Of a stretch of 64,000 nucleotides of DNA, positions 1-64,000 are shown in pieces. The DNA comes from an uncultured Gammaproteobacteria bacterium (GTDB taxonomy: Bacteria > Pseudomonadota > Gammaproteobacteria > UBA9214): the NCBI GenBank assembly GCA_963773065.1, contig CAVYZN010000021.1, positions 1-64,000 of the forward strand, in the 5' to 3' direction. Made by a program: the position numbers and the translations under genes. A model generated the notes under the pieces. The model saw nothing but the letters and a program-made list of their open reading frames with translations, was not told the origin of the DNA and did not search any database. How positions within the stretch are numbered: position 1 is the stretch's first letter; each line of letters starts with the position of its first letter.

Positions 1-791
1 ACTGGGGGCAACGTGTTCTGGTCTCCGGTGCGAATGCAAGTCGGGTGACCAAATCCGCCGGCGCTTACTCCTGTCCCACCCGCGGGGTTAGGTGTAATGT
101 CGTAAACGATATTGTCGGGCCGCGCGGGATCTCCGCTGACGCCGCCGATGCCGGCAAGATGGTCCAGCGCCAGATTGTGCCGGACTCGCCAGCCAATCAT
201 GTGGTCTGCGCAAGACGTATCCCCACTGACGCCGACGGCGCCGACCACCTGTTTGCTCGCGTCGTACAGCGCAAGCCCACCACCGAACACGTTCACGCCG
301 CCGATTTTCTTGTTAACCATGAAATCGCTGGGTGCTCCGTAGTTTGCGGAATTTCCACCATAGGCCACCTGGGTATCCACCGGATTGCTCTGCTGCAGTC
401 CGTACAGACTCCCGCCCGGCTGCACCGCCGAGTAGAGATTGGCCGTGGATAGGGCGAGGCCGCCGGGAAAAACGCTGCTGGCAATCGGGGAGCCGAGGCT
501 GAATGCGTTCGCCGTGTTCGCTTTCTGCGCCGAGATCACCCGGCTGCCGGGCCATTGGGCTCCACGGTTTGCTCCCGAGAATGCGACTGCGCAGACGGTG
601 CCGTCACGGTCGACAATGGTCGCCCACATCTCAAAGTCCAGACCGCTGCTTTCCGCCGCCACGGCGGCCACGAGTGCGGCTTTCAGTTGCGGTTGCGATG
701 GCAGCGCCTTGCAGTCCGCTACGGCTGAGTTGGAAACCACCCCAAACGCCACGCTGACGGCGGCTAGCATAATAAGGCTTGTAGGTTTCAT
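1..791 (-). CDS. Secreted GlcG/HbpS-like heme-binding protein (3' end runs off the window)
   Basis: Read manually (absent from the ORF track). ATG at 791; signal peptide MKPTSLIMLAAVSVAFG; motifs MWATIVDRDG, SRVISAQKANTANAFS, GGVNVFGGGLALY, GAVGVSGDTSCADH. Confidence 0.75.
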   Translation of the reverse strand, partial: MKPTSLIMLAAVSVAFGVVSNSAVADCKALPSQPQLKAALVAAVAAESSGLDFEMWATIVDRDGTVCAVAFSGANRGAQWPGSRVISAQKANTANAFSLGSPIASSVFPGGLALSTANLYSAVQPGGSLYGLQQSNPVDTQVAYGGNSANYGAPSDFMVNKKIGGVNVFGGGLALYDASKQVVGAVGVSGDTSCADHMIGWRVRHNLALDHLAGIGGVSGDPARPDNIVYDITPNPAGGTGVSAGGFGHPTCIRTGDQNTLPP

Positions 792-1178
792 CTTTCGCTC
801 CTTGTCTTGAAGTGACGTATAGGATTTTTAAACGCGCTTTTTCCTCGCAAGGGAAGGTACTGCCGAGCGTGCGGGGTGTCAATCACGCGCGTGCCCGATC
901 CTGGAGCGGGGACTTTCCGCGCCTTATCAGCCGGAATGCTGCTATTCCCGCCGCGTGCGGCTAAGATGTGACTGACTGCCGGGTCGGTAAACGCATGGCG
1001 CCAGTTAATCAATCACTTCGATAGACAAACCTATCTGTATGTTCATACAAACAAAAATAAATCTGGCCTGGCATGGTTGGACCCTCATGCTGGCGGCGGC
1101 CATGCCTGGCGGCGCGCCGCATGCGGCGGGCGAGTATACCGGTCCTGCCGCTGCCAGGATGTTCCCGAATGAGGCCCG

Positions 1179-3500
1179 ATGAGGAGACTTAACATCAATC
1201 TGCTCACCGGCCTGGTGCTGAGCATCGTGCTGCTGGGCATCATCAGCGCGGCGGCGACACTGGTCACGACGCGCATCTACCGCGACCTGACGTTTGACTT
1301 CGAGCGCCAGTACCTGAACCAACTGGTGGCCATCAAGACCTCGGATCTCCTGGCGCAGCTTGAACAGAATGCCTTCCAACTGGGACTGAGGATCCAGGCC
1401 AGTGAGGATTTCAAAACCGCATTGGCGGCGAATGACGAGTTCGTGCTGTCCGCGGCGCTCGAACAACAGTTCCGGCAAGGTCTGGTCACGGCGAATGCCG
1501 TCGCGGCGGTGGGCCTCTATGCCTTCGATCTGGATTTCAGGCTGCTGGGCTCGGCGCTGCGCCCCGCGGATGCCGCCGGCGACGGGTCCATCCTGTGTCC
1601 CGACCTGGCGGGCAAGGCGCGCCTGAGGGAAGGGGCGCGCCGGCTGCAGCCGGCGGCGGAAATCTGCCTATACGGGAACCGCCCCTATCAGGCCGTGATC
1701 ATTCCGGTTGGAGGGCTCGTGCCGAGCGGCTATCTGCAGGTCGTGTCCGACCCCGTGCCAGCGCTTAACGGTATCGACAAGGCGCTCAACATGCCCGTCA
1801 GGCTCGAATTACCCGATGGCACCGGACTCTACGAAACGCAGGGTTGGGGAGCAAGCCCGACGGAGAGCACCGTGGTCTCCGACTTCATCCTGCATACGAA
1901 TGACGCGCGCCCGGCCATCCGGATCACGGCCGCCAGGAATGCGGACGCACTGGTGGCCAGGCTCGACCAGATCAATACCCGGCTGATTGCCGTGGTCATC
2001 GCCATCATTCTGGTCACCGTCGCGGCGGCGCTCTGGTTTTTAAGGTATTCGGTGTTCAAGCCGCTGCGGGAATTGAGTCACCGGCTGAGCGGCGGGCGCC
2101 TGGAGCGTGGGGATCCCGTCAGTGAAATGCCGGCGGCGCCGGTGTCAGCGGCGCCGGCCAGCTTCCAGGCCCTCGGTGAGCTCTATGAAACGTTGCGGGA
2201 CATGGCGATACGTGATCCGCTCACCGGCACCTATAATCGCGCATTGCTGGAAGACCGCCTCAAACAGGTCATAGCCGAGCACCGCAGGACCCCGACCGTC
2301 GTCGCCATCATGCTGGTTGATCTGGTGCGCTTCAAATATGTCAACGATCTGCTGGGGCATCACACGGGTGATCTGCTGCTGCGGCAGGTGGTGGTGCGCA
2401 TGGCCTCGGTGCTGCGCGAATCCGATACCCTGGCGCGCCTGGGGGGTGACGAGTTCGCCATCATCCTGCCGGGCACCGACGGCGTCCAGGCGTCTCAGGT
2501 TGCGCAGAAAATCCTGCATGCCATGGAGCCTGAGTTCGCGGTCGAGCACCACACGCTCTCCGCCTCGGTATCGATCGGCATCGCCTTGATGCCCCATCAT
2601 GGCGAGGAGGTCGATGCCCTGCTGCGCCATGCCGACTATGCCATGTACGCGGCGAAGAAGACGCAGTCCGGATATGCGATTTACGACCCGAATATCACCG
2701 AAGAGATCGCCATGGCCCGGATGAAGCTGGACGGCGTGCTGAATGAGGATATCGAACGCAATGATCTCTTCCTCGTTTACCAGCCCGTGCTCGAATTCGG
2801 AACGGGGCAGGTCAGCTACCTCGAGGCGCTGGTGCGCTGGCGCCAGCCCGACGGTCGGGTGTTGTTGCCGGAGAGCTTCATCCGCGTGGCCGAGCAGAGC
2901 GGGTTGATCCGCGTGCTCTCCGAATGGATCATCAACACGGCGTGCCGGGAACTGGAGCGGTTGCAGGGGATCAGCCCGGGCCTGCGCGTCGGCATCAATC
3001 TGTCGATGCACAACCTGCATGATTATAACCTGACGGAAGTGATCAGGAAGGCGCTGGAACGTTACCGGCTCAAGGCGGACTCGTTGTTGCTGGAGATCAC
3101 CGAGACGGGGGTGATGCTGGATCCGAACCAGGTCATCGAAATCCTGGGCCAGTTGAGCGCCATGGGCCTGACTCTCTCCATTGATGATTTCGGCACCGGC
3201 CATTCCTCGCTGGTGTACCTCAAGCGCCTGCCGGTGCATACGCTCAAGGTCGACAAATCGTTCGTGATCGATATGGATACCGATGACGACAATGCCTCGA
3301 TCGTCCATGCGACCATCGATCTTGCCCATAACATGGGCCTCACCGTGACGGCCGAGGGGGTTGAAACCCGTCCGGTTTACGAGATGCTGAAGGCCATGGG
3401 GTGTGATTACTACCAGGGCTATTATGTTGGAGAACCCATGGAGAGTGCCGTTATCATTGACTGGCTGAACAAAAGCCGCCTGACCGGGTCAAGCCGGTGA
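1179..3500 (+). CDS. Membrane sensor diguanylate cyclase/phosphodiesterase (GGDEF-EAL)
   Basis: Two TM segments around a periplasmic domain; RESD I-site, RLGGDEF, EALVRW, DDFGTGHSSL. Confidence 0.93.
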   Translation: MRRLNINLLTGLVLSIVLLGIISAAATLVTTRIYRDLTFDFERQYLNQLVAIKTSDLLAQLEQNAFQLGLRIQASEDFKTALAANDEFVLSAALEQQFRQGLVTANAVAAVGLYAFDLDFRLLGSALRPADAAGDGSILCPDLAGKARLREGARRLQPAAEICLYGNRPYQAVIIPVGGLVPSGYLQVVSDPVPALNGIDKALNMPVRLELPDGTGLYETQGWGASPTESTVVSDFILHTNDARPAIRITAARNADALVARLDQINTRLIAVVIAIILVTVAAALWFLRYSVFKPLRELSHRLSGGRLERGDPVSEMPAAPVSAAPASFQALGELYETLRDMAIRDPLTGTYNRALLEDRLKQVIAEHRRTPTVVAIMLVDLVRFKYVNDLLGHHTGDLLLRQVVVRMASVLRESDTLARLGGDEFAIILPGTDGVQASQVAQKILHAMEPEFAVEHHTLSASVSIGIALMPHHGEEVDALLRHADYAMYAAKKTQSGYAIYDPNITEEIAMARMKLDGVLNEDIERNDLFLVYQPVLEFGTGQVSYLEALVRWRQPDGRVLLPESFIRVAEQSGLIRVLSEWIINTACRELERLQGISPGLRVGINLSMHNLHDYNLTEVIRKALERYRLKADSLLLEITETGVMLDPNQVIEILGQLSAMGLTLSIDDFGTGHSSLVYLKRLPVHTLKVDKSFVIDMDTDDDNASIVHATIDLAHNMGLTVTAEGVETRPVYEMLKAMGCDYYQGYYVGEPMESAVIIDWLNKSRLTGSSR

Positions 3501-3519
3501 GGGGCCGAGGAGGGAGGAT

Positions 3520-3748
3520 ATGATGTACGCAAAGGCGATGGTTTTCTGCGCGGTGTTACTGCTGGCGTCCTGCGGCGATGGAGGCGACAGCGCCGACACC
3601 CCCGACACCCCCGACGACATCGGACCCGGGCGGCGATCATGTCTGGAAATCGCAAACCGACATGCTCGACAAGGCGAGGGCTATCGAGGGTACGGTCATG
3701 GAGCAAAGCGCCAATCAGCGCCGGACGATCGATGAGTTGGCGCGCTAG
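3520..3748 (+). CDS. Small lipoprotein (one apparent frameshift near 3630)
   Basis: RBS GGAGG; lipobox LLASC; continues in another frame as DHVWKSQTDMLDKARAIEG...IDELAR*. Confidence 0.6.
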
Positions 3749-3792
3749 GGCGTGTCCGCGCTACGCCCGCGACCTGCCTGCCGGGCGTTGAC

Positions 3793-5293
3793 ATGGCGGT
3801 GATCATCACCCTGGCGAGCGGCATGTACCAGGTCGGTAAAACTCATCTGGGGATCAATGCCGCCCTCGAGCTGGTCAGGAAAGGCCATGGCGTCGGCTAC
3901 TACCACGAAGGCGGCGGCCAGGACGCCATCAGCCAGTTGCTGCAGTTGCACCTGCGTTCAACCCTTAAAAGTTCCGACAGGAAGAGCGGCCTCACCTGCC
4001 ATGGTTATCAGGGTGTCGATATCATCTCGTCCCGTATTCCGCTGTCGCGCTGGAATGGACTGGACCGGGAGGAGCTTGCCTCACTGGTGGCCGCCCACGA
4101 GGCCTGGTCCAGAATACGACGATTTCGTAATCGATACCTCCGGCATGGCGCCGCGCGCGGTCCTTGCCTGCTGCAGCCTGTCCCACCTCGTGCTCCTGGT
4201 GGTGACTCCCGAGCCCGGGTCGCAGGCAGGGGCGTTTGCCCTGCTGAGAATCCTGCGCCTCAACGGCTACGGCAATCCGGTTCTGCTGGTCGTCAACAAG
4301 GTGGAGCAAGCCGCGCAGGCCGACGCGATTCATGCCCGTTTTTCGGACAAGGCGCGGCAGCACCTGGGGCTGAAGGTCCCCCTGCTCGCGGCGGTGGTCA
4401 GCGATGAACATGTGCTTTCCGCCGCGCGCCTCGGGCAGACCTTCACCTCGCTGCACCCCGAATCGCCGGCGTCGGGCTGTGTCGTGAAACTGGTCGAGGA
4501 CCTGCTCACCGCGCGCGCGGCCGCCACGCCGGATCATGCAGGGCTGCCCGGTTTCTGGAAAGCTTTGGCCGAGCGCATGCGGCTACCCGTGCGTCTGCCC
4601 GGTAACGCGAACCTCGCGGATTACGAGCAGGCGGATGAACTGACGCAGGGCGGGGCGACGGCGAGCGGTGATGAAACCCGGACCGAGGCGACCCTGTTGC
4701 GCTTCGAGGGGCCCTTCGCAAGGCTTGGCAGCGTCATGGAAAACTTCTCGGACGTCATGCATTTCCTCGCCGACGACATGCAGGCTTTTCATGAGCGGCT
4801 GGAAGATGTGCAGGGCGATGCCTATCAATCCGCAAAATGGTCCGTGCCGGATGCCGGTGTTCTTGAATTGACGCTGGCGGCCATCCTGGATGCATTGCGC
4901 CATTGCGTCAACCGCCAGCAGGCGGTGAGCTTCCAGGTCGAGGAAGATCCGGTCAACGCACAGGAGGCCGGCTGGCTGGCGGCGGGTTATTACATCAAGT
5001 ACGTGCTCGTCATGCCGGGACAGGACGAAATCATCGAGCGGGTGAGCCGGGAAATGCAACGGATACCCGATTTACGTCTCAGTAACGGCGAGGACGGCGA
5101 GTGCATCTGTGAGGCGATCACGCGCGCCCGCGATGCCTGTCTCAGCGTGATCCATACACCGCAGGGTGAAATCCGCATCAATTACTGGCACCGGCCGGAC
5201 CGGCGTAAAAGCCCGCGGGCGGACGAATCCGCGAGGGATATTCCGGGTAGCAGGAATCAGGATCGCCAGCCGGCGGACGAGCGGCTGCACTGA
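3793..5293 (+). CDS. MinD/FlhG/ParA-like protein with degenerate Walker A and long C-terminal extension (frameshift near 4105)
   Basis: IITLASGMYQVGKT, YDDFVIDTSG, VVTPEP, LVVNKV across two overlapping ORFs. Confidence 0.7.
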
Positions 5294-5366
5294 ATACCCG
5301 ACCAATGACCCCCGGGTGCCCGAAGGATGCGCTTCGGCCACTCGGGTGTTCATACAGGGTTATGCG

Positions 5367-6203
5367 TTACTTGCCGGTCATCTCGATCTTCGCCGCTTCC
5401 CGGATTTTCTGAATATGCTGCTGCAACTGCTGGTTCGCCACCAGTACCTTGAGACGATCCTTGACGTCATCGAACGTGGGCGGGGTGCTTTGGCGCGTGT
5501 CCTCGAGCAGGATCACGTGCCAGCCGAACTGGGTCTGCACCGGCTCTTTCGTGTAGCTGCCCTTCTGCAGCTTGGCGACGGCATCGGCGAACGGCTGCAC
5601 CATCTGGGCGGCTGAGAACCATTCCAGTTTGCCGCCGGACGATGCCGAGGTATCGGTTGACTTTTCCTTGGCCAGGGCGGCGAAGTCGCCGCCCTTGTCG
5701 AGCTGGCGTATCACCTCTTCGGCCTCTTCCCTGGTCTTGACCAGAATATGCCGGGCGTTGTACTCGGTCGCCGGCTTGGCTATTTCCTTGTCGTACACCT
5801 GTTTGGCTTGCTCGTCGCTGACCTGATTGTTCTTTACGAAATCCCTGATGGCGGCCCCGGCGAGCAGGGTGCGCGTCTGTTGATCAAGGGTGGCGACTAC
5901 GACCGGAGTGTTGTTGAGTCCCTTGTTGACGCTTTCCTGCCGCATCAATTCCAGGCTGATCATTTCATTGAGGATGGTCTGGTCGTCGGCCTGCTCCCCC
6001 TCGCCCTGGTTCGCCTTGCGCTGCGCGGCGTAGATGTCGATGACCGATTTCATGAGGGGTGCGCCGTTGACCGTGGCGACCACCGGTCCCTCGGGTGCCG
6101 GGGCGGCTGGCGCTGTCGCCGCCTGGCGGGGTGTCTGCAACTGGTCGCAACCGTACAGCGCGAACAGGATCGCCGGCAGAAATAACAGTGGTCTTTTCAT
6201 CAT
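5367..6203 (-). CDS. PpiC/parvulin-type peptidyl-prolyl isomerase, lipoprotein
   Basis: Lipobox LYGC; ARHILV, FAALAKEKSTD, GGKLEWF, PVQTQFGWHVI. Confidence 0.9.
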   Translation of the reverse strand: MMKRPLLFLPAILFALYGCDQLQTPRQAATAPAAPAPEGPVVATVNGAPLMKSVIDIYAAQRKANQGEGEQADDQTILNEMISLELMRQESVNKGLNNTPVVVATLDQQTRTLLAGAAIRDFVKNNQVSDEQAKQVYDKEIAKPATEYNARHILVKTREEAEEVIRQLDKGGDFAALAKEKSTDTSASSGGKLEWFSAAQMVQPFADAVAKLQKGSYTKEPVQTQFGWHVILLEDTRQSTPPTFDDVKDRLKVLVANQQLQQHIQKIREAAKIEMTGK

Positions 6204-6503
6204 GCGTTACCTTTGGTTGGGTTGGAGTTGGGTAATTCCTGGGGAGTTTTCGCCTGGATGCCGAGTGCGTGGATCTCCGCGTGCAACATGTCGCCGAGGG
6301 CATCATAGACCATGCGGTGGCGCTGCAGCAGGTTCTTGCCCTGAAATGCCTCGGACACGATGTGCACGATGGTAGTGTCCGCCGCCGCTCGCCGCGCCGG
6401 CATGACCGGCGTGCCGGGCGCTTTCATCGACGATCTCCAGCGCCGCCGGCCGCAGCGCCTCGGTCAGCCGCGAGCGGATCATGGCGAGGCGCTCTTCACG
6501 CAT
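6200..6503 (-). CDS. bolA: BolA family protein (frameshift near 6370)
   Basis: EIVDESARHAGHAGA then IVSEAFQGKNLLQRHRMVYDALG...IHAL in two frames. Confidence 0.85.
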
Positions 6504-6802
6504 CAGGGCAGCACCTGTTTGAAGGGCTTGACGATGATGCTCGCATACACATCCGCGGCCACGTAGGGGTCGGCGTCCGCCCAGGCGCGGGCCGCCTCGA
6601 GGGACGCAAACTCGGCGACCACCAGGCTGCCGGTAAAGCCGGCGGCGCCGGGGTCCGGGCTGTCGACGGCCGGGTGCGGTCCGGCGAGGACCAGCCGGGC
6701 GTCGTCTTTCAATGCCTCGAGTCGCGCCAGATGGGCGGGGCGGGCCTGCAGCCGCCGGTCGAGACTGCCGGGTTTATCCTGGCTGATGATGGCGTAGAGC
6801 AT
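6503..6802 (-). CDS. yciI: YciI family protein
   Basis: [32 protein letters not shown]. Confidence 0.92.
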
Positions 6803-6813
6803 GGCGGGTCGTG

Positions 6814-7356
6814 CTACTCGCTGTCACCGCCGGCCTGCATGTAGCGGCTGAGGTAAAAGGCCTGGATGAAGACGAAGACGAGCGTCAGTCCCACCATCCC
6901 GAATAATTTGAAATTGACCCAGGCTGCTTCGCTGTAATTGTAGGCGACATAGAGGTTCACCAGGCCGATGGCGATAAAGAACAGGGTCCAGGCCCAGTTC
7001 AGCTTCAGCCAGACCGCAGCGGGTACGCTGATGGCATGGCTCATCATGCGCTCCACCAGCGTGCGCCGGCCGATGTAACGGCTGCCCAGGAAGACGAGGC
7101 CGAACAGCCAGTTGACCACGGTGGGTTTCCACTTGATGAAGACCGGGTCCCTGAGTATCAGGGTGAGTCCGCCGAAGACGACGAGTATCGCGAGCGTGAC
7201 CAGGTGCATGGTCTCGAATCTCCGGTGCTTGAGCCAGTAAAGGCCGGTCTGCAGGAACGCGGCGGCGATGGCGACCGCCGTCGCCACATAGATGTCGTAG
7301 AGCTTGTACGCCAGGAAGAACAGCAGGATCGGGAACAGGTCGAACAGAAACTTCAT
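6814..7356 (-). CDS. ispZ: Intracellular septation protein A (YciB)
   Basis: [29 protein letters not shown]. Confidence 0.93.
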
Positions 7357-7483
7357 GATGAATGTCAGCCGTACTCGGGGGTTTTAGTGTGTTGGCGCTC
7401 AGCAGGACGGGAATGATAGTCTTTTACCATCAACTGCGAAACCTGTCCGGGTAAATTTCGCCGCGGCTGATCGCGCCGTACCG

Positions 7484-8242
7484 TCAATGCAGGGTACGGT
7501 TGATGGTCCAACTGCGGTGGTATTTTTCCATTACCTTGCGCACCGGCGCGGGGTAGTTCAGCGCCTCCATCTGTTGCATCCCCTCGGCGAAGAAACGCGC
7601 CGCATCTTCCGGAAGATAGCGGATCAGCAGGGCAAAGGCCTCTTCCATGGCGGCCGGATCGTGGCTGCGGGTAGCGACGATCCCCCGGTTGAGCAGCAGT
7701 ACCCGCCAGGGCCGGCCGGGGTTGATCTTTTCCAGGTCTTCACGGATGAGCGGGGAAACCGCGCCGATGATGTGGCCCATGACGGCGCTCAGCTCTCCGA
7801 GTTCGCGCGTGTCGGACGTGCGGTTGGCGATCAGCGCCAGGGCATCGACGACCGCCTCCAGCGAGTCGAGCCGGCCGCCGTGGCGGGCGACCCAGAGGGC
7901 GAGGTCAACGGCGAGGCCGGCGACGAGCGCCTGCTCTTCCATGAGTCCCGCCGGCTTGACCAGGGACGCCAGGTTTTCCTGCAGCTTGAAGGCGTATTCT
8001 CCGAATTCGGTGATGTCCTCGCTTCCTGTCCGGTAAGGCGTCTGAGTGTCGCCTGCTATCCGGTAGTCGCTCTCGACGCGTTCCATCACCTCCAGCAACT
8101 GCCGCACGGCTTCCGTCAGCAGCGGGAGGCTGGCGCCATCGGCGGTCTGCATGACGGCACTACCCGCCGCGCGGTTCAGGGCATCGAGCACGCGGTCGAT
8201 GTCGGAACGGATGGTGTCGAGATTGCCTGTCGGTATGCGCAT
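7484..8242 (-). CDS. Hypothetical helical protein
   Basis: 252-aa ORF with host-like codon usage; no motif recognised. Confidence 0.65.
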   Translation of the reverse strand: MRIPTGNLDTIRSDIDRVLDALNRAAGSAVMQTADGASLPLLTEAVRQLLEVMERVESDYRIAGDTQTPYRTGSEDITEFGEYAFKLQENLASLVKPAGLMEEQALVAGLAVDLALWVARHGGRLDSLEAVVDALALIANRTSDTRELGELSAVMGHIIGAVSPLIREDLEKINPGRPWRVLLLNRGIVATRSHDPAAMEEAFALLIRYLPEDAARFFAEGMQQMEALNYPAPVRKVMEKYHRSWTINRTLH

Positions 8243-8369
8243 GGCGGTGTAGGGGAAAGCGGCGGGCGCTATGGTACCGGTTTGTACCGGTAGCGCGCGA
8301 CACCGTCAACCCCGCGGCGGACGGGTTTATACCCGGCAGGCGGCCGGCATGTCCTGTAGAATAGCCGTC

Positions 8370-9217
8370 ATGCCGATCCACTATGATCTCCACAGCCATT
8401 CCCATGGCATCCGATGGCAGCCTGACGCCGTCCGGCCTGGTACAGGCGGCCTGCGCTGCCGGGGTGAATGTGCTTGCCCTCACGGATCATGACACCACCG
8501 ACGGTCTCGATGAGGCCCGCCGGCAGGCCGATGCCCTGGGGCTGCGGTTGGTTCCGGGTGTCGAGATCTCGGTAAGCTGGCAGTCGCTTACCGTACACGT
8601 ACTCGGCCTCAATATCGATTCGCAATGCGCTGCCCTGCAGGCGGGGCTCACCGGCTTGCGCGTCTTCCGCGACTGGCGCGCCGAGGAAATCGGCCGGCGC
8701 CTGGACCGGGCCGGCATACGGGATGCCCATGCGGGCGCTTGCGCCTTGTCCAGGGGACGCATCGTGGGGCGTACCCATTTCGCGCAATATCTGGTGGCCC
8801 AGGGCCATGCGCGCTCGGTACGGGAGGTGTTCAAACGCTTTCTGGTGCACGGCAAGCCGGGGTATGTGGCGGGGGAATGGGCCAGTCTGGAGGATGTGCT
8901 TGACTGGATCAGGGCGGCCGGCGGGCTCCCGGTCATCGCCCACCCGGCCCGTTACCCGTTGACGGGCGCCAAGCTGCGCCGGCTGATCGGCGAGTTCCGC
9001 GAACTGGGGGGAGTTGGGCTGGAGGTCGTCTCGGGCTGCCATACCCGGGATGACATCGCATACCATGGCGGGATACGCGCGCACCGTGGACCTGCTCGCT
9101 TCCCGCGGTTCGGATTACCACGGTCCGGAAAATCCCTGGGTGCGGCTCGGCGAGCTGGCGGAACTGCCGGCGGGCTGCCGTCCGATCTGGGAGAGCGAGG
9201 GCTGGCCGAGCAACTAG
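8370..9217 (+). CDS. PHP-domain phosphoesterase (YciV/TrpH family), two apparent frameshifts
   Basis: YDLHSHS, ASDG, ALTDHDT, GVEIS, IAHPARY, SRGSDYHG; lies upstream of yciO. Confidence 0.88.
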
Positions 9218-9218
9218 G

Positions 9219-9326
9219 GTTCGTCCATAAACATCTATTTTCACCGCAAAGACGCAAAGTTCGCGAAGAAACTTATTAACAAAAAACAGTTAAACGGCTT
9301 TGCGTTCTTTGCGCCTTTGCGGTGAA
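9219..9326. repeat. MITE/REP-like palindromic element, copy 1 (right end truncated)
   Basis: TTCACCGCAAAGACGCAAAG...CTTTGCGCCTTTGCGGTGAA; homologous to 15603-15730 and 23053-23339. Confidence 0.85.
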
Positions 9327-9368
9327 TAAATCAATTTCGACATACATTCCACGTCCCATACTCCAACC

Positions 9369-9989
9369 ATGAGCCAGTTTTTCCAGATACACCCGGTCAA
9401 TCCCCAGGCGCGGCTGATTAAACAGGCCATCGAGATCATTCGCGCGGACGGTCTCATCGCCTATCCGACGGATTCGAGCTACGCGCTGGGTTGCCGTGTC
9501 GGCGACAAGGGCGGCATGGAGCGGATCCGCCGCATCCGCGCGCTGGACCACAAGCATAACTTCACGCTGGTCTGCCGGGATCTCTCGGAGATCGCCGCCT
9601 ATGCCAAGGTCGATAACAGCGCCTACCGTCTGCTGAAGTCCCTCACCCCGGGACCCTATACCTTCATCCTCAGCGCCACGCACGAGGTGCCGCGGCGCCT
9701 GCAAAACCCGAAACGCAAGACCATCGGGATACGCGTGCCCGATCATCCCATCGCCCAGGCGCTGCTCGCCGAGCTGGGCGAACCGCTGATGAGCTCGACC
9801 CTGATTCTGCCGGGCAGGGATATGCCCGAGACCGAGGCTGCCGCGATACGCGAACGCCTGGAGCGCGAGGTGGACCTCGTCATCGACGGCGGGCACTGCG
9901 GATTTGAACCGACGACGGTGGTCGATATGAGCGAGGGCGCGCCGCGGGTGCTGCGCCAGGGTTGCGGCGCCGTCGACGGCTTGCCCTGA
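9369..9989 (+). CDS. yciO: YciO (Sua5/YrdC/TsaC family)
   Basis: MSQFFQIHPVNPQARLI, YPTDSSYALGC, TPGPYTFIL, TIGIRVP. Confidence 0.92.
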   Translation: MSQFFQIHPVNPQARLIKQAIEIIRADGLIAYPTDSSYALGCRVGDKGGMERIRRIRALDHKHNFTLVCRDLSEIAAYAKVDNSAYRLLKSLTPGPYTFILSATHEVPRRLQNPKRKTIGIRVPDHPIAQALLAELGEPLMSSTLILPGRDMPETEAAAIRERLEREVDLVIDGGHCGFEPTTVVDMSEGAPRVLRQGCGAVDGLP

Positions 9990-10045
9990 AGAGGCGCTAC
10001 GCCGATCGATCTGTCCTGCCGGGGCAATCCGGGTATAATTCCGCG

Positions 10046-10699
10046 ATGCAGAATCTCTCGACGGTCCAGTTTGCGGCCATTGCAATCCTGCCCCTCCTGT
10101 TTGGCATCACCCTGCACGAAGTCGCGCACGGCTGGGTCGCCAAGCACCTGGGCGACAAGACGGCCCTCATGATGGGCAGGCTCACGCTGAATCCGATCAA
10201 GCACATCGACCCGCTCGGCACCATCATCGTTCCCGGGTTGATGATGCTCGCCGGCGGCGCCATTTTCGGCTGGGCCAAACCGGTGCCGGTGACCTGGCAG
10301 AACCTCAAGGATCCGAAACGGGACATGGCGCTGGTCGCCCTGGCGGGCCCCATGGCCAATCTGGGGATGGCGTTTCTCTGGGCCCTGATTGCCCGGGTGG
10401 GCGTCATGCTGGCCTCCACTTCACAATGGGCGTCAATTCCGATGATTTACATGGGTTACATCGGCATCCAGCTCAATCTGGTGCTGATGGTGCTCAACCT
10501 GCTGCCGTTGCCGCCGCTCGACGGCGGGCGGGTCATGACCAGCCTGTTGCCGGGCCCGCTGGCTTACCGGTTCAGCCGCATCGAGCCTTACGGCTTCTTC
10601 ATCCTGATCGCGCTGCTGATGAGCGGCATACTGTGGAAGGTGCTGGGGCCGCCGGTGGCGGTACTGGTGGACCTCTTCAGCCTGGTGGCCGGCATCTAG
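10046..10699 (+). CDS. Site-2 protease (M50 family)
   Basis: HEVAH, NPIKHIDP, AGPMAN, NLLPLPPLDG. Confidence 0.92.
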   Translation: MQNLSTVQFAAIAILPLLFGITLHEVAHGWVAKHLGDKTALMMGRLTLNPIKHIDPLGTIIVPGLMMLAGGAIFGWAKPVPVTWQNLKDPKRDMALVALAGPMANLGMAFLWALIARVGVMLASTSQWASIPMIYMGYIGIQLNLVLMVLNLLPLPPLDGGRVMTSLLPGPLAYRFSRIEPYGFFILIALLMSGILWKVLGPPVAVLVDLFSLVAGI

Positions 10700-10719
10700 G
10701 GATAGGGAAAGGGCGCAGC

Positions 10720-11975
10720 ATGGCGAAAACCCATTCACGGGTGCTATCCGGAATGCGTCCCACCGGGCGCCTGCACCTCGGCCACTATCATGGCGTCCTC
10801 AAGAACTGGGTCAGGTTGCAGCAGGAATTCGACTGTTTCTTCTTCGTGGCCGACTGGCATGCGCTCACCACGCACTACGAGGAATCGCACATCATCGCCG
10901 AGAGCGTCTGGGACATGGTGATCGACTGGCTGGCGGCGGGCGTCGACCCGGAGTCCGCGCAGTTGTTCATCCAGTCGCACGTACCGGAGCACGCCGAGCT
11001 GCATCTGCTGCTTTCCATGGTGACGCCGCTCGGCTGGCTGGAACGGGTGCCGAGCTACAAGGACCAGCAGGAAAAGCTGCGGGAACGGGATCTCGCCACC
11101 TACGGCTTTCTCGGTTATCCGCTGCTGCAGAGCGCCGACATCCTCATCTACGGGGCCGACAAGGTGCCGGTCGGCGAGGACCAGGTGGCCCATGTCGAGC
11201 TGACCCGCGAGGTGGCGCGGCGCTTCAACCATATCTTCGGGCGTGAACCGGGTTTTGAGGAGGCCGCCGAGACCGCCATCAGAAAGATGGGCAAGAAGAA
11301 CGCGCGCCTCTACCATGACCTGCGCAAACGCTACCAGGAGCAGGGGGAACGCGAGGCGGTGGCGGTGGCGCAAGCCCTGCTTGAGGAACAGCAGAACCTT
11401 TCCCACAGCGACCGCGAACGCCTGCTCGGGTATCTCGAGGGCAGCGGTCGGCATGATCCTGACCGAGCCGCAGGCCCTGCTCACGCCGGCCTCCCGCATG
11501 CCCGGCCTGGACGGACAGAAGATGTCCAAGTCCTACCACAACACCATCACCCTGCGGGAAAACCCGGAGGATGTCCGGCAAAAATTGCGCACCATGCCGA
11601 CCGACCCGGCGCGCATACGCCGCACCGATGCCGGGAACCCCGATGTCTGCCCGGTATGGCAACTGCATGCGGTTTATTCCGATGAGGCCGTGAAGGCGCT
11701 GGGTGCGGGAGGGCTGCACCACGGCCGGGATCGGTTGTCTGGAATGCAAGCAGCCCATCATCGACAGCATACTCGGCGAACTCGCGCCCCTGCAGGAACG
11801 GGCGCGGGAGTACGAACAGGACAGGGATCGGGTGCGCGCCATCATCGCGGAAGGATGCGAGGCCGCCCGCGCCGTCGCCCGCGAAACGCTGGCAGAGGTG
11901 CGCGCCGTCATGGGGCTGGATTACTCGCCGAAGAACCTGATAGGAAATCGAGACATCCCTTCGAAACTGGGTTAG
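10720..11975 (+). CDS. trpS: Tryptophan--tRNA ligase (two apparent frameshifts)
   Basis: SGMRPTGRLHLGH, VPVGEDQ, GLDGQKMSKS, GIGCLECK over three frames. Confidence 0.92.
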
Positions 11976-12038
11976 AATCCCGCGGACGGCTGAAGCCGTC
12001 CCTCGGTCACGTTAACGCCGTAACGTCCAGGGCACTCC

Positions 12039-12893
12039 ATGAGCGAAAACCAGAACCGCGAAGCAAGACCTGATATCCCGACGCAGGAAGAACTTCCCCT
12101 CGCCATCATACGGGGCCACGCTCTGGCCTCGTTTCCCAAGGATCTCTACATACCTCCGGACGCGCTGGAGGTGTTTCTGGAGTCATTCGAGGGTCCGCTC
12201 GATCTCCTGCTGTACCTTATCCGCAAGGAGAATCTCGATATCCTGGACATACCGATCGCCGAGATTACACGTCAATACACCGACTATATCGAACTCATCC
12301 AGGGCATGCGGCTTGAGCTGGCCGGTGAATACCTGGTGATGTCGGCCATGCTGGCCGAGATCAAGTCGCGGCTGCTGCTGCCGCGACCGGCGGGCGAGGA
12401 GGAGGACGAGGAGGATCCCCGCGCCGAACTGGTTCGCCGCTTGCAGGAGTACGAACGCTACAAGCAGGCCGCGGAAGATCTCGACGCCCTGCCGCAACTG
12501 GGACGCGATGTCTACCAGGCCCGGGCGGAGCGGGTGGACGGCAAGCTGCTCAGGTTGCCCCCGGAGGTGAATCTGCAGGACCTGATCGCCGCGTTGCAGG
12601 AGGTGATGAAACGCGTCTCCATGTTTGCTCATCATCACGTGCAGATGGAATCACTGTCCGTGCGCGAGCGCATGTCCTGTGTTCTGGATGCGGTCCAGGC
12701 CCATCGCTATACCCGTTTCGTCGATCTCTTCACCGTCGAGGAGGGACGCATGGGCGTGGTGGTGACGTTCCTGGCCGTGCTGGAGCTGACCCGGGAATCC
12801 CTCATCGAACTCACTCAGTCCGAACCGTTCGCGCCGATTCATGTCAGGGCGGCTTCCAGCATTGAACAACTTCCCGAGCAGGCGACGGCATGA
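12039..12893 (+). CDS. scpA: Segregation and condensation protein A
   Basis: FEGPLDLLLYLI, EIKSRLLLP, VVTFLAVLEL. Confidence 0.95.
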   Translation: MSENQNREARPDIPTQEELPLAIIRGHALASFPKDLYIPPDALEVFLESFEGPLDLLLYLIRKENLDILDIPIAEITRQYTDYIELIQGMRLELAGEYLVMSAMLAEIKSRLLLPRPAGEEEDEEDPRAELVRRLQEYERYKQAAEDLDALPQLGRDVYQARAERVDGKLLRLPPEVNLQDLIAALQEVMKRVSMFAHHHVQMESLSVRERMSCVLDAVQAHRYTRFVDLFTVEEGRMGVVVTFLAVLELTRESLIELTQSEPFAPIHVRAASSIEQLPEQATA

Positions 12894-13666
12894 CCGACGA
12901 GACGCAGGCCAGCGAACCGCCAGCCGCCGATCCCCAGGCCGGTGAACCGCACATCAGCGAACCGCCAGCCGGCGAAGCGCAATCGGATAGCGAACGGCTG
13001 AAACTGATCGTTGAGGCCATCCTGCTCGCCGCGGGCCGGCCGATGAGCCTGGATCAGTTGCTGGCCCTGTTCACCGAGGAGGAAAGACCGGAGCGCGGCG
13101 ACCTGCGCGGCGCCTTGGCGGCGCTCGCGGATGACTTCAGGCACCGCGGCATCGAACTCGCCGAGGTCGGCGGCGGCTACCGCATCCAGATCCGGCGGGA
13201 GATGCAGCTCTGGGTGTCGCGCCTGTGGGAGGAGAAACCCGCGCGTTATTCGCGCGCCTTGCTGGAGACGCTGGCGCTGATTGCCTACCGCCAGCCGATC
13301 ACGCGCGGTGAGATCGAGGAAGTGCGCGGCGTCACCGTCAGTACGTCCATCATGAAAACCCTGCTGGAGAGGGAATGGATACGCGCCGTCGGCCATCGCG
13401 ATGTCCCCGGCCATCCCGCCATGTATGGCACCACGAAACAGTTCCTCGACTATTTCGGTCTGAAAAGCCTCGATGAGCTGCCGACCCTGGCCGAACTGCG
13501 CGATCTGGGCACGTTCGGTCCCGAACTGGCGCTCGATTTGTCGGAGGTTCTTCCGGAACACCGGCTGATGCCGGCCAATGATGAACCGGACGCGCCGCTT
13601 CCCGCGCGGGAAGAGAATCCCCTGGTCAGCGAGTCCGCGGAAGACACACCCGCCACATTTCACTAG
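12890..13666 (+). CDS. scpB: Segregation and condensation protein B
   Basis: LETLALIAYRQPITRGEIEEVRGV, YGTTKQFLDYFGL. Confidence 0.95.
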   Translation: MTDETQASEPPAADPQAGEPHISEPPAGEAQSDSERLKLIVEAILLAAGRPMSLDQLLALFTEEERPERGDLRGALAALADDFRHRGIELAEVGGGYRIQIRREMQLWVSRLWEEKPARYSRALLETLALIAYRQPITRGEIEEVRGVTVSTSIMKTLLEREWIRAVGHRDVPGHPAMYGTTKQFLDYFGLKSLDELPTLAELRDLGTFGPELALDLSEVLPEHRLMPANDEPDAPLPAREENPLVSESAEDTPATFH

Positions 13667-13681
13667 CCCGCCGTTGCGTTC

Positions 13682-14565
13682 ATGGCGGAGCGTCTGCAAA
13701 AAATCCTGGCCCGTGCCGGTTATGGTTCACGCCGCCAGATCGAGGACTGGATACGCGCCGGCAGGATCAGCGTCAATGGCAGTCCTGCCGTACTGGGTCT
13801 TGGCGTTACCGGGGCGGACCGCATCGAGATCGACGGCCGGCCGGTGGCGGTGGCCATCGCCCTCGGACAGCCGATCCCACGAACAATCCTCTACCACAAA
13901 CCCGTGGGTGAACTCACGACACGCGCGGACCCGGAAGGCCGCCCGACGGTGTTCGACAAGCTGCCGCCGCTGAAGACGGCGCGCTGGATCGCGGTCGGCC
14001 GCCTCGATTTCAACACGGCGGGACTCCTGCTGCTCACGACCGATGGCGAACTGGCCAATCGCCTGATGCATCCTTCCACGGAGATCGAGAGGGAGTATGC
14101 CGTGCGCGTGCTGGGCGAGGTTGCCGCCCCCGTGATCGAGCGCCTGCTCGGCGGCGTTGAACTGGAAGACGGGAGGGCGGCGTTTGGCTCCATCCACGAC
14201 GCCGGCGGGAGCGGCGCAAACCACTGGTACCATGTCACCCTGAAGGAAGGGCGCAACCGCGAGGTGCGGCGCATGTGGGAATCGCAGGGCGTGGCGGTAA
14301 GCCGCCTCATCCGGGTGCGCTTCGGGCCGATCGGCCTGCCGCGGGAACTGCGCCCGGGACGCCACCGGCCGCTGACCCGCCGGAGGTCATGGCGCTCTAC
14401 CGCGCGACCGGCCTCAAGCCGCCGCGAGTGTCACCGCAGCGCGACCACCGGCAAGAAATCCGCACCCGGCAAGCGGGCGAAAACGCCGTATTCACCGCAG
14501 AGACGCAGAGGACGCGGAGAAAAAGAATAAAGGGCTCGATCGAAATAGTGGCGTTTCTCCTGTAG
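13682..14565 (+). CDS. rluB: 23S rRNA pseudouridine synthase B (C-terminal frameshift, end uncertain)
   Basis: S4 domain ERLQKILARAGYGSRR; GRLD; EGRNREVRR; follows scpAB. Confidence 0.88.
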
Positions 14566-14629
14566 GAGCGGGCTTGCCCGCGAACGGGTATCGAAACCCA
14601 ACGATTCGCGGGCAAGCCCGCTCCGTACA
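14561..14629. repeat. GTAG-type REP pair (REPIN) between convergent genes
   Basis: TGTAGGAGCGGGCTTGCCCGCGAA ... TTCGCGGGCAAGCCCGCTCCGTACA inverted pair. Confidence 0.85.
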
Positions 14630-14789
14630 AGTGGTTTCGTTACGATTTCAGCTCCAGGCGCTACTGAACCAATCGTTGGACCTGTCTGATGTGGAGATCG
14701 CTGCGCTACCGGGCCTGCTTGGGGAACCGCCGTTCGTGTTGTCGGGAGCTGATATGACTCGAAGGGAACTACTGCAATGGCCGGTAAAT

Positions 14790-15554
14790 TCACTCCACGG
14801 TGAACTGCCGGCCGCTGATGCCCCGGCTGTCCGTCGAGAGCAGATACAGGAACGGCCTGAGCACCTCGTCCGCCGTTCTGAGCCGGCTCCGGTCCTCGGC
14901 CGGATAGGCGATCAGGCGCAACGCCGTGCGCACGGCGCCCGGGTCGATGCTGTTGGCGCGCACCGGTGTATTGGCTTCCAGTTCATCGGCCAGGATCTGC
15001 ATCATGTTCTCCAGCCCGGCCTTGGCGATGCCATAGGCGCCCCAGTACGCCTTGCCGCGGCGCCCCGCGGCATCGGAGGTGAAGATGATGGAGGCATCGT
15101 CTTCGCAGCGGGTCATCAGTTCCAGACAGGCCCGGGTCAGCAGATAGGGCGCGTTGAGGTTGATCTGCATGACCTGGTGCCAGAGCTCGTCATCGAAATG
15201 CGCCAGCGGGGTCAGCGCGCCGAGCAGGGCCGCATTGTGTACCAGCCCGTGCAGCCGCCCGAATTCCCGTTCGAGGGTATGGGCGAGCGCGGCGTAGTCC
15301 TGCGCTGTCGCGCCCTGCAGGTCCAGCGGGTAGAGCGCGGGTTCCGGGTGCCCCGCCGCCAGGATTTCATCGTAGGTCTGTTCCAGCCCGCGCACGTTGC
15401 GGTCCAGCATGACGACCGTCGCGCCGTGTCTCGCGCAGGCGCGCGCGAGCGCCCGGCCGATCCCGTCGGCGGCGCCCGTGACCAGTACGATCCTGCCGGC
15501 AAGCAAATCGGCGGCGGGTTCCCAGTCGCGGGGTGGTTGGTGATCAGCGGTCAT
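14790..15554 (-). CDS. yciK: YciK-like short-chain dehydrogenase
   Basis: VTGAADGIG, HNAALLG, YWGAYGIAK, IDPGAVRT. Confidence 0.85.
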   Translation of the reverse strand: MTADHQPPRDWEPAADLLAGRIVLVTGAADGIGRALARACARHGATVVMLDRNVRGLEQTYDEILAAGHPEPALYPLDLQGATAQDYAALAHTLEREFGRLHGLVHNAALLGALTPLAHFDDELWHQVMQINLNAPYLLTRACLELMTRCEDDASIIFTSDAAGRRGKAYWGAYGIAKAGLENMMQILADELEANTPVRANSIDPGAVRTALRLIAYPAEDRSRLRTADEVLRPFLYLLSTDSRGISGRQFTVE

Positions 15555-15602
15555 GAGGGCGCCGATTATACCGGGGAATATCCCCTTCCCGATAACCCGG
15601 AT

Positions 15603-15730
15603 GTCCGTCCATAAAGAAATAAACTCACCGCAAAGGCGCGAAGAACGCAAAGCCGTTTAATTGTTTTTGTTAATATGTCTTCTTCGCGAACTTTGCGTCT
15701 TTGCGGTGAAAATGGTGTTTATGGATGGAC
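15603..15730. mobile_element. Complete ~128-bp MITE, copy 2 (opposite orientation)
   Basis: Terminal inverted repeats GTCCGTCCATAAA / TTTATGGATGGAC enclosing the long internal palindrome. Confidence 0.8.
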
Positions 15731-15760
15731 GTAGTGACACGATATGGTTGGATTGTGGCG

Positions 15761-16405
15761 ATGCTAGACGATATCCCGCTGTTTTCCGATCTCGATGCGG
15801 CCGAGCTCGCGTTGTTGTCCAGCAAGGCGGTGACCCGGCAGTACCCGCGCAACACGATCATCATCAATGAGGGTGATCGCAGCGATTCCCTGTATATCAT
15901 CCGCTCGGGCAGCGTAAAGGTCTTTCTGAGCGATGCCGACGGCAGGGAAGTGATTCTGAACGTTCAGGGACCCGGCGAGTATTTCGGTGAACTGGCGTTG
16001 ATCGACATCGGTCCGAGATCGGCCTCCGTCATCACGCAGGATAAAGCCACGCTGTCACTCATTTCGAAGTCGGATTTCGAGGATTTCATGCGACAGCACC
16101 CGGCGGCCACCGTCAAGATCATGCGCGGCATGGTCAAGCGGCTGCGGGCGCTGACGGAGAGTGTGAGAAGCCTGGCCCTGATGGACGTCTACGGCCGGGT
16201 CGCCGGTCTGCTGCTCAAGCTCTCGAAGCCCGAGGGGGATATCCGGGTGATCAGGGATCCCTTGACCCAGCAGGATATCGCCGACCGGGTGGGCGCCTCC
16301 CGCGAGATGGTGAGCCGCATCCTCAAGGATCTGAAGGCCGGCGGCTATATCGAGATTCACGACCGGCAGATCACCATCCGGGAGCGGCTGCCGCACGGCT
16401 GGTAG
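15761..16405 (+). CDS. Crp/Fnr family cyclic-nucleotide-binding transcriptional regulator
   Basis: cNMP cassette FGELALID..PRSASV; HTH TQQDIADRVGASREMVSRIL. Confidence 0.93.
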   Translation: MLDDIPLFSDLDAAELALLSSKAVTRQYPRNTIIINEGDRSDSLYIIRSGSVKVFLSDADGREVILNVQGPGEYFGELALIDIGPRSASVITQDKATLSLISKSDFEDFMRQHPAATVKIMRGMVKRLRALTESVRSLALMDVYGRVAGLLLKLSKPEGDIRVIRDPLTQQDIADRVGASREMVSRILKDLKAGGYIEIHDRQITIRERLPHGW

Positions 16406-16457
16406 TCAGGACGGCGTCGGCGTCCGCTGCCGGCAGCGGTTTTCCCTCAACCGCCGG

Positions 16458-16661
16458 TTAAGTGCATATCTTGACCCAGCCAGTTCCCGTCCAGACGTAA
16501 ATGCAGCCGGGACTCTGCTTGGTGGCGATGATCGCCGAGGCCCAGGCGTGTGGCGGTTGCGGGGCATCCATGCTGTGTTTCCCTAGAGGTGATGTCACCT
16601 CGACCACCTTGCCCTCTTCATCGAGGTGAAACTCGACCGGAATGGTTTCTCTTATTGCCAT
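16458..16661 (-). CDS. 67-aa peptide with C-terminal Cys-x12-Cys aromatic hairpin
   Basis: Strong RBS GGGGAGGA; ends SPGCIYVWTGTGWVKICT. Confidence 0.65.
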   Translation of the reverse strand: MAIRETIPVEFHLDEEGKVVEVTSPLGKHSMDAPQPPHAWASAIIATKQSPGCIYVWTGTGWVKICT

Positions 16662-16883
16662 GATGATTCCTCCCTTCTGATTTTGCGCCCATGGCGTTCC
16701 CGTTGCGCGGGTCCGCCTGTTACACGGTGGCAGGCAGATACCACCGATTCTGAATCCTCACGTTTATCGTTCAGACGGGCATGGCCGTCATCGAGAATCC
16801 GAAACCCGGCGCCATGACGGCCTGACAATCTCCCCACGAATCATTCACGAGACCGCCATCCGTGTCCCTTTGCTATCCGCCAT

Positions 16884-19800
16884 TCAGAATGACAGGGTCA
16901 GGCGTGTGAAGAAAAACCGTTCCGGATAGATGCGCGGGTTGAAGGGATCGGTATCCACGAACTTGAACTTTCTCATCGAGCAGGTTGCTCACCCCGGCGC
17001 TGATGAACCCGTAGCGCTTCGGCAGCCGGTAACCGACCGTGGCATCCACCAGCCAGAACTGGTCGTTCTTGTCTTCGTCGGCACGTTGGCGAGGAACCCC
17101 GGCCCCGCGGTGGAAAATTCGCCCTGCTGGTCGATGTACGTCGTCCGCAAGTGGGCGAAGTAGCCGAGGGGATGAAAATAGCTGACGGTCAGCGGCACCC
17201 GCTGGGTCTGGATTTGGGTGGCCTGGAATTCGCCGGTGAAGGACTGCTCCCGCTTGAAGTCCTCATACTGGTATTCCGCGCTCGCCGCCACGCGCCGGGT
17301 GGGCGTCCAGTACAGATAGGCGCGCCCGAAGCCCTCGTCCCAGTTGACCTCATCGGGATCGCCGTCGATCAGGGGTACTTGCGTGTCACGCCAGCGGTAT
17401 TCCACGCCGCCGGAAACATCGGCGGTAAACACCTGATCGGCCGCCAGTCCATAGACGATGGCCTTGGTGCCGAACGGATCGTCGTAGAACTGGTTGAATC
17501 CCGCCACCTGGGTCGGCTCGATCGTCTGGCTGCTGGAGAGGCTGCGGGTGATGGTCCGAAATGCCGCGGCGCGCAGCGTGGTGTTTCCCTCGCCTGCCAG
17601 GTGAGGCCGAGCTTCGGATTGAGCTTCTGGACGCCGATGTGGGATTGTCTCGGCGGGCAGCGGCACGCCATTGGCCGTGTTCTTGCTGGTTTGATCCTCT
17701 CCGAGGTCGTCATAACTCGCGCCCGCCGTGACCAGCAGCGTATCGCCGTAGGGAATGTTGGCATAGCTATAAACGTTTTTGTGATCCTTGTTCTGATCCC
17801 GGTCTGGAATCGACGTTTGAGGCGGGAAACACCGGCGGCGTGAAGGTGGTGTCGGCGGTGGAAGGCAGCTTGCCGTCACCGGTGAAATAGCCCGCCCCGC
17901 TCACCAGCCTGAACGAGGCGCCATGGTAGAGGTGCTGGATCTCCGTGGTATTGCCGTTCTGGTGTTGTTCGAGATTGACGTTGGTATTCGCGGTCACTGG
18001 CGGCAGACCGGGGATCGGAGGCAGGTCCTGGGGTACGGAGGTGTCGAGGTTGAAGTCCCAGTCATGCAGGGTGATGAACGAGGCGATGATTTCCGAGCGC
18101 GGCGTGAATTCATGGTGCAGGCCGAGCCGCATGGTCTCGGCCGTGGTCTTCTCGCGCTGGGTAGGCAGGAAATCATCCGGCTCGAAGCGCTGTACCAGAT
18201 CGCCGTTCTTGATCCGCCGGTCGCGGTATTCGGCCTGTACGCTGGTCTGGTAGCTGAGCGCGCCCTGAACGAAGAGATCGTAGATGTCCTGGTCCTGGTC
18301 GTTGTTGTCGCGGAAGCCGTCGCTCTGGTAGTGGAACTGGCCGGCGCTCCAGGACCAGTTGTTGTACACGCCGTTTTGCACCACGTCATCGCCCCAGGTG
18401 CTGTTGCTGCCGGCGAGGCCGTCGGCCTGCAGGGCGAGGCGGTTGCGCGTGAACAGCGGATTGAACTCCAGGTAGGCGGGATCGGCCGGACCGGCGCCTT
18501 CCAGGATGAACAGGTTCTCCTCCGCGAGCTGCGGCGGCACCGGGGTCAGGTTGATCGGCTGCAGGAGCTGGGACTGCAGCAGTTCGCTCACGCGGGCGAT
18601 CTCGTGGCGGGGCAGGACGGAATAGCTGTCCGCGAGCAGCCGGTGGGCCGAGTAATTGGCGGGGTCGGTGTTGACCGACTGCCAGCCCTTCACCAGCGCC
18701 AGCTGCTCGAAACCGAGGTCGCTGTAGATGCGCGCCTGGCTGGCGCTGCGGGTGGCCAGATCCTCGTCGAGCTGCAGGCGCGAGCGGTACACGGCGCGGT
18801 TGTCGTTGAGCGCGATGGAGGTCTGCATGTCGTGCAGCGCCTCGACCGGGCGGTTTTCGGTCTGCTTGCGGATGGCGTCATAGAACCACGGCGTCGGGTC
18901 CTTGGGGTCGAGCGTCTTGGCCATCTCGTACTGGGTCCCCGCCAGCCGGTCGCGCTTCTCCTCGTAGTAGGCCTTGCCCATGTAGCTGCGGATCAGGGAA
19001 CTGGCGGGATCGAGCGCCACCGCGATTTCGATGGCTTCCCGGCCCGCCGCCAGCTCGCCTTTGCGGATCTGCGCCAGACCCAGCCCCAGGCGGGGCAGGG
19101 GCGCCGCCTGATCGAGAGCGATGGCTTCATCGAAGGCGCTCAGGGCCTGCGGTATTTTGATCTGAGTGAGGTAGGCGTAACCGCGCACGGTCTGGGTCAG
19201 AGCCAGTCGCGGCTCGATGCTGCTGGCCCGTTCCGCCGCCGCCAGTCCCTCATCCAGATAGCCCAGCGAAAGCCGCAGCTCCGCGAGACGCGCCCAGGCG
19301 AGGGCATCGTCGGGATTGTCGCGCACGGCGCTCTGCAGGCTCTCCAGCGCGCCGGCGAGATCGAAGGATCGCCTGCTGGACATAGGACATCGCGATCCGC
19401 GCCGCGGCGGAGGCGGGCCGGGCGGTGACGGCGCGCTGCGCCAGTTCCCGTGCGGATGCCGTGTCGTTCTGGGTCAGGGCGATGATGGACTGCAGCGCCA
19501 GCGCCTCGCTGTTGTCGGGGTCCTGCGCGAGCACCTGGGCCAGATACGCCCGCGCCTCATCGACCCGGCCCACGGCCAGGGCCTGCGCGGCCTGTTGCAG
19601 CGGAGCGTTGAGGCTTTCGGTGGCGGAGAGCACCGGCGGATAATACAGGGTCCATTGCACGGCATCGCGCGGGCGGACCACGGCTTCGGTGATCGGGGCC
19701 TGGCCGGCCTGGGCCACGGCGCGCTGATTGGCGCCGACCTGCACGCTGCCCGCCGGGTTGCTGACCTGCACCTGGCCTTCGTAGACGATGACGCCGGTTT

Positions 19801-20284
19801 CGCCCTCATCGACTTGCACCAGGAACTCCGTGCCGGTGATGGCGGCGTTGGCGAGCGGGGTGATGATCTGCAGTGACCGCGGATCGCGGCTGATGAAGTG
19901 CGCGGCTCCCTTGAGCAGTTCGAGCCAGGAGGGCGCGGTGTCGGTTTCCGCCGCGGTGAAGACCAGCGAACTGTACTGATCGAGACGGATCACGGTTTCC
20001 GGATAGAACAATATGGCCGCACGGCTGTTCCCGCCGGTGCGCACGGCATCACCCGGACAGAAGCGTTCATCCCGGCCGGCGGTCTGCCATTGCTGATCCC
20101 GGGCGCGTTTGACCTCCAGCGTACCCTGCACGGAGATGGCGCGCGCCAGCGCCGGATCACACGGTTGCGCCGCGGCCAGGAGCTGCGAGGGGATGGTCAG
20201 CGCATAAAGGATAAAGAGGTGAAGCAGACGGGCTTTGAGCGGAAATACCGCGTGTGAAAAAAATATGTTGTTCCCGATTGGCAT
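16884..20284 (-). CDS. FecR-TPR-beta-barrel outer-membrane protein (NsrA-like architecture), several apparent frameshifts
   Basis: FecR (GDAVRTG...ITPLANAAITGTEF), DAVQWTLYYPP, TPR helices, DPKDPTPWFYDAI, beta-rich C-terminal half ending FFTRLTLSF*. Confidence 0.82.
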
Positions 20285-20665
20285 CTTCTTGGTTGGCAAT
20301 GACGTGCCCGGTGGCTGACGTGCGCCGGTCCGCACATGGCTTGATCGATCAGGACCGCGATGTAATCACACGCGTCGCGTTACGGTCCAGCATTTTATCC
20401 TGCCACGGCATCGAGGGTCGATTTTCTCGGCCTCCTGTATACGTATTTGTACGTAGTCAGACCGGATTGCTACCGAGGCGAGTTCCGGGATGGGCATGCC
20501 GGCTAACGAGTGTGCCGTTAGGCCGCTTGCACATGGATGGGCAAGCGGTCCGGGATGGGCAGGACTGCCCGAAGCGACGTGCGGCACCCGTAGCCTACAG
20601 GGCCGGTATTCACGGCGTGTTCCGGCAAGCCCATCCCGGACCGCGTGGCATGACTCGTGATGCTC

Positions 20666-22921
20666 TTAGTCTGTGCCGTCAAGCCGTATGACGCCGTTCC
20701 AGTCATCGGCAGGCGGGTCCTGCCGATGGCGCAGGGAGAGATCCAGATAAAAGCGTGATACGCCATCGCCCTCACGGGTATTCACCAGTTGCGTGAACCG
20801 CTCGATGGCGGTTTTCCAGTCCGCCTGCCGGAACGCCGTGAGACCCTCGGCGAACAGTCCGTGCCGTTGCGTGATGGCCTGTTCCTCGATGGATTCACGC
20901 CGTCCGGCAAGCTCGTGTATCACCAGCGGGCGGGTTTTGCCACGCAGCAGAAACGTCCCGACCTCACGGGTCAGAAAGCCATCGATGCCCTCCAGGACTT
21001 CCTGTGACAGGAGCACCCGCGTTCCGAGCACCTTGTTCAGTCCCTGTATCCGGCTGGCGGAATTCACGATGTCGCCCACGGCGCGGTATTCATAATGATC
21101 GATCGCGCCGATGCTTCCCAGCAGGATTTCGCCGCTGTGCAGACCGAGCCGTGTGGCATGAACCCGCGGTGTATCCCGTTGACTCGACCGATTGAGGGTC
21201 TCGTCGATCTGCCGGGCCGCCTCGATGGCATGCCGGCGCATGGCGTGCTCCGGTGTGTGGGACGCCCAGATGGCCAGCATGGCGTCGCCGACGATATCCG
21301 AGATGATGCCCTCCTGCTCCCTGACCGGCTGGAACAGCGACTCGTAGTAGTTGTTCATCAGTCCGGCCAGCGCTTCCGGCGCCAGGCCTTCCGAGAGCCG
21401 GGTGTAATGCTCGGCATCCGAATACAGACAGGTGCCGTACATCAACTGGCCTTCCGCCCGGCCATCGGCCAGATCACCGGCCAGCCGGTCGACGACTGGG
21501 GAGGGCAGGTAATAGCCGAAGGCGGTGCGGATGTTTTCCCGTTCCCGGCGCACCTCCAGGTAATGCCAAAGCGTCGCGCTGAACAGGGCGAACGGCGCCT
21601 GCAGGAACAGCGGCACCATCAGGGGCGGCCAGAGGGCGGAATGACTGAAGGCGACATGGCCTGCGCCGAGATAGAGACCGGCGAGACCAAGCGTAGCGGC
21701 CACGGCGGGAAATACCGGCAACAGGCGGGCGACGGCGCCGATGAGCAGACCCCAGGCGAATAACAGGAGGAAACCGGCCGGTCTGGGCAGCGGCGTGACC
21801 GGCAGGTTCTCCAGCAGGTTGGCGAACGCCGTGGCGGCGATTTCAACGCCGCTCAGATGCACGCCGTTTTTTTGTGAGTAGACCGTATAGAATTCATCCA
21901 GCCGCTCCGGCTGCAGGCGCTCCGAATAGCCCACGAAAACCGCCTTGCCGCGCAGGTCGAGGGCCTCCTGAGCGTGCGATGACTTCGCCTCCGGGCGCAA
22001 TACCCGGACATAGGAGAGTGTGGTTATCGACTGCGGCGGGCCGTAATAGTTGAGGTAGCGGCTGTCGCCGCCGCCGTACATGCCGATGAGCGCGCGCAGC
22101 AGGCGAAGCTTTCGTGCGCTGATGCGCTGCTGCGCTTCATCGGCCAGCGTCTCCGTCAGGCGCTGCGCCAGCGCCGGCTCTTCCCTGAAAACGGCCCGCA
22201 ATGCCTGCATGGAGGTGATGGCCTCGTGTCCGGCGAATGGGTCGCGCACGGCGCCGGCCGGCGGTGTGTTGCCTGAGCGTGCGTTTTGCTTGATCAGATC
22301 CAGCAGATCGGGATACGCCGTCGCCGCATGGAGCTGCAGGGCGACCAGCGGCAGGGTCGGCAGGTCACCGGTGCCCGGGGTGAAGGTCCAGAACTGACTG
22401 ACCTTGACCGGGAAAACCGGTAACGGGAACGGGGCAATCGCCCGCGCCGATGGAGCGATCGACGCGACGGGGAGCACGAGGCGCTGGGCAATCAGTTCAC
22501 CGGCGGAATTTCCGGCCAGCGTGGAGAGCTCCTTTTTGGTGTAGGCAAACAGCACGACATTGCCGGCCTTCCCGATGGCCGACGCGAGCGCCGCGTCATC
22601 CCGGGGGTCACGCGGTTCCTCGAAGAAGATATCGAGTACGATCACCGACGCGCCGGCCTCGACGAGCCTGTCGATCAACCGTGCGTGATAGGCGCGCGGC
22701 CACTTGACCGGTTCAACGGGCAGGCCAAGCGTGTCGGCGGACGGCTTATCGATGGCGACCACGACCACCTCGGACGGTGGAGTGCGCGGCCCGCGCAGGG
22801 TGAAGAGCCAATCGAGTCCGGCATGTTCCTCGATATCGAGAACGAACGGGATGAGGCTCGTCAGAATTCCCAGGATCCCCGTGAATAATCCCAGCAGGAT
22901 GGCCTTCGCCGGTTTGTTCAT
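20666..22921 (-). CDS. CHASE2-domain class III nucleotide cyclase
   Basis: CHASE2 (VVVAID, WPRAYHARLIDRL, SGVEIAATAFANLL), 3 TM, cyclase motifs LYSD, VGDAM, GLHSG, GDIVNSASR. Confidence 0.92.
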   Translation of the reverse strand: MNKPAKAILLGLFTGILGILTSLIPFVLDIEEHAGLDWLFTLRGPRTPPSEVVVVAIDKPSADTLGLPVEPVKWPRAYHARLIDRLVEAGASVIVLDIFFEEPRDPRDDAALASAIGKAGNVVLFAYTKKELSTLAGNSAGELIAQRLVLPVASIAPSARAIAPFPLPVFPVKVSQFWTFTPGTGDLPTLPLVALQLHAATAYPDLLDLIKQNARSGNTPPAGAVRDPFAGHEAITSMQALRAVFREEPALAQRLTETLADEAQQRISARKLRLLRALIGMYGGGDSRYLNYYGPPQSITTLSYVRVLRPEAKSSHAQEALDLRGKAVFVGYSERLQPERLDEFYTVYSQKNGVHLSGVEIAATAFANLLENLPVTPLPRPAGFLLLFAWGLLIGAVARLLPVFPAVAATLGLAGLYLGAGHVAFSHSALWPPLMVPLFLQAPFALFSATLWHYLEVRRERENIRTAFGYYLPSPVVDRLAGDLADGRAEGQLMYGTCLYSDAEHYTRLSEGLAPEALAGLMNNYYESLFQPVREQEGIISDIVGDAMLAIWASHTPEHAMRRHAIEAARQIDETLNRSSQRDTPRVHATRLGLHSGEILLGSIGAIDHYEYRAVGDIVNSASRIQGLNKVLGTRVLLSQEVLEGIDGFLTREVGTFLLRGKTRPLVIHELAGRRESIEEQAITQRHGLFAEGLTAFRQADWKTAIERFTQLVNTREGDGVSRFYLDLSLRHRQDPPADDWNGVIRLDGTD

Positions 22922-23052
22922 GGAGGCGGTGGTCGGTATCCTGGCTGAAGGGGAGGTGACTATTCTATGCCATGGAGTTCACCGGCGAACAGCGGCGCGG
23001 TGAGGGGCCGCCGGCGGGGATGGTCAGATAGAATCGCCGGTCGGCTACTTAG

Positions 23053-23339
23053 TATCCATCCATTATCACCGCAAAGACGCGAAGTTCGCGAAGAAACTTA
23101 TTAACGAAAACAATTAAACAGCTTTGCGTTCTTTCGGTAACTGCTCCTGCGTTACCCTACCTCCGGCATCCCTGCAGTCGTCGGCAACTGCTCCATGCGT
23201 CGCTTAAAGCGCCTATTTTTGGTGCTCTAACTCCTGCAGTCGCTACGGGCATCCTGCCCTCTCGCGACACTTGCACGTCGTGTACATCGTCCATGCAGTC
23301 GTGCGCCTTTGCGATGAGTCTATTTCTTTATGAATGGAC
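23053..23339. mobile_element. MITE copy 3, interrupted by a 168-bp nested insertion (23135-23302)
   Basis: Aligns to copy 2 on both sides of the insert: GCGTTCTTT|insert|GCGCCTTTGC. Confidence 0.8.
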
Positions 23340-23374
23340 ATTACCTCGCCGGATGATGATGCGATCCTTGAATA

Positions 23375-24199
23375 TCAGTCGGATTGATCTTCTTGGAGAT
23401 GCAGGGACTGACTGATATCAATCAGAACCTCTTCCGGCCGGTTGTTATTGCACGCATACACCATGCGCACCAGGTCCGGCAGGGAGGTCACCCCCATCTT
23501 TCGCATTATCTTCGATCGATGGATTTCGACGGTTCGGCTGCTCAATCCCAATTGTTCCGCAAGATTTTTGTTCGAGACGCCGCTTATGAGGTATGTCATC
23601 ACTTCCCGTTCGCGGGGTGTCAACCGCTCATATTTCTTCTCCAGTGTCTGGCGACGCCTGCGTTCCTCTTGCTCGGCGCTCGCCAGCAACATGGCATTCC
23701 CGACGCTGTTCTGAAGCTGCTTGTTCGTGAACGGTTTCTCGATGAAATCAAGCGCCCCCCCTTTGATCGCCAGCACGGATTTTTCCACATTCCCATAGCC
23801 GCTGATGAAAATGGTCTTCAGTCCGATGCCGCGTTTCCTCAGCTCAGCCTGCAACTCCAGACCGGATATGTCTCCCATGTTCAGGTCCAGGATGAGAACG
23901 CCTGTGGTCGCTTCGCTGACTGAGGCAAGCAGGGATTCGGCGGAGGCAAATGGCATGACCGTGTAATCCGCGTTTTCAAACAAGAGGGTTAATGCATGGC
24001 ACACCGCCGAGTCATCATCGACGATGTAGATGGTTCGACACCCCTCTCCCACAGGGGGAGGCTGGCTGGAAGCGGATGGTATATCCCCTTTTGTTTGGTT
24101 AGTCATGCGGCGATTCCACCCTCTGCTTGCCGGTAATGAAGGGCCATCCCTGGCAGTCATCCATGACGCATCCCTCAACCTTGAAATTAGCTGAAACAC
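23375..24199 (-). CDS. FixJ/LuxR-type response regulator (alternative start at 24106)
   Basis: IVDDD, ILDLNM, FIEKPF, LTPREREV...SRTVEIHRSKIMRKM; AGGAGG before GTG. Confidence 0.9.
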   Translation of the reverse strand: MFQLISRLRDASWMTARDGPSLPASRGWNRRMTNQTKGDIPSASSQPPPVGEGCRTIYIVDDDSAVCHALTLLFENADYTVMPFASAESLLASVSEATTGVLILDLNMGDISGLELQAELRKRGIGLKTIFISGYGNVEKSVLAIKGGALDFIEKPFTNKQLQNSVGNAMLLASAEQEERRRRQTLEKKYERLTPREREVMTYLISGVSNKNLAEQLGLSSRTVEIHRSKIMRKMGVTSLPDLVRMVYACNNNRPEEVLIDISQSLHLQEDQSD

Positions 24200-24370
24200 A
24201 TATTCCTCCTTAAAAGCAGGATAGGATTACCTGACCGGCCGTTCTATGAAGAATTCACGGACAGTTTGTGAAATATTCACGTATCGGCGAGGGAATATTT
24301 CCTTCATGCGTTTGATACTGGCGCCGGTGCCACATCCAGCGGGATGACATGGCCGCACCGGATCCGCGCT

Positions 24371-25045
24371 TCATCTCCATCCATTGACGCGGGCGAGCCA
24401 GTCGAGCAGTTCCTGCGGCGTGCGGATCATGCCGTCGGCATGCCATTCATGCGGCCGATCCTGCTCCTGGAAATAGCCGAACAGCGCCACCAGGGTGTGC
24501 ATCCCGGCGTTCCTGCCGGCTTCGATATCGCGCTGCGCGTCGCCGACATAGACGCATTGTTCCGGTTTGCTGCCGGCCTGCTCGCAGGCATGGAGCATCG
24601 GAGCCGGGTGCGGCTTGCGATTTGCCAGGGTATCGCCGCTGACGATAGAGGCGGCGCGTTCGAAAAGGCCGAGGTTCTTCAGCAGGGGTTCGGTCAGCCA
24701 GCCTGGCTTGTTGGTGACCACGCCCCAGTTGAGGCCGCGGCGTTCCAGTTGGTCGAGCAATTCACCCATGCCGGGGAAGGGCCGCGTCTTGCTGGATATA
24801 TTCTCGCGGTATAGCGCCAGCAGACGCAGGCGCAGCGGATTGAAATCCGGGTGGGATTCATCCAGCGCGAAACCGAGCCGGATCAGCGCCATTCCGCCGT
24901 GGGAGACGACCCCCCGGATTTCCTGAAAGGAGAGCGGCGGGCGGTGATTTTCGGCCAGCACGGCATTGAGCGCGTCGGCGAGGTCCGGGGCGGTATCGAG
25001 CAGCGTGCCATCCAGGTCAAACAGCACGGTGCGTACGGTGTGCAT
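24371..25045 (-). CDS. gph: Phosphoglycolate phosphatase (HAD family)
   Basis: FDLDGTLLDT, VVTNKP, KPHPAP, YVGDAQRD; follows ubiG. Confidence 0.88.
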   Translation of the reverse strand: MHTVRTVLFDLDGTLLDTAPDLADALNAVLAENHRPPLSFQEIRGVVSHGGMALIRLGFALDESHPDFNPLRLRLLALYRENISSKTRPFPGMGELLDQLERRGLNWGVVTNKPGWLTEPLLKNLGLFERAASIVSGDTLANRKPHPAPMLHACEQAGSKPEQCVYVGDAQRDIEAGRNAGMHTLVALFGYFQEQDRPHEWHADGMIRTPQELLDWLARVNGWR

Positions 25046-25064
25046 CGCTTGCTTTGCCGCCCGG

Positions 25065-25775
25065 TCAGTTCTGCTCGAAGCAGGCGAGATAATTGACGGA
25101 GACATCCGTACCGAGACGGTACTCGCGGGTCAGGGGATTGTAGCTCATGCCCGTCAGGTCGATGATCCGCAGCCCGGCGTGGCGTGCCCAGCCTTCCATT
25201 TCCGAGGGCCGGATGAACTTGCCGTATTCGTGGGTGCCCCTGGGCAGGAGTTTCAGCAGATATTCCGCGCCGACCACCGCGAAGAGATAGGCTTTGGGGT
25301 TGCGATTGATGGTTGACAGGAATACCCGCCCGTCGTCCCTGATCAGCCTGGCGCAGGCCGCGATGACCGCCGCGGGGTCGGGAACGTGTTCCAGCATTTC
25401 GAGACAGGTGACGATATCGAAGCCGCCGGGCTCCTCCTCGGCCAGTTGTTCCGGGGTGGCCTGCCGGTAGTCGATCTCCAGATTCGATTCGAGCCGGTGC
25501 AGCCGGGCCACGTTGAGCGGCGCCCGTCCCATGTCGATGCCGATAACCTCGGCGCCGCACTGCGCCATGGCCTCGCTCAGCAAACCGCCGCCGCAGCCGA
25601 CATCGAGAACGCGTTTCCCCCGTAGGTTCGCCAGTCTGTCGATATAGCCCAGGCGCAGGGGATTGATGTCATGCAGCGGTTTGAATTCGCTATTCGGGTC
25701 CCACCAGCGCGCGGCCAGTTTCTCGAACTTGGCGATTTCTTCCTGATCGACGTTGGCAATCTTCCCGGTCATCAT
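25065..25775 (-). CDS. ubiG: Ubiquinone biosynthesis O-methyltransferase
   Basis: EFKPLHDINPLR, LDVGCGGG, CLEMLEHVPDP. Confidence 0.96.
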   Translation of the reverse strand: MMTGKIANVDQEEIAKFEKLAARWWDPNSEFKPLHDINPLRLGYIDRLANLRGKRVLDVGCGGGLLSEAMAQCGAEVIGIDMGRAPLNVARLHRLESNLEIDYRQATPEQLAEEEPGGFDIVTCLEMLEHVPDPAAVIAACARLIRDDGRVFLSTINRNPKAYLFAVVGAEYLLKLLPRGTHEYGKFIRPSEMEGWARHAGLRIIDLTGMSYNPLTREYRLGTDVSVNYLACFEQN

Positions 25776-27110
25776 AGTGCTTGTATCCGGTGGTGTGACG
25801 CGCCGATGCGAGCTTGCCAGTCATCGCGCCCGGTAGAGGATCTCATGAATGTCCAGCGTGGTCAGTTGGCGCTCCTTCAGCAGGTGTTGACCCGCGACCC
25901 ACACATCGGTCACCTGATTGCGTCCGCAGGCATAGACCAGTTGTGAAACCGGATCATACAGGGGCTGTGTTTCGATGGTATCGAGACATATGGCGGCCAT
26001 GTCCGCCCATTTGCCGGGCGTGAGGGAGCCGGTTTCCTCACCGAGTCCCAGGGCCACGGCGCCATTCAGCGTCGCCATTTTCAGCACCGCGTGCGCGGGC
26101 AGGGCACTGGCATCCCCGCCGACGACCTTGGCGAGCAAGGCGGCCGAGCGCATCTCTCCGATCATATCCAGATCATTGTTGCTGGCGGGACCATCCGTAC
26201 CGAGCGCGATGTTTACCCCGGACCCGGCCAGTTCCGCCACCGCGCAGAATCCGCTGGCCAGCTTCATGTTGGATTCCGGACAGTGGACGATGTGGCCGCC
26301 GCCGCCGGCAAAATCGAGGATTTCCTCCCGCGTAAGCTGGGTCATGTGTACGGCCATCAGAGCCGGCGATACCAGGCCGAGGTCCCGCAGCCGCGCGAGC
26401 GGTCGCTCGCCGGTCGATTCCACGGCCTTGCGGATCTCTTCCACGGTTTCGTGCACATGCATGTGGATGCCGATGTCCAGTTCATCGGCCAGCACGCGGA
26501 TGCGTTGCAGCGGACCGTCGGATACCGTATAGGGCGCGTGCGGAGCGAACGCGGTGCGGATTAACGGGTCGCCGCGGTAATGATCGTGCACCGCCAGGCC
26601 CTTGGAAAGGTATTCATCGGCATCCTGCGCCCAGACCGTCGGGAAATCGATCACGATGAGTCCGACGCAGGCGCGCATGCCGCAGTGGGCGGCGACACGG
26701 GCCGTTACATCCGGGAAATAATACATGTCGTTGAAACAGGTCGTGCCGCCGCGCAGCATCTCGGCGATGGCGAGACGGCTGCCGTCGTGTACGAATTCCT
26801 CGTTGACCCAGCGCGATTCCGCGGGCCAGATATGGTTGTTCAGCCATTCATTCAGCGGCAGATCATCCGCGAGTCCGCGCAGCAGGGACATGGCGGCGTG
26901 GGTATGGGCGTTGACCAGGCCCGGGATCAGGAGATGCCGGTCGAGGTCATGCTCGATGGCGGCGTTGTAGGCCGCGCGCGCCTGATCCGTTGGCAGGATA
27001 GCCAGCACCCGTCCTTCATGGACGGCGAGGCTGTGGTAGTCGTAGACGCAGTTGTCCGGTTCTACCGGAACGATCCAGCGTGCATGGATAAGGGTGTCGA
27101 TGGTCTGCAT
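25772..27110 (-). CDS. mtaD: TRZ/ATZ amidohydrolase (MTA/SAH deaminase-like); frameshift near the C-terminus
   Basis: NAHTHAAM, PHAPYTVSD, HMHVHET, HCPESNMKLASG, GTDG. Confidence 0.85.
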
Positions 27111-27251
27111 GCAACGGTTCCGCGAGATTCATGCAAGCGGGAAGTATAGCGGGGGCGGTCAGCCGGCGGGAGGACTCGGATCGGAGGCATACCGTCCATG
27201 CCGCCGGCCTCATGCCTGTGGTTCACGTTTCTCCCTCCTGTCCCGGCGTCA

Positions 27252-27289
27252 ATAAAAAACCCACCACCCTTGCGGGCTGGTGGGTTTAT
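27252..27289 (-). terminator. Rho-independent terminator after the OmpA-family gene
   Basis: AAACCCACCA...TGGTGGGTTT hairpin with a T-tract on the minus strand. Confidence 0.7.
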
Positions 27290-27306
27290 GGGTCGATGCC
27301 GGTTTG

Positions 27307-27934
27307 TTACTTCGGCTGTTCTACGCCGACGCTGATTTCCACGCGGCGGTTCTCGGCGCGGCCTGCGGCGGTCTTGTTGGAGGCGACCGGATCGGCTTCA
27401 CCCATGCCCTTGGCGTCAATGATGCCCGGGTCTACGCCTTCGCTGACCATGTAGTCCTTGACGGCATTGGCGCGACGGATGGACAACTGCTGATTGTATG
27501 CATCCGTGCCGACGCTGTCCGTGTAGCCGACGACTTTGATATCGATCACCTTGGCCTTGCTGGCCTTGATTTCCGCATCGATGATCATGAATGGCCTGCT
27601 TGCCTGCGGGCTTGAGTACCGACTTGTCGAAATCAAACAGGGCGGTAGCCGATAAGGTGTGCTTTGTGTAGGCAGGAACGGGCGGTGGCGGCGGCGCGGG
27701 CGGCGCTTCCGTCACTTCCGGGAACAGTTCCGGGTTGCATTCCTTGGTCGCCAGTTCCTTGGTCCATTCCGAGGTCATGACGCAGCGACCCTGACTGTCG
27801 ATGACGTAATGCTTGTTGCTGTCACCGACATAGGCATCATTCGCCGTGCCACCTTCGTGGGCCATCGCGATGCCGGCCATCAGTACCGACGAGGCGGCTA
27901 CACCCAGCATAGTTGTAAGACAGATTTTGTTCAT
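27307..27934 (-). CDS. OmpA-family protein (frameshift near 27585)
   Basis: Signal peptide, Cys pair, Pro linker, ALFDFDKS, GYTDSVG, LSIRRA, GRAENRRVEI. Confidence 0.88.
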
Positions 27935-28064
27935 TGAATACCGCTCCTGTGATTTGTGAACGATTAACCCGAACTCCGGTGGCGGTATTTTAGACACATC
28001 TCTTTTATAAGGCTAGTGGTTTTGCGGTGTTTTTGTGTAACAAAATTCGCGTAGAATCACCCGC

Positions 28065-29157
28065 ATGGACCATGCAAATAGAGAAGCGGCAATTTCACCG
28101 GATATTTCCGTCACCGCCCATGATTCCATCCGTGCGATCCAATGGCTGGATGAACCGCTTATGCCTGCTGGACCAGCGTCGGCTGCCCTTCGAGGAACAC
28201 TACCAGTTTCCGGCCGATGCCGAGGCGGTGGCCGGGGCGATCCGTGACATGGTGGTGCGCGGCGCGCCGGCCATCGGCATCACCGCGGCCTACGGCGTGG
28301 TGCTGGCCGCGCGCCATCGCTATGCGGAATCCCCCGGCGGGTGGCATGACCTGCTGGCGAAGGATATCCGGGTGCTGGCGGGTGCACGCCCGACAGCCGT
28401 GAATCTGTCCTGGGCCTTGCGGCGCATGGAGCGGCGCATCGCCACCATTACGGGTGAACCGGCCGGGGAACTGCTGGATGAAGCGCACCGCATCCATGCG
28501 GAAGATATCGCGGCGAACCACCGCATGGGCGAACACGGCGCCGCACTCATCCGTGCCGGGGATTCCGTGCTGACCTATTGCAATACCGGTGCGCTGGCAA
28601 CCGGCGGTTATGGAACGGCGCTAGGCGTCATCCGCAGTGCCTGGTGTGAGCACAAGCTCAACCGGGTCTACGCCGGTGAAACACGGCCCTGGCTCCAAGG
28701 TGCCCGCCTGACGGCATGGGAACTGACGCGCGAGCGGATCCCCGTCACCCTCATAACGGACAATTCGGCCGCCTTCCTGATGCAGCAAGGCCAGGTGCAA
28801 TGGGTCATCGTCGGCGCCGACCGGATAACGGCCAACGGGGATGTGATCAACAAGATCGGCACCTATAACCTCGCGCTCAGCGCCCGCCACCACGGGGTCG
28901 GGTTTATGGTGGTTGCTCCCCGTTCCACACTGGATTTCACGCGGGACAATGGTCAGGCGGTCGAGATCGAGCAGCGCGCCGCCGATGAAGTACTGAACCT
29001 GGCGGGGCGGCGCATCGCCGCCGAAGGCGCCCTGGCATGGAATCCCGCCTTTGATGTCACTCCCGCCGGCCTGGTCGATTTCCTGGTCACCGAGAACGGT
29101 GTTATTCAGGCTCCCGATACACAAAAGCTGGCCAGACTTGATCCCTCATCAACTTGA
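28065..29157 (+). CDS. mtnA: Methylthioribose-1-phosphate isomerase (N-terminal frameshift)
   Basis: LLDQRRLP, VRGAPAIG, RPTAVNL, CNTGALATGG, NKIGTY, NPAFDVTP. Confidence 0.93.
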
Positions 29158-29345
29158 AACAACTTTCGACGGTCTGCCGCACGGTGACCGGCAAGGATCC
29201 TGAGCGCACCCGGGTTGAGCCGGTTTTTCGGATGTAGCGGGGAAGGCGATTATGCTAATATTCTCCGCCTTGCCTGTCGTTGGTGCAGCCAGGCAACTCG
29301 AATTACCCTGCGCATGAAAACCAAGGACATTCCAGTTCCTTTCAA

Positions 29346-31946
29346 ATGACCGAGTTCGCGAAAGAAATTCTTACCGTCAATCTCGAAGACGAGATGAAGC
29401 AGTCCTATCTCGATTACGCCATGAGCGTGATCGTAGGGCGCGCCTTGCCGGATGTGCGTGATGGTCTCAAGCCGGTACACCGGCGGGCCCTCTACGCCAT
29501 GTATGAGCAGAACAACGACTGGAACAAGCCGTACAAGAAGTCGGCGCGTCTGGTCGGCGACATTATGGGTAAGTACCACCCGCACGGTGATAGCGCCATC
29601 TACGACACCATCGTGCGCATGGCCCAACCCTTCTCCCTGCGCTACATGCTGGTGGACGGCCAGGGCAATTTCGGTTCCGTCGACGGCGATGCCCCGGCGG
29701 CGATGCGTTATACCGAGATCCGCATGGCCCGCATCGCGCATGAACTGCTGGCGGACATCGACAAGGAGACGGTCAATTTCGTTCCCAACTACGACGAGAA
29801 CGAGAAAGAACCCACTGTCCTGCCGACCAAGGTCCCCAACCTGCTGATCAACGGTTCGGCCGGTATCGCCGTGGGCATGGCGACCAATATCCCGCCGCAC
29901 AATCTGACGGAAATCATCAACGCCTGCCTGGCCCTGATTGAAAACCCGGCTATCGACGTCGCCGGGCTGATGCAGCACGTGCCGGGGCCGGACTTCCCCA
30001 CGGCCGCCATCATCAACGGCGTGCGCGGCATCCATGAGGCCTATCACACCGGGCGTGGCCGCATCTACATACGGGCGCGCAACCACATCGAGGGTGACGA
30101 GTACAAGGGGCGCCAGTCGATCGTCTTTACCGAACTGCCCTACCAGGTCAACAAGGCGCGCCTGCTGGAGAAGATCGCCGAACTGGTCAAGGACAAGAAG
30201 GTCGATGGCATCTCGGGCCTGCGGGATGAGTCGGACAAGGATGGCATGCGCATGGTCATCGACCTCAAGCGGGGCGAGGTCGCCGAGGTCGTGCTGAACA
30301 ATCTCTACCAGCACACGCAACTGCAGAGCGTGTTCGGCATCAACATGGTTGCCCTGGTCGATGGCCGGCCGCGATTGCTGAATCTGAAGGAGTGCCTGGA
30401 GGCTTTCATCCGTCACCGCCGCGATGTGGTGACGCGGCGCACGGTCTTCGAGCTGCGCAAGGCGCGCCAGCGCGCGCACGTGTTGGAAGGACTGGCGGTG
30501 GCGCTGGCCAATATCGACGCCGTGATTGCCCTCATCAAGGGTTCCGCGAACCGCGTCGCGGCACGGCAGGCATTGATGGAGAGGATTTGGGAGCCGGGCA
30601 TCGTGACGGCCATGGTTGAGCGTGCCGGGGCGAATGCCTCGCGTCCGGATGACCTGGGGGATCAATATGGTCTGATCGAGGACGGGTACCGGCTTTCCGA
30701 TGCCCAGACACAGGCCATCCTGGATCTGCGCCTGCACCAGTTGACCGGCCTCGAGCAGGATAAAATCGTCGGTGAATACCAGGAATTGCTGGCAGAGATA
30801 CAGAAACTGCTGGCTATCCTCAGCAAGCCGGAGCGGCTGATGGAGGTTATCCGCGGGGAACTGACGGGATTGCGTGAGCAGTTCGGCGATGCGCGTCGAA
30901 CCGAAATCCTGACGGATCATCGGGATCTTACGCTCGAGGATCTGATCACCGAGGAGGATGTCGTCGTCACCCTCTCGCATGCCGGTTATGCAAAGTCGCA
31001 GCCATTGAGCGATTACCGCGCCCAGCGCCGCGGCGGCCGCGGCAAGAGCGCGACCGATATCCGGGAAGAGGACTTCATCGACAAGCTGTTTATCGCCAGC
31101 ACGCATGACACCATCCTGTGTTTCTCGAGTCGCGGCAAGGTGTACTGGCTCAAGGTATACGAGTTGCCGCAGGCGGGGCGCGGCGCGCGCGGCAAACCCA
31201 TCGTGAACCTGCTGCCGCTCGAGGCCGGTGAACGGATCAACGCCATCCTGCCGATCCGTGAGTTCACGCAGGATCATTACATCTTCATGGCCACGGCCCT
31301 GGGCACGGTAAAAAAGACCGCGTTGCCGGAATTCTCCCGGCAACGCACGAGCGGCATCATCGCCGTAGGCTTGAATGAAGGTGATTACCTCGTCAATGTC
31401 GCGATTACCGACGGCTCACGTGACATTATGCTGTTCAGTGATGCCGGCAAGGTGACCCGTTTCGCCGAGAAGGATGTCCGGCCCATGGGGCGGACCGCCT
31501 GCGGCGTGCGCGGCATCCGGCTGGGGCCGGGACAGCGCGTGATCTCCATGATCATCGCCGGCGAGAGTCCGGTACTGACCGTGACCGGAAACGGCTACGG
31601 CAAGCGCACGCTGGCCGACGACTATCCGGTGTATGGCCGCGGCGGCCAGGGGGTGATCGCGATCCAGGTCAACGAACGCAATGGCCCGGTGGTCGGCGCC
31701 GTACCCGCCGATGACGCCGATGAAGTCATGCTGATCAGCAGCGGCGGTACGCTGGTGCGCATGCGGGTGAATGAGATTTCCATCATGGGCAGGAATACCC
31801 AGGGTGTGCGTCTGATTTCCCTGACGGACGGGGAAACGCTGGTTGGCATCGAGCGCATCGTCGAAGAGCGGGTCGAGACGCAAGACACGGATGATGTCGC
31901 GGATGATGTCGCGGATGACGCCGCGGATAACACCGCGGGTGAATAG
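29346..31946 (+). CDS. gyrA: DNA gyrase subunit A
   Basis: [33 protein letters not shown], GyrA-box QRRGGRG, acidic tail. Confidence 0.98.
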
Positions 31947-32006
31947 GCCGGTAGCGGAATCACCCCGGTATGACAGGTTCAAAAACACTATCTGGTGAGG
32001 TTGTGA

Positions 32007-33089
32007 ATGGCTGATATCTACAATTTCAGCGCCGGGCCGGCGGTTCTGCCGCAACCGGTGCTGGCGCGCGCGCGCGATGAACTCCTCGACTGGCATGGTT
32101 CGGGGATGTCGGTGATGGAGATGAGCCACCGGGGCAAGGAGTTCGTCTCGATAGCGGAATTGGCCGAGGCGGATCTGCGCGAGCTGCTGGGGATTTCATC
32201 CGACTATCACGTGCTGTTCCTGCAGGGCGGCGCCACCAGCCAGTTTGCCATGGTGCCCATGAACCTGCTGCGCGGGCGCCAGAAGGCTGACTATGTCAAC
32301 ACCGGCGCCTGGTCCAAAAAGGCGATCAGCGAGGCCAGACGCTATTGCCTGGTGAATGTGGCGGCATCCTCCGAAGCCGCCCGGTTCACCACGATTCCGG
32401 CGCAGGACACCTGGAATCTGGACCCGGCGGCCGCCTATGTCCACTACACCCCCAATGAGACCATTGGCGGTGTGGAGTTCGACTGGATACCCGCCACCGG
32501 GGATGTGCCGCTGGTTGCCGATATGTCATCGACGCTCCTGTCCCGGCCCGTGGATGTTTCAAGGTTCGGCCTGATCTATGCCGGTGCGCAGAAGAATATC
32601 GGCCCGGCCGGCCTGACGGTGGTCATCGTTCGCAAGGACCTGGTCGGCACCACCCTCGCCAGCGCTCCCTCGATGTTCGACTACAAGGCCCATGCGGACA
32701 ACGGCTCCATGCTCAATACCCCGCCGACCTTTGGCTGGTATCTGGCCGGTCTCGTGTTCCAGTGGCTCAAGGAGCAGGGGGGGCTCAAGGCCATGGCGGT
32801 CATCAATCAACGCAAGGCCGGCAAGCTCTATGCGGCCATCGACGCCAGCGGCTTTTATCATTGCCCCGTCGATGTCCGTTGCCGTTCCTGGATGAATGTG
32901 CCGTTCACGCTAGCCGATGACGCGCTCGACGGCGATTTTCTCGCCGAGGCAAAAGCGGCCGGGCTGCTCAGTCTCAAGGGACACCGGTCCGTCGGCGGTA
33001 TGCGCGCCAGTCTGTATAACGCCATGCCGGAGGCGGGCGTCAGCGCGCTGATCGGGTTCATGCAGGAATTCGAACGCACCCGCGGGTGA
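32007..33089 (+). CDS. serC: Phosphoserine aminotransferase
   Basis: NFSAGPA, EMSHRG, GAQKNIGPAG, GHRSVGGMRAS. Confidence 0.97.
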   Translation: MADIYNFSAGPAVLPQPVLARARDELLDWHGSGMSVMEMSHRGKEFVSIAELAEADLRELLGISSDYHVLFLQGGATSQFAMVPMNLLRGRQKADYVNTGAWSKKAISEARRYCLVNVAASSEAARFTTIPAQDTWNLDPAAAYVHYTPNETIGGVEFDWIPATGDVPLVADMSSTLLSRPVDVSRFGLIYAGAQKNIGPAGLTVVIVRKDLVGTTLASAPSMFDYKAHADNGSMLNTPPTFGWYLAGLVFQWLKEQGGLKAMAVINQRKAGKLYAAIDASGFYHCPVDVRCRSWMNVPFTLADDALDGDFLAEAKAAGLLSLKGHRSVGGMRASLYNAMPEAGVSALIGFMQEFERTRG

Positions 33090-33150
33090 GGCAAGCTTGA
33101 GCGCGCCACCCGCTAACTCACCAGGCTTATCGATCAACGGCAGCAGGCGT

Positions 33151-34314
33151 ATGCACAAGATCCTGACACTGAACAATATCTCTCCGAGCGGACTGGAACA
33201 CATGCCACGGGAGAGCTACGAGATTGCCTCCGAAATACAGCATCCCGATGCGATCCTGTTGCGTTCCTTCAACATGCATGAAATGGATGTCGCGCCGACG
33301 GTGAAGGCCATCGGACGCGCCGGCGCCGGCGTCAACAATATTCCCGTCGACCGGATGAGCAAGGCCGGCATACCGGTGTTCAACGCCCCGGGAGCGAATG
33401 CCAACGCGGTCAAGGAACTGGTGATTGCCGGCATGCTGATGGGCGCGCGCAACCTGTGCCAGGGCTGGCTGTTTGCCCGAAACCTGGAAGGCGATGATGC
33501 TGAAATACACCGCCAAGTCGAGGCCGGCAAGAAGCGGTTTGTCGGTTTTGAACTGCCGGGCAAGACACTGGGGGTGGTCGGGCTGGGCGCCATCGGTGTC
33601 CAGGTGGCCAATGGCGCGCTCTCGCTCGGCATGAATGTCATCGGCCTGGATCCGGGGATCACGGTCCAGCGCGCCTGGGAAGTGTCGTCGCAGGTACGCA
33701 AGGCGGCCAGCATCGAGGAGGTGCTGATCAATTCGGATTTCGTGACCTTCCATGTGCCGCTGGTCGATGCCACCCGCAGGATGATCAACGAGGACAGGCT
33801 GAAACTGGTCAGGAACAACGCCGTCATTCTCAATTTCTCGCGCCACGGCGTGGTCGATGACGCCGCCGTGGTGGCGGCGATCAATGCGGGCAAGGTGTAT
33901 GCCTATGTGTGCGATTTTCCCGACAACTTGCTGAAGAACCATCCCCGCGTGATTGTCCTGCCCCACCTCGGGGCTTCCACACGGGAGGCCGAGGAGAACT
34001 GCGCCGTGATGGTCGTCGAACAGGTCAGGGATTTCCTCGAAAACGGCAACATCCGCAATTCGGTCAACTTCCCGGAATTGTTCATGCCGCGCAATGGCGC
34101 ATTCCGGGTGGCGATTGCCAATGAGAATGTGCCGAACATGCTCGGCCAGATCTCGACCTGCATGGCCGATGCCGGCCTGAACATACTCGACATGCTCAAC
34201 AAGTCGCGCGGTGAACTGGCCTATACGCTGGTTGATGTGGATACTCCGCTGCCACCGGAATGCCTCAGTCGCATCGCGGCCATCAAGGGCGTGCTCAACG
34301 TGAGAACCCTGTGA
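33151..34314 (+). CDS. serA: D-3-phosphoglycerate dehydrogenase with ACT domain
   Basis: RAGAGVNN, GVVGLGAIG, PHLGAST, C-terminal ACT. Confidence 0.93.
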   Translation: MHKILTLNNISPSGLEHMPRESYEIASEIQHPDAILLRSFNMHEMDVAPTVKAIGRAGAGVNNIPVDRMSKAGIPVFNAPGANANAVKELVIAGMLMGARNLCQGWLFARNLEGDDAEIHRQVEAGKKRFVGFELPGKTLGVVGLGAIGVQVANGALSLGMNVIGLDPGITVQRAWEVSSQVRKAASIEEVLINSDFVTFHVPLVDATRRMINEDRLKLVRNNAVILNFSRHGVVDDAAVVAAINAGKVYAYVCDFPDNLLKNHPRVIVLPHLGASTREAEENCAVMVVEQVRDFLENGNIRNSVNFPELFMPRNGAFRVAIANENVPNMLGQISTCMADAGLNILDMLNKSRGELAYTLVDVDTPLPPECLSRIAAIKGVLNVRTL

Positions 34315-34394
34315 CCGGTCGCGTCCCTGTACACGCCGGTCAGGGAACCGCGCTCACCCTCGTCAGGGACCGGCTTTTTCCCCGTTGCTGAAAC

Positions 34395-35480
34395 ATGTCG
34401 ACCGACCAGAGACTCGAAGCCTTGCGCCACCGCATCGATGCCCTGGATGAACAGATCCAGCGGTTTATCACCGAGCGCGCCGAATGCGCCAAGGAAGTCG
34501 CGGAGGTGAAGTCAGAGCAGGGCGGAAATACGGATTTCTACCGCCCGGAGAGGGAGGCCGGAATACTGCGGCGCGTCAGCGAAAGGAATACCGGCCCGCT
34601 TCCCGCCGAGGAAATGGTACGCCTGTTCCGGGAAATCATGTCGGCCTGCCTGGCGCTGGAAAAACCCCTGTCGATCGCCTTCCTCGGACCGGAAGGAACC
34701 TTCACCCAGGCCGCGGCCCTGAAACACTTCGGCCACTCCGTGAAGACCTTGGCGCTGGATGGCATAGACGATGTCTTCAGGGAGGTGGAGGCCGGCGCCG
34801 CCGATTACGGCGTGGTGCCGGTCGAGAATTCAACCGAAGGTGTCATCAACCATACCCTGGATATGTTCCAGCGCTCGCCACTTAGCATCTGCGGGGAAGT
34901 CGAATTGCGCATCCATCATCACCTGCTGGCCGCTGACGCGGACCGCAACAAGGTCAAGCGCGTGCTCGCTCACCAGCAGGCGCTGGCGCAATGCCGCGGC
35001 TGGCTCGATGCCAACCTGTCGCAGGCCGAGCGCATTGCGGTTGCCAGCAATGCCGAAGCCGCGCGCTTGGTCCGGGATCAGCCAGGCAGCGCCGCCATCG
35101 CCGGAGAGATGGCCGCCGAGTTGTACGATGTCGTTATCGTGGCCCGCAATATCGAGGATCAGCCGGACAATACCACCCGGTTTCTCATCATCGGTCACCA
35201 GCATGCCTTGCCCAGCGGACTCGACAAGACCTCGATACTAGTTTCCGTGCAAAACCAGCCGGGCGCGCTGTACAGCCTGCTTCAGCCAATCGCCCGGAAT
35301 GGCATCAGCATGAGCCGTATCGAATCGCGTCCGTCCCGCCAGGGTATGTGGCAATATGTCTTCTACATCGATCTGGAGGGACACCACAATGATGCGTCTG
35401 TGGCGGCGGCATTGGACGAGCTGAAGAAGAAGGCATCTGTCGTCCGGGTGCTCGGCTCCTATCCCAGGGCCGTACTGTAG
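34395..35480 (+). CDS. pheA: Chorismate mutase/prephenate dehydratase
   Basis: LRHRIDALD, FLGPEGTF, PVENSTEG, NTTRF, IESRPS. Confidence 0.97.
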   Translation: MSTDQRLEALRHRIDALDEQIQRFITERAECAKEVAEVKSEQGGNTDFYRPEREAGILRRVSERNTGPLPAEEMVRLFREIMSACLALEKPLSIAFLGPEGTFTQAAALKHFGHSVKTLALDGIDDVFREVEAGAADYGVVPVENSTEGVINHTLDMFQRSPLSICGEVELRIHHHLLAADADRNKVKRVLAHQQALAQCRGWLDANLSQAERIAVASNAEAARLVRDQPGSAAIAGEMAAELYDVVIVARNIEDQPDNTTRFLIIGHQHALPSGLDKTSILVSVQNQPGALYSLLQPIARNGISMSRIESRPSRQGMWQYVFYIDLEGHHNDASVAAALDELKKKASVVRVLGSYPRAVL

Positions 35481-35492
35481 CCCGCGGGCTAG

Positions 35493-37242
35493 CCCGCATC
35501 CGTCACCGATTCAGCGAATGGGTGGGACGCGGGTTGATCTTCGACGATGGTGAGGGGCTGAAGCGCGCAGTGGACGCTGTTTCGGAGTGAGCGTGAACCA
35601 TTTTCTCAACCCCTGCGAAGGATCGTCGTCCTTGGCAGGGGTTTTTGGTGTTTGGCCAGTCTCAGGACGTGGCTTGCCCTCAGCGCGTGCTGATCAGATC
35701 GACGCTGCGCTCAGCGAGGTTTGGTGGGTCTATCCAGAGGCCGCCCACAGGGGATGGCAACGCAGATTCGCCAGGATCTGCGCAAAGGCATTCGCATACG
35801 GATACGCTTCAGAGAACGACAACCAGAGCTTGCGCACCGTGATTTTCAGGCGAGCACCGATCTTCAGCAGCTTCAGCCGGATCGTGGTCGACTGCGCGCG
35901 AGCGAGCTCGGTGCCTTGCAACCCGAGCCGACGCAGACCGTGCATCAGCACATAGGCAAACGATGCAAAATACAGCCGCAGCTGATTCGCCCGCAGCGTC
36001 GCGGCACTGGTGCGGTCGGCGAACAGCCCCAACTGCTGCTCCTTGATCCGGTTCTCCATTTCCCCGCGCGCGCAGTAGAGCTGCTCGTACAGGCGCTGGG
36101 CGCCAGCGCGCTGGACCGGCAGATTCGTTACCACGAAGCGCGGATTGGTACCCTTGGGCAGATACTCGGCCTTGCCGATCACCCGCCGCCGGCGCGACCA
36201 GGATTTGCGCGTGCGATAGCGGAAGTCGCGGTAGCGGCGCGCGGGCTCGCCGTGCGCTGATACGCGGCACGGGCCTCTCGCATCTGCCCGCCACGGCCCG
36301 CACCAGCCGCGCATTGCGCGCTAAGCCCACGACATAGCCGATCGCGTGCTGCTCACACCAGCGCAGGATCGACTCGCGGCAGAACCCCGCGTCGCCGCGG
36401 ATGATGATGCGTGTCTTCGGCCAATGGCGACGGATCTGCGCCACGATCCGGCTCAACTCTTCCACGCTGCCGGCTGCGGCATCGATGTTCGATGGACGCA
36501 ACCGGGCGCACAGCAGGTGCTCGCGCAGAAGATATACAGCGGTAGGTAACAATAGCCGCCGTAGTACCCGTGGAAGAACCGCCCTTCCTGGTGACCGTGC
36601 AGCGGATCATCGGTGGCATCCAGGTCCAGCCAGATCTCCCGGGCGGCTTCGCATGCGACTCGATGAACACATCGACCAGCAGGCGGTCCAGGGCTTCGGG
36701 ATCGGCGGCAATCTTTTGGTAACGGTGCGTGGCGGCGTTCTGCGGCGTACTCAACTCCAGACGGTTGAGCGTGCTCGAACCGGCCAGCGGATAACCCCGG
36801 TCGCGCTCGCGCACCGCGACTCACCGACCAGATCGGACTTGCCGACCAACAGCGCCAGTAGACTGTCCGCGCGCAGCGCATCGTGATCGTTGAGGTCCTC
36901 GTAGCCCAAGGCCAGGCCGTAGACGCGCTGGGCAAGCAGTTTCTGAACATGGTGTTCGACACTCTCCGGATGGCGGTAATCCACAAAGCAGTCGGCCAAC
37001 CGCCCCATCAGACCGATGCGCAGGTCCACCTCGCGCAGCAGCACGCCGCCACCATCCGAGGTGATCCGGCCACCATCGAAACGGCCGATCACCTCACGAC
37101 GGCCAAGGGCAAGAAATTCCAGTTGCTCTGCAGTACACTCTGTCTTCATAAGGCTGTTTCTCTCCGCGGCAATAATTACTTGATCCCACAAGCGTTATGC
37201 CATGAAAAACAGCCTTTTTCTATCTTTGGTGAGAAATGCGGG
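35493..37242 (-). mobile_element. IS1380-family insertion sequence, 1750 bp
   Basis: IRs CCCGCATCCGTCACC / GGTGAGAAATGCGGG; CTAG duplicated at 35489-35492 and 37243-37246. Confidence 0.9.
35730..37149 (-). CDS. IS1380 DDE transposase (multiple frameshifts)
   Basis: FDGGRITSDGG, GYEDLNDH, LDLDATDDPLHGHQEG, RGDAGF, YCARGEMENRIKE. Confidence 0.88.
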
Positions 37243-37304
37243 CTAGCCCGTGTGAGCACGCGTCGAGTCGCAACGGCATTTCCCCGCCAGGATGATACTG
37301 ACGT

Positions 37305-38417
37305 ATGCATTGTGAAGAACTGGCGGTAGCGGGCGTACGTGCGTTACAGCCCTATCAGCCGGGCATGCCAATAGCCGAACTGGAACGCCGATACGGGGTT
37401 CGCAACGCCGTCAAACTGGCTTCCAACGAGAACCCGCTGGGGCCGAGCCCGCTGGCCATCGCGGCCGCGCATGGGGCGCTTGCGGACAGCGCGCGCTACC
37501 CCGAGGGCGGCGGCCACCACCTGAGAGCACGACTTGCCGCACGGCACTGCGTCGCCCCGGCAGCCATCACCCTGGGTAACGGTTCGAACGATGTGCTTGA
37601 CATCATCGCTCGCGTCTTCCTCGGTCCGGGTGTCGAGGCGGTCTATTCGCGGCATGCCTTCGCCGTCTACCCGATTGCCGTGCAGGCGGTCGGGGCCACG
37701 GCCCGGGTCGCCCTCGCGCATGACGGCAGCCGTGGTCCCGCCTTCGGCCACGATCTCGCGGCCATGCGGACACTGGTCGGATCGGACACCCGTGTCGTGT
37801 TCATCGCCAACCCCAACAACCCGACCGGTACCTGGCTCGATGAAACGGAGCTGCAGGCATTCGTAACCGGTCTGCCGGATCATGTCATCGTCGTCATCGA
37901 TGAGGCCTACTTCGAATATGTGGAAGAAGCGCGTTACCCCGACGCGACTCGTTGGCTCAGCGCATGCCCCAACCTGATCGTGACGCGGACCTTCTCCAAG
38001 GCCTATGGACTCGCCGGCCTGCGCGCCGGATATGCCGTGTCACGCCCTGAGATCGCGCAACTGCTTAACCGCGTCCGGCAGCCCTTCAACGTCAATAGCG
38101 TCGCCCAAGCGGCGGCGCTGGCGGCGTTGGATGATGCGGCGCACCTGGAAAAAAGCATCCGCCTCAACCGGGAAGGCATGCGACAACTGGTGTTCGGTCT
38201 CAAGCGGCTGGGTTTGTCCCATAGCGAGTCGGTGGCTAATTTCGTCGTGGTGGATACCGGCGGCCCGGCGGCGGAACTCTATGAGCGATTATTGAGGCAT
38301 GGCGTGATAGTGCGCCCGATTGCCAACTACGGCATGCCTAACCACCTGCGGGTGAGCGTCGGCCTGCCCGAGGAGAATGCGCGTTTTCTGAACATACTGG
38401 AACAGGTGCTGGCTTGA
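37305..38417 (+). CDS. hisC: Histidinol-phosphate aminotransferase
   Basis: KLASNENPLG, NPNNPTG, DEAY, RTFSKAYGLAGLR. Confidence 0.96.
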   Translation: MHCEELAVAGVRALQPYQPGMPIAELERRYGVRNAVKLASNENPLGPSPLAIAAAHGALADSARYPEGGGHHLRARLAARHCVAPAAITLGNGSNDVLDIIARVFLGPGVEAVYSRHAFAVYPIAVQAVGATARVALAHDGSRGPAFGHDLAAMRTLVGSDTRVVFIANPNNPTGTWLDETELQAFVTGLPDHVIVVIDEAYFEYVEEARYPDATRWLSACPNLIVTRTFSKAYGLAGLRAGYAVSRPEIAQLLNRVRQPFNVNSVAQAAALAALDDAAHLEKSIRLNREGMRQLVFGLKRLGLSHSESVANFVVVDTGGPAAELYERLLRHGVIVRPIANYGMPNHLRVSVGLPEENARFLNILEQVLA

Positions 38418-39274
38418 TCAAACGTTTGTGCATCATCGGTGTGGGGCTGATCGGCGGTTCGCTCGCGCGCGCGTTGCGGGAGGTGGGTTTCTGCCGGGAA
38501 GTGGTCGGCGCCGGGCGCAATCCGGCGCATTTGCAGCAGGCGGTCGATTTGCATGTCATCGACCGTTTCGAGACCGATCCGGCGCAGGCCGTCGCGGGCG
38601 CTGACATGGTGCTGGCAGCGGTCCCGCTGGGCGCGATGGAAGGCGTTTTCAAGGCCATACGCGGCCACCTCGCCGAAGGTGCCGTGCTGACGGACGCGGG
38701 CAGCGCCAAGCGCAGCGTCATCGAAGCGGCCCGCCAGGCATTCGGCCGCGTGCCGGATTTTTTCGTTCCGGGGCATCCCATTGCCGGCACCGAGAACAGC
38801 GGTGTCGCGGCGTCATTATCCAATCTGTATAGGAATCGCCGCGTCATCCTCACGCCCCTGGCGAATACCGACCGGGCGGCCGCGTCACGTGTGCAGGCCA
38901 TGTGGGAGGCGGCCGGCGCCCATGTCATCGAGATGGAACCGGCGCATCATGATGCCGTGCTGGCGGCTACCAGCCACTTGCCCCATGTGCTGGCGTTTGC
39001 GCTGGTGGACAGCCTAGCGCGCCTGGGTGAGCGTGAGGAAATATTCGCCTATGCGGCCGGCGGCTTCCGCGACTTCACCCGTATCGCCTCGAGCGACCCC
39101 GTCATGTGGCGCGATATCTGTCTGGCCAATGGCGACGCCATCGGGCGGATAATCGATCGGTTTATCCATGACCTCGGAGCGATCGGCAAGGCCGTGCATG
39201 AACACGACGGAGTACGCCTGCTGGAAATCTTCACCTCCGCCAAGCAGGCGCGCGACCGTTTCATCGATAAATAA
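38414..39274 (+). CDS. tyrA: Prephenate/arogenate dehydrogenase
   Basis: GVGLIGGS, GHPIAGTE, SHLPH, GGFRDFTRIA. Confidence 0.93.
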   Translation: MIKRLCIIGVGLIGGSLARALREVGFCREVVGAGRNPAHLQQAVDLHVIDRFETDPAQAVAGADMVLAAVPLGAMEGVFKAIRGHLAEGAVLTDAGSAKRSVIEAARQAFGRVPDFFVPGHPIAGTENSGVAASLSNLYRNRRVILTPLANTDRAAASRVQAMWEAAGAHVIEMEPAHHDAVLAATSHLPHVLAFALVDSLARLGEREEIFAYAAGGFRDFTRIASSDPVMWRDICLANGDAIGRIIDRFIHDLGAIGKAVHEHDGVRLLEIFTSAKQARDRFIDK

Positions 39275-39291
39275 TCGTTGGCAGTATCCCC

Positions 39292-40620
39292 ATGACTGAC
39301 AACAGCGCTACGCGGCTCATCCTCAGCCCCGGTGGGAGGCTCACTGGACGGATACGCGTGCCGGGTGATAAATCGATTTCTCACCGCGCGATCATGCTGG
39401 GTTCACTGGCGGAAGGGGCTACCGAGGTGTCCGGTTTTCTCGAAGGCGAGGACAGTCTGGCGACGCTGGCTGCCTTCAGATCGATGGGGGTGCCCATCGA
39501 AGGACCCGACCGGGGGCGGGTCAGCATCCAGGGCGTCGGCCTGCATGGCCTTAAGGCGCCCCGGCACGAACTTTATCTGGGGAATTCCGGCACCTCCATG
39601 CGCCTGATGGCCGGATTGCTGGCCGGCCAGGCTTTCGACGCCACGCTGACCGGAGATGCCTCGCTCTCGGGCCGGCCCATGAAACGGGTGGTCGACCCGC
39701 TCACCCGCATGGGAGCGCGCATCACCACGACGGCGGCGGGCACGGCACCGCTGGTCATCAGGGGAGGTCAGCCGTTGCGGGGGATAGACTACGCCATGCC
39801 GATGGCAAGCGCGCAGGTCAAATCCTGCCTCCTGCTGGCCGGGTTATATGCCAACGGCAGGACCTGCGTAACGGAGCCGGCACCGACCCGTGACCACACG
39901 GAACGCATGCTGGGCGGCATGGGGTATCCAGTATGGCTTGAAGCCGGGCGGGTTTGCCTCGAAGGCGGACATGCCTTGCGGGGCATCTCCATTGATATAC
40001 CAGCGGATATTTCCTCGGCGGCTTTTTTCCTGGTGGGGGCAACCCTGGCGCCCGGTTCCGACCTGATCCTCGAGCATGTCGGCATGAACCCGACACGCAC
40101 TGGCGTGCTCGATATCCTCACGCGCATGGGGGCATCGATCCGGATTACCAACCGGCGCGATGTCGGGGGTGAACCGGTCGCTGATCTGCATGTCCGCCCG
40201 GCGCCGCTGCACGGTATCGATATCCCGCCCGATCTGGTGCCGTTGGCCATCGATGAATTTCCGGCGTTGTTCGTGGCGGCAGCCTGTGCCAGCGGGCGCA
40301 CCGTGTTGACCGGGGCCGAGGAATTGCGTGTCAAGGAGAGTGACCGTATCCAGGTGATGGCAGACGGGTTGGCGGCGCTGGGCATCAGCGCCACGGCAAC
40401 CCCCGACGGCATGATCATCGAGGGAGGCAAGCTCGGGGCGGGCAGCATCGACAGTCACGGCGATCATCGCATCGCCATGGCTTTCGCCATGGCGGCGTTA
40501 CGCGCGGCGGGTAGGATTGAAATCCTCGATTGCGATAATGTGAACACCTCCTTCCCCGGTTTCGTGGAACTGGCCGGCGCACATGGGTTGCGGATCGGAC
40601 CGGCCGGCATTGACGAGTGA
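39292..40620 (+). CDS. aroA: EPSP synthase
   Basis: PGDKSISHR, GNSGT, ASAQVKS, RVKESDR, DHRIAM. Confidence 0.97.
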   Translation: MTDNSATRLILSPGGRLTGRIRVPGDKSISHRAIMLGSLAEGATEVSGFLEGEDSLATLAAFRSMGVPIEGPDRGRVSIQGVGLHGLKAPRHELYLGNSGTSMRLMAGLLAGQAFDATLTGDASLSGRPMKRVVDPLTRMGARITTTAAGTAPLVIRGGQPLRGIDYAMPMASAQVKSCLLLAGLYANGRTCVTEPAPTRDHTERMLGGMGYPVWLEAGRVCLEGGHALRGISIDIPADISSAAFFLVGATLAPGSDLILEHVGMNPTRTGVLDILTRMGASIRITNRRDVGGEPVADLHVRPAPLHGIDIPPDLVPLAIDEFPALFVAAACASGRTVLTGAEELRVKESDRIQVMADGLAALGISATATPDGMIIEGGKLGAGSIDSHGDHRIAMAFAMAALRAAGRIEILDCDNVNTSFPGFVELAGAHGLRIGPAGIDE

Positions 40621-40673
40621 CTCCGGCGCGGCATCGGCTTGCCTCTGACGCCGGAAAGTGAAAATAATCCCTG

Positions 40674-41372
40674 ATGACATCGAAAACAACACCCTCCGAC
40701 AGCACCGTGCCCGTGATCACGATTGATGGCCCCAGCGGCTCCGGCAAAGGAACCATCAGCCAGCAACTGGCGGGGAAACTGGGTTGGCATTACCTCGACA
40801 GTGGCGCTCTTTATCGCCTGCTCGCCTGCGCGGCGTTGCGGGACGGCGTTGCGCTGGATGACGCCTCGGGACTGGTTGCCCTGGTTGATAGGATCAACGG
40901 GGAATTTCGTTATTCAGCGACCGGCAGGGAATGTGTCTTGCTGGATCACGAGGATGTGACGAGGCGCCTGCGTACCGAGGAATGCGGTAATGCGGCCTCG
41001 ATGCTCGCCATCTTGCCGGAAGTGCGGATTGCCCTGCTGGCCTGGCAGCGACGCTATCGCCGGCCACCCGGTCTGGTCGCGGATGGGCGCGATATGGGTA
41101 CGGTTGTTTTTCCCGATGCCGGGCTCAAGATATTCCTCACCGCAAGTCCCGAGGAACGTGCCTGGAGAAGATATAAGCAACTGAAAGAAAAGGGCATTAA
41201 AGCCACCCTGGAAGAGATTCTTGAGGATACCAGGGCGCGTGATCAGCGCGATAGGACACGCAAGAGCGCACCGCTCGAGCCGGCTATGGATGCCTTCATA
41301 CTGGATAATGGCGGCCTGGATGTCGCCGCGACCGTTGCCATTATCCTTGATCGACTCTCGATGAATGTTTAG
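40674..41372 (+). CDS. cmk: Cytidylate kinase
   Basis: IDGPSGSGKGT, LDSGALYR, ADGRDMGTVVFP. Confidence 0.97.
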   Translation: MTSKTTPSDSTVPVITIDGPSGSGKGTISQQLAGKLGWHYLDSGALYRLLACAALRDGVALDDASGLVALVDRINGEFRYSATGRECVLLDHEDVTRRLRTEECGNAASMLAILPEVRIALLAWQRRYRRPPGLVADGRDMGTVVFPDAGLKIFLTASPEERAWRRYKQLKEKGIKATLEEILEDTRARDQRDRTRKSAPLEPAMDAFILDNGGLDVAATVAIILDRLSMNV

Positions 41373-41379
41373 AAAAACC

Positions 41380-41528
41380 TTGTACAATTAGGAGGATAGC
41401 GTATAAAATCACGCACTGGTGATCGGGTTCATGCCCGATCGTGTTGATAAACTGACCCATCGTATCGTCTGATACGTGGTTTCGCACAAGGACTGCATGC
41501 ATGCAGTCCTTAAGGACAAGTTACTCCC
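41380..41528 (+). promoter_or_regulatory. rpsA sigma70 promoter and structured leader
   Basis: TTGTAC-N18-TAAAAT, then three hairpins (41421-41440, 41457-41479, 41488-41511). Confidence 0.55.
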
Positions 41529-43202
41529 ATGACCGAAAGTTTTGCTGAAATGTTTGAACAAAGTCTTGCTAGTCAGGAACTAAGGCGAGGTGCCGTAGTT
41601 ATCGGCAGAGTTGTTGATATCCAGATCGATAATGTGGTCATCAATGCCGGCCTGAAGTCCGAAGGCGTCATACCCATCGAGCAGTTCAAGAATGCGCAGG
41701 GTGAACTGGAAGTGGCGCTCGGCGATGAGGTTGAAGTCTCGCTGGAGGCGATCGAAGACGGATTCGGCGAGACCCGCCTGTCTCGTGAGAAAGCGAAACG
41801 TGATCAGGTCTGGCGGCGTCTGGAAAAGGCCTTTGAAAAAGAGGAAATCGTAAAGGGTGTCATCAGCGGCAAGGTCAAGGGCGGATTTACCGTCGACATC
41901 GAGGATATTCGCGCCTTCCTCCCCGGCTCACTGGTCGATGTGCGGCCGGTGCGTGATCCGGTCTACCTTGAAGGCAAGGAACTCGATTTCAAGGTCATCA
42001 AGCTGGACAAGCGCCGTAACAATGTCGTGGTATCGCGCCGCGCCGTCGTGGAGACCGAGTTCAGTGCGGAACGCGAGGCCCTGCTGGAAAACCTGCAGGA
42101 AGGGCAGGTCGTGAAGGGTATCGTTAAGAATCTAACGGATTATGGTGTGTTTGTGGATCTTGGCGGCATTGACGGGTTGCTGCACATCACGGATATGGCC
42201 TGGAAGCGTGTCAAGCATCCCTCCGAGATCGTCAATGTCGGTGACGAGATCGATGTCAAGGTTCTAAAGTTCGATCGCGAGCGCAACCGGGTATCACTGG
42301 GAATCAAGCAGCTCGGTCAGGATCCCTGGGCCGATCTGGCGCGCCGTTACCCCTCCGGTACACGCTTGTTCGGCAAGATTACCAACATTGCCGACTACGG
42401 ATGTTTCGTGGAGATCGAGGAGGGCGTTGAGGGACTGGTACACGTCTCCGAAATGGACTGGACCAACAAGAACGTCAATCCTTCCAAGGCCGTTCATGTC
42501 GGCCAGGAAGTCGAAGTGATGGTGCTCGATATCGACGAGGAACGCCGTCGCATCTCGCTGGGTATCAAGCAATGCTACCCGAATCCGTGGGATGAATTTG
42601 CCGCCACGCACAACAAGGGCGATCACGTCGCCGGCTCCATCAAGTCCATAACCGATTTCGGCATCTTTATCGGTCTGGATGGCGGCATCGATGGCCTGAT
42701 CCATCTTTCGGATATTTCCTGGAATGAACCGGGTGAAGAGGCCGTCCGCAAGTATCAGAAGGGTGATGAAATCGAGGCGGTGGTTCTGTCCGTCGATCCG
42801 GAGCGCGAAAGAATCTCGCTGGGCGTCAAGCAGCTCGAGAAGGACCCTTATTCCAATTTTGTGGCCGAACACAGCAAAGGGAGCATCGTCAAGGGCGTAG
42901 TCAAGGAGGTCGATGCCAAGGCTGCCGTCATCGACCTAGGAGACGGTGTTGAAGGTACGCTGCGTGCTTCGGAGCTGTCACGCGACCGGATCGAGGATGC
43001 GCGCACCATCCTGACTGTTGGCGATGAAGTCGAGGCCAAGTTCATGGGTGTGGACCGCAAGAATAGGACCATCAGCCTGTCTGTCAAGTCCAAGGACAGC
43101 GATGATGAAGCCGCCATGCTGCAGGATTATGGTGTCGACAGCGCCGAGGCAACAACCAATCTGGGGGATGTTCTCAAGCGGCAGCTGGGTGGTGAGGAGT
43201 AA
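41529..43202 (+). CDS. rpsA: 30S ribosomal protein S1
   Basis: [10 protein letters not shown]; repeated S1 domains; follows cmk. Confidence 0.98.
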
Positions 43203-43256
43203 GTACCCGCTGAGAGAAGCGATAACTGGAACTGTTTAATCCGGGTGGTGGAGCAA

Positions 43257-43559
43257 ATGACAAAGTCTGAACTAATCGAAATTCTCGCGGCCAAGAACAG
43301 TCACCTTAACAACAAGGATGTCGAACTGGCTGTGAAAAGCCTGCTGGAACAGATGAGTCAGGCACTTGCAACCGGACAACGGATCGAAATCAGGGGTTTT
43401 GGAAGTTTCTCCTTGCACTATCGTCCGCCCCGAATCGGCAGAAATCCCAAGACGGGTGATTCGGTGGCGCTGGCATCGAAACACGTGCCGCATTTCAAAC
43501 CCGGCAAGGAACTGCGAGAACGGGTCAACGGTTACTTCCATCGCATTAAGGACATTTAA
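43257..43559 (+). CDS. ihfB: Integration host factor beta
   Basis: [40 protein letters not shown]. Confidence 0.97.
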
Positions 43560-43854
43560 CGTAGGGCGGTGCACGGGCTGAATATCCGTGGTTTAGTCGG
43601 CACCGCCGTGTTTTCCCCCGCGTTACAGCGGATGATCCGGGTTCTGATCGCCCGTGACCTTGTCAGGATCCGGTCCGCACATGCCTTCCGGATCTATCGT
43701 GCTGAAAAATATTCGGGTGTCCCCGATAGTCACAACGGCCTTCAGCCGCCTGGCGGTTGATGACATGACTTTGACTTCCCCGTAGCCATGGCCTGTCGGT
43801 TCTAAGCACGGTTAGCTCGCAGATTGGACCTGACCATGATAGGAAACACCTGAG

Positions 43855-44571
43855 ATGAACAAGACAGAGAATCTTGGACCACGCGTTATTGTAGCCCTGG
43901 ATTATCCCGATGCGGAATCCGCGTGGCGACTGGTCAAGCGACTGGAATCCACTCAATGCCGACTCAAGATTGGTAAGGAACTGTTTACCGTTGCCGGTCC
44001 CGACTTTGTCCGCAAGCTGGTTGGAAATGGGTTTGATGTTTTTCTCGACTTGAAATTCCATGACATACCCAGCACGGCTGCCAAGGCCTGCCGTGCCGCT
44101 GCGCAGATAGGGGTGTGGATGATGAACGTCCACGCCCTGGGCGGGGAGAGAATGCTCGCTGCGGCGCGTGAGGCGCTCTCCGAACTGCTCCATCCTCCCT
44201 TGTTGGTTGCCGTCACCATACTTACCAGCATGGACGACAATGACCTGAGGTCAATTGGCCTGGGCGGGACACCGGAAGAACACGTGATCCGTCTGGCGAC
44301 GCTGGCGCACGACCATGGTCTTGATGGTGTCGTTTGCTCGTCCAGGGAAACAAAAGTGCTGAGCGCGCGCTTTGGTGCAGGCTTTCGGCTTGTCACACCC
44401 GGCATACGACCCTCCGGCAGCCTGATGGACGACCAGCGACGCGTCATGACGCCGGCTGATGCCATCAGGAACGGATCGACCTATCTGGTCATCGGACGAC
44501 CGATTACCCAGGCGGACGACCCGCTGGGGATATTGCTTACAATAAATTCGGAATTGGCCGCATTGAATTGA
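43855..44571 (+). CDS. pyrF: Orotidine-5'-phosphate decarboxylase
   Basis: [31 protein letters not shown]. Confidence 0.97.
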
Positions 44572-44684
44572 CCATGCCGCGCAGTATTCTATTTCCGCGC
44601 GGTGTATCCCGATAGTATGACCAGACGGATACACGGCATGTGAATTTACACCAGGGATGATCACAACGGAAAGGAGTCCAGAGT

Positions 44685-44963
44685 ATGTCCATTATCAGAT
44701 CCATGTTATTGCTGTTTGCAATGCTGCTGACAGTCTCTGCAGGGGCCTTAGCGGATCCGGTTGATATCAATTCAGCCGATGCCGAAACACTTGCCAATAG
44801 CATTGATGGCGTCGGCACGCAGAAGGCGCTGGCTATCGTTCAGTACCGGGAGGCGAATGGTCCGTTCTCAAGCGTCGATGACCTTGCCAACGTACAGGGA
44901 ATCGGGATGAAAATTGTCGACAACAATCGCAGCAAACTGACTGTCGTGAAGCCATCAGAGTGA
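44685..44963 (+). CDS. ComEA-family helix-hairpin-helix DNA-binding protein
   Basis: Signal peptide; VDINSADAETLA, GVG..KA.AIVQYREANGPF, VQGIG. Confidence 0.9.
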   Translation: MSIIRSMLLLFAMLLTVSAGALADPVDINSADAETLANSIDGVGTQKALAIVQYREANGPFSSVDDLANVQGIGMKIVDNNRSKLTVVKPSE

Positions 44964-45005
44964 ACCATTGATGTCCGGTCACAATTGACATCAAACGACT
45001 ACGGC

Positions 45006-45034
45006 AAGGCGCCCTCCACGAGGGCGCTTTTTTT
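45006..45034 (+). terminator. Rho-independent terminator
   Basis: GGCGCCCTC-CAC-GAGGGCGCTTTTTTT. Confidence 0.85.
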
Positions 45035-45361
45035 ATTTGCTGCTTCGTCATTGTCTGCCGCCTGACGCGGCAAGACCCGGGGAATTTCTGGTAATCAACA
45101 ATTCCTGACACATTCCTGTAGAATCAAGCCGAGTTATTAAAAACAACAAAAGCAACTGGAAACATGAAGATATTGTCAGTAACCGCGTTATCGTGAGGGC
45201 TGTTCCAGCATGAATGATGACACGGCGACGGCTATTGACTACCATGGTCACCATTGCCGATAGTCTAACTGGATGATAGTCAATAATTTACAGAAATGGC
45301 CGATGGTTGTGGCAGATTTACTGGCCAGTTTTCATTCTAGAACCCATCACGGACAGATCCT

Positions 45362-46786
45362 ATGAAACTTATTCCGGTGATTCTCTCAGGTGGTTCAGGC
45401 TCGCGTCTGTGGCCGTTGTCGCGTGAGAACTATCCAAAGCCGTTGCTGCCGCTGACCTCGGAGCGCAGCCTGCTGCAGGACACGGCCGCGCGTCTCGACG
45501 GCCTGCCGGAGGTGGGTGATGCGGTGTACGTCTGTAATGAGGAACACCGTTACCTTGTGGCCGAGCAGGTGGCCGCCATGGGCAAGACGCCGGCAACCAT
45601 CATCCTCGAACCCGAGGGGAGAAATACCGCCCCCGCGCTGACCTTGGCGGCATTGTACCTGGCGCGCAACACGCCGGACTCCCTGATGTTGGTGATGCCG
45701 GCGGATCATGTCATCACGGAGCGTGAGGCGTTTCTTGAAGCGGTTCACAAGGGGTGCGGGCCGGCCGGGGTGGGCAGCCTGGTGACCTTCGGTGTGGTGC
45801 CGGATGCGCCGGAAACCGGATACGGCTACATCAAGCGGGATGCTGAACTCGACGGCGCCCAAGCCTTTACTGTAGCGCGTTTTGTCGAGAAGCCGGACCT
45901 GGAAACCGCCAACCGCTACGTGAGTGAAGGTGATTATTACTGGAATAGTGGAATTTTCCTGATGCGCACCCGGCGCTGGCTGGAGGAGATTGGCCGTTTC
46001 CGCCCGGACATACTCGATGCATGTCGCGAGGCCATGGAGCGGGGCACAGAGGACAGTGACTTCTACCGCGTCTCCCGACCGGCCTTTCTAGGTTGTCCAA
46101 GTGACTCGATCGATTACGCGGTAATGGAAAAAACCGTCAATGCCGTAGTGGTGCCGTTCAGCGCGGGCTGGTCGGATGTCGGGGCCTGGTCGGCGTTATG
46201 GAAGGTGTGTCCCCAGAATGCCGACGGCAATGTCATCCAGGGCGATGTTATCGCCGAGGATACGCACAATGCACTGCTGTTCGCCCAGCATCGCTGTCTG
46301 GCGACGGTGGGAATAGATGACATCATCGTGGTGGAGACGGCCGATGCGGTGCTGGTGGCAAGCAAGGACCGGGCTCAGGACGTCAAGCACATCGTCAACA
46401 CGCTGAAGGCGCGCAAGCGCGTGGAATTTAAGGTACACCGGTGTGTCTACCGGCCGTGGGGTTCCTATGAAGGCATTGATGCCGGTCCCCGTTTCCAGGT
46501 CAAACGTCTGACCGTCAAACCCGGTGCGGCGCTGTCGCTGCAGATGCACCACCATCGTGCCGAGCACTGGGTGGTGGTTAAAGGTACCGCACGGGTTACC
46601 TGCGGCGAGAGCGTATTTAACCTGCACGAGAACGAGTCAACCTATATTCCCATCGGTGAAAAACACCGGTTGGAGAACCCAGGCAACATCCCGCTGGAGA
46701 TTATCGAGATTCAGTCCGGTAGTTACCTCGGCGAGGATGATATCGTTCGATTCGAGGACGTGTATGACCGTTGCCAGGCGAAGTGA
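45362..46786 (+). CDS. manC: Mannose-1-phosphate guanylyltransferase/mannose-6-phosphate isomerase
   Basis: [30 protein letters not shown], cupin HHHRAEHW. Confidence 0.95.
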
Positions 46787-46812
46787 TAACACAACACCAA
46801 GGTCAGAAATTT

Positions 46813-47724
46813 ATGGATAGAAAAGTTACGAAAGCGGTATTCCCGGTTGCGGGCCTGGGTACACGTTTCCTGCCGGCTACCAAGGCCAACCCCAAGGAAA
46901 TGCTACCCATCGTCGACAAGCCACTGATTCAGTATGCGGCGGAAGAGGCGGTCAAGGCAGGTATCAATGAGTTGATTTTCGTAACGAGCAGCAGCAAGCG
47001 TGCCATTGAAGATCATTTTGACAAGAATTATGAGCTGGAAACGGAACTGGCGCATCGAGGTAAAACCAAATTGCTTTCCATTGTTCAGAATGTCGTTCCG
47101 GAACATATCACCTGCGTCTATGTACGCCAGCCCGAAGCTCTTGGTCTGGGTCATGCCGTGTTGTGTGCAAGGCCGGTGGTGGGCGATGACCCCTTTGCAG
47201 TGATACTGGCTGACGACCTGATCGAGTGTGCTGATGAGTGCTGTCTAAGCCAGATGGTTGCCGTATATAAGGAGCACGGGTGCAGCATACTCGGTGTGGA
47301 AGAGGTGCCAAGGAATGAAACTGACAGGTACGGAATTGTGGATCCTGCCTCATCCAGCGGTCGCAACAGCTTCGTAAGGAATATCGTGGAAAAACCAGCG
47401 CCTGAAGTAGCCAAATCTAACCTGGCTGTAGTGGGACGTTACATACTCAACCCAAGAATCTTCGCGCATCTGCAAACGATTCCACGCGGTGCCGGTGGAG
47501 AGATACAACTTACCGACGCCATAGAACAATTGCTGAAGGAAGAACAGGTGCTGGCGTATCGCTTTAAAGGCAAGCGCTATGATTGCGGCAGCAAACTGGG
47601 CTATCTGCAGGCGACAGTTGAGTACGCGCTGAGACACCCAGAACTGCGCGATGCTTTTCGTGAGTATCTGGTGGCTGAATTGGGTATGAAGGCAGACAAG
47701 GGCCTACTCAGAATCAGCAACTAA
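46813..47724 (+). CDS. galU: UTP--glucose-1-phosphate uridylyltransferase
   Basis: [34 protein letters not shown]. Confidence 0.96.
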
Positions 47725-47813
47725 CTGTTACTACGGCAATGGCAATCCTGGCCGGATTGAATGGTTCTCCGGGATGAGACTGAACCGCTGGCCTAGCGAT
47801 CTGGTGTTTAGCC

Positions 47814-47848
47814 AAACAAACGGCGACCCGAAGGTCGCCGTTTGTTTT
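47814..47848. terminator. Bidirectional rho-independent terminator
   Basis: AAACAAACGGCGACC-CGAA-GGTCGCCGTTTGTTTT between convergent genes. Confidence 0.85.
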
Positions 47849-47888
47849 ATGCACAAATGACGATGTCAGGGTCGTCACAGTGCGGAAG

Positions 47889-48050
47889 TCAACCGTCGAG
47901 ATGTGAGGCTACCCAGGGCATGGAAACCAGTGTGATGGCAGCGGCGACGACGTAAATCTTCAATGCACCAAGCCACGCGAGATACTGCAAGCTGGGATCA
48001 CCCAGAAAGTAAATTACCATCAGAGTAATAATCATCTTGTTCATAACCAT
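47889..48050 (-). CDS. Small membrane protein
   Basis: GGGGAG RBS; two hydrophobic segments; followed by a terminator. Confidence 0.5.
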   Translation of the reverse strand: MVMNKMIITLMVIYFLGDPSLQYLAWLGALKIYVVAAAITLVSMPWVASHLDG

Positions 48051-48167
48051 CTCCCCGTTACTACCTGCTGTTTCGATGGTTATATACTGAACCAGTGATG
48101 ACATTATTTCTGTGACTGGCAACACGCCAGATAGAAACGCGTGTCACATATTCATGCAAAAGACAGC

Positions 48168-48566
48168 CTATCCATTGTGTACCTCATGTTTGTCAAGCAC
48201 TGAAGGGGCGGGGTTTCTTATGTCTTGTTGGGCAGGTAGCCAACCTTCACCGATATAAGGATCTACCCGCTCTTCCTGCTCTGTGTTCCTGCCACTGGGA
48301 GCGTGTTGCTCATTGGCGAAATCAATAGCCTCCCGGATATCATCAAGCCTTCCCAATAACGCACCAAGAGCGCCGGCTAGCAGCGAAGGCATAAGAAACA
48401 TCCAGACCCAAAACCAGCCAGTGACAGCAGCACCATGGATTGCATCACCACTCGATGATGGTATCCCAATCTGCAGGGATCCCATCCCGAATTGCTGTCC
48501 TCCGAATAATGCCCCTAGTCCTAGGAAGATCCAAACAAAGGAGAATACATACAATAACGTCTTCAT
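48168..48566 (-). CDS. Hypothetical two-TM membrane protein
   Basis: Two hydrophobic segments plus a soluble tail. Confidence 0.55.
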   Translation of the reverse strand: MKTLLYVFSFVWIFLGLGALFGGQQFGMGSLQIGIPSSSGDAIHGAAVTGWFWVWMFLMPSLLAGALGALLGRLDDIREAIDFANEQHAPSGRNTEQEERVDPYIGEGWLPAQQDIRNPAPSVLDKHEVHNG

Positions 48567-49034
48567 ATCGGTTCACCCAAAAGCTGTTTTCATCTGATAC
48601 TACACCCGAGGGGTATTTCAGGCAGAGAAATGCACCGCGATTTCCATTAACGGGGCATAATATCCCGCTCCGACACGGAATTGATAAAGCGGGGAATGTT
48701 GTGTAACTCTTTGATTGTGGCCCGGGACGGGCTCAAACTGATCATATAACTACATGTAATACAATAAATATATCTTGTGTTGATAATGCGTATGCCCCAA
48801 ATGTGCCCCCAATGCATTATTGTACCCTGCTCGTTAGATAATGCTAAATGGCCGGAAACGACCCTAAGTTGCCGTTTAGTCGATGATTATATAAGCAGTG
48901 CCTTAACGAGAAAGAACGGCCTAATGCGAACATGCATGACATGCGGAGCGAGGGTATTTCTGGCTAACATTATTCAATAACAATCACTGCCCGGTAATCC
49001 AGCCAGAACGACATGCTCAGAATTAAGAGATGAG

Positions 49035-50950
49035 GTGAATAAAGAGATGGATGGGATCAAGGAGAAAATTTATCTGGACTTGCTCCATGGCGAGAGAATA
49101 CCGCAGGACGGGCAGGCTGTTGCACCAGTTCATCCTCTGGAGGCAAATGCGAAAGTGGCTCGCGGACGACGGTCTCAGCTTCTGTCCACTAGACAGAAGC
49201 TAGCTTGGTTGATGCTTGGCGTGGTTTCCGGTGCACTGATCGTTATCGTGGCTTGGTGGCCTGAATTGAACGAATTGGCAGGTGGCGCAGGAGTCAAGGG
49301 GATGGTAAGCAGTTTGACGGAGCATCGACAGTCTGGCGAGCTACCGGCACAATCTTTCACGACAGAAGAAACCAGAGGAGATCTCAAACAGGGTGTCATA
49401 TCCCGGCTGGAATTACTGCCACCCACGGCTGCTGGTATGGGGAACGACAGTACTTCGGCGGGCAAGGATAAAGACAAGTCCAGGAATACTACGAGCAGTA
49501 CACTCCTTGCAAAATCAGACAACCTTCCTGTTACTACCCAAGTTCAGCCACATGAAACAATAAGTGATACTGACCCAGCAATGAGTGCAGTGCTAGAGGC
49601 GGAAGATACCTTGGCGCGCTTGCAAAAACTGGCTGAGTTCGGAGATGCCAAGGCACAAAACATCCTTGGGGTGATGTACGCCACCGGCGATGGCGTGCCG
49701 AAGAATGCTGCCAAGGCAGCAGAGTGGTATCAGAAGGCGGCGGGGCAGGGAGATGCCAAGGCACAATACAACCTCGGAATAATGTACGCCACCGGCGATG
49801 GCGTGCCGATGGACCATGGTAAAGCCATGGAATGGCTTCAGAAGGCAGCCGCGCAGGGAGATGCCAGCGCACAATTCAAACTCGGAGTGATGTACAGAAG
49901 CGGCGATGGCGTGCCGAAAAATGCCGCCAAGGCAGCAGAGTGGTTTGAGAAAGCGGCGGCGCAGGGAAATGCCGATGCACAACTCAACCTGGGGGTGATC
50001 GCCACCGACGATGGCATGCCGAAGAATGCTACCAAGGCAGCAGAGGGGGATAAGAAGTCGGCGACGCAGGAAGATGCCAAGGCACAGCACAACCCCGGAA
50101 TAATTATGCCACCGGTGATGGCGTGCCGTTGAACCCTGGTAAAGCCATGGAACGGCTTCAGACGGCAGCCGCGCAGGACGATGCCAGCGCACAGTTTAAA
50201 CTCGGGTTGATGTACAGAAGCGGCGAAGGCGTGCCGAAGAATGCCGCCAAGGCAGCAGAGTGGTTTGAGCAGGCGGCGGCGCAGGGAAATGTCAATGCAC
50301 AGTTCAACCTCGGGGTAATGTACAGAAGCGGCGAAGGCGTGCCGAAGAATGCCGCCAAGGCAGCAGAGTGGTTTGAGCAGGCGGCGGCACAGGGAAATGT
50401 CAATGCACAGTACAACCTCGGGGTGATGTATGACACTGGCGATGGCGTGCCGATGGACTCTGCTAAAGCCATCGAATGGTTTCAGAAGGCAGCGGCGCAG
50501 GGAGATGCCAAGGCACAGAACAAAGTCGGAATAATGTATGCCACTGGCGATGGTGTGCCGATGGACCCTGCTAAAGCCATGGAATGGTTTCAGAGATCGG
50601 CGATGCAGGGATATTCAAACGCACAATTAAACCTCGGGATGATGTACGCCACCGGCGATGGCGTGCCGAAGAATGCTGCCAAGGCAGCAGCGTGGTTTCA
50701 GAAAGCGGCGGCGCAGGGAGATGCCGGCGCACAATTCAACCTCGGGGTGATGTACAGAATCGGCGAAGGCGTGTCGAAGGATTTGATATTAGCCTATGCA
50801 TGGTTGAATCTGGCTGCGATACAGGATATTGAGAATGCATCAAAAACACGTGACATGCTCGAATTGAATTCAGTCCAGCGTATAGAGGCGGAGCGTATGT
50901 CATCTAATTGGAAAACTGGGCAAGTGCTACAGCGGGATGGCGTGCCATAG
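49035..50950 (+). CDS. Membrane-anchored Sel1-like repeat protein (frameshift near 50105)
   Basis: One TM; many 36-aa AQxNLGxMYxxGxGVPKxxxKAxEWxxKAAxQG repeats; terminal AYAWLNLAA. Confidence 0.88.
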
Positions 50951-51430
50951 CTGCCGTTCACTCCGTCATGACGAACCTCTCTGATCTTCAGTCTCGAAAT
51001 CTGAATGGCATCGCCTTCAACCGCGGGGGCTTGTCTCGCGAACTTGACGCTTACGGTGAACCAGAGGCCGCGGAGTTGATGAAAGTAGTCAGCCCGGAGA
51101 AGCAAGCCGAGATCTCAGCCCGGGCAATGACGATCCTGCTGAGAGTCTTGCATTATCGATAAGGCGATTTGCCTTGCGGCCGTGGAGGTTTTCTTCGGCG
51201 AGGTCCGTCCCTTGCGACGCAAGCGACGCGTGTATCCTAAGAGCTGACGGCCACGCGTCGGAGGGGCAGCTAACTAACCCTTGCACCCGACCAGGGCACG
51301 CTGCTCCACTCTCGCATTCGTGATACGCTCTCGGGCGTGCCCTGACGGCTGATGGGCAGGGCGTTAAGGTCCGAATTCAGGAAATTTAGCCAGCTCTTCT
51401 ATTCGGATCGGCTAATTGGCGAGAGACGAC

Positions 51431-51572
51431 CCAGCCTGTGTGAAAACTCACGCTGAAGGACGCCGCGCAAAATTCAGGCTTCACCAGAGGCGCGTAGCGC
51501 CACGATCGGCGCGTGAGGAGAGGTTTCGGTACCCCCTGTATTTCGATTATTTCGAGTTTTCACACGGCCTGG
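51431..51572. mobile_element. ~142-bp MITE with IS1182-like ends
   Basis: IRs CCAGCCTGTGTGAAAACTC / GAGTTTTCACACGGCCTGG (17/19 match), no ORF. Confidence 0.65.
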
Positions 51573-51576
51573 ACCC

Positions 51577-52846
51577 TGAAGTGGTCCCCAAATTATGGAC
51601 AGGGGGATAAGCTCTGACTTTCCGAAGAGAGGAAGGACGACGATGAGTCAGAAGCGCAAGCAATACCGAGCGGATTTCAAGGCCAAGGTAGCCTTGGAAG
51701 CCTTACGAGAGGACATGACCGTGGCCCAGCTTTCGCAGAAACACGGCATTCACCCCACCCTGATTAACCAATGGAAGCGGCAATTGCTGGAACACGCCCC
51801 TGCGGCCTTCGCCCGTGGGGAGTATAAGGACGACACGACGGCTGTCGTTGCCGAGCTCTACCGGCAGATCGGGCAGCTCAAGGTGGAATGCGATTTTTTA
51901 GCCGGCAGGCCCGGGATCAATCCCTTGCGAAGAGGCGTGCGATGATCGACCGGGCCTATTCCCCATTGAGCGTCGTGCGCCAGTGTGAACTGCTCGGCGT
52001 CAGCCGTGCGGGGCTGTATTACCAACCGGCGCGCGAGAGCGAAGAGAACCTGGCCCTGATGCGGCTGATTGACGAGCAATACCTCAAGACGCCGTTCTAC
52101 GGCAGCCGTCAGATGAGGAACCACCTTGTGCGGCTGGGATATAAGGTCAACCGCAAGCGGGTGCAACGGCTGATGGCGCTCATGGGATTGCAGGCGGTGG
52201 CGCCGGGACCACACACCAGCCTCCCGCATCCGCAGCACAAGGTTTATCCGTACCGCTTGCGTGGCATGACCATCGACCGCCCCAACCAGGTCTGGGCCAC
52301 GGACATCACCTATATCCCGATGGCCAAGGGCTTCATGTATCTCATTGCGGTGATGGACTGGGCGACCCGCAAAGTGTATGTCCTGGCGGGTCTCCAATAC
52401 CCAGGACACGACCTTCTGCGTCGAGGCGTTGAAGGAAGCCTTGCTCAACTACCGCAAACCGGAGATCTTCAACACCGACCAGGGCAGCCAGTTCACGAGT
52501 AGCGAGTTCACTGGTCTGCTCATGACCTGGGGTGTTGAGATCAGCATGGACGGTCGCGGGCGCTGCCACGATAACATTTTCGTGGAGCGTCTTTGGCGCA
52601 CGGTGAAGTACGAGTGTATCCACCTCAACGCCTTTGAAGACGGTCGCTGCCTGCGGGAGGTGCTGGGGTAGCTACTTCGACTGGTATAACCAGGAGAGAC
52701 CCCACACGGCGCTAGGAGGCGAAAGCCCGGATACCCTATACTTTGGCAAACAGGAAAACCAACCCCTGGCAGCCTGAGCCAGACAACAACCATGAGTCAG
52801 AGCTTATTCCACCTCCCAGGCTGTCCAAAGGATGGGGTCCACTTCA
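51577..52846 (+). mobile_element. IS3-family element, 1270 bp
   Basis: IRs TGAAGTGGTCCCCAAATTATGGACAG / CTGTCCAAAGGATGGGGTCCACTTCA; CCC duplicated on both sides. Confidence 0.9.
51643..52671 (+). pseudogene. IS3 transposase orfA (51643-51945) and orfB (frameshift near 52378, early stop)
   Basis: FKAKVALEAL; YGSRQM, WATDITYI, FNTDQGSQF, DNIFVERLWRTVKYE. Confidence 0.85.
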
Positions 52847-53146
52847 CCCATTAGCATCATCGCGCGATTACGGTTGTGCCTTTCGTTGTGATTACCCGCT
52901 TTGCCGCGACACGGGCGAGCGCTGCCTCCCGAGCCACCCCGGCAGGCACCACTGCGTTTTCCCTATCGCTGTGCTCTGAACTTTCCACCGTTGCGCTTCA
53001 CCAAACAGTGTGACTGGGTTGTGTTCGCAGAGCGCGAACATCCGCTGATCGAATCGCGATCGCAGTCACTGCCCCGGTTGGCAGGACAAGTTTTAATTTA
53101 TTTAATTTCAGTTGGTTGAAATTTCTTCAGGCGGAACGGACCGGAT

Positions 53147-53162
53147 TGGCACGGCTTCTGCT
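53147..53162 (+). promoter_or_regulatory. sigma54 (-24/-12) promoter
   Basis: TGGCACGGCTTCTGCT = GG-N10-GC; AT-rich tract upstream. Confidence 0.75.
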
Positions 53163-53240
53163 CTTTACCAGTCATGAGTGCCGAGGCGCTCATGACCCAA
53201 ACCCACAACCTTTGACAACGTTAGACTTAGGAGAACTACC

Positions 53241-53486
53241 ATGATGACGATTAAAGATCTTTCCGTAAGCAAGGAACTCGACCGTAAGGCCATGACCGAA
53301 GTGCGTGGCGGTGGCGATGTCTTCTCGACCAATGCCCAGGGTTCATCCCAGAGCGCAGTCGGTGGCCTGGTGGCAGTCAACGAGAGCACCCAGAACCTGT
53401 TCTCTGCCAACAGCGCCGTCGACTATACGGATATCCAGAAGACGCTGGTTGCGATCGGCCAGAACAACGGCCTCGGGATATTCTAA
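53241..53486 (+). CDS. Double-glycine-leader peptide 1 (81 aa)
   Basis: AGGAGA RBS; IKDLSVSKELDRKAMTEVRGG leader; N/Q/S-rich core. Confidence 0.8.
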   Translation: MMTIKDLSVSKELDRKAMTEVRGGGDVFSTNAQGSSQSAVGGLVAVNESTQNLFSANSAVDYTDIQKTLVAIGQNNGLGIF

Positions 53487-53543
53487 CCGAAGAGAGGCAG
53501 CGATCCGCAGCGATTCGCGGATCCTTACCTCGCAGCACGCCAG

Positions 53544-53573
53544 AGCGGAGGTCTTCGGACCTCCGCTTTTTTT
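53544..53573 (+). terminator. Rho-independent terminator with cUUCGg loop
   Basis: AGCGGAGGTC-TTCG-GACCTCCGCT-TTTTTT. Confidence 0.9.
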
Positions 53574-53868
53574 GTTGTCGGTCGCGAACGTCGGGGTCTC
53601 AGGACCGGGATCAGCAGTAGTCTCGCCGGCGCTGAGTACGACGACTGGCCGGTGGTCTCCTCGGCGCAGGCGCTCGGGTCATCCCCGTCCAAGAGCTTGT
53701 CCTCCCGGCTGTCGCATGAGGACGAACTCCTCCTCCCGCGCTGTTGGCTACGGAACGACTCGAAGACCGGGGACGGCCGCCCATGGCATGGATGCGCGAC
53801 GGGCAGAACAATAAAATAGTATTTTTATTCAGCACCCTGTGTCGCACGACTCTGCACCGCGTGCGACT

Positions 53869-53884
53869 TGGCACGGCGCCTGCA
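53869..53884 (+). promoter_or_regulatory. sigma54 (-24/-12) promoter
   Basis: TGGCACGGCGCCTGCA = GG-N10-GC; AT-rich tract upstream. Confidence 0.75.
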
Positions 53885-53983
53885 CTCATCCCAGCGAGTC
53901 CTGACACGCTCAGCGACCGGGTGCAACCAACCCAACCGTTACCGACACCTGTTCCATTTATCATTGACTAAAGGAGATTCGAT

Positions 53984-54220
53984 ATGACCAATCTGTTGAT
54001 TAATGACCTCATAGTGAGCCAAGAGCTGGATCACGGCGCCATGCTGGCCGTGCGCGGCGGCACTGATCTGACCTCGTTCAACGCCCAGGCGCTGGCCGCC
54101 GAGGCCAAGGGGGGGATTGCGGCCATCACCGCCGCGACCCAAACCCTGGTGAGCCTGAATACCTCGCTCAACCTGGAAATTTCCCCGCAGACCAATGTCG
54201 TTCTGGGGGGCGTTGCCTAA
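53984..54220 (+). CDS. Double-glycine-leader peptide 2 (78 aa)
   Basis: AAGGGAG RBS; INDLIVSQELDHGAMLAVRGG leader; core aligns without gaps to peptide 1. Confidence 0.8.
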   Translation: MTNLLINDLIVSQELDHGAMLAVRGGTDLTSFNAQALAAEAKGGIAAITAATQTLVSLNTSLNLEISPQTNVVLGGVA

Positions 54221-54272
54221 GGGATACGTCCACGCGCCGGGTGGACCGGAGCGTCACCGTGCGCTAACCACC

Positions 54273-54302
54273 AGCGGAGGTCTTCGAACCTCCGCTTTTT
54301 TT
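54273..54302 (+). terminator. Rho-independent terminator, one mismatch from 53544-53573
   Basis: AGCGGAGGTCTTCGAACCTCCGCTTTTTTT. Confidence 0.88.
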
Positions 54303-54556
54303 GGGCATCCGCAGGGCATGGGGTGGGGGGCCGGTCGGCCGAGCCGGCGGCCAACCGGGGATGAGTTGCTAGTGTTTTCCCGATAGTTGTGCGCTAGCCG
54401 TAGCTACCCCTTGAGTGCTCCTATGCTTTCCGATGATCCAGTCGTAAAGGATATCTTACGGTTATGACCTGCCGGTCGCCGCGCTGATAATCAGATATCA
54501 AAAATCGGCTCGCGTTTATTGCTGCCCCTAAGCTCCGGCGTTATAAACGACAACTC

Positions 54557-55309
54557 TTGGCCGAAACTTGCCGTTCGGACACTGTAGCTGAAAGTAAAAC
54601 GATAAAAAGCTGGTTCGACTCGTTTGAACAAGGAAAGCCAGTTTCCCTAAAAAGTATTGTGCAAACTCCTGCACGCATAAATAGCCGGTTGGGTCGTGCT
54701 AAAGGAAAAATTGATGCGATCTACTCGCACCTTGGGCTCATCAATGTGGACCTAGAGTTGGCGACAAATTTAGGGGGCGCTACGCTTGCTCAGGCGAAGA
54801 AAAATTTCACTACAGTGCATCGCCGCTTGGTAAATGGACTCTCAGAGTTTGCGGAGAACGAATATGACCTCGTCCTGATTGACTGTCCGCCGAATTTCAA
54901 TATCGTGACGAAGACAGCGATCACTGCCAGCGATTTCTTGCTGGTCCCTGCTAGGCCCGACTACCTCTCGACGTTGGGCATTGAATACCTGATTAGGAAC
55001 GTGAAGGCATTGGTAAAGGACTACAACGATTTTACGGAACTCGGTCAAGGAGAGAAGGTTGATCCCATAAGACCGAAGCTGCTTGGCGTTGTATTCACAA
55101 TGATTCAGGAATACGGCGGTGGCCCAATGGCGGCACAGAGAGCTTTTATGGGCCAGCATCAAACTGCGGGCCTTTCCATATTTGACGCCTACATCAAACG
55201 AAACGACACGTTGTTTGCCGACGCGCCCCAATACGGGGTGCCAGTAGTGCTCAACAGATATGCCTCAGACACTCATCAAAGTGTTGACCCGATCAATTGC
55301 GACAGATGA
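54557..55309 (+). pseudogene. ParA-family ATPase fragment (no Walker A; C-terminus fused to recombinase remnant)
   Basis: YDLVLIDCPPN, ASDFLLVPARPDYLSTLG; lower GC than host genes. Confidence 0.75.
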
Positions 55310-56766
55310 GGGAATGGTGCCAGACAAATGGCCATGTCGTGGCCGTGGACTACGTGGAAGCCGGCGCGTCCGCCACCGATGACCGGCGACCCGTATTTCA
55401 GCAGATGATCGCCGAGGCGACGGGCAAGCCCTCGCCCTTCGAAGCTGTCATCGTGCACAGTCTTTCCCGCTTTTTCCGCGACTCCCTGGAATTTGGCCTC
55501 TACGAGCGCAAGCTCAACAAGTCCGGGGGCAAGCTCATCTCCATCACCCAGCAGACCAGCGATGATTCGGCCGGGGAGATGGCGCGCAAAATCTTCAGCG
55601 TGTTCGATGAATACCAGAGTAAGGAAAACGGTAAGCACACCCTGCGGGCCATGAAGGAAAACGCACGGCGGGGCTTCTTCAACGGCTCACGTCCTCCCTT
55701 TGGTTATCGCGTTCAGGAAACCGAGGCCCTGGGCAATCGTGGCAAGCGCAAGAAACACCTGGCGATTGACGCGGGCGAGGCGGCGACCGTGCAGCGGGTC
55801 TTCGATCTCTATCTCAACAGTTACCTGGGCGCGAAAGCCATCACGAGCAAACTAAATGACCAAGGCACTACCTACCGGGGCACCAAATGGACCCGCACCA
55901 AGGTGCATGAGGTGCTTTCCAACCGTGCCTACATTGGCGAGTTACCCTTCAATCGCAGGGACCACAAGACCGGCAAGGTGAAGCCGGAGTCCGAGTGGAT
56001 CACAATCGCGGTGCCGCCTATCGTGGATGCGGCTGTGTTTGACGCGGTATCGGCGCGCAAACACAGCTGCGCCCCAGCGGTTATCCCGCCTCGTGTCGTG
56101 GGCTCACCGACCCTGTTGACCGGCCTGCTTAAATGCGGTCACTGTGGGTCAGGCATGACGCTCGCCACCGGCAAGGGCTGACGCTATCGCTACTACAAGT
56201 GCAATACCCGAATAGGCAAAGGGAATCATCTGTGCGACTGTCCGACCGTCCCCATGGAGAAGCTCGACCAACTGGTTCTTGACGCCTTAGCCGAGAAAGT
56301 CTTCACGCCGGAACGGCTGCGCGTGCTGCTTCGAGAACTCAAGGCAAGGGTCAAGGCAGCGCAGAACGAAAATGCCGGTCAGCTCGGTGCCCTGAAAAAA
56401 GAGCTTGAAGCACTACAGACAACCACAGAGCGGCTTTATGATGCGGTGGAGAAGGGCATCCTTCCCCTGAATGCCTCACTGCAAGATCGCGCCCACAAAT
56501 TACAGGCAAGGCGACAGGACATTCTGACGGAGATGGCGGGCTACAAACGTCAGCAAGCCATGCCCTTGAGCAACCTGACACCCAAACAGGTGAGCGCCTT
56601 CAGTGCCGCCATGCGTTCCAGGCTGCACGACCGGGGAAGCAACTTCGGGAAAGAGTACCTGCGCCTGTTCGTCAACCGGATCAAGCTGACTGGCCATCAG
56701 GTTGAAATCAATGGCAGCTATGGCCCATTGGCGCAGGGGATAGCCCAAATGAAACGGGCGCCCTAG
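55288..56766 (+). pseudogene. Large serine recombinase, N-terminally truncated, internal TGA at 56179
   Basis: PDQLRQMREW, SATDDRRPVFQ, VHSLSRFFR, PPFGY, LTGLLKCGHCG, RYRYYKC, coiled coil; YxRVS catalytic motif absent. Confidence 0.85.
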
Positions 56767-56792
56767 GGAGAGTGCCCGTTTTTGTACCGGAT

Positions 56793-56868
56793 TGGCTCCC
56801 CGGGACGGGCTCGAACCGCCGACCTAGTGATTAACAGTCACCCGCTCTACCGACTGAGCTACCGGGGA
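56793..56868 (-). tRNA. tRNA-Asn (GTT)
   Basis: TCCCCGGTAGCTCAGTCGGTAGAGCGGGTGACTGTTAATCACTAGGTCGGCGGTTCGAGCCCGTCCCGGGGAGCCA. Confidence 0.97.
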
Positions 56869-56939
56869 ATAACAGACCGGAAATCATACTGGATGAGGAG
56901 GTTTTCGGTCAATGTGAAGCTTGCCGGCGTTATCAACCC

Positions 56940-57545
56940 TCAGGGACATTTAATCGGACTGCCATCACAGCGGGTGAGCATCGTGCGGGGTCTGCCGGTA
57001 TTTGACAGACAGATCACCCGCGGTTTGGCGAGTCCCCGTCTGTCGCAGAAGGTAAACGAGCTGTTTGTCCCGCCGCTGCTGCCATCCGCCTGGTAAACGA
57101 TCCGCTTGCGCTGGTTGCCGGAGCGCATATTGATAAATTCGGCCAGGGGAGGATCCGCCAGGATCAGGGGTTCATCCGCCGCCCGCTCACGGTTCTCGCT
57201 GGCAAACAACAGCCAGCCGTTTTCCCAGTCCGCGTCGTCCGCACAGACCCCGTGATCCGTTTGTGGGCAGAGTACGAGCCGGCGTCCCTGCTTGACCGCT
57301 TCACTGCGTGCCAGTTGCAACACACCCAGAAACCGGTTGACCTCACCGGCCATCCGGTTGGACTGGATGAACTGAGGCAGGCAATTCAGTGCCGTGAGAG
57401 TCATGATCGAGGTCACCGCGAGGGTGACGAGAAGTTCGGGAAGTGTCAATCCCATGCTGCGTACAGGGAGGTATGCGGTGTTTTTTATACCTGCACAAGA
57501 CTGCGTCATTCTGACATCCTCCATCCCTGGAAAATATCCCATCAA
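56940..57545 (-). CDS. FimT/GspH-type minor pilin (start uncertain)
   Basis: G|LTLPELLVTLAV prepilin site; LARSEAVKQG, WENGWLLF, Cys pairs. Confidence 0.85.
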   Translation of the reverse strand: MMGYFPGMEDVRMTQSCAGIKNTAYLPVRSMGLTLPELLVTLAVTSIMTLTALNCLPQFIQSNRMAGEVNRFLGVLQLARSEAVKQGRRLVLCPQTDHGVCADDADWENGWLLFASENRERAADEPLILADPPLAEFINMRSGNQRKRIVYQADGSSGGTNSSFTFCDRRGLAKPRVICLSNTGRPRTMLTRCDGSPIKCP

Positions 57546-57673
57546 TTGGTGAATGAATTTTCATACACCATCCATGGTGCCGCGCAGGAACCCGTGGCGC
57601 TCTGCGCGATTATAAGCGGGCGGGCTGGGTACGATGTCAGGCGGGATCGGTAAATCCTGTAGGAAACTGCCGA

Positions 57674-58865
57674 TCAGGTGGACAATGCTTTGGTTAACCG
57701 GTTCAATGCCGCTTTCAAGGTATCCAGGTCTGTGGCGAAGGAAAGTCGCAGATAACCCGGCGCACCAAAGGCGGTACCGGGAACCAGGGCAACGCCCGCC
57801 TTGTCCAGCAGGTATTCCGCGAGTTCAACGTCATCAGCTATCCCGTCAAGTTTGTCAATGATCGCCTGGAAATATGGGAAACAGTAGAAGGTGCCATCCG
57901 CGGGCAGGCAGACAACGCCGGGTATCCTGTTTAGTGCCTCCACCACGAAATCATGGCGCTGCTTGAAAGCCTTCACCATGGGTTGAACGCAGGACTGGTC
58001 GCCATCCAGCGCGGCCTGTGCGGCCACCTGCGAAATCGAGGTCGGGTTCGAAGTGCTTTGTGACTGAACCTTCTTCATGGCCTTGATCAGTTCGGCCGGG
58101 CCACCGGCATAGCCGATGCGCCAGCCGGTCATGGCATAGACCTTCGATACCCCGTTCAACACGATCGTGCGCCCGTAGAGTTCCGGGCAGGGGTTGAGGA
58201 TATTGCAGAACGGCTCCTTGCTCCACAGGATGTGTTCATACATGTCATCGGTGGCGATCAGCAGCTGCGGGTGGTGTTTCAGTACGGCACCCAGCGCCTT
58301 GAGTTCCGTCCGTGTGTAGGCAACGCCGGTCGGGTTGGACGGGCTGTTGATGACAAACAGGCGGGTCTTTGGGGTAATGGCCGCATCCAGTTGCTCCGGT
58401 AGGATCTTGAAACCGGCTTCAACACCCGCGCGGATGATAACCGGTTCCCCGTCAGCCAGGCGGACCATGTCCGGGTAGGATACCCAGTAGGGCGCCGGGA
58501 TGATGACCTCATCGCCGGGAGTTGAGCAGCGCCTGAACCAGGTTGAAGAAACTCTGTTTACAGCCACAGGAGACGAGGATTTGCTCTGGCCGGTATTCCA
58601 AGCCGTTATCGCGCCTGAATTTCGCTATAATCGCCCGCTTGAGATCAGCGGTTCCATCAACGGCCGTATAACGTGTGAATCCGGCATGGATAGCCTCGAT
58701 GGCCGCGGCCCTGATGTGTTCGGGTGTATCGAAATCCGGTTCACCGGCCCCGAGCCCGATGATGTCCTTGCCAGCCGCCCGCAGCTCGGCAACGCGTGCC
58801 GTCACGGCAAGGGTAGGGGAGGGTTTGATGCGTTGTACCCGGTTTGCAAGCCTGATCTTGTCCAA
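57674..58865 (-). CDS. aspC: Aspartate aminotransferase, class I (frameshifts near 58510-58570)
   Basis: RIKPSPTLAV, GAGEPDFDTP, NSPSNPTG, DDMYEH, SKVYAMTGWRIG. Confidence 0.88.
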
Positions 58866-58937
58866 AATTGCTATCCTGTCTTCTGAGGGTGCGCGAGCGC
58901 CAATCATACTTAAACTCAACTGATCCGATAATAGTCC

Positions 58938-60950
58938 ATGGCCGGGGAATTCCAACTGACATCCGCGATGCAGCCCTCCGGCGACCAGCCCCAGGCCATT
59001 GCGGCGCTGGTCGAGGGTTTGAATGACGGCCTGGCGCACCAGACTCTGCTCGGTGTGACCGGTTCGGGCAAGACCTTTACCATCGCCAACGTCATTCAGG
59101 CGGTACAGAGACCGGCCATCATACTCGCGCCCAACAAGACGCTGGCCGCCCAGTTGTACGGGGAAATGCGCGTGCTGTTTCCGCACAATGCCGTTGAATA
59201 CTTCGTCTCCTACTACGACTACTACCAGCCCGAGGCCTACGTGCCGGCCTCGGATACCTACATCGAGAAGGACGCCTCGATCAACGAACATATCGAGCAG
59301 ATGCGCCTCTCGGCGACCAAGGCGCTGCTGGAGCGGTCCGATACGATCATCGTCGCCACCGTGTCTTCCATCTATGGACTCGGTGACCCGCGCTCCTATC
59401 TGAGCATGGTGCTGCACCTGGTGCGCGGGGAGATGGCGGACCAGCGTGCCATACTGCGGCGTCTGGCTGAGTTGCAGTACACGCGCAACGACGTCGAACT
59501 GCACCGCGCCACCTACCGGGTGCGGGGAGAGATTATCGATATCTTTCCGGCGGAGTCCGACGGCGAGGCCATACGCGTGGAACTCTTCGACGACCAGATC
59601 GATTCCCTCGCCTGGTTCGATCCACTGACCGGCGCGCTGCTGCGGCAGGCGCCACGGCTGACGATCTATCCCAAAACCCACTACGCCACTCCGCGCCAGG
59701 TGGTCCTTAACGCCATCGACCAGATCAAGGTGGATCTGAAACAGCGCCTTGAAGAACTGCGCCAATCCAACAAGCTGGTGGAAGCGCAGCGGCTGGAGCA
59801 GCGCACCCTGTTCGATCTCGAAATGATGTCGGAACTGGGCTACTGCACGGGGATCGAGAACTACTCACGCTATCTGTCGGGTCGCCAGGCTGGCGAGCCG
59901 CCCCCAACGCTGTTTGATTACCTCCCTGCCAATGCGCTGCTGGTCATCGATGAGTCCCACGTCACCATCCCCCAACTGGGCGGGATGTACCGGGGTGACC
60001 GCTCGCGCAAGGAAAACCTGGTGGAATATGGGTTTCGTCTGCCCTCGGCGCTCGATAACCGGCCGCTGCGCTTTGATGAATTCGAACGCCTGGCGCCGCA
60101 GACCCTGTTCACCTCGGCCACGCCCGGGCACTACGAGGAAGAACACGCGGATGCCGTGGTGGAACTGCTGGTGCGCCCGACCGGCCTGGTGGACCCGGAA
60201 CTCGAGGTGCGTCCGGCCGCGGCCCAGGTCGATGACCTGCTGTCGGAGATACGACTGCGGGTAGCGGAGGGTGACCGCGTACTGGTAACGACACTGACGA
60301 AACGCATGTCCGAGGATCTCACCGAATACCTGGCCGAACACGGCGTACGGGTGCGTTATCTGCACTCCGACATCGATACGGTGGAACGGATGGAGATCAT
60401 TCGCGACCTGCGCTTGGGGAAATTTGATGTGCTGGTCGGCATCAACCTGTTGCGCGAAGGGTTGGATATCCCGGAGGTCTCGCTGGTCGCTATCCTGGAT
60501 GCCGACAAGGAGGGATTCCTGCGTTCCGAGCGGTCACTGATACAGACCATCGGGCGCGCGGCCCGCAACCTGCATGGCAAGGCCATCCTCTATGCAGACC
60601 AGATCACCGGATCGATGCACCGCGCCATCGACGAAACCGAACGCCGGCGCGAGAAGCAGCAAGCCTATAACCGTGCTCACGGGATCACGCCACGGGGCAT
60701 CGAAAAGGCGGTTACCGACGTGATGGAAGGTGCCATCGGCAAGGAACACGCCAGCGCGCGGGAATATGCCCAGGTGGCCGAGGAGGTCGCCCGTTACGGC
60801 CGACTCAACCCGGAGCAACTGGCCAGGGAGGTTGGCAGGCTGGAACGGCAGATGTACGAGCACGCCCGCAACCTTGAATTCGAAGAGGCAGCGCGGCTGC
60901 GTGATGAAATCCGTCGCATGGAGGAGCGAAATCTTGGCCTGACCGCCTAA
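58938..60950 (+). CDS. uvrB: Excinuclease ABC subunit B
   Basis: [43 protein letters not shown]. Confidence 0.98.
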
Positions 60951-61141
60951 TGCCTACACGGACGTAGGGATGCCGCGTGAGGCACGGATGCCGGGAGCGG
61001 CGCATCGACTCGGATGAAAAATACATCGCGACGCCGAGGAGGCAGAGAGCGATGCGCTGGTGAAATGCAGCGACTCCGGGCCGGTGGCGCCTCCTCGACC
61101 TTGCAAGATCTGGCCTCTCGCGGTATTGTTCACGGCCTTGC

Positions 61142-61218
61142 AGGCGCGTAGCTCAGATGGTTAGAGCACCACCTTGACATGGTGGGGGTCGTTGGTTCGA
61201 GTCCAATCGCGCCTACCA
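61142..61218 (+). tRNA. tRNA-Val (GAC)
   Basis: AGGCGCGTAGCTCAGATGGTTAGAGCACCACCTTGACATGGTGGGGGTCGTTGGTTCGAGTCCAATCGCGCCTACCA. Confidence 0.97.
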
Positions 61219-61227
61219 TTAATAAAC

Positions 61228-61260
61228 AAGCACTTATGGTAATTCCTAAGTGCTTTTTTT
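61228..61260 (+). terminator. Hairpin/terminator after tRNA-Val
   Basis: AAGCACTTA...TAAGTGCTTTTTTT. Confidence 0.6.
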
Positions 61261-61412
61261 ACGTCTGTAGTAGGTTCAGGTGAAGGCTCAGGTGAAAAGT
61301 TCATTGTTATGTATCAGGATATGTGCAGTTTGTTGTTTTATATGAGATATTCGTAATTGCATCAAGATTTCCTGCGCTATACTGCTAGTATGGTATACCT
61401 AATTAGGTATAA

Positions 61413-61823
61413 ATGAGATATTCTCTCTGTATACACGACGATGCTAAAGAGGACTTGGAGAATCTTTGGCTCAAAGACGCAACTACTGCGGCTTTAATTT
61501 CTGTATTCCTGGAGCAATTGGAAGAAGACCAGACATTGCTAGATGCGTTAACCATCCAGGATTATGGTCGTCGAACTGGAGAAAACTTCAATGTAAGCAA
61601 ATGGTATGAATACTGGCGAAAGGGCTATGGATTATGGAGATTAAAAATCCTGGAGCTTGAAGCTAGGGGAGTTTATTACAGGATCATATATGCCTTTGAG
61701 CCACTCATATCGCGTTATCACGTATTAGGAATTATTGATCGAGATTTTAACTATGACTCAAATGATCATAGGACAAAACGAATCCTTGCTGCGTACGATA
61801 GCCTCTGTATCCAGAAATATTGA
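61413..61823 (+). CDS. Putative RelE/ParE/HigB-fold toxin
   Basis: Y.L.IHDDAKEDL, LWRLKI...YRIIYAF...HVLGIIDR; upstream of an XRE gene; AT-rich. Confidence 0.65.
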   Translation: MRYSLCIHDDAKEDLENLWLKDATTAALISVFLEQLEEDQTLLDALTIQDYGRRTGENFNVSKWYEYWRKGYGLWRLKILELEARGVYYRIIYAFEPLISRYHVLGIIDRDFNYDSNDHRTKRILAAYDSLCIQKY

Positions 61824-61900
61824 GGTTAAGCAGCATACTACAGTTGAGCCGGCCTCTCTAAAGAAACGTCATATTTAAGGATTTCAGTGTTACTGAAGGA

Positions 61901-62227
61901 GTGCCGTTGTCTCCAAGTTACACTAGCATTGGTAAGTATATTGAAACGCAAGAAAAGGATAATGCGCGACGGATAGCACTAGAAAATGCCCGGAGAGAAA
62001 TAGCGGAAAGATTTTATTCAAAGACTCCTGCCTCCATCGCAACTCTGCGTTTAAAGAAAGGCTGGTCCCAGAAAAGGCTTGCAGATGAGATTGGCACAAG
62101 TCAACCACACATTGCCAGAATCGAAGCTGGTCGTGAAGATATTAGACTTAGCACGATTAAAAAGCTTGCGGTCGCTTTCGATATTCCAGCAAGCGAGTTC
62201 ATTACCATTTTTGAAAACCAATCATAA
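61901..62227 (+). CDS. XRE-family HTH antitoxin (HigA-like); true start may be 61753 with one indel
   Basis: LRLKKGWSQKRLADEIGTSQPHIARIEAG. Confidence 0.82.
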   Translation: MPLSPSYTSIGKYIETQEKDNARRIALENARREIAERFYSKTPASIATLRLKKGWSQKRLADEIGTSQPHIARIEAGREDIRLSTIKKLAVAFDIPASEFITIFENQS

Positions 62228-62233
62228 ATTACT

Positions 62234-62704
62234 ATGTCAATAACACGTACAGTTCATTGCATATATTGCGATGACGTTAGAGAAGAAATAACTAACAAAT
62301 TGTCACTAATCGGTGTTTACCAAAGTGTAATGTTTGTTCGAGAATTCCCAATTCTTTTAAGTAAACTATGTATAGTCGTGAATATACATACTCCGGTTAG
62401 TCAGCCATTTGAGGATCTCAAAGTTAGAGTGTTATTAAACGATGATGTAATCGCAGAGATTGACTTAGATCAGGCATTACTTCAATCACAAGTAAATTTG
62501 CAAAATGAGAATCAAGATGATGACAATACGTTCATTAGTTTCAACACTGTATTTAGGTTAATGCCTCTTGTTATTCCTGAGCCATCATTTATAAGGGTTC
62601 GGGCGATTACAGAAAACAAAGAGATAAAAGGTACTGCGTTAAAGGTCATGCAATTACCCAAGCCACCTGAGCAGGTAAATAGCAATAAACATACAGACGT
62701 GTAG
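62234..62704 (+). CDS. DUF6941-like beta-rich protein
   Basis: CIYCDDVREE..NKLSLIGVY N-terminal motif; 6 nt after the HTH gene. Confidence 0.6.
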   Translation: MSITRTVHCIYCDDVREEITNKLSLIGVYQSVMFVREFPILLSKLCIVVNIHTPVSQPFEDLKVRVLLNDDVIAEIDLDQALLQSQVNLQNENQDDDNTFISFNTVFRLMPLVIPEPSFIRVRAITENKEIKGTALKVMQLPKPPEQVNSNKHTDV

Positions 62705-62919
62705 CGTGAATTGGATCAATCTTCGAGCGCATTACCGAACCAGCGAAAGAACCGCAGCAGGGTCTTGATGGTGCGCCGCTCACCGATCCACAGCAAGAGT
62801 CCTTCCTCCGTCTGGTAATTCCATCTTTCAGGCAAAGTGAAACGTGAAGATGTCGCGCCGGCAGTGCGTGTAATACCGCAAGCGGTTTCAACAAGACATC
62901 GGTTTGGTTGTGATAGGAA

Positions 62920-64000
62920 TCAGGCGCCGCGCCCTGTGGTCGTGCCCAGATCGCTGGCGCAGTACTCCTCCCAGTCCTTCTCGACGGTCTCGGCCGTCTC
63001 GATGGCCAGATTCAGCAGCGTCTTTTTCCACTTCCTTTCCTTCGCAAAGGCGATGAGTACATCCTCATTCGCCGAACCCTGGCGCCCGCTGCTGCGCAGT
63101 TGCGCCCAGGCGAGAATCTGGCCCATGGTAGCAATGGCGGTTTCCAGCCGGCGCAGTTTGCCCTGCCACGCCGCCAGGTCAACGCGGTCCGCCGAGGGCT
63201 GCAGATCCCTGAGCACGCAGGCGCGCGCATCGAGCGTCACCGGCGCGAGGAAAGCCTGGGATACCGCCTGCATGCGCTGCTGCAGGCAGACAACACGTTC
63301 CGCCTCGTTTAGCCAATCCGGTTGTGGCACTTTGAGATGGTCGATCAGTGAAGACGGCAGAGACTGCTTGAGATCCAGCACATAGTTGCCGTCCGGTGAG
63401 CCCTTGCCCTCCACCAGCAACGCGTAACGCTCGACGCCCAGACTGCCCGTGCCGGTGATGCGCCGCGCGACGTCCAGCAAGCGGTAGAAGTTCGGTTCGG
63501 CCTGCTGTGTCGCGAACGCTTCCATGAAGTCTTCGATCTGCGCGCGTTGCTCGTCGCCGACAGCCAGCGTTTTCTTGCAGTCGAGGCGGATATGGCGCCG
63601 CTCCCCTTTCAGTTCGGTGCGGGAATCGAGAAAATCCTTGCGGCTCCTCTTCTTCAACGCGTCGAGCTGATCCTGGATCAAACCTTCCGCCGACTCGCGC
63701 TCCACCCAGCGCGCCTTGCCATCGACCAGGGCCGCGGCGTAGGCATCGAGAAAACGCAGGCACAGCGCCGTCACTTCCGCCGCGTTTACGCGCAGGCTGT
63801 GCGCACCGACGCGCACGCTGGCCAGGAAGCGCAGCGCATCCCATGTGCAGGGCGCGAGCGCCGCTTCGTCGAAATCGTTGATGTCGAAATAGACCAACCG
63901 GTTATCGCCCTTGTAGCTGCCGAAATTCTGAAAGTGCAGGTCGCCGCAGGCCCAGGCCGCCGGCGCGCGGCTCAGCACTTCGTCACCAGGAAGACGCTCC
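62920..64000 (-). CDS. DUF2252-family kinase-like protein (5' end off the window)
   Basis: CGDLHFQNFG, FDINDFDEA, GTGSLGVERY, LDLKQ, AQLRSSGRQGS. Confidence 0.85.
   Translation of the reverse strand, partial: ERLPGDEVLSRAPAAWACGDLHFQNFGSYKGDNRLVYFDINDFDEAALAPCTWDALRFLASVRVGAHSLRVNAAEVTALCLRFLDAYAAALVDGKARWVERESAEGLIQDQLDALKKRSRKDFLDSRTELKGERRHIRLDCKKTLAVGDEQRAQIEDFMEAFATQQAEPNFYRLLDVARRITGTGSLGVERYALLVEGKGSPDGNYVLDLKQSLPSSLIDHLKVPQPDWLNEAERVVCLQQRMQAVSQAFLAPVTLDARACVLRDLQPSADRVDLAAWQGKLRRLETAIATMGQILAWAQLRSSGRQGSANEDVLIAFAKERKWKKTLLNLAIETAETVEKDWEEYCASDLGTTTGRGA

Follow-up and report, generated by a model that had tools for sequence, protein, structure and literature searches.

Which nucleotide does a receptor-linked class III cyclase use when the two residues expected to recognise the base read Asp and Arg, in place of Lys and Asp/Thr? 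This question is raised by a gene in the window, the whole 64,000-nucleotide stretch of gammaproteobacterial DNA analysed here, for whose product the earlier note had proposed cGMP or a cyclic pyrimidine, read by a dedicated Crp. Few bacterial guanylate cyclases are believed to exist, and the sequence rules that separate them from adenylate cyclases are poor; a 2004 title by Shenoy and Visweswariah reportedly spoke of 'a dearth of guanylyl cyclases'. Our analysis tentatively points to an Asp/Arg pocket that would select GTP and yield cGMP, a reading to which we give somewhat less than an even chance. The features of the cyclase gene are as follows.

20666..22921, minus strand: CHASE2-class III nucleotidyl cyclase gene, 751 aa (open reading frame list; coordinates include the stop codon)
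21737..22843, minus strand: periplasmic CHASE2 sensor domain, residues 27-395 (Pfam PF05226, 120.5 bits)
20930..21433, minus strand: class III cyclase catalytic domain, residues 497-664 (Pfam PF00211 Guanylate_cyc; sequence matches to CyaB, CyaC and Cya2)
21416..21418, minus strand: metal-binding Asp502, aligned with the first metal Asp of CyaB, CyaC and Cya2
21296..21298, minus strand: Asp542, first base-specifying position (GAT codon; structure alignments)
21284..21286, minus strand: metal-binding Asp546, a conserved Asp in clade representatives
21083..21085, minus strand: Arg613, second base-specifying position (CGC codon; structure alignments)
21050..21064, minus strand: transition-state Asn620 and Arg624 in 'VNSASR', conserved in clade representatives
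20669..20929, minus strand: C-terminal tail of about 85 aa, ending '...DPPADDW...', clade-conserved

The translation, inspected by eye, has hydrophobic segments on both sides of the CHASE2 domain. The catalytic domain falls within class III by the Guanylate_cyc profile (39.8 bits against a curated cut-off of 21.9), a genome search returned the same span, and a comparison of the cyclase with NCBIfam families gave no match at E ≤ 0.01. Conservation includes the tail, with homologues aligning over positions 1-281 of the 284-aa C-terminal piece used as the query. A similar C-terminal tail is carried by a cyanobacterial GAF-PAS cyclase (L006).

The base-pocket positions were mapped by phmmer alignment to the sequences of solved cyclases (CyaB, 59 bits; CyaC, 54 bits; Cya2, 51.8 bits). 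At the position of Asp542 ('iisDivGDa'), Pseudomonas aeruginosa CyaB (3r5g, 'tidKfvGDc') and Spirulina CyaC (1wc1, 'tvdKfvGDa') have Lys, and the guanylate cyclase Cya2 (2w01, 'tidEfmGDg') has Glu; at that of Arg613 ('eyRavGD'), Thr is found in CyaB ('dyTiiG') and in CyaC ('dfTaiG'), and Gly in Cya2 ('kyGvvG'). With Asp542/Arg613, the window enzyme has neither the adenylate cyclase pair (Lys, then Asp/Thr or Ser) nor the guanylate cyclase pair (Glu, then Cys/Ser/Gly, or Lys in PfPucC). The earlier note had placed Asp and Arg at the two base-specificity positions, on which all three alignments agree, and its codon coordinates proved exact, because 21296-21298 reads GAT and 21083-21085 reads CGC.

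That the domain is catalytically inactive, or no cyclase at all, and serves as a scaffold or regulator might be suspected from the modest Pfam score and from the first motif, which reads 'TDAxxYT' and not the canonical 'SDIxGFT', but the conservation of the catalytic residues makes this the most improbable of the readings considered. D502, D546, N620 and R624 are all present, as the earlier note had said of the catalytic residues, and in the alignment to CyaB, CyaC and Cya2 they form a homodimeric-type catalytic set on one chain. Among 150 cluster representatives, the positions of the four residues are near-invariant: Asp at the first metal position in 148 (the other two are gaps) and at the second in all 150, Asn in 147 and Arg in 149. 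The tetrad is also complete in 62 of the 72 metagenome loci with any readable position.

The Asp/Arg (D/R) pair is also widely shared among relatives of the enzyme. It was found in 110 of 121 close homologues, the remainder being N/R (9), D/H (1) and D/T (1), and in 106 of the 150 cluster representatives (N/R 14, D/T 7, Q/R 5, D/A 4, others 14). The first position in these representatives is D, N, Q or E in 145/150 (Asp 119, Glu 2) and Lys in none, and the second is Arg in 126/150. All 20 gammaproteobacterial genome loci, which come from different genera, carry D/R, as do 40 of 66 readable metagenome loci, seven of the 66 having Glu at the first position. The earlier note had made its reading depend on the pair being kept among syntenic homologues, and kept it is (110/121; 106/150; 20/20), far beyond chance because the clade has diverged to about 40% identity.

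In a FastTree phylogeny of 141 catalytic domains, with four other cyclases of the window's genome as outgroups, 134 rows formed a clade (support 95) with Lys in 0/134, leaving out three Lys-bearing rows (the CyaK-like L007, L006 and L145) and the four outgroup cyclases. The Glu-bearing variants E/R, E/G, E/Q and E/S fell within this clade, and the exact D/R pair was present in 58 of the 60 rows of the window's own subclade. The clade is thus coherent: the ATP-selecting Lys is replaced in every member examined and the catalytic machinery is kept. A member of the cyclase family occurs in 38 of 401 sampled Gammaproteobacteria genomes, about one in ten, and relatives were also present in records labelled Nitrospirota and Deltaproteobacteria. 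An Asp/Arg CHASE2 cyclase clade received no mention in the titles and abstract openings of the open literature on CHASE2 with adenylate cyclase specificity, cGMP or FecR, subscription journals being outside the scope of this search. Glu504, two residues past the first metal Asp and equated with Cya2 Arg450 by counting from that Asp, was considered as a further pocket partner and dropped, with Glu in only 73/134 clade rows and no clear covariation with position 2.

We propose that the base pocket has been remodelled clade-wide from Lys and Asp/Thr to Asp and Arg. In the canonical pose this acid/base pair fits guanine, whose N1-H/N2-H2 would hydrogen-bond to Asp542 and whose O6/N7 would take hydrogen bonds from Arg613. 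It parallels the Glu/Gly of Cya2 and the Glu/Lys of PfPucC. Selection of GTP by an acidic first position is described for Cya2, itself a CHASE2 cyclase, with Glu488/Gly562 (PMC6005667), and PfPucC is reported to make cGMP with E118/K195, the counterparts of K497/D566 in a rhodopsin adenylate cyclase obtained by engineering (bioRxiv 10.64898/2026.08.12.744502); the order of acid then base in PfPucC is the same as in D/R. One legend of that preprint has Gly118, whereas its text has Glu118 (bioRxiv 10.64898/2026.08.12.744502). Against cGMP, the pairs that we found for characterised guanylate cyclases were Glu/Cys, Glu/Ser, Glu/Gly and Glu/Lys; none of them has Asp first or Arg second. Between the two alternatives put forward in the earlier note, cGMP is the better supported.

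The enzyme might also still be an adenylate cyclase, with Asp/Arg as a charge-swapped Lys/Asp or with positions that matter little, and so provide a second cAMP input as in Sinorhizobium meliloti; this we regard as unlikely, though less so than the other alternatives. In mycobacteria, class III cyclases without the Lys, such as Rv1900c and Rv0386, still prefer ATP, so that rules based on the base-specifying pair are unreliable for bacterial enzymes. Among solved sequences, those of the two adenylate-type enzymes, CyaB and CyaC, are closer than that of Cya2. In S. meliloti, a module built in the same way from CHASE2 cyclases, NsrA and Clr is described as signalling with cAMP (PMC13001267, PMC7529298), a point that equally counts against cGMP. 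However, the canonical pose would set Asp against the N1 acceptor of adenine and Arg against its N6 donor, both unfavourable, and the loss of Lys throughout the clade, while it is kept in the CyaK-like enzyme, L006 and L145, looks like a functional shift and not drift. That the cyclase accepts both purines and supplies cAMP as well as cGMP to a dual-specificity Crp seems improbable to us. Such a receptor has a precedent in Clr, which is activated by both nucleotides and has been used together with Cya2 (PMC10127613), and the variation of the first position among D, N, Q and E suggests loose hydrogen-bond needs, but the near-uniform D/R of the window's subclade argues for a specific fit.

Two of the genes beside the cyclase concern the module.

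16902..20338, minus strand: NsrA-like outer-membrane receptor gene (FecR, TPR and predicted barrel; Pfam FecR, TPR)
15725..16405, plus strand: Crp-family regulator, 226 aa (Pfam cNMP_binding and HTH_Crp_2)

The window cyclase shares with the S. meliloti CyaK-type module both a CHASE2 domain between membrane segments and an adjacent FecR-TPR-barrel gene. The NsrA-like gene is linked to the cyclase in 34 of 36 well-flanked metagenome loci and in 16 of 20 genome loci, and we assign the sensor cyclase/NsrA-like/Crp module architecture with high confidence. The barrel part has no Pfam match, so that its barrel nature is taken from S. meliloti NsrA. The window copy of the gene is spread across three reading frames, broken near 19365-19370 and 17812-17831, whereas in relatives it is one open reading frame of about 1150 aa (3321-3462 nt in L003, L004, L005, L059, L060 and L066); positions 16902-20338 match a single 1153-aa frame of L003 in three frames. 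Relative to L003 and L004, the window has one extra base, which the contigs of related strains lack. These contigs, from four DNA sequencing runs, are short and mostly 90-99% alike. With its partner frame-shifted, the module may be non-functional in this genome, or the breaks may be assembly errors. The other neighbours in the window, besides the Crp gene, are a FixJ-type regulator and gph, ubiG, scpAB and rluB-like genes; the sensory module, the housekeeping neighbours and the lack of a TIR or TM effector among them agree with the non-defence setting that had been suggested for the locus.

Of the 20 genome loci, 15 have the Crp paralogue next to the cyclase gene, but an orthologue is present in only 6 of 36 well-flanked metagenome loci, and its linkage is thus lineage-restricted. 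It has an 'RSAS' phosphate-binding cassette and a C-helix reading 'RLRALTE', with a Leu-Thr motif, where the canonical CRP of the same genome (37% identity) reads 'RLRKTSR'. That CRP (L015:1408-2073) scores 342.4 bits against the NF008732 CRP equivalog, above the cut-off of 266, and the window Crp scores 135.3 bits, below it. A dedicated Crp with a differing C-helix, as the earlier note had described it, is borne out by its orthologues, 17 of 18 of which have Leu-Thr and one Leu-Ser. The motif is real, but it is not diagnostic of an unusual messenger, and the use of Leu-Thr as a cGMP marker was rejected. The T127L variant of E. coli CRP reportedly responds to cGMP. This variant is also listed among mutants with raised DNA affinity without cAMP (PMC11445507), and in the published comparison of receptors the cAMP-binding SYCRP1 has Leu-Asn at the C-helix place, i.e., Leu at the position of CAP T127, and the cGMP receptor CgrA keeps the CAP signature except for RS to RT (PMC10187061). 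The window Crp retains the 'RS' of CAP and Clr and not the 'RT' of CgrA (PMC10187061); the cGMP signature is therefore missing, and both this cassette and the Leu shared with SYCRP1 would suit an adenylate cyclase. Like CAP, SYCRP1, Clr and CgrA, the window protein has a cNMP-binding domain with an E...RS cassette and a Crp HTH, with a recognition helix that reads 'REMVSR'; its C-helix Leu-Thr differs from the Thr-Ser of CAP, the Thr-Thr of Clr and the Leu-Asn of SYCRP1 (PMC10187061, PMC10127613).

A search for CAP-type sites (TGTGA-N6-TCACA, ≤2 mismatches) covered the crp-cyclase intergenic regions of 15 loci and three intergenic regions of the window. It returned six weak matches in 5 of the 15 loci (0.93 per kb against a background of 0.26 per kb), with no conserved position across the 15 loci and none in the three window regions, and it makes no case for autoregulation by the Crp.

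A separate cAMP channel exists in module-bearing genomes. The window's genome encodes the canonical CRP and Lys/Asp class III cyclases beside the D/R enzyme, and in all five other module-bearing genomes a canonical CRP above the cut-off is found together with the Crp paralogue; class I CyaA is present in four of these five, and in two of the five no class III cyclase was found apart from the D/R enzyme. Module-bearing genomes thus already have CyaA or a Lys-type cyclase with a canonical CRP, so that another source of cAMP, with another Crp to feed, would lead to cross-talk, which argues against the adenylate cyclase reading. If the pathway works as in CyaK/NsrA/Clr, an external cue would reach the NsrA-like FecR-TPR-barrel protein and be handed to the periplasmic CHASE2 domain; the cytoplasmic catalytic domain, probably as a homodimer, would then make a 3',5'-cyclic nucleotide, to be read by the module's own Crp paralogue. 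With GTP as the preferred substrate, the module would be a cGMP channel alongside the ordinary cAMP-CRP channel of the cell.

On the sequence evidence, we rank cGMP above cAMP as the possible product, with pyrimidines unlikely. Members of the clade go together with an outer-membrane receptor, and often with a Crp paralogue of their own, in cells that also have a canonical CyaA/CRP pair. If they select GTP, cGMP signalling in environmental bacteria would be much commoner than thought, with an envelope-gated cGMP-Crp pathway in about one in ten sampled gammaproteobacterial genomes and in lineages beyond, and a new 'Asp-Arg' specificity code would be available for annotation and optogenetic engineering. 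Should cAMP still be the product, this would show that a full inversion of the Lys/Asp rule is possible. The interpretation of the earlier note thus stands as regards the pocket, its conservation, the non-defence module and the Crp paralogue, but not in its analogy with Pycsar or in its use of the C-helix as diagnostic.

Among known systems, the S. meliloti CyaK/CyaD1/CyaD2-NsrA-Clr system likewise combines a CHASE2-class III cyclase, a FecR-TPR-barrel gene of about 1200 aa and a Crp-family reader. The barrel of NsrA is placed at aa 600-1200 (PMC7529298). On pSymB of S. meliloti Rm41, a 1216-aa FecR/TPR/barrel frame lies directly ahead of a 649-aa CHASE2 cyclase, which we call CyaK-like from position only, the record carrying no annotation. 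The gene order is therefore nsrA then cyclase, whereas in the window the cyclase precedes the NsrA-like gene. The messenger of the S. meliloti system is reported as cAMP, and its CyaK-like enzyme, with the pair Lys/Ser ('DKYIGD', 'FDYSALGD'), is placed outside the D/R clade, in contrast to the Asp/Arg of the window enzyme. The sensor domain of P. aeruginosa CyaB differs from that of the CHASE2 cyclase. CyaB (PDB 3R5G) gives the best match among the solved sequences (59 bits; residues 20-209 of the C-terminal piece) and is likewise a class III enzyme of the membrane receptor type, but with a Lys/Thr pair and cAMP as its product.

The PycC enzymes (BcPycC, EaPycC, AnPycC) likewise have a class III-like fold with a non-canonical base pocket, and this fold can make cUMP and cCMP. 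A large uncharacterised receptor-cyclase clade whose Asp/Arg pocket produced one of these as an ordinary messenger, not for phage defence, to be read by a Leu-Thr Crp, is nevertheless very unlikely in our assessment. BcPycC selects UTP with Asp and Arg (Y50/D94/R97; F100/R142/Q144 in EaPycC; PMC11224242), and the window protein has Tyr500 two residues ahead of the first metal Asp. This position is variable in the clade (of 134 rows, 53 have Ala, 28 Phe and 17 Tyr), and D94/R97, judged by EaPycC numbering, seem to be located at -2/+1 relative to the second metal Asp, so that the published selecting residues seem to occupy positions other than the two considered here (PMC11224242). Selection by BcPycC is described as steric occlusion (bioRxiv 10.64898/2026.08.12.744502), of which the window enzyme gives no sign. 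The PADLOC PycC models favour the Lys/Ser CyaK-like enzyme (89 bits) over the window enzyme (54.5 bits), and such matches are generic; PycC is found in defence operons with a TIR or TM effector, whereas the window cyclase has no TIR or TM effector nearby. Membership in Pycsar or Pucsar was rejected on these grounds, and the Pycsar analogy of the earlier note gains no specific support.

The closest parallels to the favoured cGMP reading are PfPucC and Cya2. PfPucC (Pucsar) also has an acidic and then a basic residue at the two Watson-Crick-edge positions (E118/K195), with cGMP measured, but it is a soluble enzyme from the defence branch related to Pycsar, has a TIR effector as its partner and carries Glu/Lys rather than Asp/Arg (bioRxiv 10.64898/2026.08.12.744502). 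Synechocystis Cya2 (PDB 2W01), which aligns at E 8.5e-13, likewise joins CHASE2 to a homodimeric class III domain with an acidic first position, and differs in using Glu488/Gly562 with a supporting Lys and Tyr where the window enzyme has Asp/Arg (PMC6005667).

The window cyclase belongs to a large clade of NsrA-coupled CHASE2 cyclases, as yet uncharacterised, in which the charges of the base pocket are inverted and a Crp paralogue of their own is often present. The genes concerned are:

15725-16405, forward strand: Crp-family gene
16902-20338, reverse strand: NsrA-like gene downstream of the cyclase, as three overlapping ORFs with FecR and TPR domains
20666-22921, reverse strand: CHASE2 and class III cyclase ORF, 751 aa

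In the cyclase ORF, residues 27-395 matched the Pfam CHASE2 sensor domain with 120.5 bits, and residues 497-664 matched the class III cyclase domain with 39.8 bits (cut-off 21.9); the ORF had no match among NCBIfam models. In phmmer alignments to solved structures, Asp542 aligned to Lys in P. aeruginosa CyaB (3r5g) and Spirulina CyaC (1wc1) and to Glu in the guanylate cyclase Cya2 (2w01), while Arg613 aligned to Thr in CyaB and CyaC and to Gly in Cya2. The Asp/Arg pair that the earlier note had read at the base-specificity positions is thus confirmed, and its codon coordinates were exact (GAT at 21296-21298 and CGC at 21083-21085, counted from the sequence ruler). Also intact in these alignments, as that note had held, were the metal-binding residues D502 and D546 and the transition-state residues N620 and R624, and an inactive enzyme would be extremely unlikely.

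The Asp/Arg pair (D/R, first and second base-specifying positions) is a clade trait. Its conservation among homologues, a check that the earlier note had called for, was borne out: D/R was kept in 110 of 121 close homologues (the query and its best 120 homologues from 90% clusters; N/R in nine, D/H and D/T in one each) and in all 20 genome loci retrieved from the better matches, flagged genomes left out. Among 1.84 billion 50%-cluster representatives searched, 58,644 matched at E<=0.001, of which 1,499 reached E<=1e-30; in the best 150 of the 58,644 (41-69% identity), the pair was D/R in 106, N/R in 14, D/T in seven, Q/R in five, D/A in four and another pair in 14. The first position in these 150 was Asp in 119, Asn in 17, Gln in seven, Glu in two and Lys in none, the second was Arg in 126, and the metal Asp residues, Asn and Arg were retained in 147-150. 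At E<=1e-40, family members occurred in 38 of 401 sampled genomes of the same class (31 of 321 by genus), or 34 of 397 without four genomes flagged as unpublished. Both positions were readable in 66 of 80 metagenome loci found with the clade alignment: D/R in 40, N/R in six, G/T, D/G and E/S in three each, E/R and N/A in two each, and N/S, N/G, A/G, D/H, E/G, E/Q, K/T once apiece.

A FastTree phylogeny of 141 catalytic domains, with local support only and long outgroup rows flagged, united 134 rows in one clade (support 95). Outside it fell three Lys-bearing rows (an S. meliloti CyaK-like protein, a cyanobacterial GAF-PAS cyclase and locus L145) and this genome's four other cyclases, serving as outgroups. 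The window cyclase sat in a 60-row subclade (support 97) with D/R in 58 rows, and variant pairs formed small nested groups. The C-terminal tail of the cyclase (window 20669-20929, reverse strand, about 85 aa, ending '...DPPADDW...') also occurs in L006 8174-10900, a cyanobacterial GAF-GAF-PAS adenylate-cyclase-type protein with a Lys/Thr pair, and therefore predates the D/R clade.

Of the 20 genome loci, 16 have an NsrA-like gene together with the cyclase, as have 34 of the 36 metagenome loci with at least 1.2 kb on each side. In the related loci L003, L004, L005, L059, L060 and L066 the NsrA-like gene is a single ORF of 3.3-3.5 kb (about 1150 aa). The window copy runs through three reading frames: relative to L003 and L004 it carries one additional base near 19368, and its frame changes again near 17804-17831 and perhaps also near 16963-17076. 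In sequencing runs X3 and X4, short contigs from related strains were without the additional base (a net one-base difference); at the second site, the X4 contigs differed by a net two bases. The broken frame reflects either genuine damage to the gene or a mistake in the assembly. Two gammaproteobacterial loci (L058 10989-19230 and L069 2-6813) carry a tandem NsrA-like pair after the cyclase.

Linkage of Crp and cyclase is lineage-restricted. Crp orthologues (37-58% identity) are the cyclase's direct neighbours in 15 of the 20 genome loci; the closest relatives, L003 and L004, share the window's arrangement, with the orthologue at the end of the module away from the cyclase. Only six of 36 well-flanked metagenome loci had one, all with D/R (6 of 21 D/R loci versus 0 of 15 others, small numbers from kin that are not independent). 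L067 6886-8010 holds tandem Crp-like genes 5' of the cyclase, an orthologue at 50% identity and a weaker copy at 31%, and in a Nitrospirota MAG a cNMP-binding protein (L005 2672-3001; aligned C-helix 'RLRKLGED') lies upstream of an Asn/Arg clade member. Immediately upstream of the window Crp, a 346-aa ORF (14574-15614, forward strand) without a Pfam family is kept beside Crp in L003 and L004 (63-69% identity). A FixJ/LuxR-type response regulator upstream of the cyclase (23375-24199, reverse strand) is kept there in the closest relatives L001-L004 only (62-69% identity), not in the wider clade.

Against the CRP equivalog model (cut-off 266 bits), the window Crp reached 135 bits and another gene in the same genome 342 bits; their C-helices read 'RLRALTE' and 'RLRKTSR', respectively. 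All 18 module Crps kept the phosphate cassette 'RSAS', and the C-helix pair was Leu-Thr in 17 and Leu-Ser in one, so the C-helix difference to which the earlier note had tied an unusual messenger is borne out as a conserved trait. The motif is not diagnostic of the nucleotide: cAMP-binding SYCRP1 has Leu-Asn there, CgrA, a cGMP receptor, departs from the CAP signatures in RS to RT alone, and Clr, with Thr-Thr, takes both nucleotides (PMC10187061, PMC10127613).

The window's genome encodes six class III cyclase domains and eleven cNMP-binding domains. By translated frames and tree alignment, its other cyclases comprise two with Lys/Asp, one with Asn/Thr, one with Glu/Arg and a fragment that ends in Thr; the assembly, 91% complete, yielded no class I CyaA. 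Five other module-bearing genomes all had a canonical CRP above cut-off (334-349 bits) and a module paralogue at 117-153 bits; four had class I CyaA, and in two the D/R enzyme was the sole class III cyclase found. Where a dedicated cyclase and Crp coexist with CyaA and CRP, different messengers would be the easiest way to keep the two pairs separate. The Glu/Arg enzyme of the window's genome, a second non-canonical cyclase (C11:363920-364993), has a short class III domain and a putative FHA-like C-terminus, and a similar protein in genome G148 (L156) is Lys/Asp. In the window's genome, too, the Asn/Thr membrane cyclase (C23:143838-145406) adjoins a membrane protein with a cNMP-binding domain (C23:142178-142429) and may form another private cyclase-receptor pair. 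On the contig of a D/R module in genome G292, an FHA-like cyclase protein (L162, G292:C62:1-2741) with an Asp/Ala pair ('IKDYAGDA', 'NVAIVGD') lies about 400 bp from a Crp-like gene (G292:C62:1660-2241, 134.7 bits on the CRP model).

From its sequence, the cyclase would tentatively be assigned cGMP as product, because of pocket geometry and the precedents of Cya2 and PfPucC. In the canonical pose of established cyclase structures, the first position would face purine N1/N2 and the second the 6-substituent; Asp could accept from guanine N1-H/N2-H2 and Arg could donate to O6/N7, and both would clash with adenine. Cya2, likewise CHASE2-linked, selects GTP with Glu/Gly (PMC6005667), and PfPucC makes cGMP with Glu118/Lys195 at these positions, one legend giving Gly118 (bioRxiv 10.64898/2026.08.12.744502). 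Glu-bearing variants are nested within the 134-row clade. Weighing against GTP, the S. meliloti module of CHASE2 cyclase and NsrA uses cAMP, adenylate cyclases were the best-matching solved enzymes by a narrow margin (phmmer), mycobacterial cyclases without the Lys prefer ATP, and the module Crp shows no cGMP signature. The second most likely product, cAMP, is somewhat doubtful, and formation of both purine products improbable. A cyclic pyrimidine, also raised by the earlier note, is very unlikely because PycC profiles matched a canonical Lys/Ser enzyme better than the window cyclase, published pyrimidine-selecting residues seem, by numbering alone, to lie at other positions (PMC11224242), Tyr500 is not conserved and no defence effector lies near the cyclase.

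The module that we tentatively assign to cGMP has the same arrangement as one on pSymB of S. meliloti Rm41, where a 1216-aa FecR/TPR/C-terminal ORF lies directly 5' of a 649-aa CHASE2 cyclase. Published NsrA has its barrel at aa 600-1200, and the Rm41 ORFs are consistent with NsrA and CyaK as described in PMC7529298 and PMC13001267.

Follow-up and report, generated by a model that had tools for sequence, protein, structure and literature searches.

In the window (the whole stretch of 64,000 nucleotides of DNA from an uncultured gammaproteobacterium that was analysed here) two small neighbouring genes, A and B, probably encode unmodified double-glycine prepeptides which are each sigma-54-dependent, form a satellite copy on a genomic islet and are exported by a module acting in trans. 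Double-glycine peptides with export by C39-ABC transporters are well known. In the open-access papers searched, arrays of such peptides driven by sigma-54 are not described, nor is a link of such arrays to a Ser/Thr kinase, a PP2C phosphatase and an FHA protein. Both peptides apparently belong to an uncharacterised family that has no model in Pfam or NCBIfam; searches with A and B gave no match in NCBIfam at E<=10 and nothing beyond noise in Pfam. The features discussed in the following are collected in Table 1.

Table 1. Genes A and B, their control elements and the surrounding islet (positions in the window)
Feature	Position	Strand	Remark
Left boundary of the ~8.1-kb islet: att-like direct repeat that matches the tRNA-Asn 3' end	48721..48738	.	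17/18 nt identical to 56799-56816
IS3-family element (presumed), 16-nt terminal inverted repeats	51604..52810	+	repeats 51604-51619 / 52795-52810, 94% complementary
Duplicated segment with the A-B pair	52846..54506	+	blastn of window against own genome
A/T-rich tract just 5' of promoter A, possible IHF bending site	53090..53129	+	predicted from sequence
Putative sigma-54 -24/-12 promoter of gene A, TGGCACGGCTTCTGCT	53147..53162	+	motif match; conserved in L001
Stem-loop CATGAG...CTCATG, predicted 5' end of A transcript	53173..53194	+	predicted transcription start
Shine-Dalgarno AGGAGA of gene A	53229..53234	+	sequence
Gene A	53241-53486	+	prepeptide 81 aa; leader residues 1-24 (53241-53312), ends RGG
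Gene A predicted mature peptide	53313-53483	+	57 aa
Predicted intrinsic terminator of gene A, GGAGGTCTTCGGACCTCC then T run	53542..53576	+	identical hairpin in L001
A/T-rich tract 5' of promoter B, possible IHF site	53810..53832	+	conserved, window vs two L001 copies; putative function
Putative sigma-54 -24/-12 promoter of gene B, TGGCACGGCGCCTGCA	53869..53884	+	motif match; conserved in relatives
Gene B	53984-54220	+	prepeptide 78 aa; leader residues 1-26 (53984-54061), ends RGG
Gene B predicted mature peptide	54062-54217	+	52 aa
Predicted intrinsic terminator of gene B	54273..54303	+	97% identical to gene A terminator
ParA-like ATPase ORF (presumed)	54557-55309	+	right-hand islet part
Serine-recombinase-like gene (presumed), split in two ORFs	55297-56181, 56254-56766	+	right-hand islet part
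tRNA-Asn (GTT), islet integration site	56793..56868	-	contains repeat 56799-56816

The initial annotation had pointed out two ORFs that share a leader and align without gaps, and this is confirmed by BLASTP (31/72 identities or 43%, 0 gaps, E 2e-17). The leader pattern common to both, as read from the sequences, is I-x-DL-x-VS-x-ELD-xx-AM-xx-VRGG. The initial description of the cores as Cys-free, non-cationic and rich in N/Q/S/T/A agrees with their composition as well: neither contains Cys, K+R equals 1 in each, D+E equals 4 in A and 3 in B, and the share of N+Q+S+T is 39% in A and 35% in B, that of G+A 23% and 27%, respectively. A language-model search placed the A/B prepeptide near the cyanobacterial tandem bacteriocin domain (PF28158, CTB) with a value of 0.87 and 139 shared features, which lies below the reliable levels of this tool; the Pfam scan gave no PF28158 match for A or B, and the Pfam copy used may predate this entry.

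The common N-terminal part is predicted to be a double-glycine export leader, as had been proposed. Both peptides show V-4, M-7 and L-12 before GG, and these residues, together with GG, match those seated in the hydrophobic groove of LahT147 (PMC6363468, in part), in line with solved C39-leader complexes. An acidic E-L-D occupies positions -13 to -11 in both leaders, and the Glu at -8 of the ComA consensus (L-12 x3 E-8 L-7) is absent, this position being Ala in A and B. Cleavage would occur after GG, with the junction read as ...EVRGG/GDVF in A and ...AVRGG/TDLT in B. In the AF2 model, which is of low confidence (pLDDT 59.9), residues 4-21 of the leader form a helix (pLDDT about 72-74) and a long beta-hairpin is drawn at residues 27-59. 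Conservation of the leader among homologues, also expected from the beginning, is very pronounced: R22, G23 and G24 occur in every one of 31 sequences, ten leader positions do not vary across those 31 while the cores vary widely, and the same picture of a nearly invariant leader and divergent cores extends over 315 protein clusters (matches at E<=1e-3 among 1.84 billion representatives). The bacteriocin_sig model TIGR01847 is passed by 1 of 18 relatives tested (L019:9989-10255, 19.3 bits at a cut-off of 15.7).

Each of A and B appears to be an independent transcription unit with its own promoter, Shine-Dalgarno site and terminator. The strict motif TGGCACN5YTGCW occurs three times in the window compared to 0.15 matches expected by chance, and two of these are located 95 nt (A) and 116 nt (B) 5' of the start codons; it also precedes 50 of the 96 leader ORFs examined. 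The host genome encodes rpoN, and transcription of both genes would be by sigma-54. A sigma-70 promoter scan found no site 5' of either gene. The A/T-rich tracts can be read as IHF sites because of the usual sigma-54 promoter layout; that of gene A has a counterpart at the matching place in L001, the sequence itself being loosely conserved. Further 5' of the tract of gene B the window and two L001 copies share conserved blocks which may be activator binding sites. L001 keeps also the stem-loop of gene A, where a T-to-C change converts a G-U pair into a G-C pair. The AGGAGA Shine-Dalgarno site precedes each of the two ORFs, and GGAG is found before nearly all family members. A small RNA over the terminator of A, considered after an Rfam scan of 52800-54600, was rejected (22 bits vs a threshold of 45).

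A and B are real, selected genes and more than chance ORFs, because of their -24/-12 motifs, Shine-Dalgarno sites and terminators and because of the low dN/dS of A. Compared to its paralogue on contig C22 the A core of the window contig (C21) shows 98% amino acid identity at dS 0.33 and dN/dS 0.05. Positions 53188-53476 (gene A) are moreover covered by RNA-library contigs that are 95-99% alike, with possible carry-over of DNA and a close relative, not necessarily the host organism, as their source. Metagenome contigs that contain the stretch are short fragments, and the parts of the window uncovered in the RNA run X20 (among them gene B and the spacers) carry no information.

The proposal that the genes are island cargo is supported by their surroundings, since the att-like tRNA-Asn repeat, the IS3 element and the serine recombinase flank the pair. 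We take 51604..52810 to be an IS3 element from reading of the translations and not via a family model, and the same applies to the names ParA-like and serine recombinase; the presumed transposase comprises two overlapping or frameshifted ORFs (51595-51945 and 51888-52777). The duplicated segment of Table 1 is paralogous to positions 291991-293751 of contig C8 (89% and 88% identity, reaching the contig end), and 52980-53469 is paralogous to 76622-77112 of C22 (85%, likewise to the contig end). On C22 the main array adjoins genes of a PP2C phosphatase, a membrane Ser/Thr kinase and a periplasmic caspase-SH3-FGE-sulfatase protein, and the contig end cuts the array. The metagenome contig L046, whose A is 96% identical, has the order PP2C-...-A-B, which is the native arrangement. 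Hence, as judged from these alignments, the A-B pair seems to be a satellite that duplicates one portion of a larger array, and this satellite resides on a ~8-kb tRNA-Asn islet adjoining IS3. In the C8 copy B' is frameshifted and the A' leader differs by one codon, defects that may be assembly errors. Repeats of these peptide genes break assemblies.

Altogether 46 small homologues were found. Carriers are uncultured gammaproteobacteria of sediment and soil as well as cultured Aromatoleum, Noviherbaspirillum and Pararobbsia. Family genes encode 60-110 aa and are unnamed wherever the source gives names. Their cores of 50-78 residues contain 25-40% N+Q+S+T, 15-30% G+A, mostly 0-3 K+R and mostly no Cys, and several classes show curli-like Q/N-G-x-G-N-x-A stretches. 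An array holds between two and four A genes that are nearly identical, every one of them equipped with a strong promoter and a terminator, and several peptide classes are common to beta- and gammaproteobacteria. Between species of one genus the cores evolve with dN/dS of about 0.75 (own vs L003), and values up to 1.6 are reached between paralogues. In gammaproteobacterial loci the sigma-54 motif precedes the other peptide genes but is missing from the gene of a short class-C peptide, which adjoins PP2C.

That the export machinery is not local was correctly anticipated. Relatives encode a C39 peptidase-containing ABC transporter beside the main array in 10 of 24 loci, and the ABC part alone is found in L005, at a contig end. 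According to Pfam this protein of about 1015 aa has the architecture cNMP x2-C39-ABC. Its C39 part is in relatives 75-95% identical to that of L003, and its catalytic residues Q, C, H and D have their counterparts in an alignment with PCAT1, i.e. the site is intact in relatives. The order of the module (activator-exporter-PpiC-HlyD-(FHA)) is fixed in gamma- and betaproteobacteria. Sigma-54 activators had been expected in homologue neighbourhoods and adjoin the arrays in 13 of 24 loci; conserved beside arrays are also PP2C, the FHA protein and a membrane Ser/Thr kinase, whose C-terminal part is large and extracytoplasmic. The PpiC-like protein next to the exporter is conserved and cytoplasmic, as judged from a domain and membrane-segment scan. 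A family of 432-aa ORFs (e.g. L018:16033-17328) lies antisense to activator genes and was dropped.

In contrast with these relatives the present assembly (G000, 90.9% complete) yields no match to the C39 peptidase model PF03412, window included, and no C39 part was recovered from it by tblastn when the exporter of a relative served as query. Orthologues of the relatives' exporter, PpiC-like protein, HlyD and FHA protein are likewise absent from this assembly, and so is one of the dedicated activator, whose best match is 41-52% identical, the same as generic paralogues. A GAF-PAS activator on C22 (about 66850-68757) clustered at first with the relatives' activators and is not counted as cognate, because its identity of only 41% corresponds to the level of any paralogue. 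If the absence of the module were real, A and B would therefore be neither switched on nor exported as proposed. The initial annotation had named the lack of a C39 peptidase in the genome as a finding against its own reading. Formally this is what the PF03412 search returned, but its force as a refutation is undercut because both other array copies reach contig ends and because a genome of the same genus (G003) has the exporter, which is 91% identical to that of L003. A second genome of this genus (G001) has 8 peptide matches in an assembly without cNMP-type exporter. Orphan peptide copies far from the exporter are found elsewhere, too (L004 with L008, L016 with L007/L015, L002 with L003).

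The mechanism that we propose starts from a transcription unit built of A/T-rich tract, -24/-12 promoter, 5' hairpin, strong ribosome-binding site, ORF and terminator. The genes would be turned on by a dedicated sigma-54 activator, which kinase, PP2C and FHA protein probably control through Ser/Thr phosphorylation. The helical leader would then seat its residues V-4, M-7 and L-12 in the C39 domain that belongs to the peptidase/ABC exporter with the cyclic-nucleotide domains, and this enzyme would cut after GG. Finally, exporter and HlyD adaptor would release the cores of 57 and 52 residues, which contain no Cys, carry almost no charge and abound in N/Q/S/T/G/A. The module would work in trans, being located next to the main array in relatives and absent from the present assembly. 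The sequences show directly that the genes are real, and likewise their leader pattern, promoter motifs and terminators, the paralogy, the islet context and the conserved neighbourhood in relatives. We infer that A and B are transcribed by sigma-54 and that their peptides are cleaved, exported and have an extracellular role.

As to what this role could be, class II-microcin-like competition peptides are the most likely candidate, a first choice which we hold tentatively and would stop short of calling probable; self-assembling matrix, signals and the others (decaying copy, modified peptide) follow in this order. The initial annotation had preferred amyloid or signal to bacteriocin since the cores are not cationic. 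This part of its interpretation is weaker than those on leader, remote exporter, activators and island, which are supported: the argument is non-discriminating because class II microcins of Gram-negatives, which are small and secreted, need not be cationic and because MccE492 and MccAB1 form amyloid, the latter scaffolding biofilm (PMC13188072, in part). A hydropathy scan, a crude method, covered all ORFs of 25-150 aa in the window segment 52800-54600 and in four relatives' arrays (L003, L008, L021 and L024). Neither the A-B pair nor these arrays yielded a membrane ORF of immunity type that is preceded by a ribosome-binding site. Hydrophobic ORFs in the pair and in most arrays lie only antisense to peptide genes and have no ribosome-binding site. 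The missing immunity-like ORF and the conservation of peptide classes across beta- and gammaproteobacteria speak against microcins; an immunity gene could be encoded elsewhere.

The same two observations favour a possible, albeit rather doubtful, reading of the mature peptides as subunits that leave the cell via the C39-ABC/HlyD route and build a beta-rich fibre or matrix of amyloid type outside. With similar reserve, the multi-copy A could be regarded as major subunit and the single-copy B, 'GWIRP' and short basic classes as minor or nucleating subunits. Core composition with the curli-like stretches would fit a fibre, as would the two to four near-identical A genes per array with their own strong promoters and terminators, a cytoplasmic PpiC-like protein that could hold aggregation-prone cargo, the low-confidence beta-hairpin of the AF2 model and the precedent of the amyloid-forming microcins mentioned above. 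On the other side stand the weak fold prediction, the lack of homology to curli or Fap subunits and the fast evolution of the cores within one genus and between paralogues. Such fast core evolution is more typical of conflict or recognition peptides. CsgG and the curlin repeat (PF03783, PF07012) have no match in the genome, and the search with the FapA model is uninformative, since it gave no signal in any control genome. A complex prediction for four A cores (residues 25-81) scored 0.02 vs a mark of 0.42, was run without controls and is neutral on self-assembly. Carried to its full extent, the fibre idea would make the arrays a so far unrecognised secreted-fibre/matrix pathway of beta- and gammaproteobacteria and a third functional-amyloid route besides curli and Fap, which we consider unlikely. 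In this equally unlikely circuit a Hanks-type kinase/PP2C/FHA system would act on the sigma-54 activator and thereby on many monocistronic genes for Q/N-rich, beta-prone subunits, and, no more likely, a PpiC-like holder and a cyclic-nucleotide-gated C39-ABC/HlyD exporter would release subunits that self-assemble. The short class-C peptide could serve as secreted inducer, and islet satellite copies like A-B would spread or diversify subunits if this pathway were true.

The conserved kinase, PP2C, FHA protein and sigma-54 activator beside the arrays would also fit the idea that the peptides or some classes of them are signals. These would be exported by the C39-ABC protein, and the Ser/Thr kinase encoded nearby would sense them with its periplasmic domain. 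Through FHA protein and sigma-54 activator this kinase would then induce the array, in a Gram-negative analogue of the pheromone circuits known from bacteriocin and competence loci of Gram-positives, and the class-C gene without sigma-54 motif in gammaproteobacterial loci fits a basal inducer. Both the signal role and this circuit are improbable: with 50-78 residues the cores are longer than one expects of pheromones, a signal does not require many near-identical copies, kinase and peptides are linked by neighbourhood only, and A and B resemble outputs rather than inducers because both carry sigma-54 promoters. Slightly less credible still is that the pair represents decaying, non-functional cargo, copied to the islet by IS or recombinase in a host that has lost activator and exporter. 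The assembly without C39 peptidase, dedicated activator and HlyD or PpiC orthologue would agree with decay, and so would the damaged C8 copy and the IS3 and split recombinase close by. The window copies are, however, intact and equipped with promoter, ribosome-binding site and terminator, the A core is under strong purifying selection when compared to the C22 copy, the incomplete assembly breaks off at both other copies, and the C8 defects may lie in the assembly itself.

Very improbable is finally a role as RiPP precursors tailored before export by the conserved kinase, FGE-sulfatase-family and PpiC-like neighbours. A conserved leader with a hypervariable core is the typical pattern of RiPP precursors, and it is present here together with Ser/Thr-rich cores. 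The PpiC-like protein weakly matches TIGR04500 ('putative peptide maturation system protein'), a family that occurs near graspetide loci (PMC8939145, in part), with a score (82 bits) far under the cut-off of 180. Against modification, the cores have neither Cys nor a recognisable modification motif, and no radical-SAM, LanM, YcaO or ATP-grasp protein was found among the scanned neighbours, i.e. selected conserved ORFs of L003, L008, L012, L018 and L024. The FGE-family protein has a signal-peptide-like N-terminus in the membrane-segment scan and the kinase is of membrane receptor type. Judged by their domains and membrane segments, the conserved neighbours (kinase, phosphatase and FGE-sulfatase protein) seem to have regulatory or periplasmic roles and not to modify peptides, and the earlier statement that a modifying enzyme is missing holds to this extent.

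Unmodified double-glycine peptides with an exporter in trans are the preferred reading, and the family is a testable case of how peptide export is regulated and gated in Gram-negative bacteria. With Aromatoleum, Noviherbaspirillum and Pararobbsia as cultured carriers, experiments are possible in isolates.

Among known systems, class II microcins (MccV/CvaAB, MccE492, MccAB1), which are reported to be widespread (PMC12219008, in part), are likewise small peptides made by the ribosome, have an N-terminal leader whose last residues are GG, GA or GS, and use a C39 peptidase-containing ABC transporter with HlyD-type adaptor, here found in relatives. They differ in a leader of about 15 aa, compared to 24-26 aa here, and in the adjacent small membrane immunity protein, which was not found here in the hydropathy scan. 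In contrast with microcin loci, every gene here has a sigma-54 promoter and a terminator of its own, several near-identical copies occur per array, the relatives' exporter carries two N-terminal cyclic-nucleotide-binding domains, and the conserved neighbours include a Ser/Thr kinase, PP2C, an FHA protein and a sigma-54 activator.

The exporter itself shares its domain order (cyclic-nucleotide-binding, C39 peptidase, ABC membrane, ATPase) with HetC of Nostoc PCC 7120, whose substrate is not known, which lacks an adaptor gene in its vicinity and which binds ppGpp in vitro (PMC10986499, in part). The exporters described here have two cNMP domains and adjoin a HlyD gene and obvious GG-leader substrates, so that the family may supply natural substrates for cNMP-domain C39-ABC exporters. 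NHLP/Nif11 systems with NHLM_micro_ABC1 also combine tandem precursor genes, a conserved leader ending in GG, divergent cores and a C39-ABC exporter; against TIGR03796 the L003 exporter reaches 543.6 bits, which is under the cut-off of that family (853.3). Unlike NHLP and Nif11 leaders, those of the present peptides are short and match neither of the two models, and no modification enzyme was found nearby.

Gram-positive ComC/ComA and two-peptide bacteriocin systems show the same recognition pattern L-12 ... L/M-7 ... V/I-4 ... GG (PMC6363468, in part), and their double-glycine loci have inducible production in common with the arrays. Instead of histidine kinase and response regulator, sigma-54 and a Hanks-type kinase, PP2C and FHA protein are found here, position -8 is Ala and not Glu, and the cores are much longer than pheromones. 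With curli (CsgA/B) and Fap the family has Cys-free, Q/N/G/A/S-rich, beta-prone secreted subunits and a logic of major and minor components in common, which is a resemblance only and not sequence homology. Curli and Fap subunits take the Sec pathway plus a dedicated outer-membrane pore, whereas an ABC/HlyD route of export is proposed for the peptides described here.

The two open reading frames claimed by the initial annotation, here called genes A and B, are both present in the window, and their products are gapless paralogues (72 residues aligned, 43% identity, E 2e-17) whose common double-glycine leader ends in V-R-G-G in either case. The cores have the composition that had been described: they lack Cys, contain a single basic residue apiece, and consist to 35-39% of N+Q+S+T and to 23-27% of G+A. 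In Pfam and NCBIfam no model matched A or B, the sole Pfam line being noise (E 0.18). Counted back from the GG, the leader carries V-4, M-7 and L-12. In the LahT147 protease-leader crystal structure residues -4, -7 and -12 are inserted into a hydrophobic groove (PMC6363468). Position -8 is Ala where the ComA consensus has Glu. AF2 with alignment A1 predicts a helix for residues 4-21 (pLDDT ~72-74) and a long β-hairpin for the core, at low overall confidence (pLDDT 59.9).

Judging from their signals, A and B appear to be complete, separate expression units. The sigma-54 pattern TGGCACN5YTGCW has three matches in the 64-kb window (0.15 expected by chance), of which one precedes each gene, and a sigma-70 promoter scan found no such site ahead of either ORF. 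Both genes have an AGGAGA ribosome-binding site, their terminators are 97% identical to each other, and the genome (G000) carries rpoN. The third exact match (46990-47005, minus strand) lies within a plus-strand ORF resembling a sugar-nucleotidyltransferase and has no obvious gene downstream. Alignment with the two copies of the same-genus relative L001 reveals conserved promoters, 5' leaders and terminators, and also a conserved A/T-rich tract upstream of promoter B and further blocks in the A-B spacer. Following the standard layout of sigma-54 promoters, the tract may represent an IHF site and the spacer blocks activator sites. The A transcript, as predicted, would begin with a hairpin (53173-53194) that L001 preserves, a G-U pair being replaced there by G-C.

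Features of the A-B pair, its surroundings and class-C genes (window positions unless a contig or locus is named)
Feature	Position	Strand	Details
Gene A	53241-53486	+	81 aa, leader 24 aa, core 57 aa; ORF scan
Gene B	53984-54220	+	78 aa, leader 26 aa, core 52 aa; ORF scan
Sigma-54 motif, gene A	53147-53162	+	95 nt upstream of start codon; pattern search
Sigma-54 motif, gene B	53869-53884	+	116 nt upstream of start codon; pattern search
Terminator of A	53542-53576	+	GC-rich hairpin and T run
Terminator of B	54273-54303	+	GC-rich hairpin and T run
IS3 element	51604-52810		terminal inverted repeats; left of pair
Serine-recombinase-like gene	55297-56181, 56254-56766		two ORFs; right of pair
tRNA-Asn	56793-56868	-	right of pair
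18-nt repeat of tRNA-Asn end	48721-48738		17/18 identical
Class-C gene	L001:6734-6925		
Class-C gene	L003:8287-8466		
Class-C gene	L014:6671-6865		
Class-C gene	G000 C22 76263-76451		

A word-indexed search returned 46 small homologues, every one unnamed or "hypothetical", and 1.84 billion cluster representatives searched with a profile yielded 315 clusters at E<=1e-3, of which 31 reach E<=1e-10; almost all are 50-200 aa long. Ten leader positions are invariant in 31 aligned sequences (D6, E12, L13, D14, A17, M18, V21, R22, G23, G24) and the cores of the same homologues are hypervariable. One of 18 relatives' peptides (L019, Pararobbsia) passes TIGR01847 (bacteriocin_sig), a tie between the family and canonical double-glycine leaders. 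When one genome per species was scanned, 24 loci were recovered: the gammaproteobacterial ones are uncultured (including Thiogranum, Sedimenticolaceae and Chromatiales bins), the betaproteobacterial ones belong to Aromatoleum, Noviherbaspirillum, Pararobbsia and one Burkholderiaceae isolate. With a 24-residue leader HMM over six-frame ORFs the genes are almost always found in tandem (2-8 per array), and of 96 leader ORFs inspected 50 have the strict sigma-54 motif upstream. The A-, B- and "GWIRP"-type genes of gammaproteobacterial loci almost all possess a motif of their own; in betaproteobacterial loci it usually stands only ahead of the first gene in a tight operon. The classes A/B, "GWIRP..." and the short basic class recur in both groups. 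Class C, a distinct class of short peptides, combines a leader MA-x-IVIKDL with a basic/aromatic core of 34-38 aa; its gene, located beside that of a PP2C phosphatase, comes first in gammaproteobacterial arrays and lacks the strict sigma-54 motif, and the peptide could be an inducer. The array of L003, another same-genus relative, contains between its B and "GWIRP"-class genes a 141-aa ORF (11387-11809, plus strand) that has a good ribosome-binding site and encodes a signal peptide of twin-arginine-like type, of which no counterpart was seen in other arrays.

Neighbours were counted by tblastn over the 24 loci, with families assigned by Pfam and NCBIfam. As envisaged by the initial annotation, C39 peptidases and sigma-54 activators occur near homologues. 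An exporter of ~1015 aa, in which two cyclic-nucleotide-binding domains are combined with a C39 peptidase and with ABC membrane and ATPase domains, was detected in 10/24 loci; in L005, at a contig end, just its ABC part is present. A sigma-54 activator directly upstream of the exporter was detected in 13/24. Further neighbours are a PpiC-type protein of 261 aa and an HlyD adaptor (9/24 each), a double-FHA membrane protein (8/24), PP2C on the opposite side of the array (12/24), a membrane Ser/Thr kinase (8/24) and an FGE-sulfatase-family protein bearing SH3 and in some cases caspase domains (7/24). Where the exporter is lacking, the contig is mostly short or ends in the array. Gamma- and betaproteobacteria share one order, activator-exporter-PpiC-HlyD-(FHA). 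The exporter's C39 part shows 75-95% identity to that of L003, in parallel with leader conservation, and can be aligned to PCAT1 with the catalytic Gln, Cys, His and Asp retained. Since neither signal peptide nor membrane segment was found in the PpiC-like protein, a cytoplasmic location is probable; TIGR04500 matches this protein far under the cut-off. Near the FGE-sulfatase gene on contig C22 of G000 (~69038-70003, minus strand) two tandem small periplasmic proteins with an HHHLLIDTD motif are encoded, a pair conserved in five loci (L001, L014, L018, L019 and C22 itself).

Export machinery, initially proposed to be encoded elsewhere, is found beside the arrays in relatives. PF03412 (C39) has no match in the 33 contigs of the own assembly (90.9% complete, 6.3% contamination). 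Orthologues of the exporter, PpiC-like protein, HlyD and FHA protein of relatives are likewise missing from the G000 assembly, whose best activator match (41-52% identity) is paralogue-like. Among 31 related genomes 4 have the peptides and 23 have C39 domains. The same-genus G003 contains an exporter fragment with 91% identity to that of L003, and G006 from the same family a 1021-aa exporter frame (68% identity). In G001 (same genus, 8 peptide matches) the only C39-ABC protein is a different one of 757 aa, and the array also ends at a contig end. Given that the repeats disrupt assemblies and that purifying selection acts on the A core, we think that G000 probably still has the module and that only the assembly misses it. 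Our reading is weakest at this point.

Besides A and B the leader HMM detects copies at the ends of contigs C8 (A' and B', the latter frameshifted) and C22 (a class-C peptide and an A'' that is truncated). Window positions 52846-54506 are 88-89% identical to C8 291991-293751, and 52980-53469 are 85% identical to C22 76622-77112, each contig stopping there. On C8 (292389-293528) the A' leader has a one-codon change (E to G-K) and B' is frameshifted early, reflecting either decay of a third copy or assembly indel errors. A weak match (E 1e-3) on C32 (186622-186858, minus strand) reads ...AEIRGG and then a highly acidic core of 47 aa that does not resemble the array peptides; it may be a different double-glycine peptide. 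As orthologues of L003's PP2C (68%), kinase (56%) and FGE-sulfatase protein (58%) precede the C22 array, this contig carries the native main locus. The metagenome contig L046 (A 96% identical) shows PP2C, then A, then B, and in L066 and L072 the peptide genes lead into activator and exporter. The A-B pair itself is a stray satellite copy on an islet of ~8.1 kb (48721-56816), since it is surrounded by the IS3 element, the recombinase-like gene, tRNA-Asn and the repeat of its end, in agreement with the proposed island cargo; a ParA-like ORF also lies on the right. Two Sel1-repeat genes share the islet: nine tandem copies of a 108-nt unit (36-aa Sel1-type repeats, 49641-50908) span the adjacent ORFs 49035-50132 and 50123-50950, which look like one repeat protein split by frameshift or assembly error. 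Orphan copies off the exporter locus exist elsewhere (L004 with L008, L016 with L007/L015, L002 with L003) and support use of the exporter in trans.

Copy A and its C22 paralogue differ by 15% in DNA and in 1 of 52 core residues (dS 0.33, dN/dS 0.05), and the A/B genes are under selection. Core dN/dS is ~0.75 among genus members and up to 1.6 among paralogues. For A/B of the window, L001, L002 and L003, dS is 0-0.25 in leader codons vs 0.3-0.7 in cores, and zero in leader codons of paralogues within one genome, which suggests gene conversion or RNA-level constraint on the 5' part. Three contigs of the sediment metatranscriptome X20 (95-99% alike) cover 53188-53476, a stretch that takes in the 5' leader, as predicted, and almost the whole of ORF A. 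The genes are probably transcribed somewhere, this cover being only a hint as such libraries may contain DNA and the contigs may stem from a close relative.

The initial inference that cores which are not cationic disfavour a bacteriocin fails: class II microcins are, according to PMC13188072, small secreted proteins defined by their C39-ABC-type export route, MccE492 and MccAB1 form amyloid and MccAB1 fibres scaffold biofilm. A microcin-like role of the mature peptides would fit the canonical export route, conserved leaders with fast-diverging cores, several different peptides per locus and copies on mobile DNA. Against a classical microcin stand the repetition of near-identical genes, the occurrence of the same classes in beta- and gammaproteobacteria, and a crude hydropathy scan of the pair and of the arrays from four relatives, which detected no immunity-like small membrane ORF. 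Together with curli-like Q/N-G-x-G-N-x-A stretches and the weak β-hairpin model, these three observations leave self-assembly as a possible role. Searches of G000 for CsgG and the curlin repeat (PF03783 and PF07012) found no match; the FapA model gave no signal in any control genome and is therefore uninformative. For the class-C peptide a signalling loop via the kinase is possible from gene neighbourhood. Without a matching model, a cognate exporter in the assembly or a detected immunity gene, A and B are not filed as members of any curated family.

In the open-access literature searched we found neither a description of sigma-54-driven double-glycine peptide arrays nor a report of such arrays coupled to Hanks kinase, PP2C and FHA protein; Gram-negative GG peptides were reportedly studied by Dirix et al. 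in 2004. The relatives' exporter has the same architecture as HetC, which has no known substrate (PMC10986499). As deduced from its genes, the A/B system would work like class II microcin and double-glycine peptide export.
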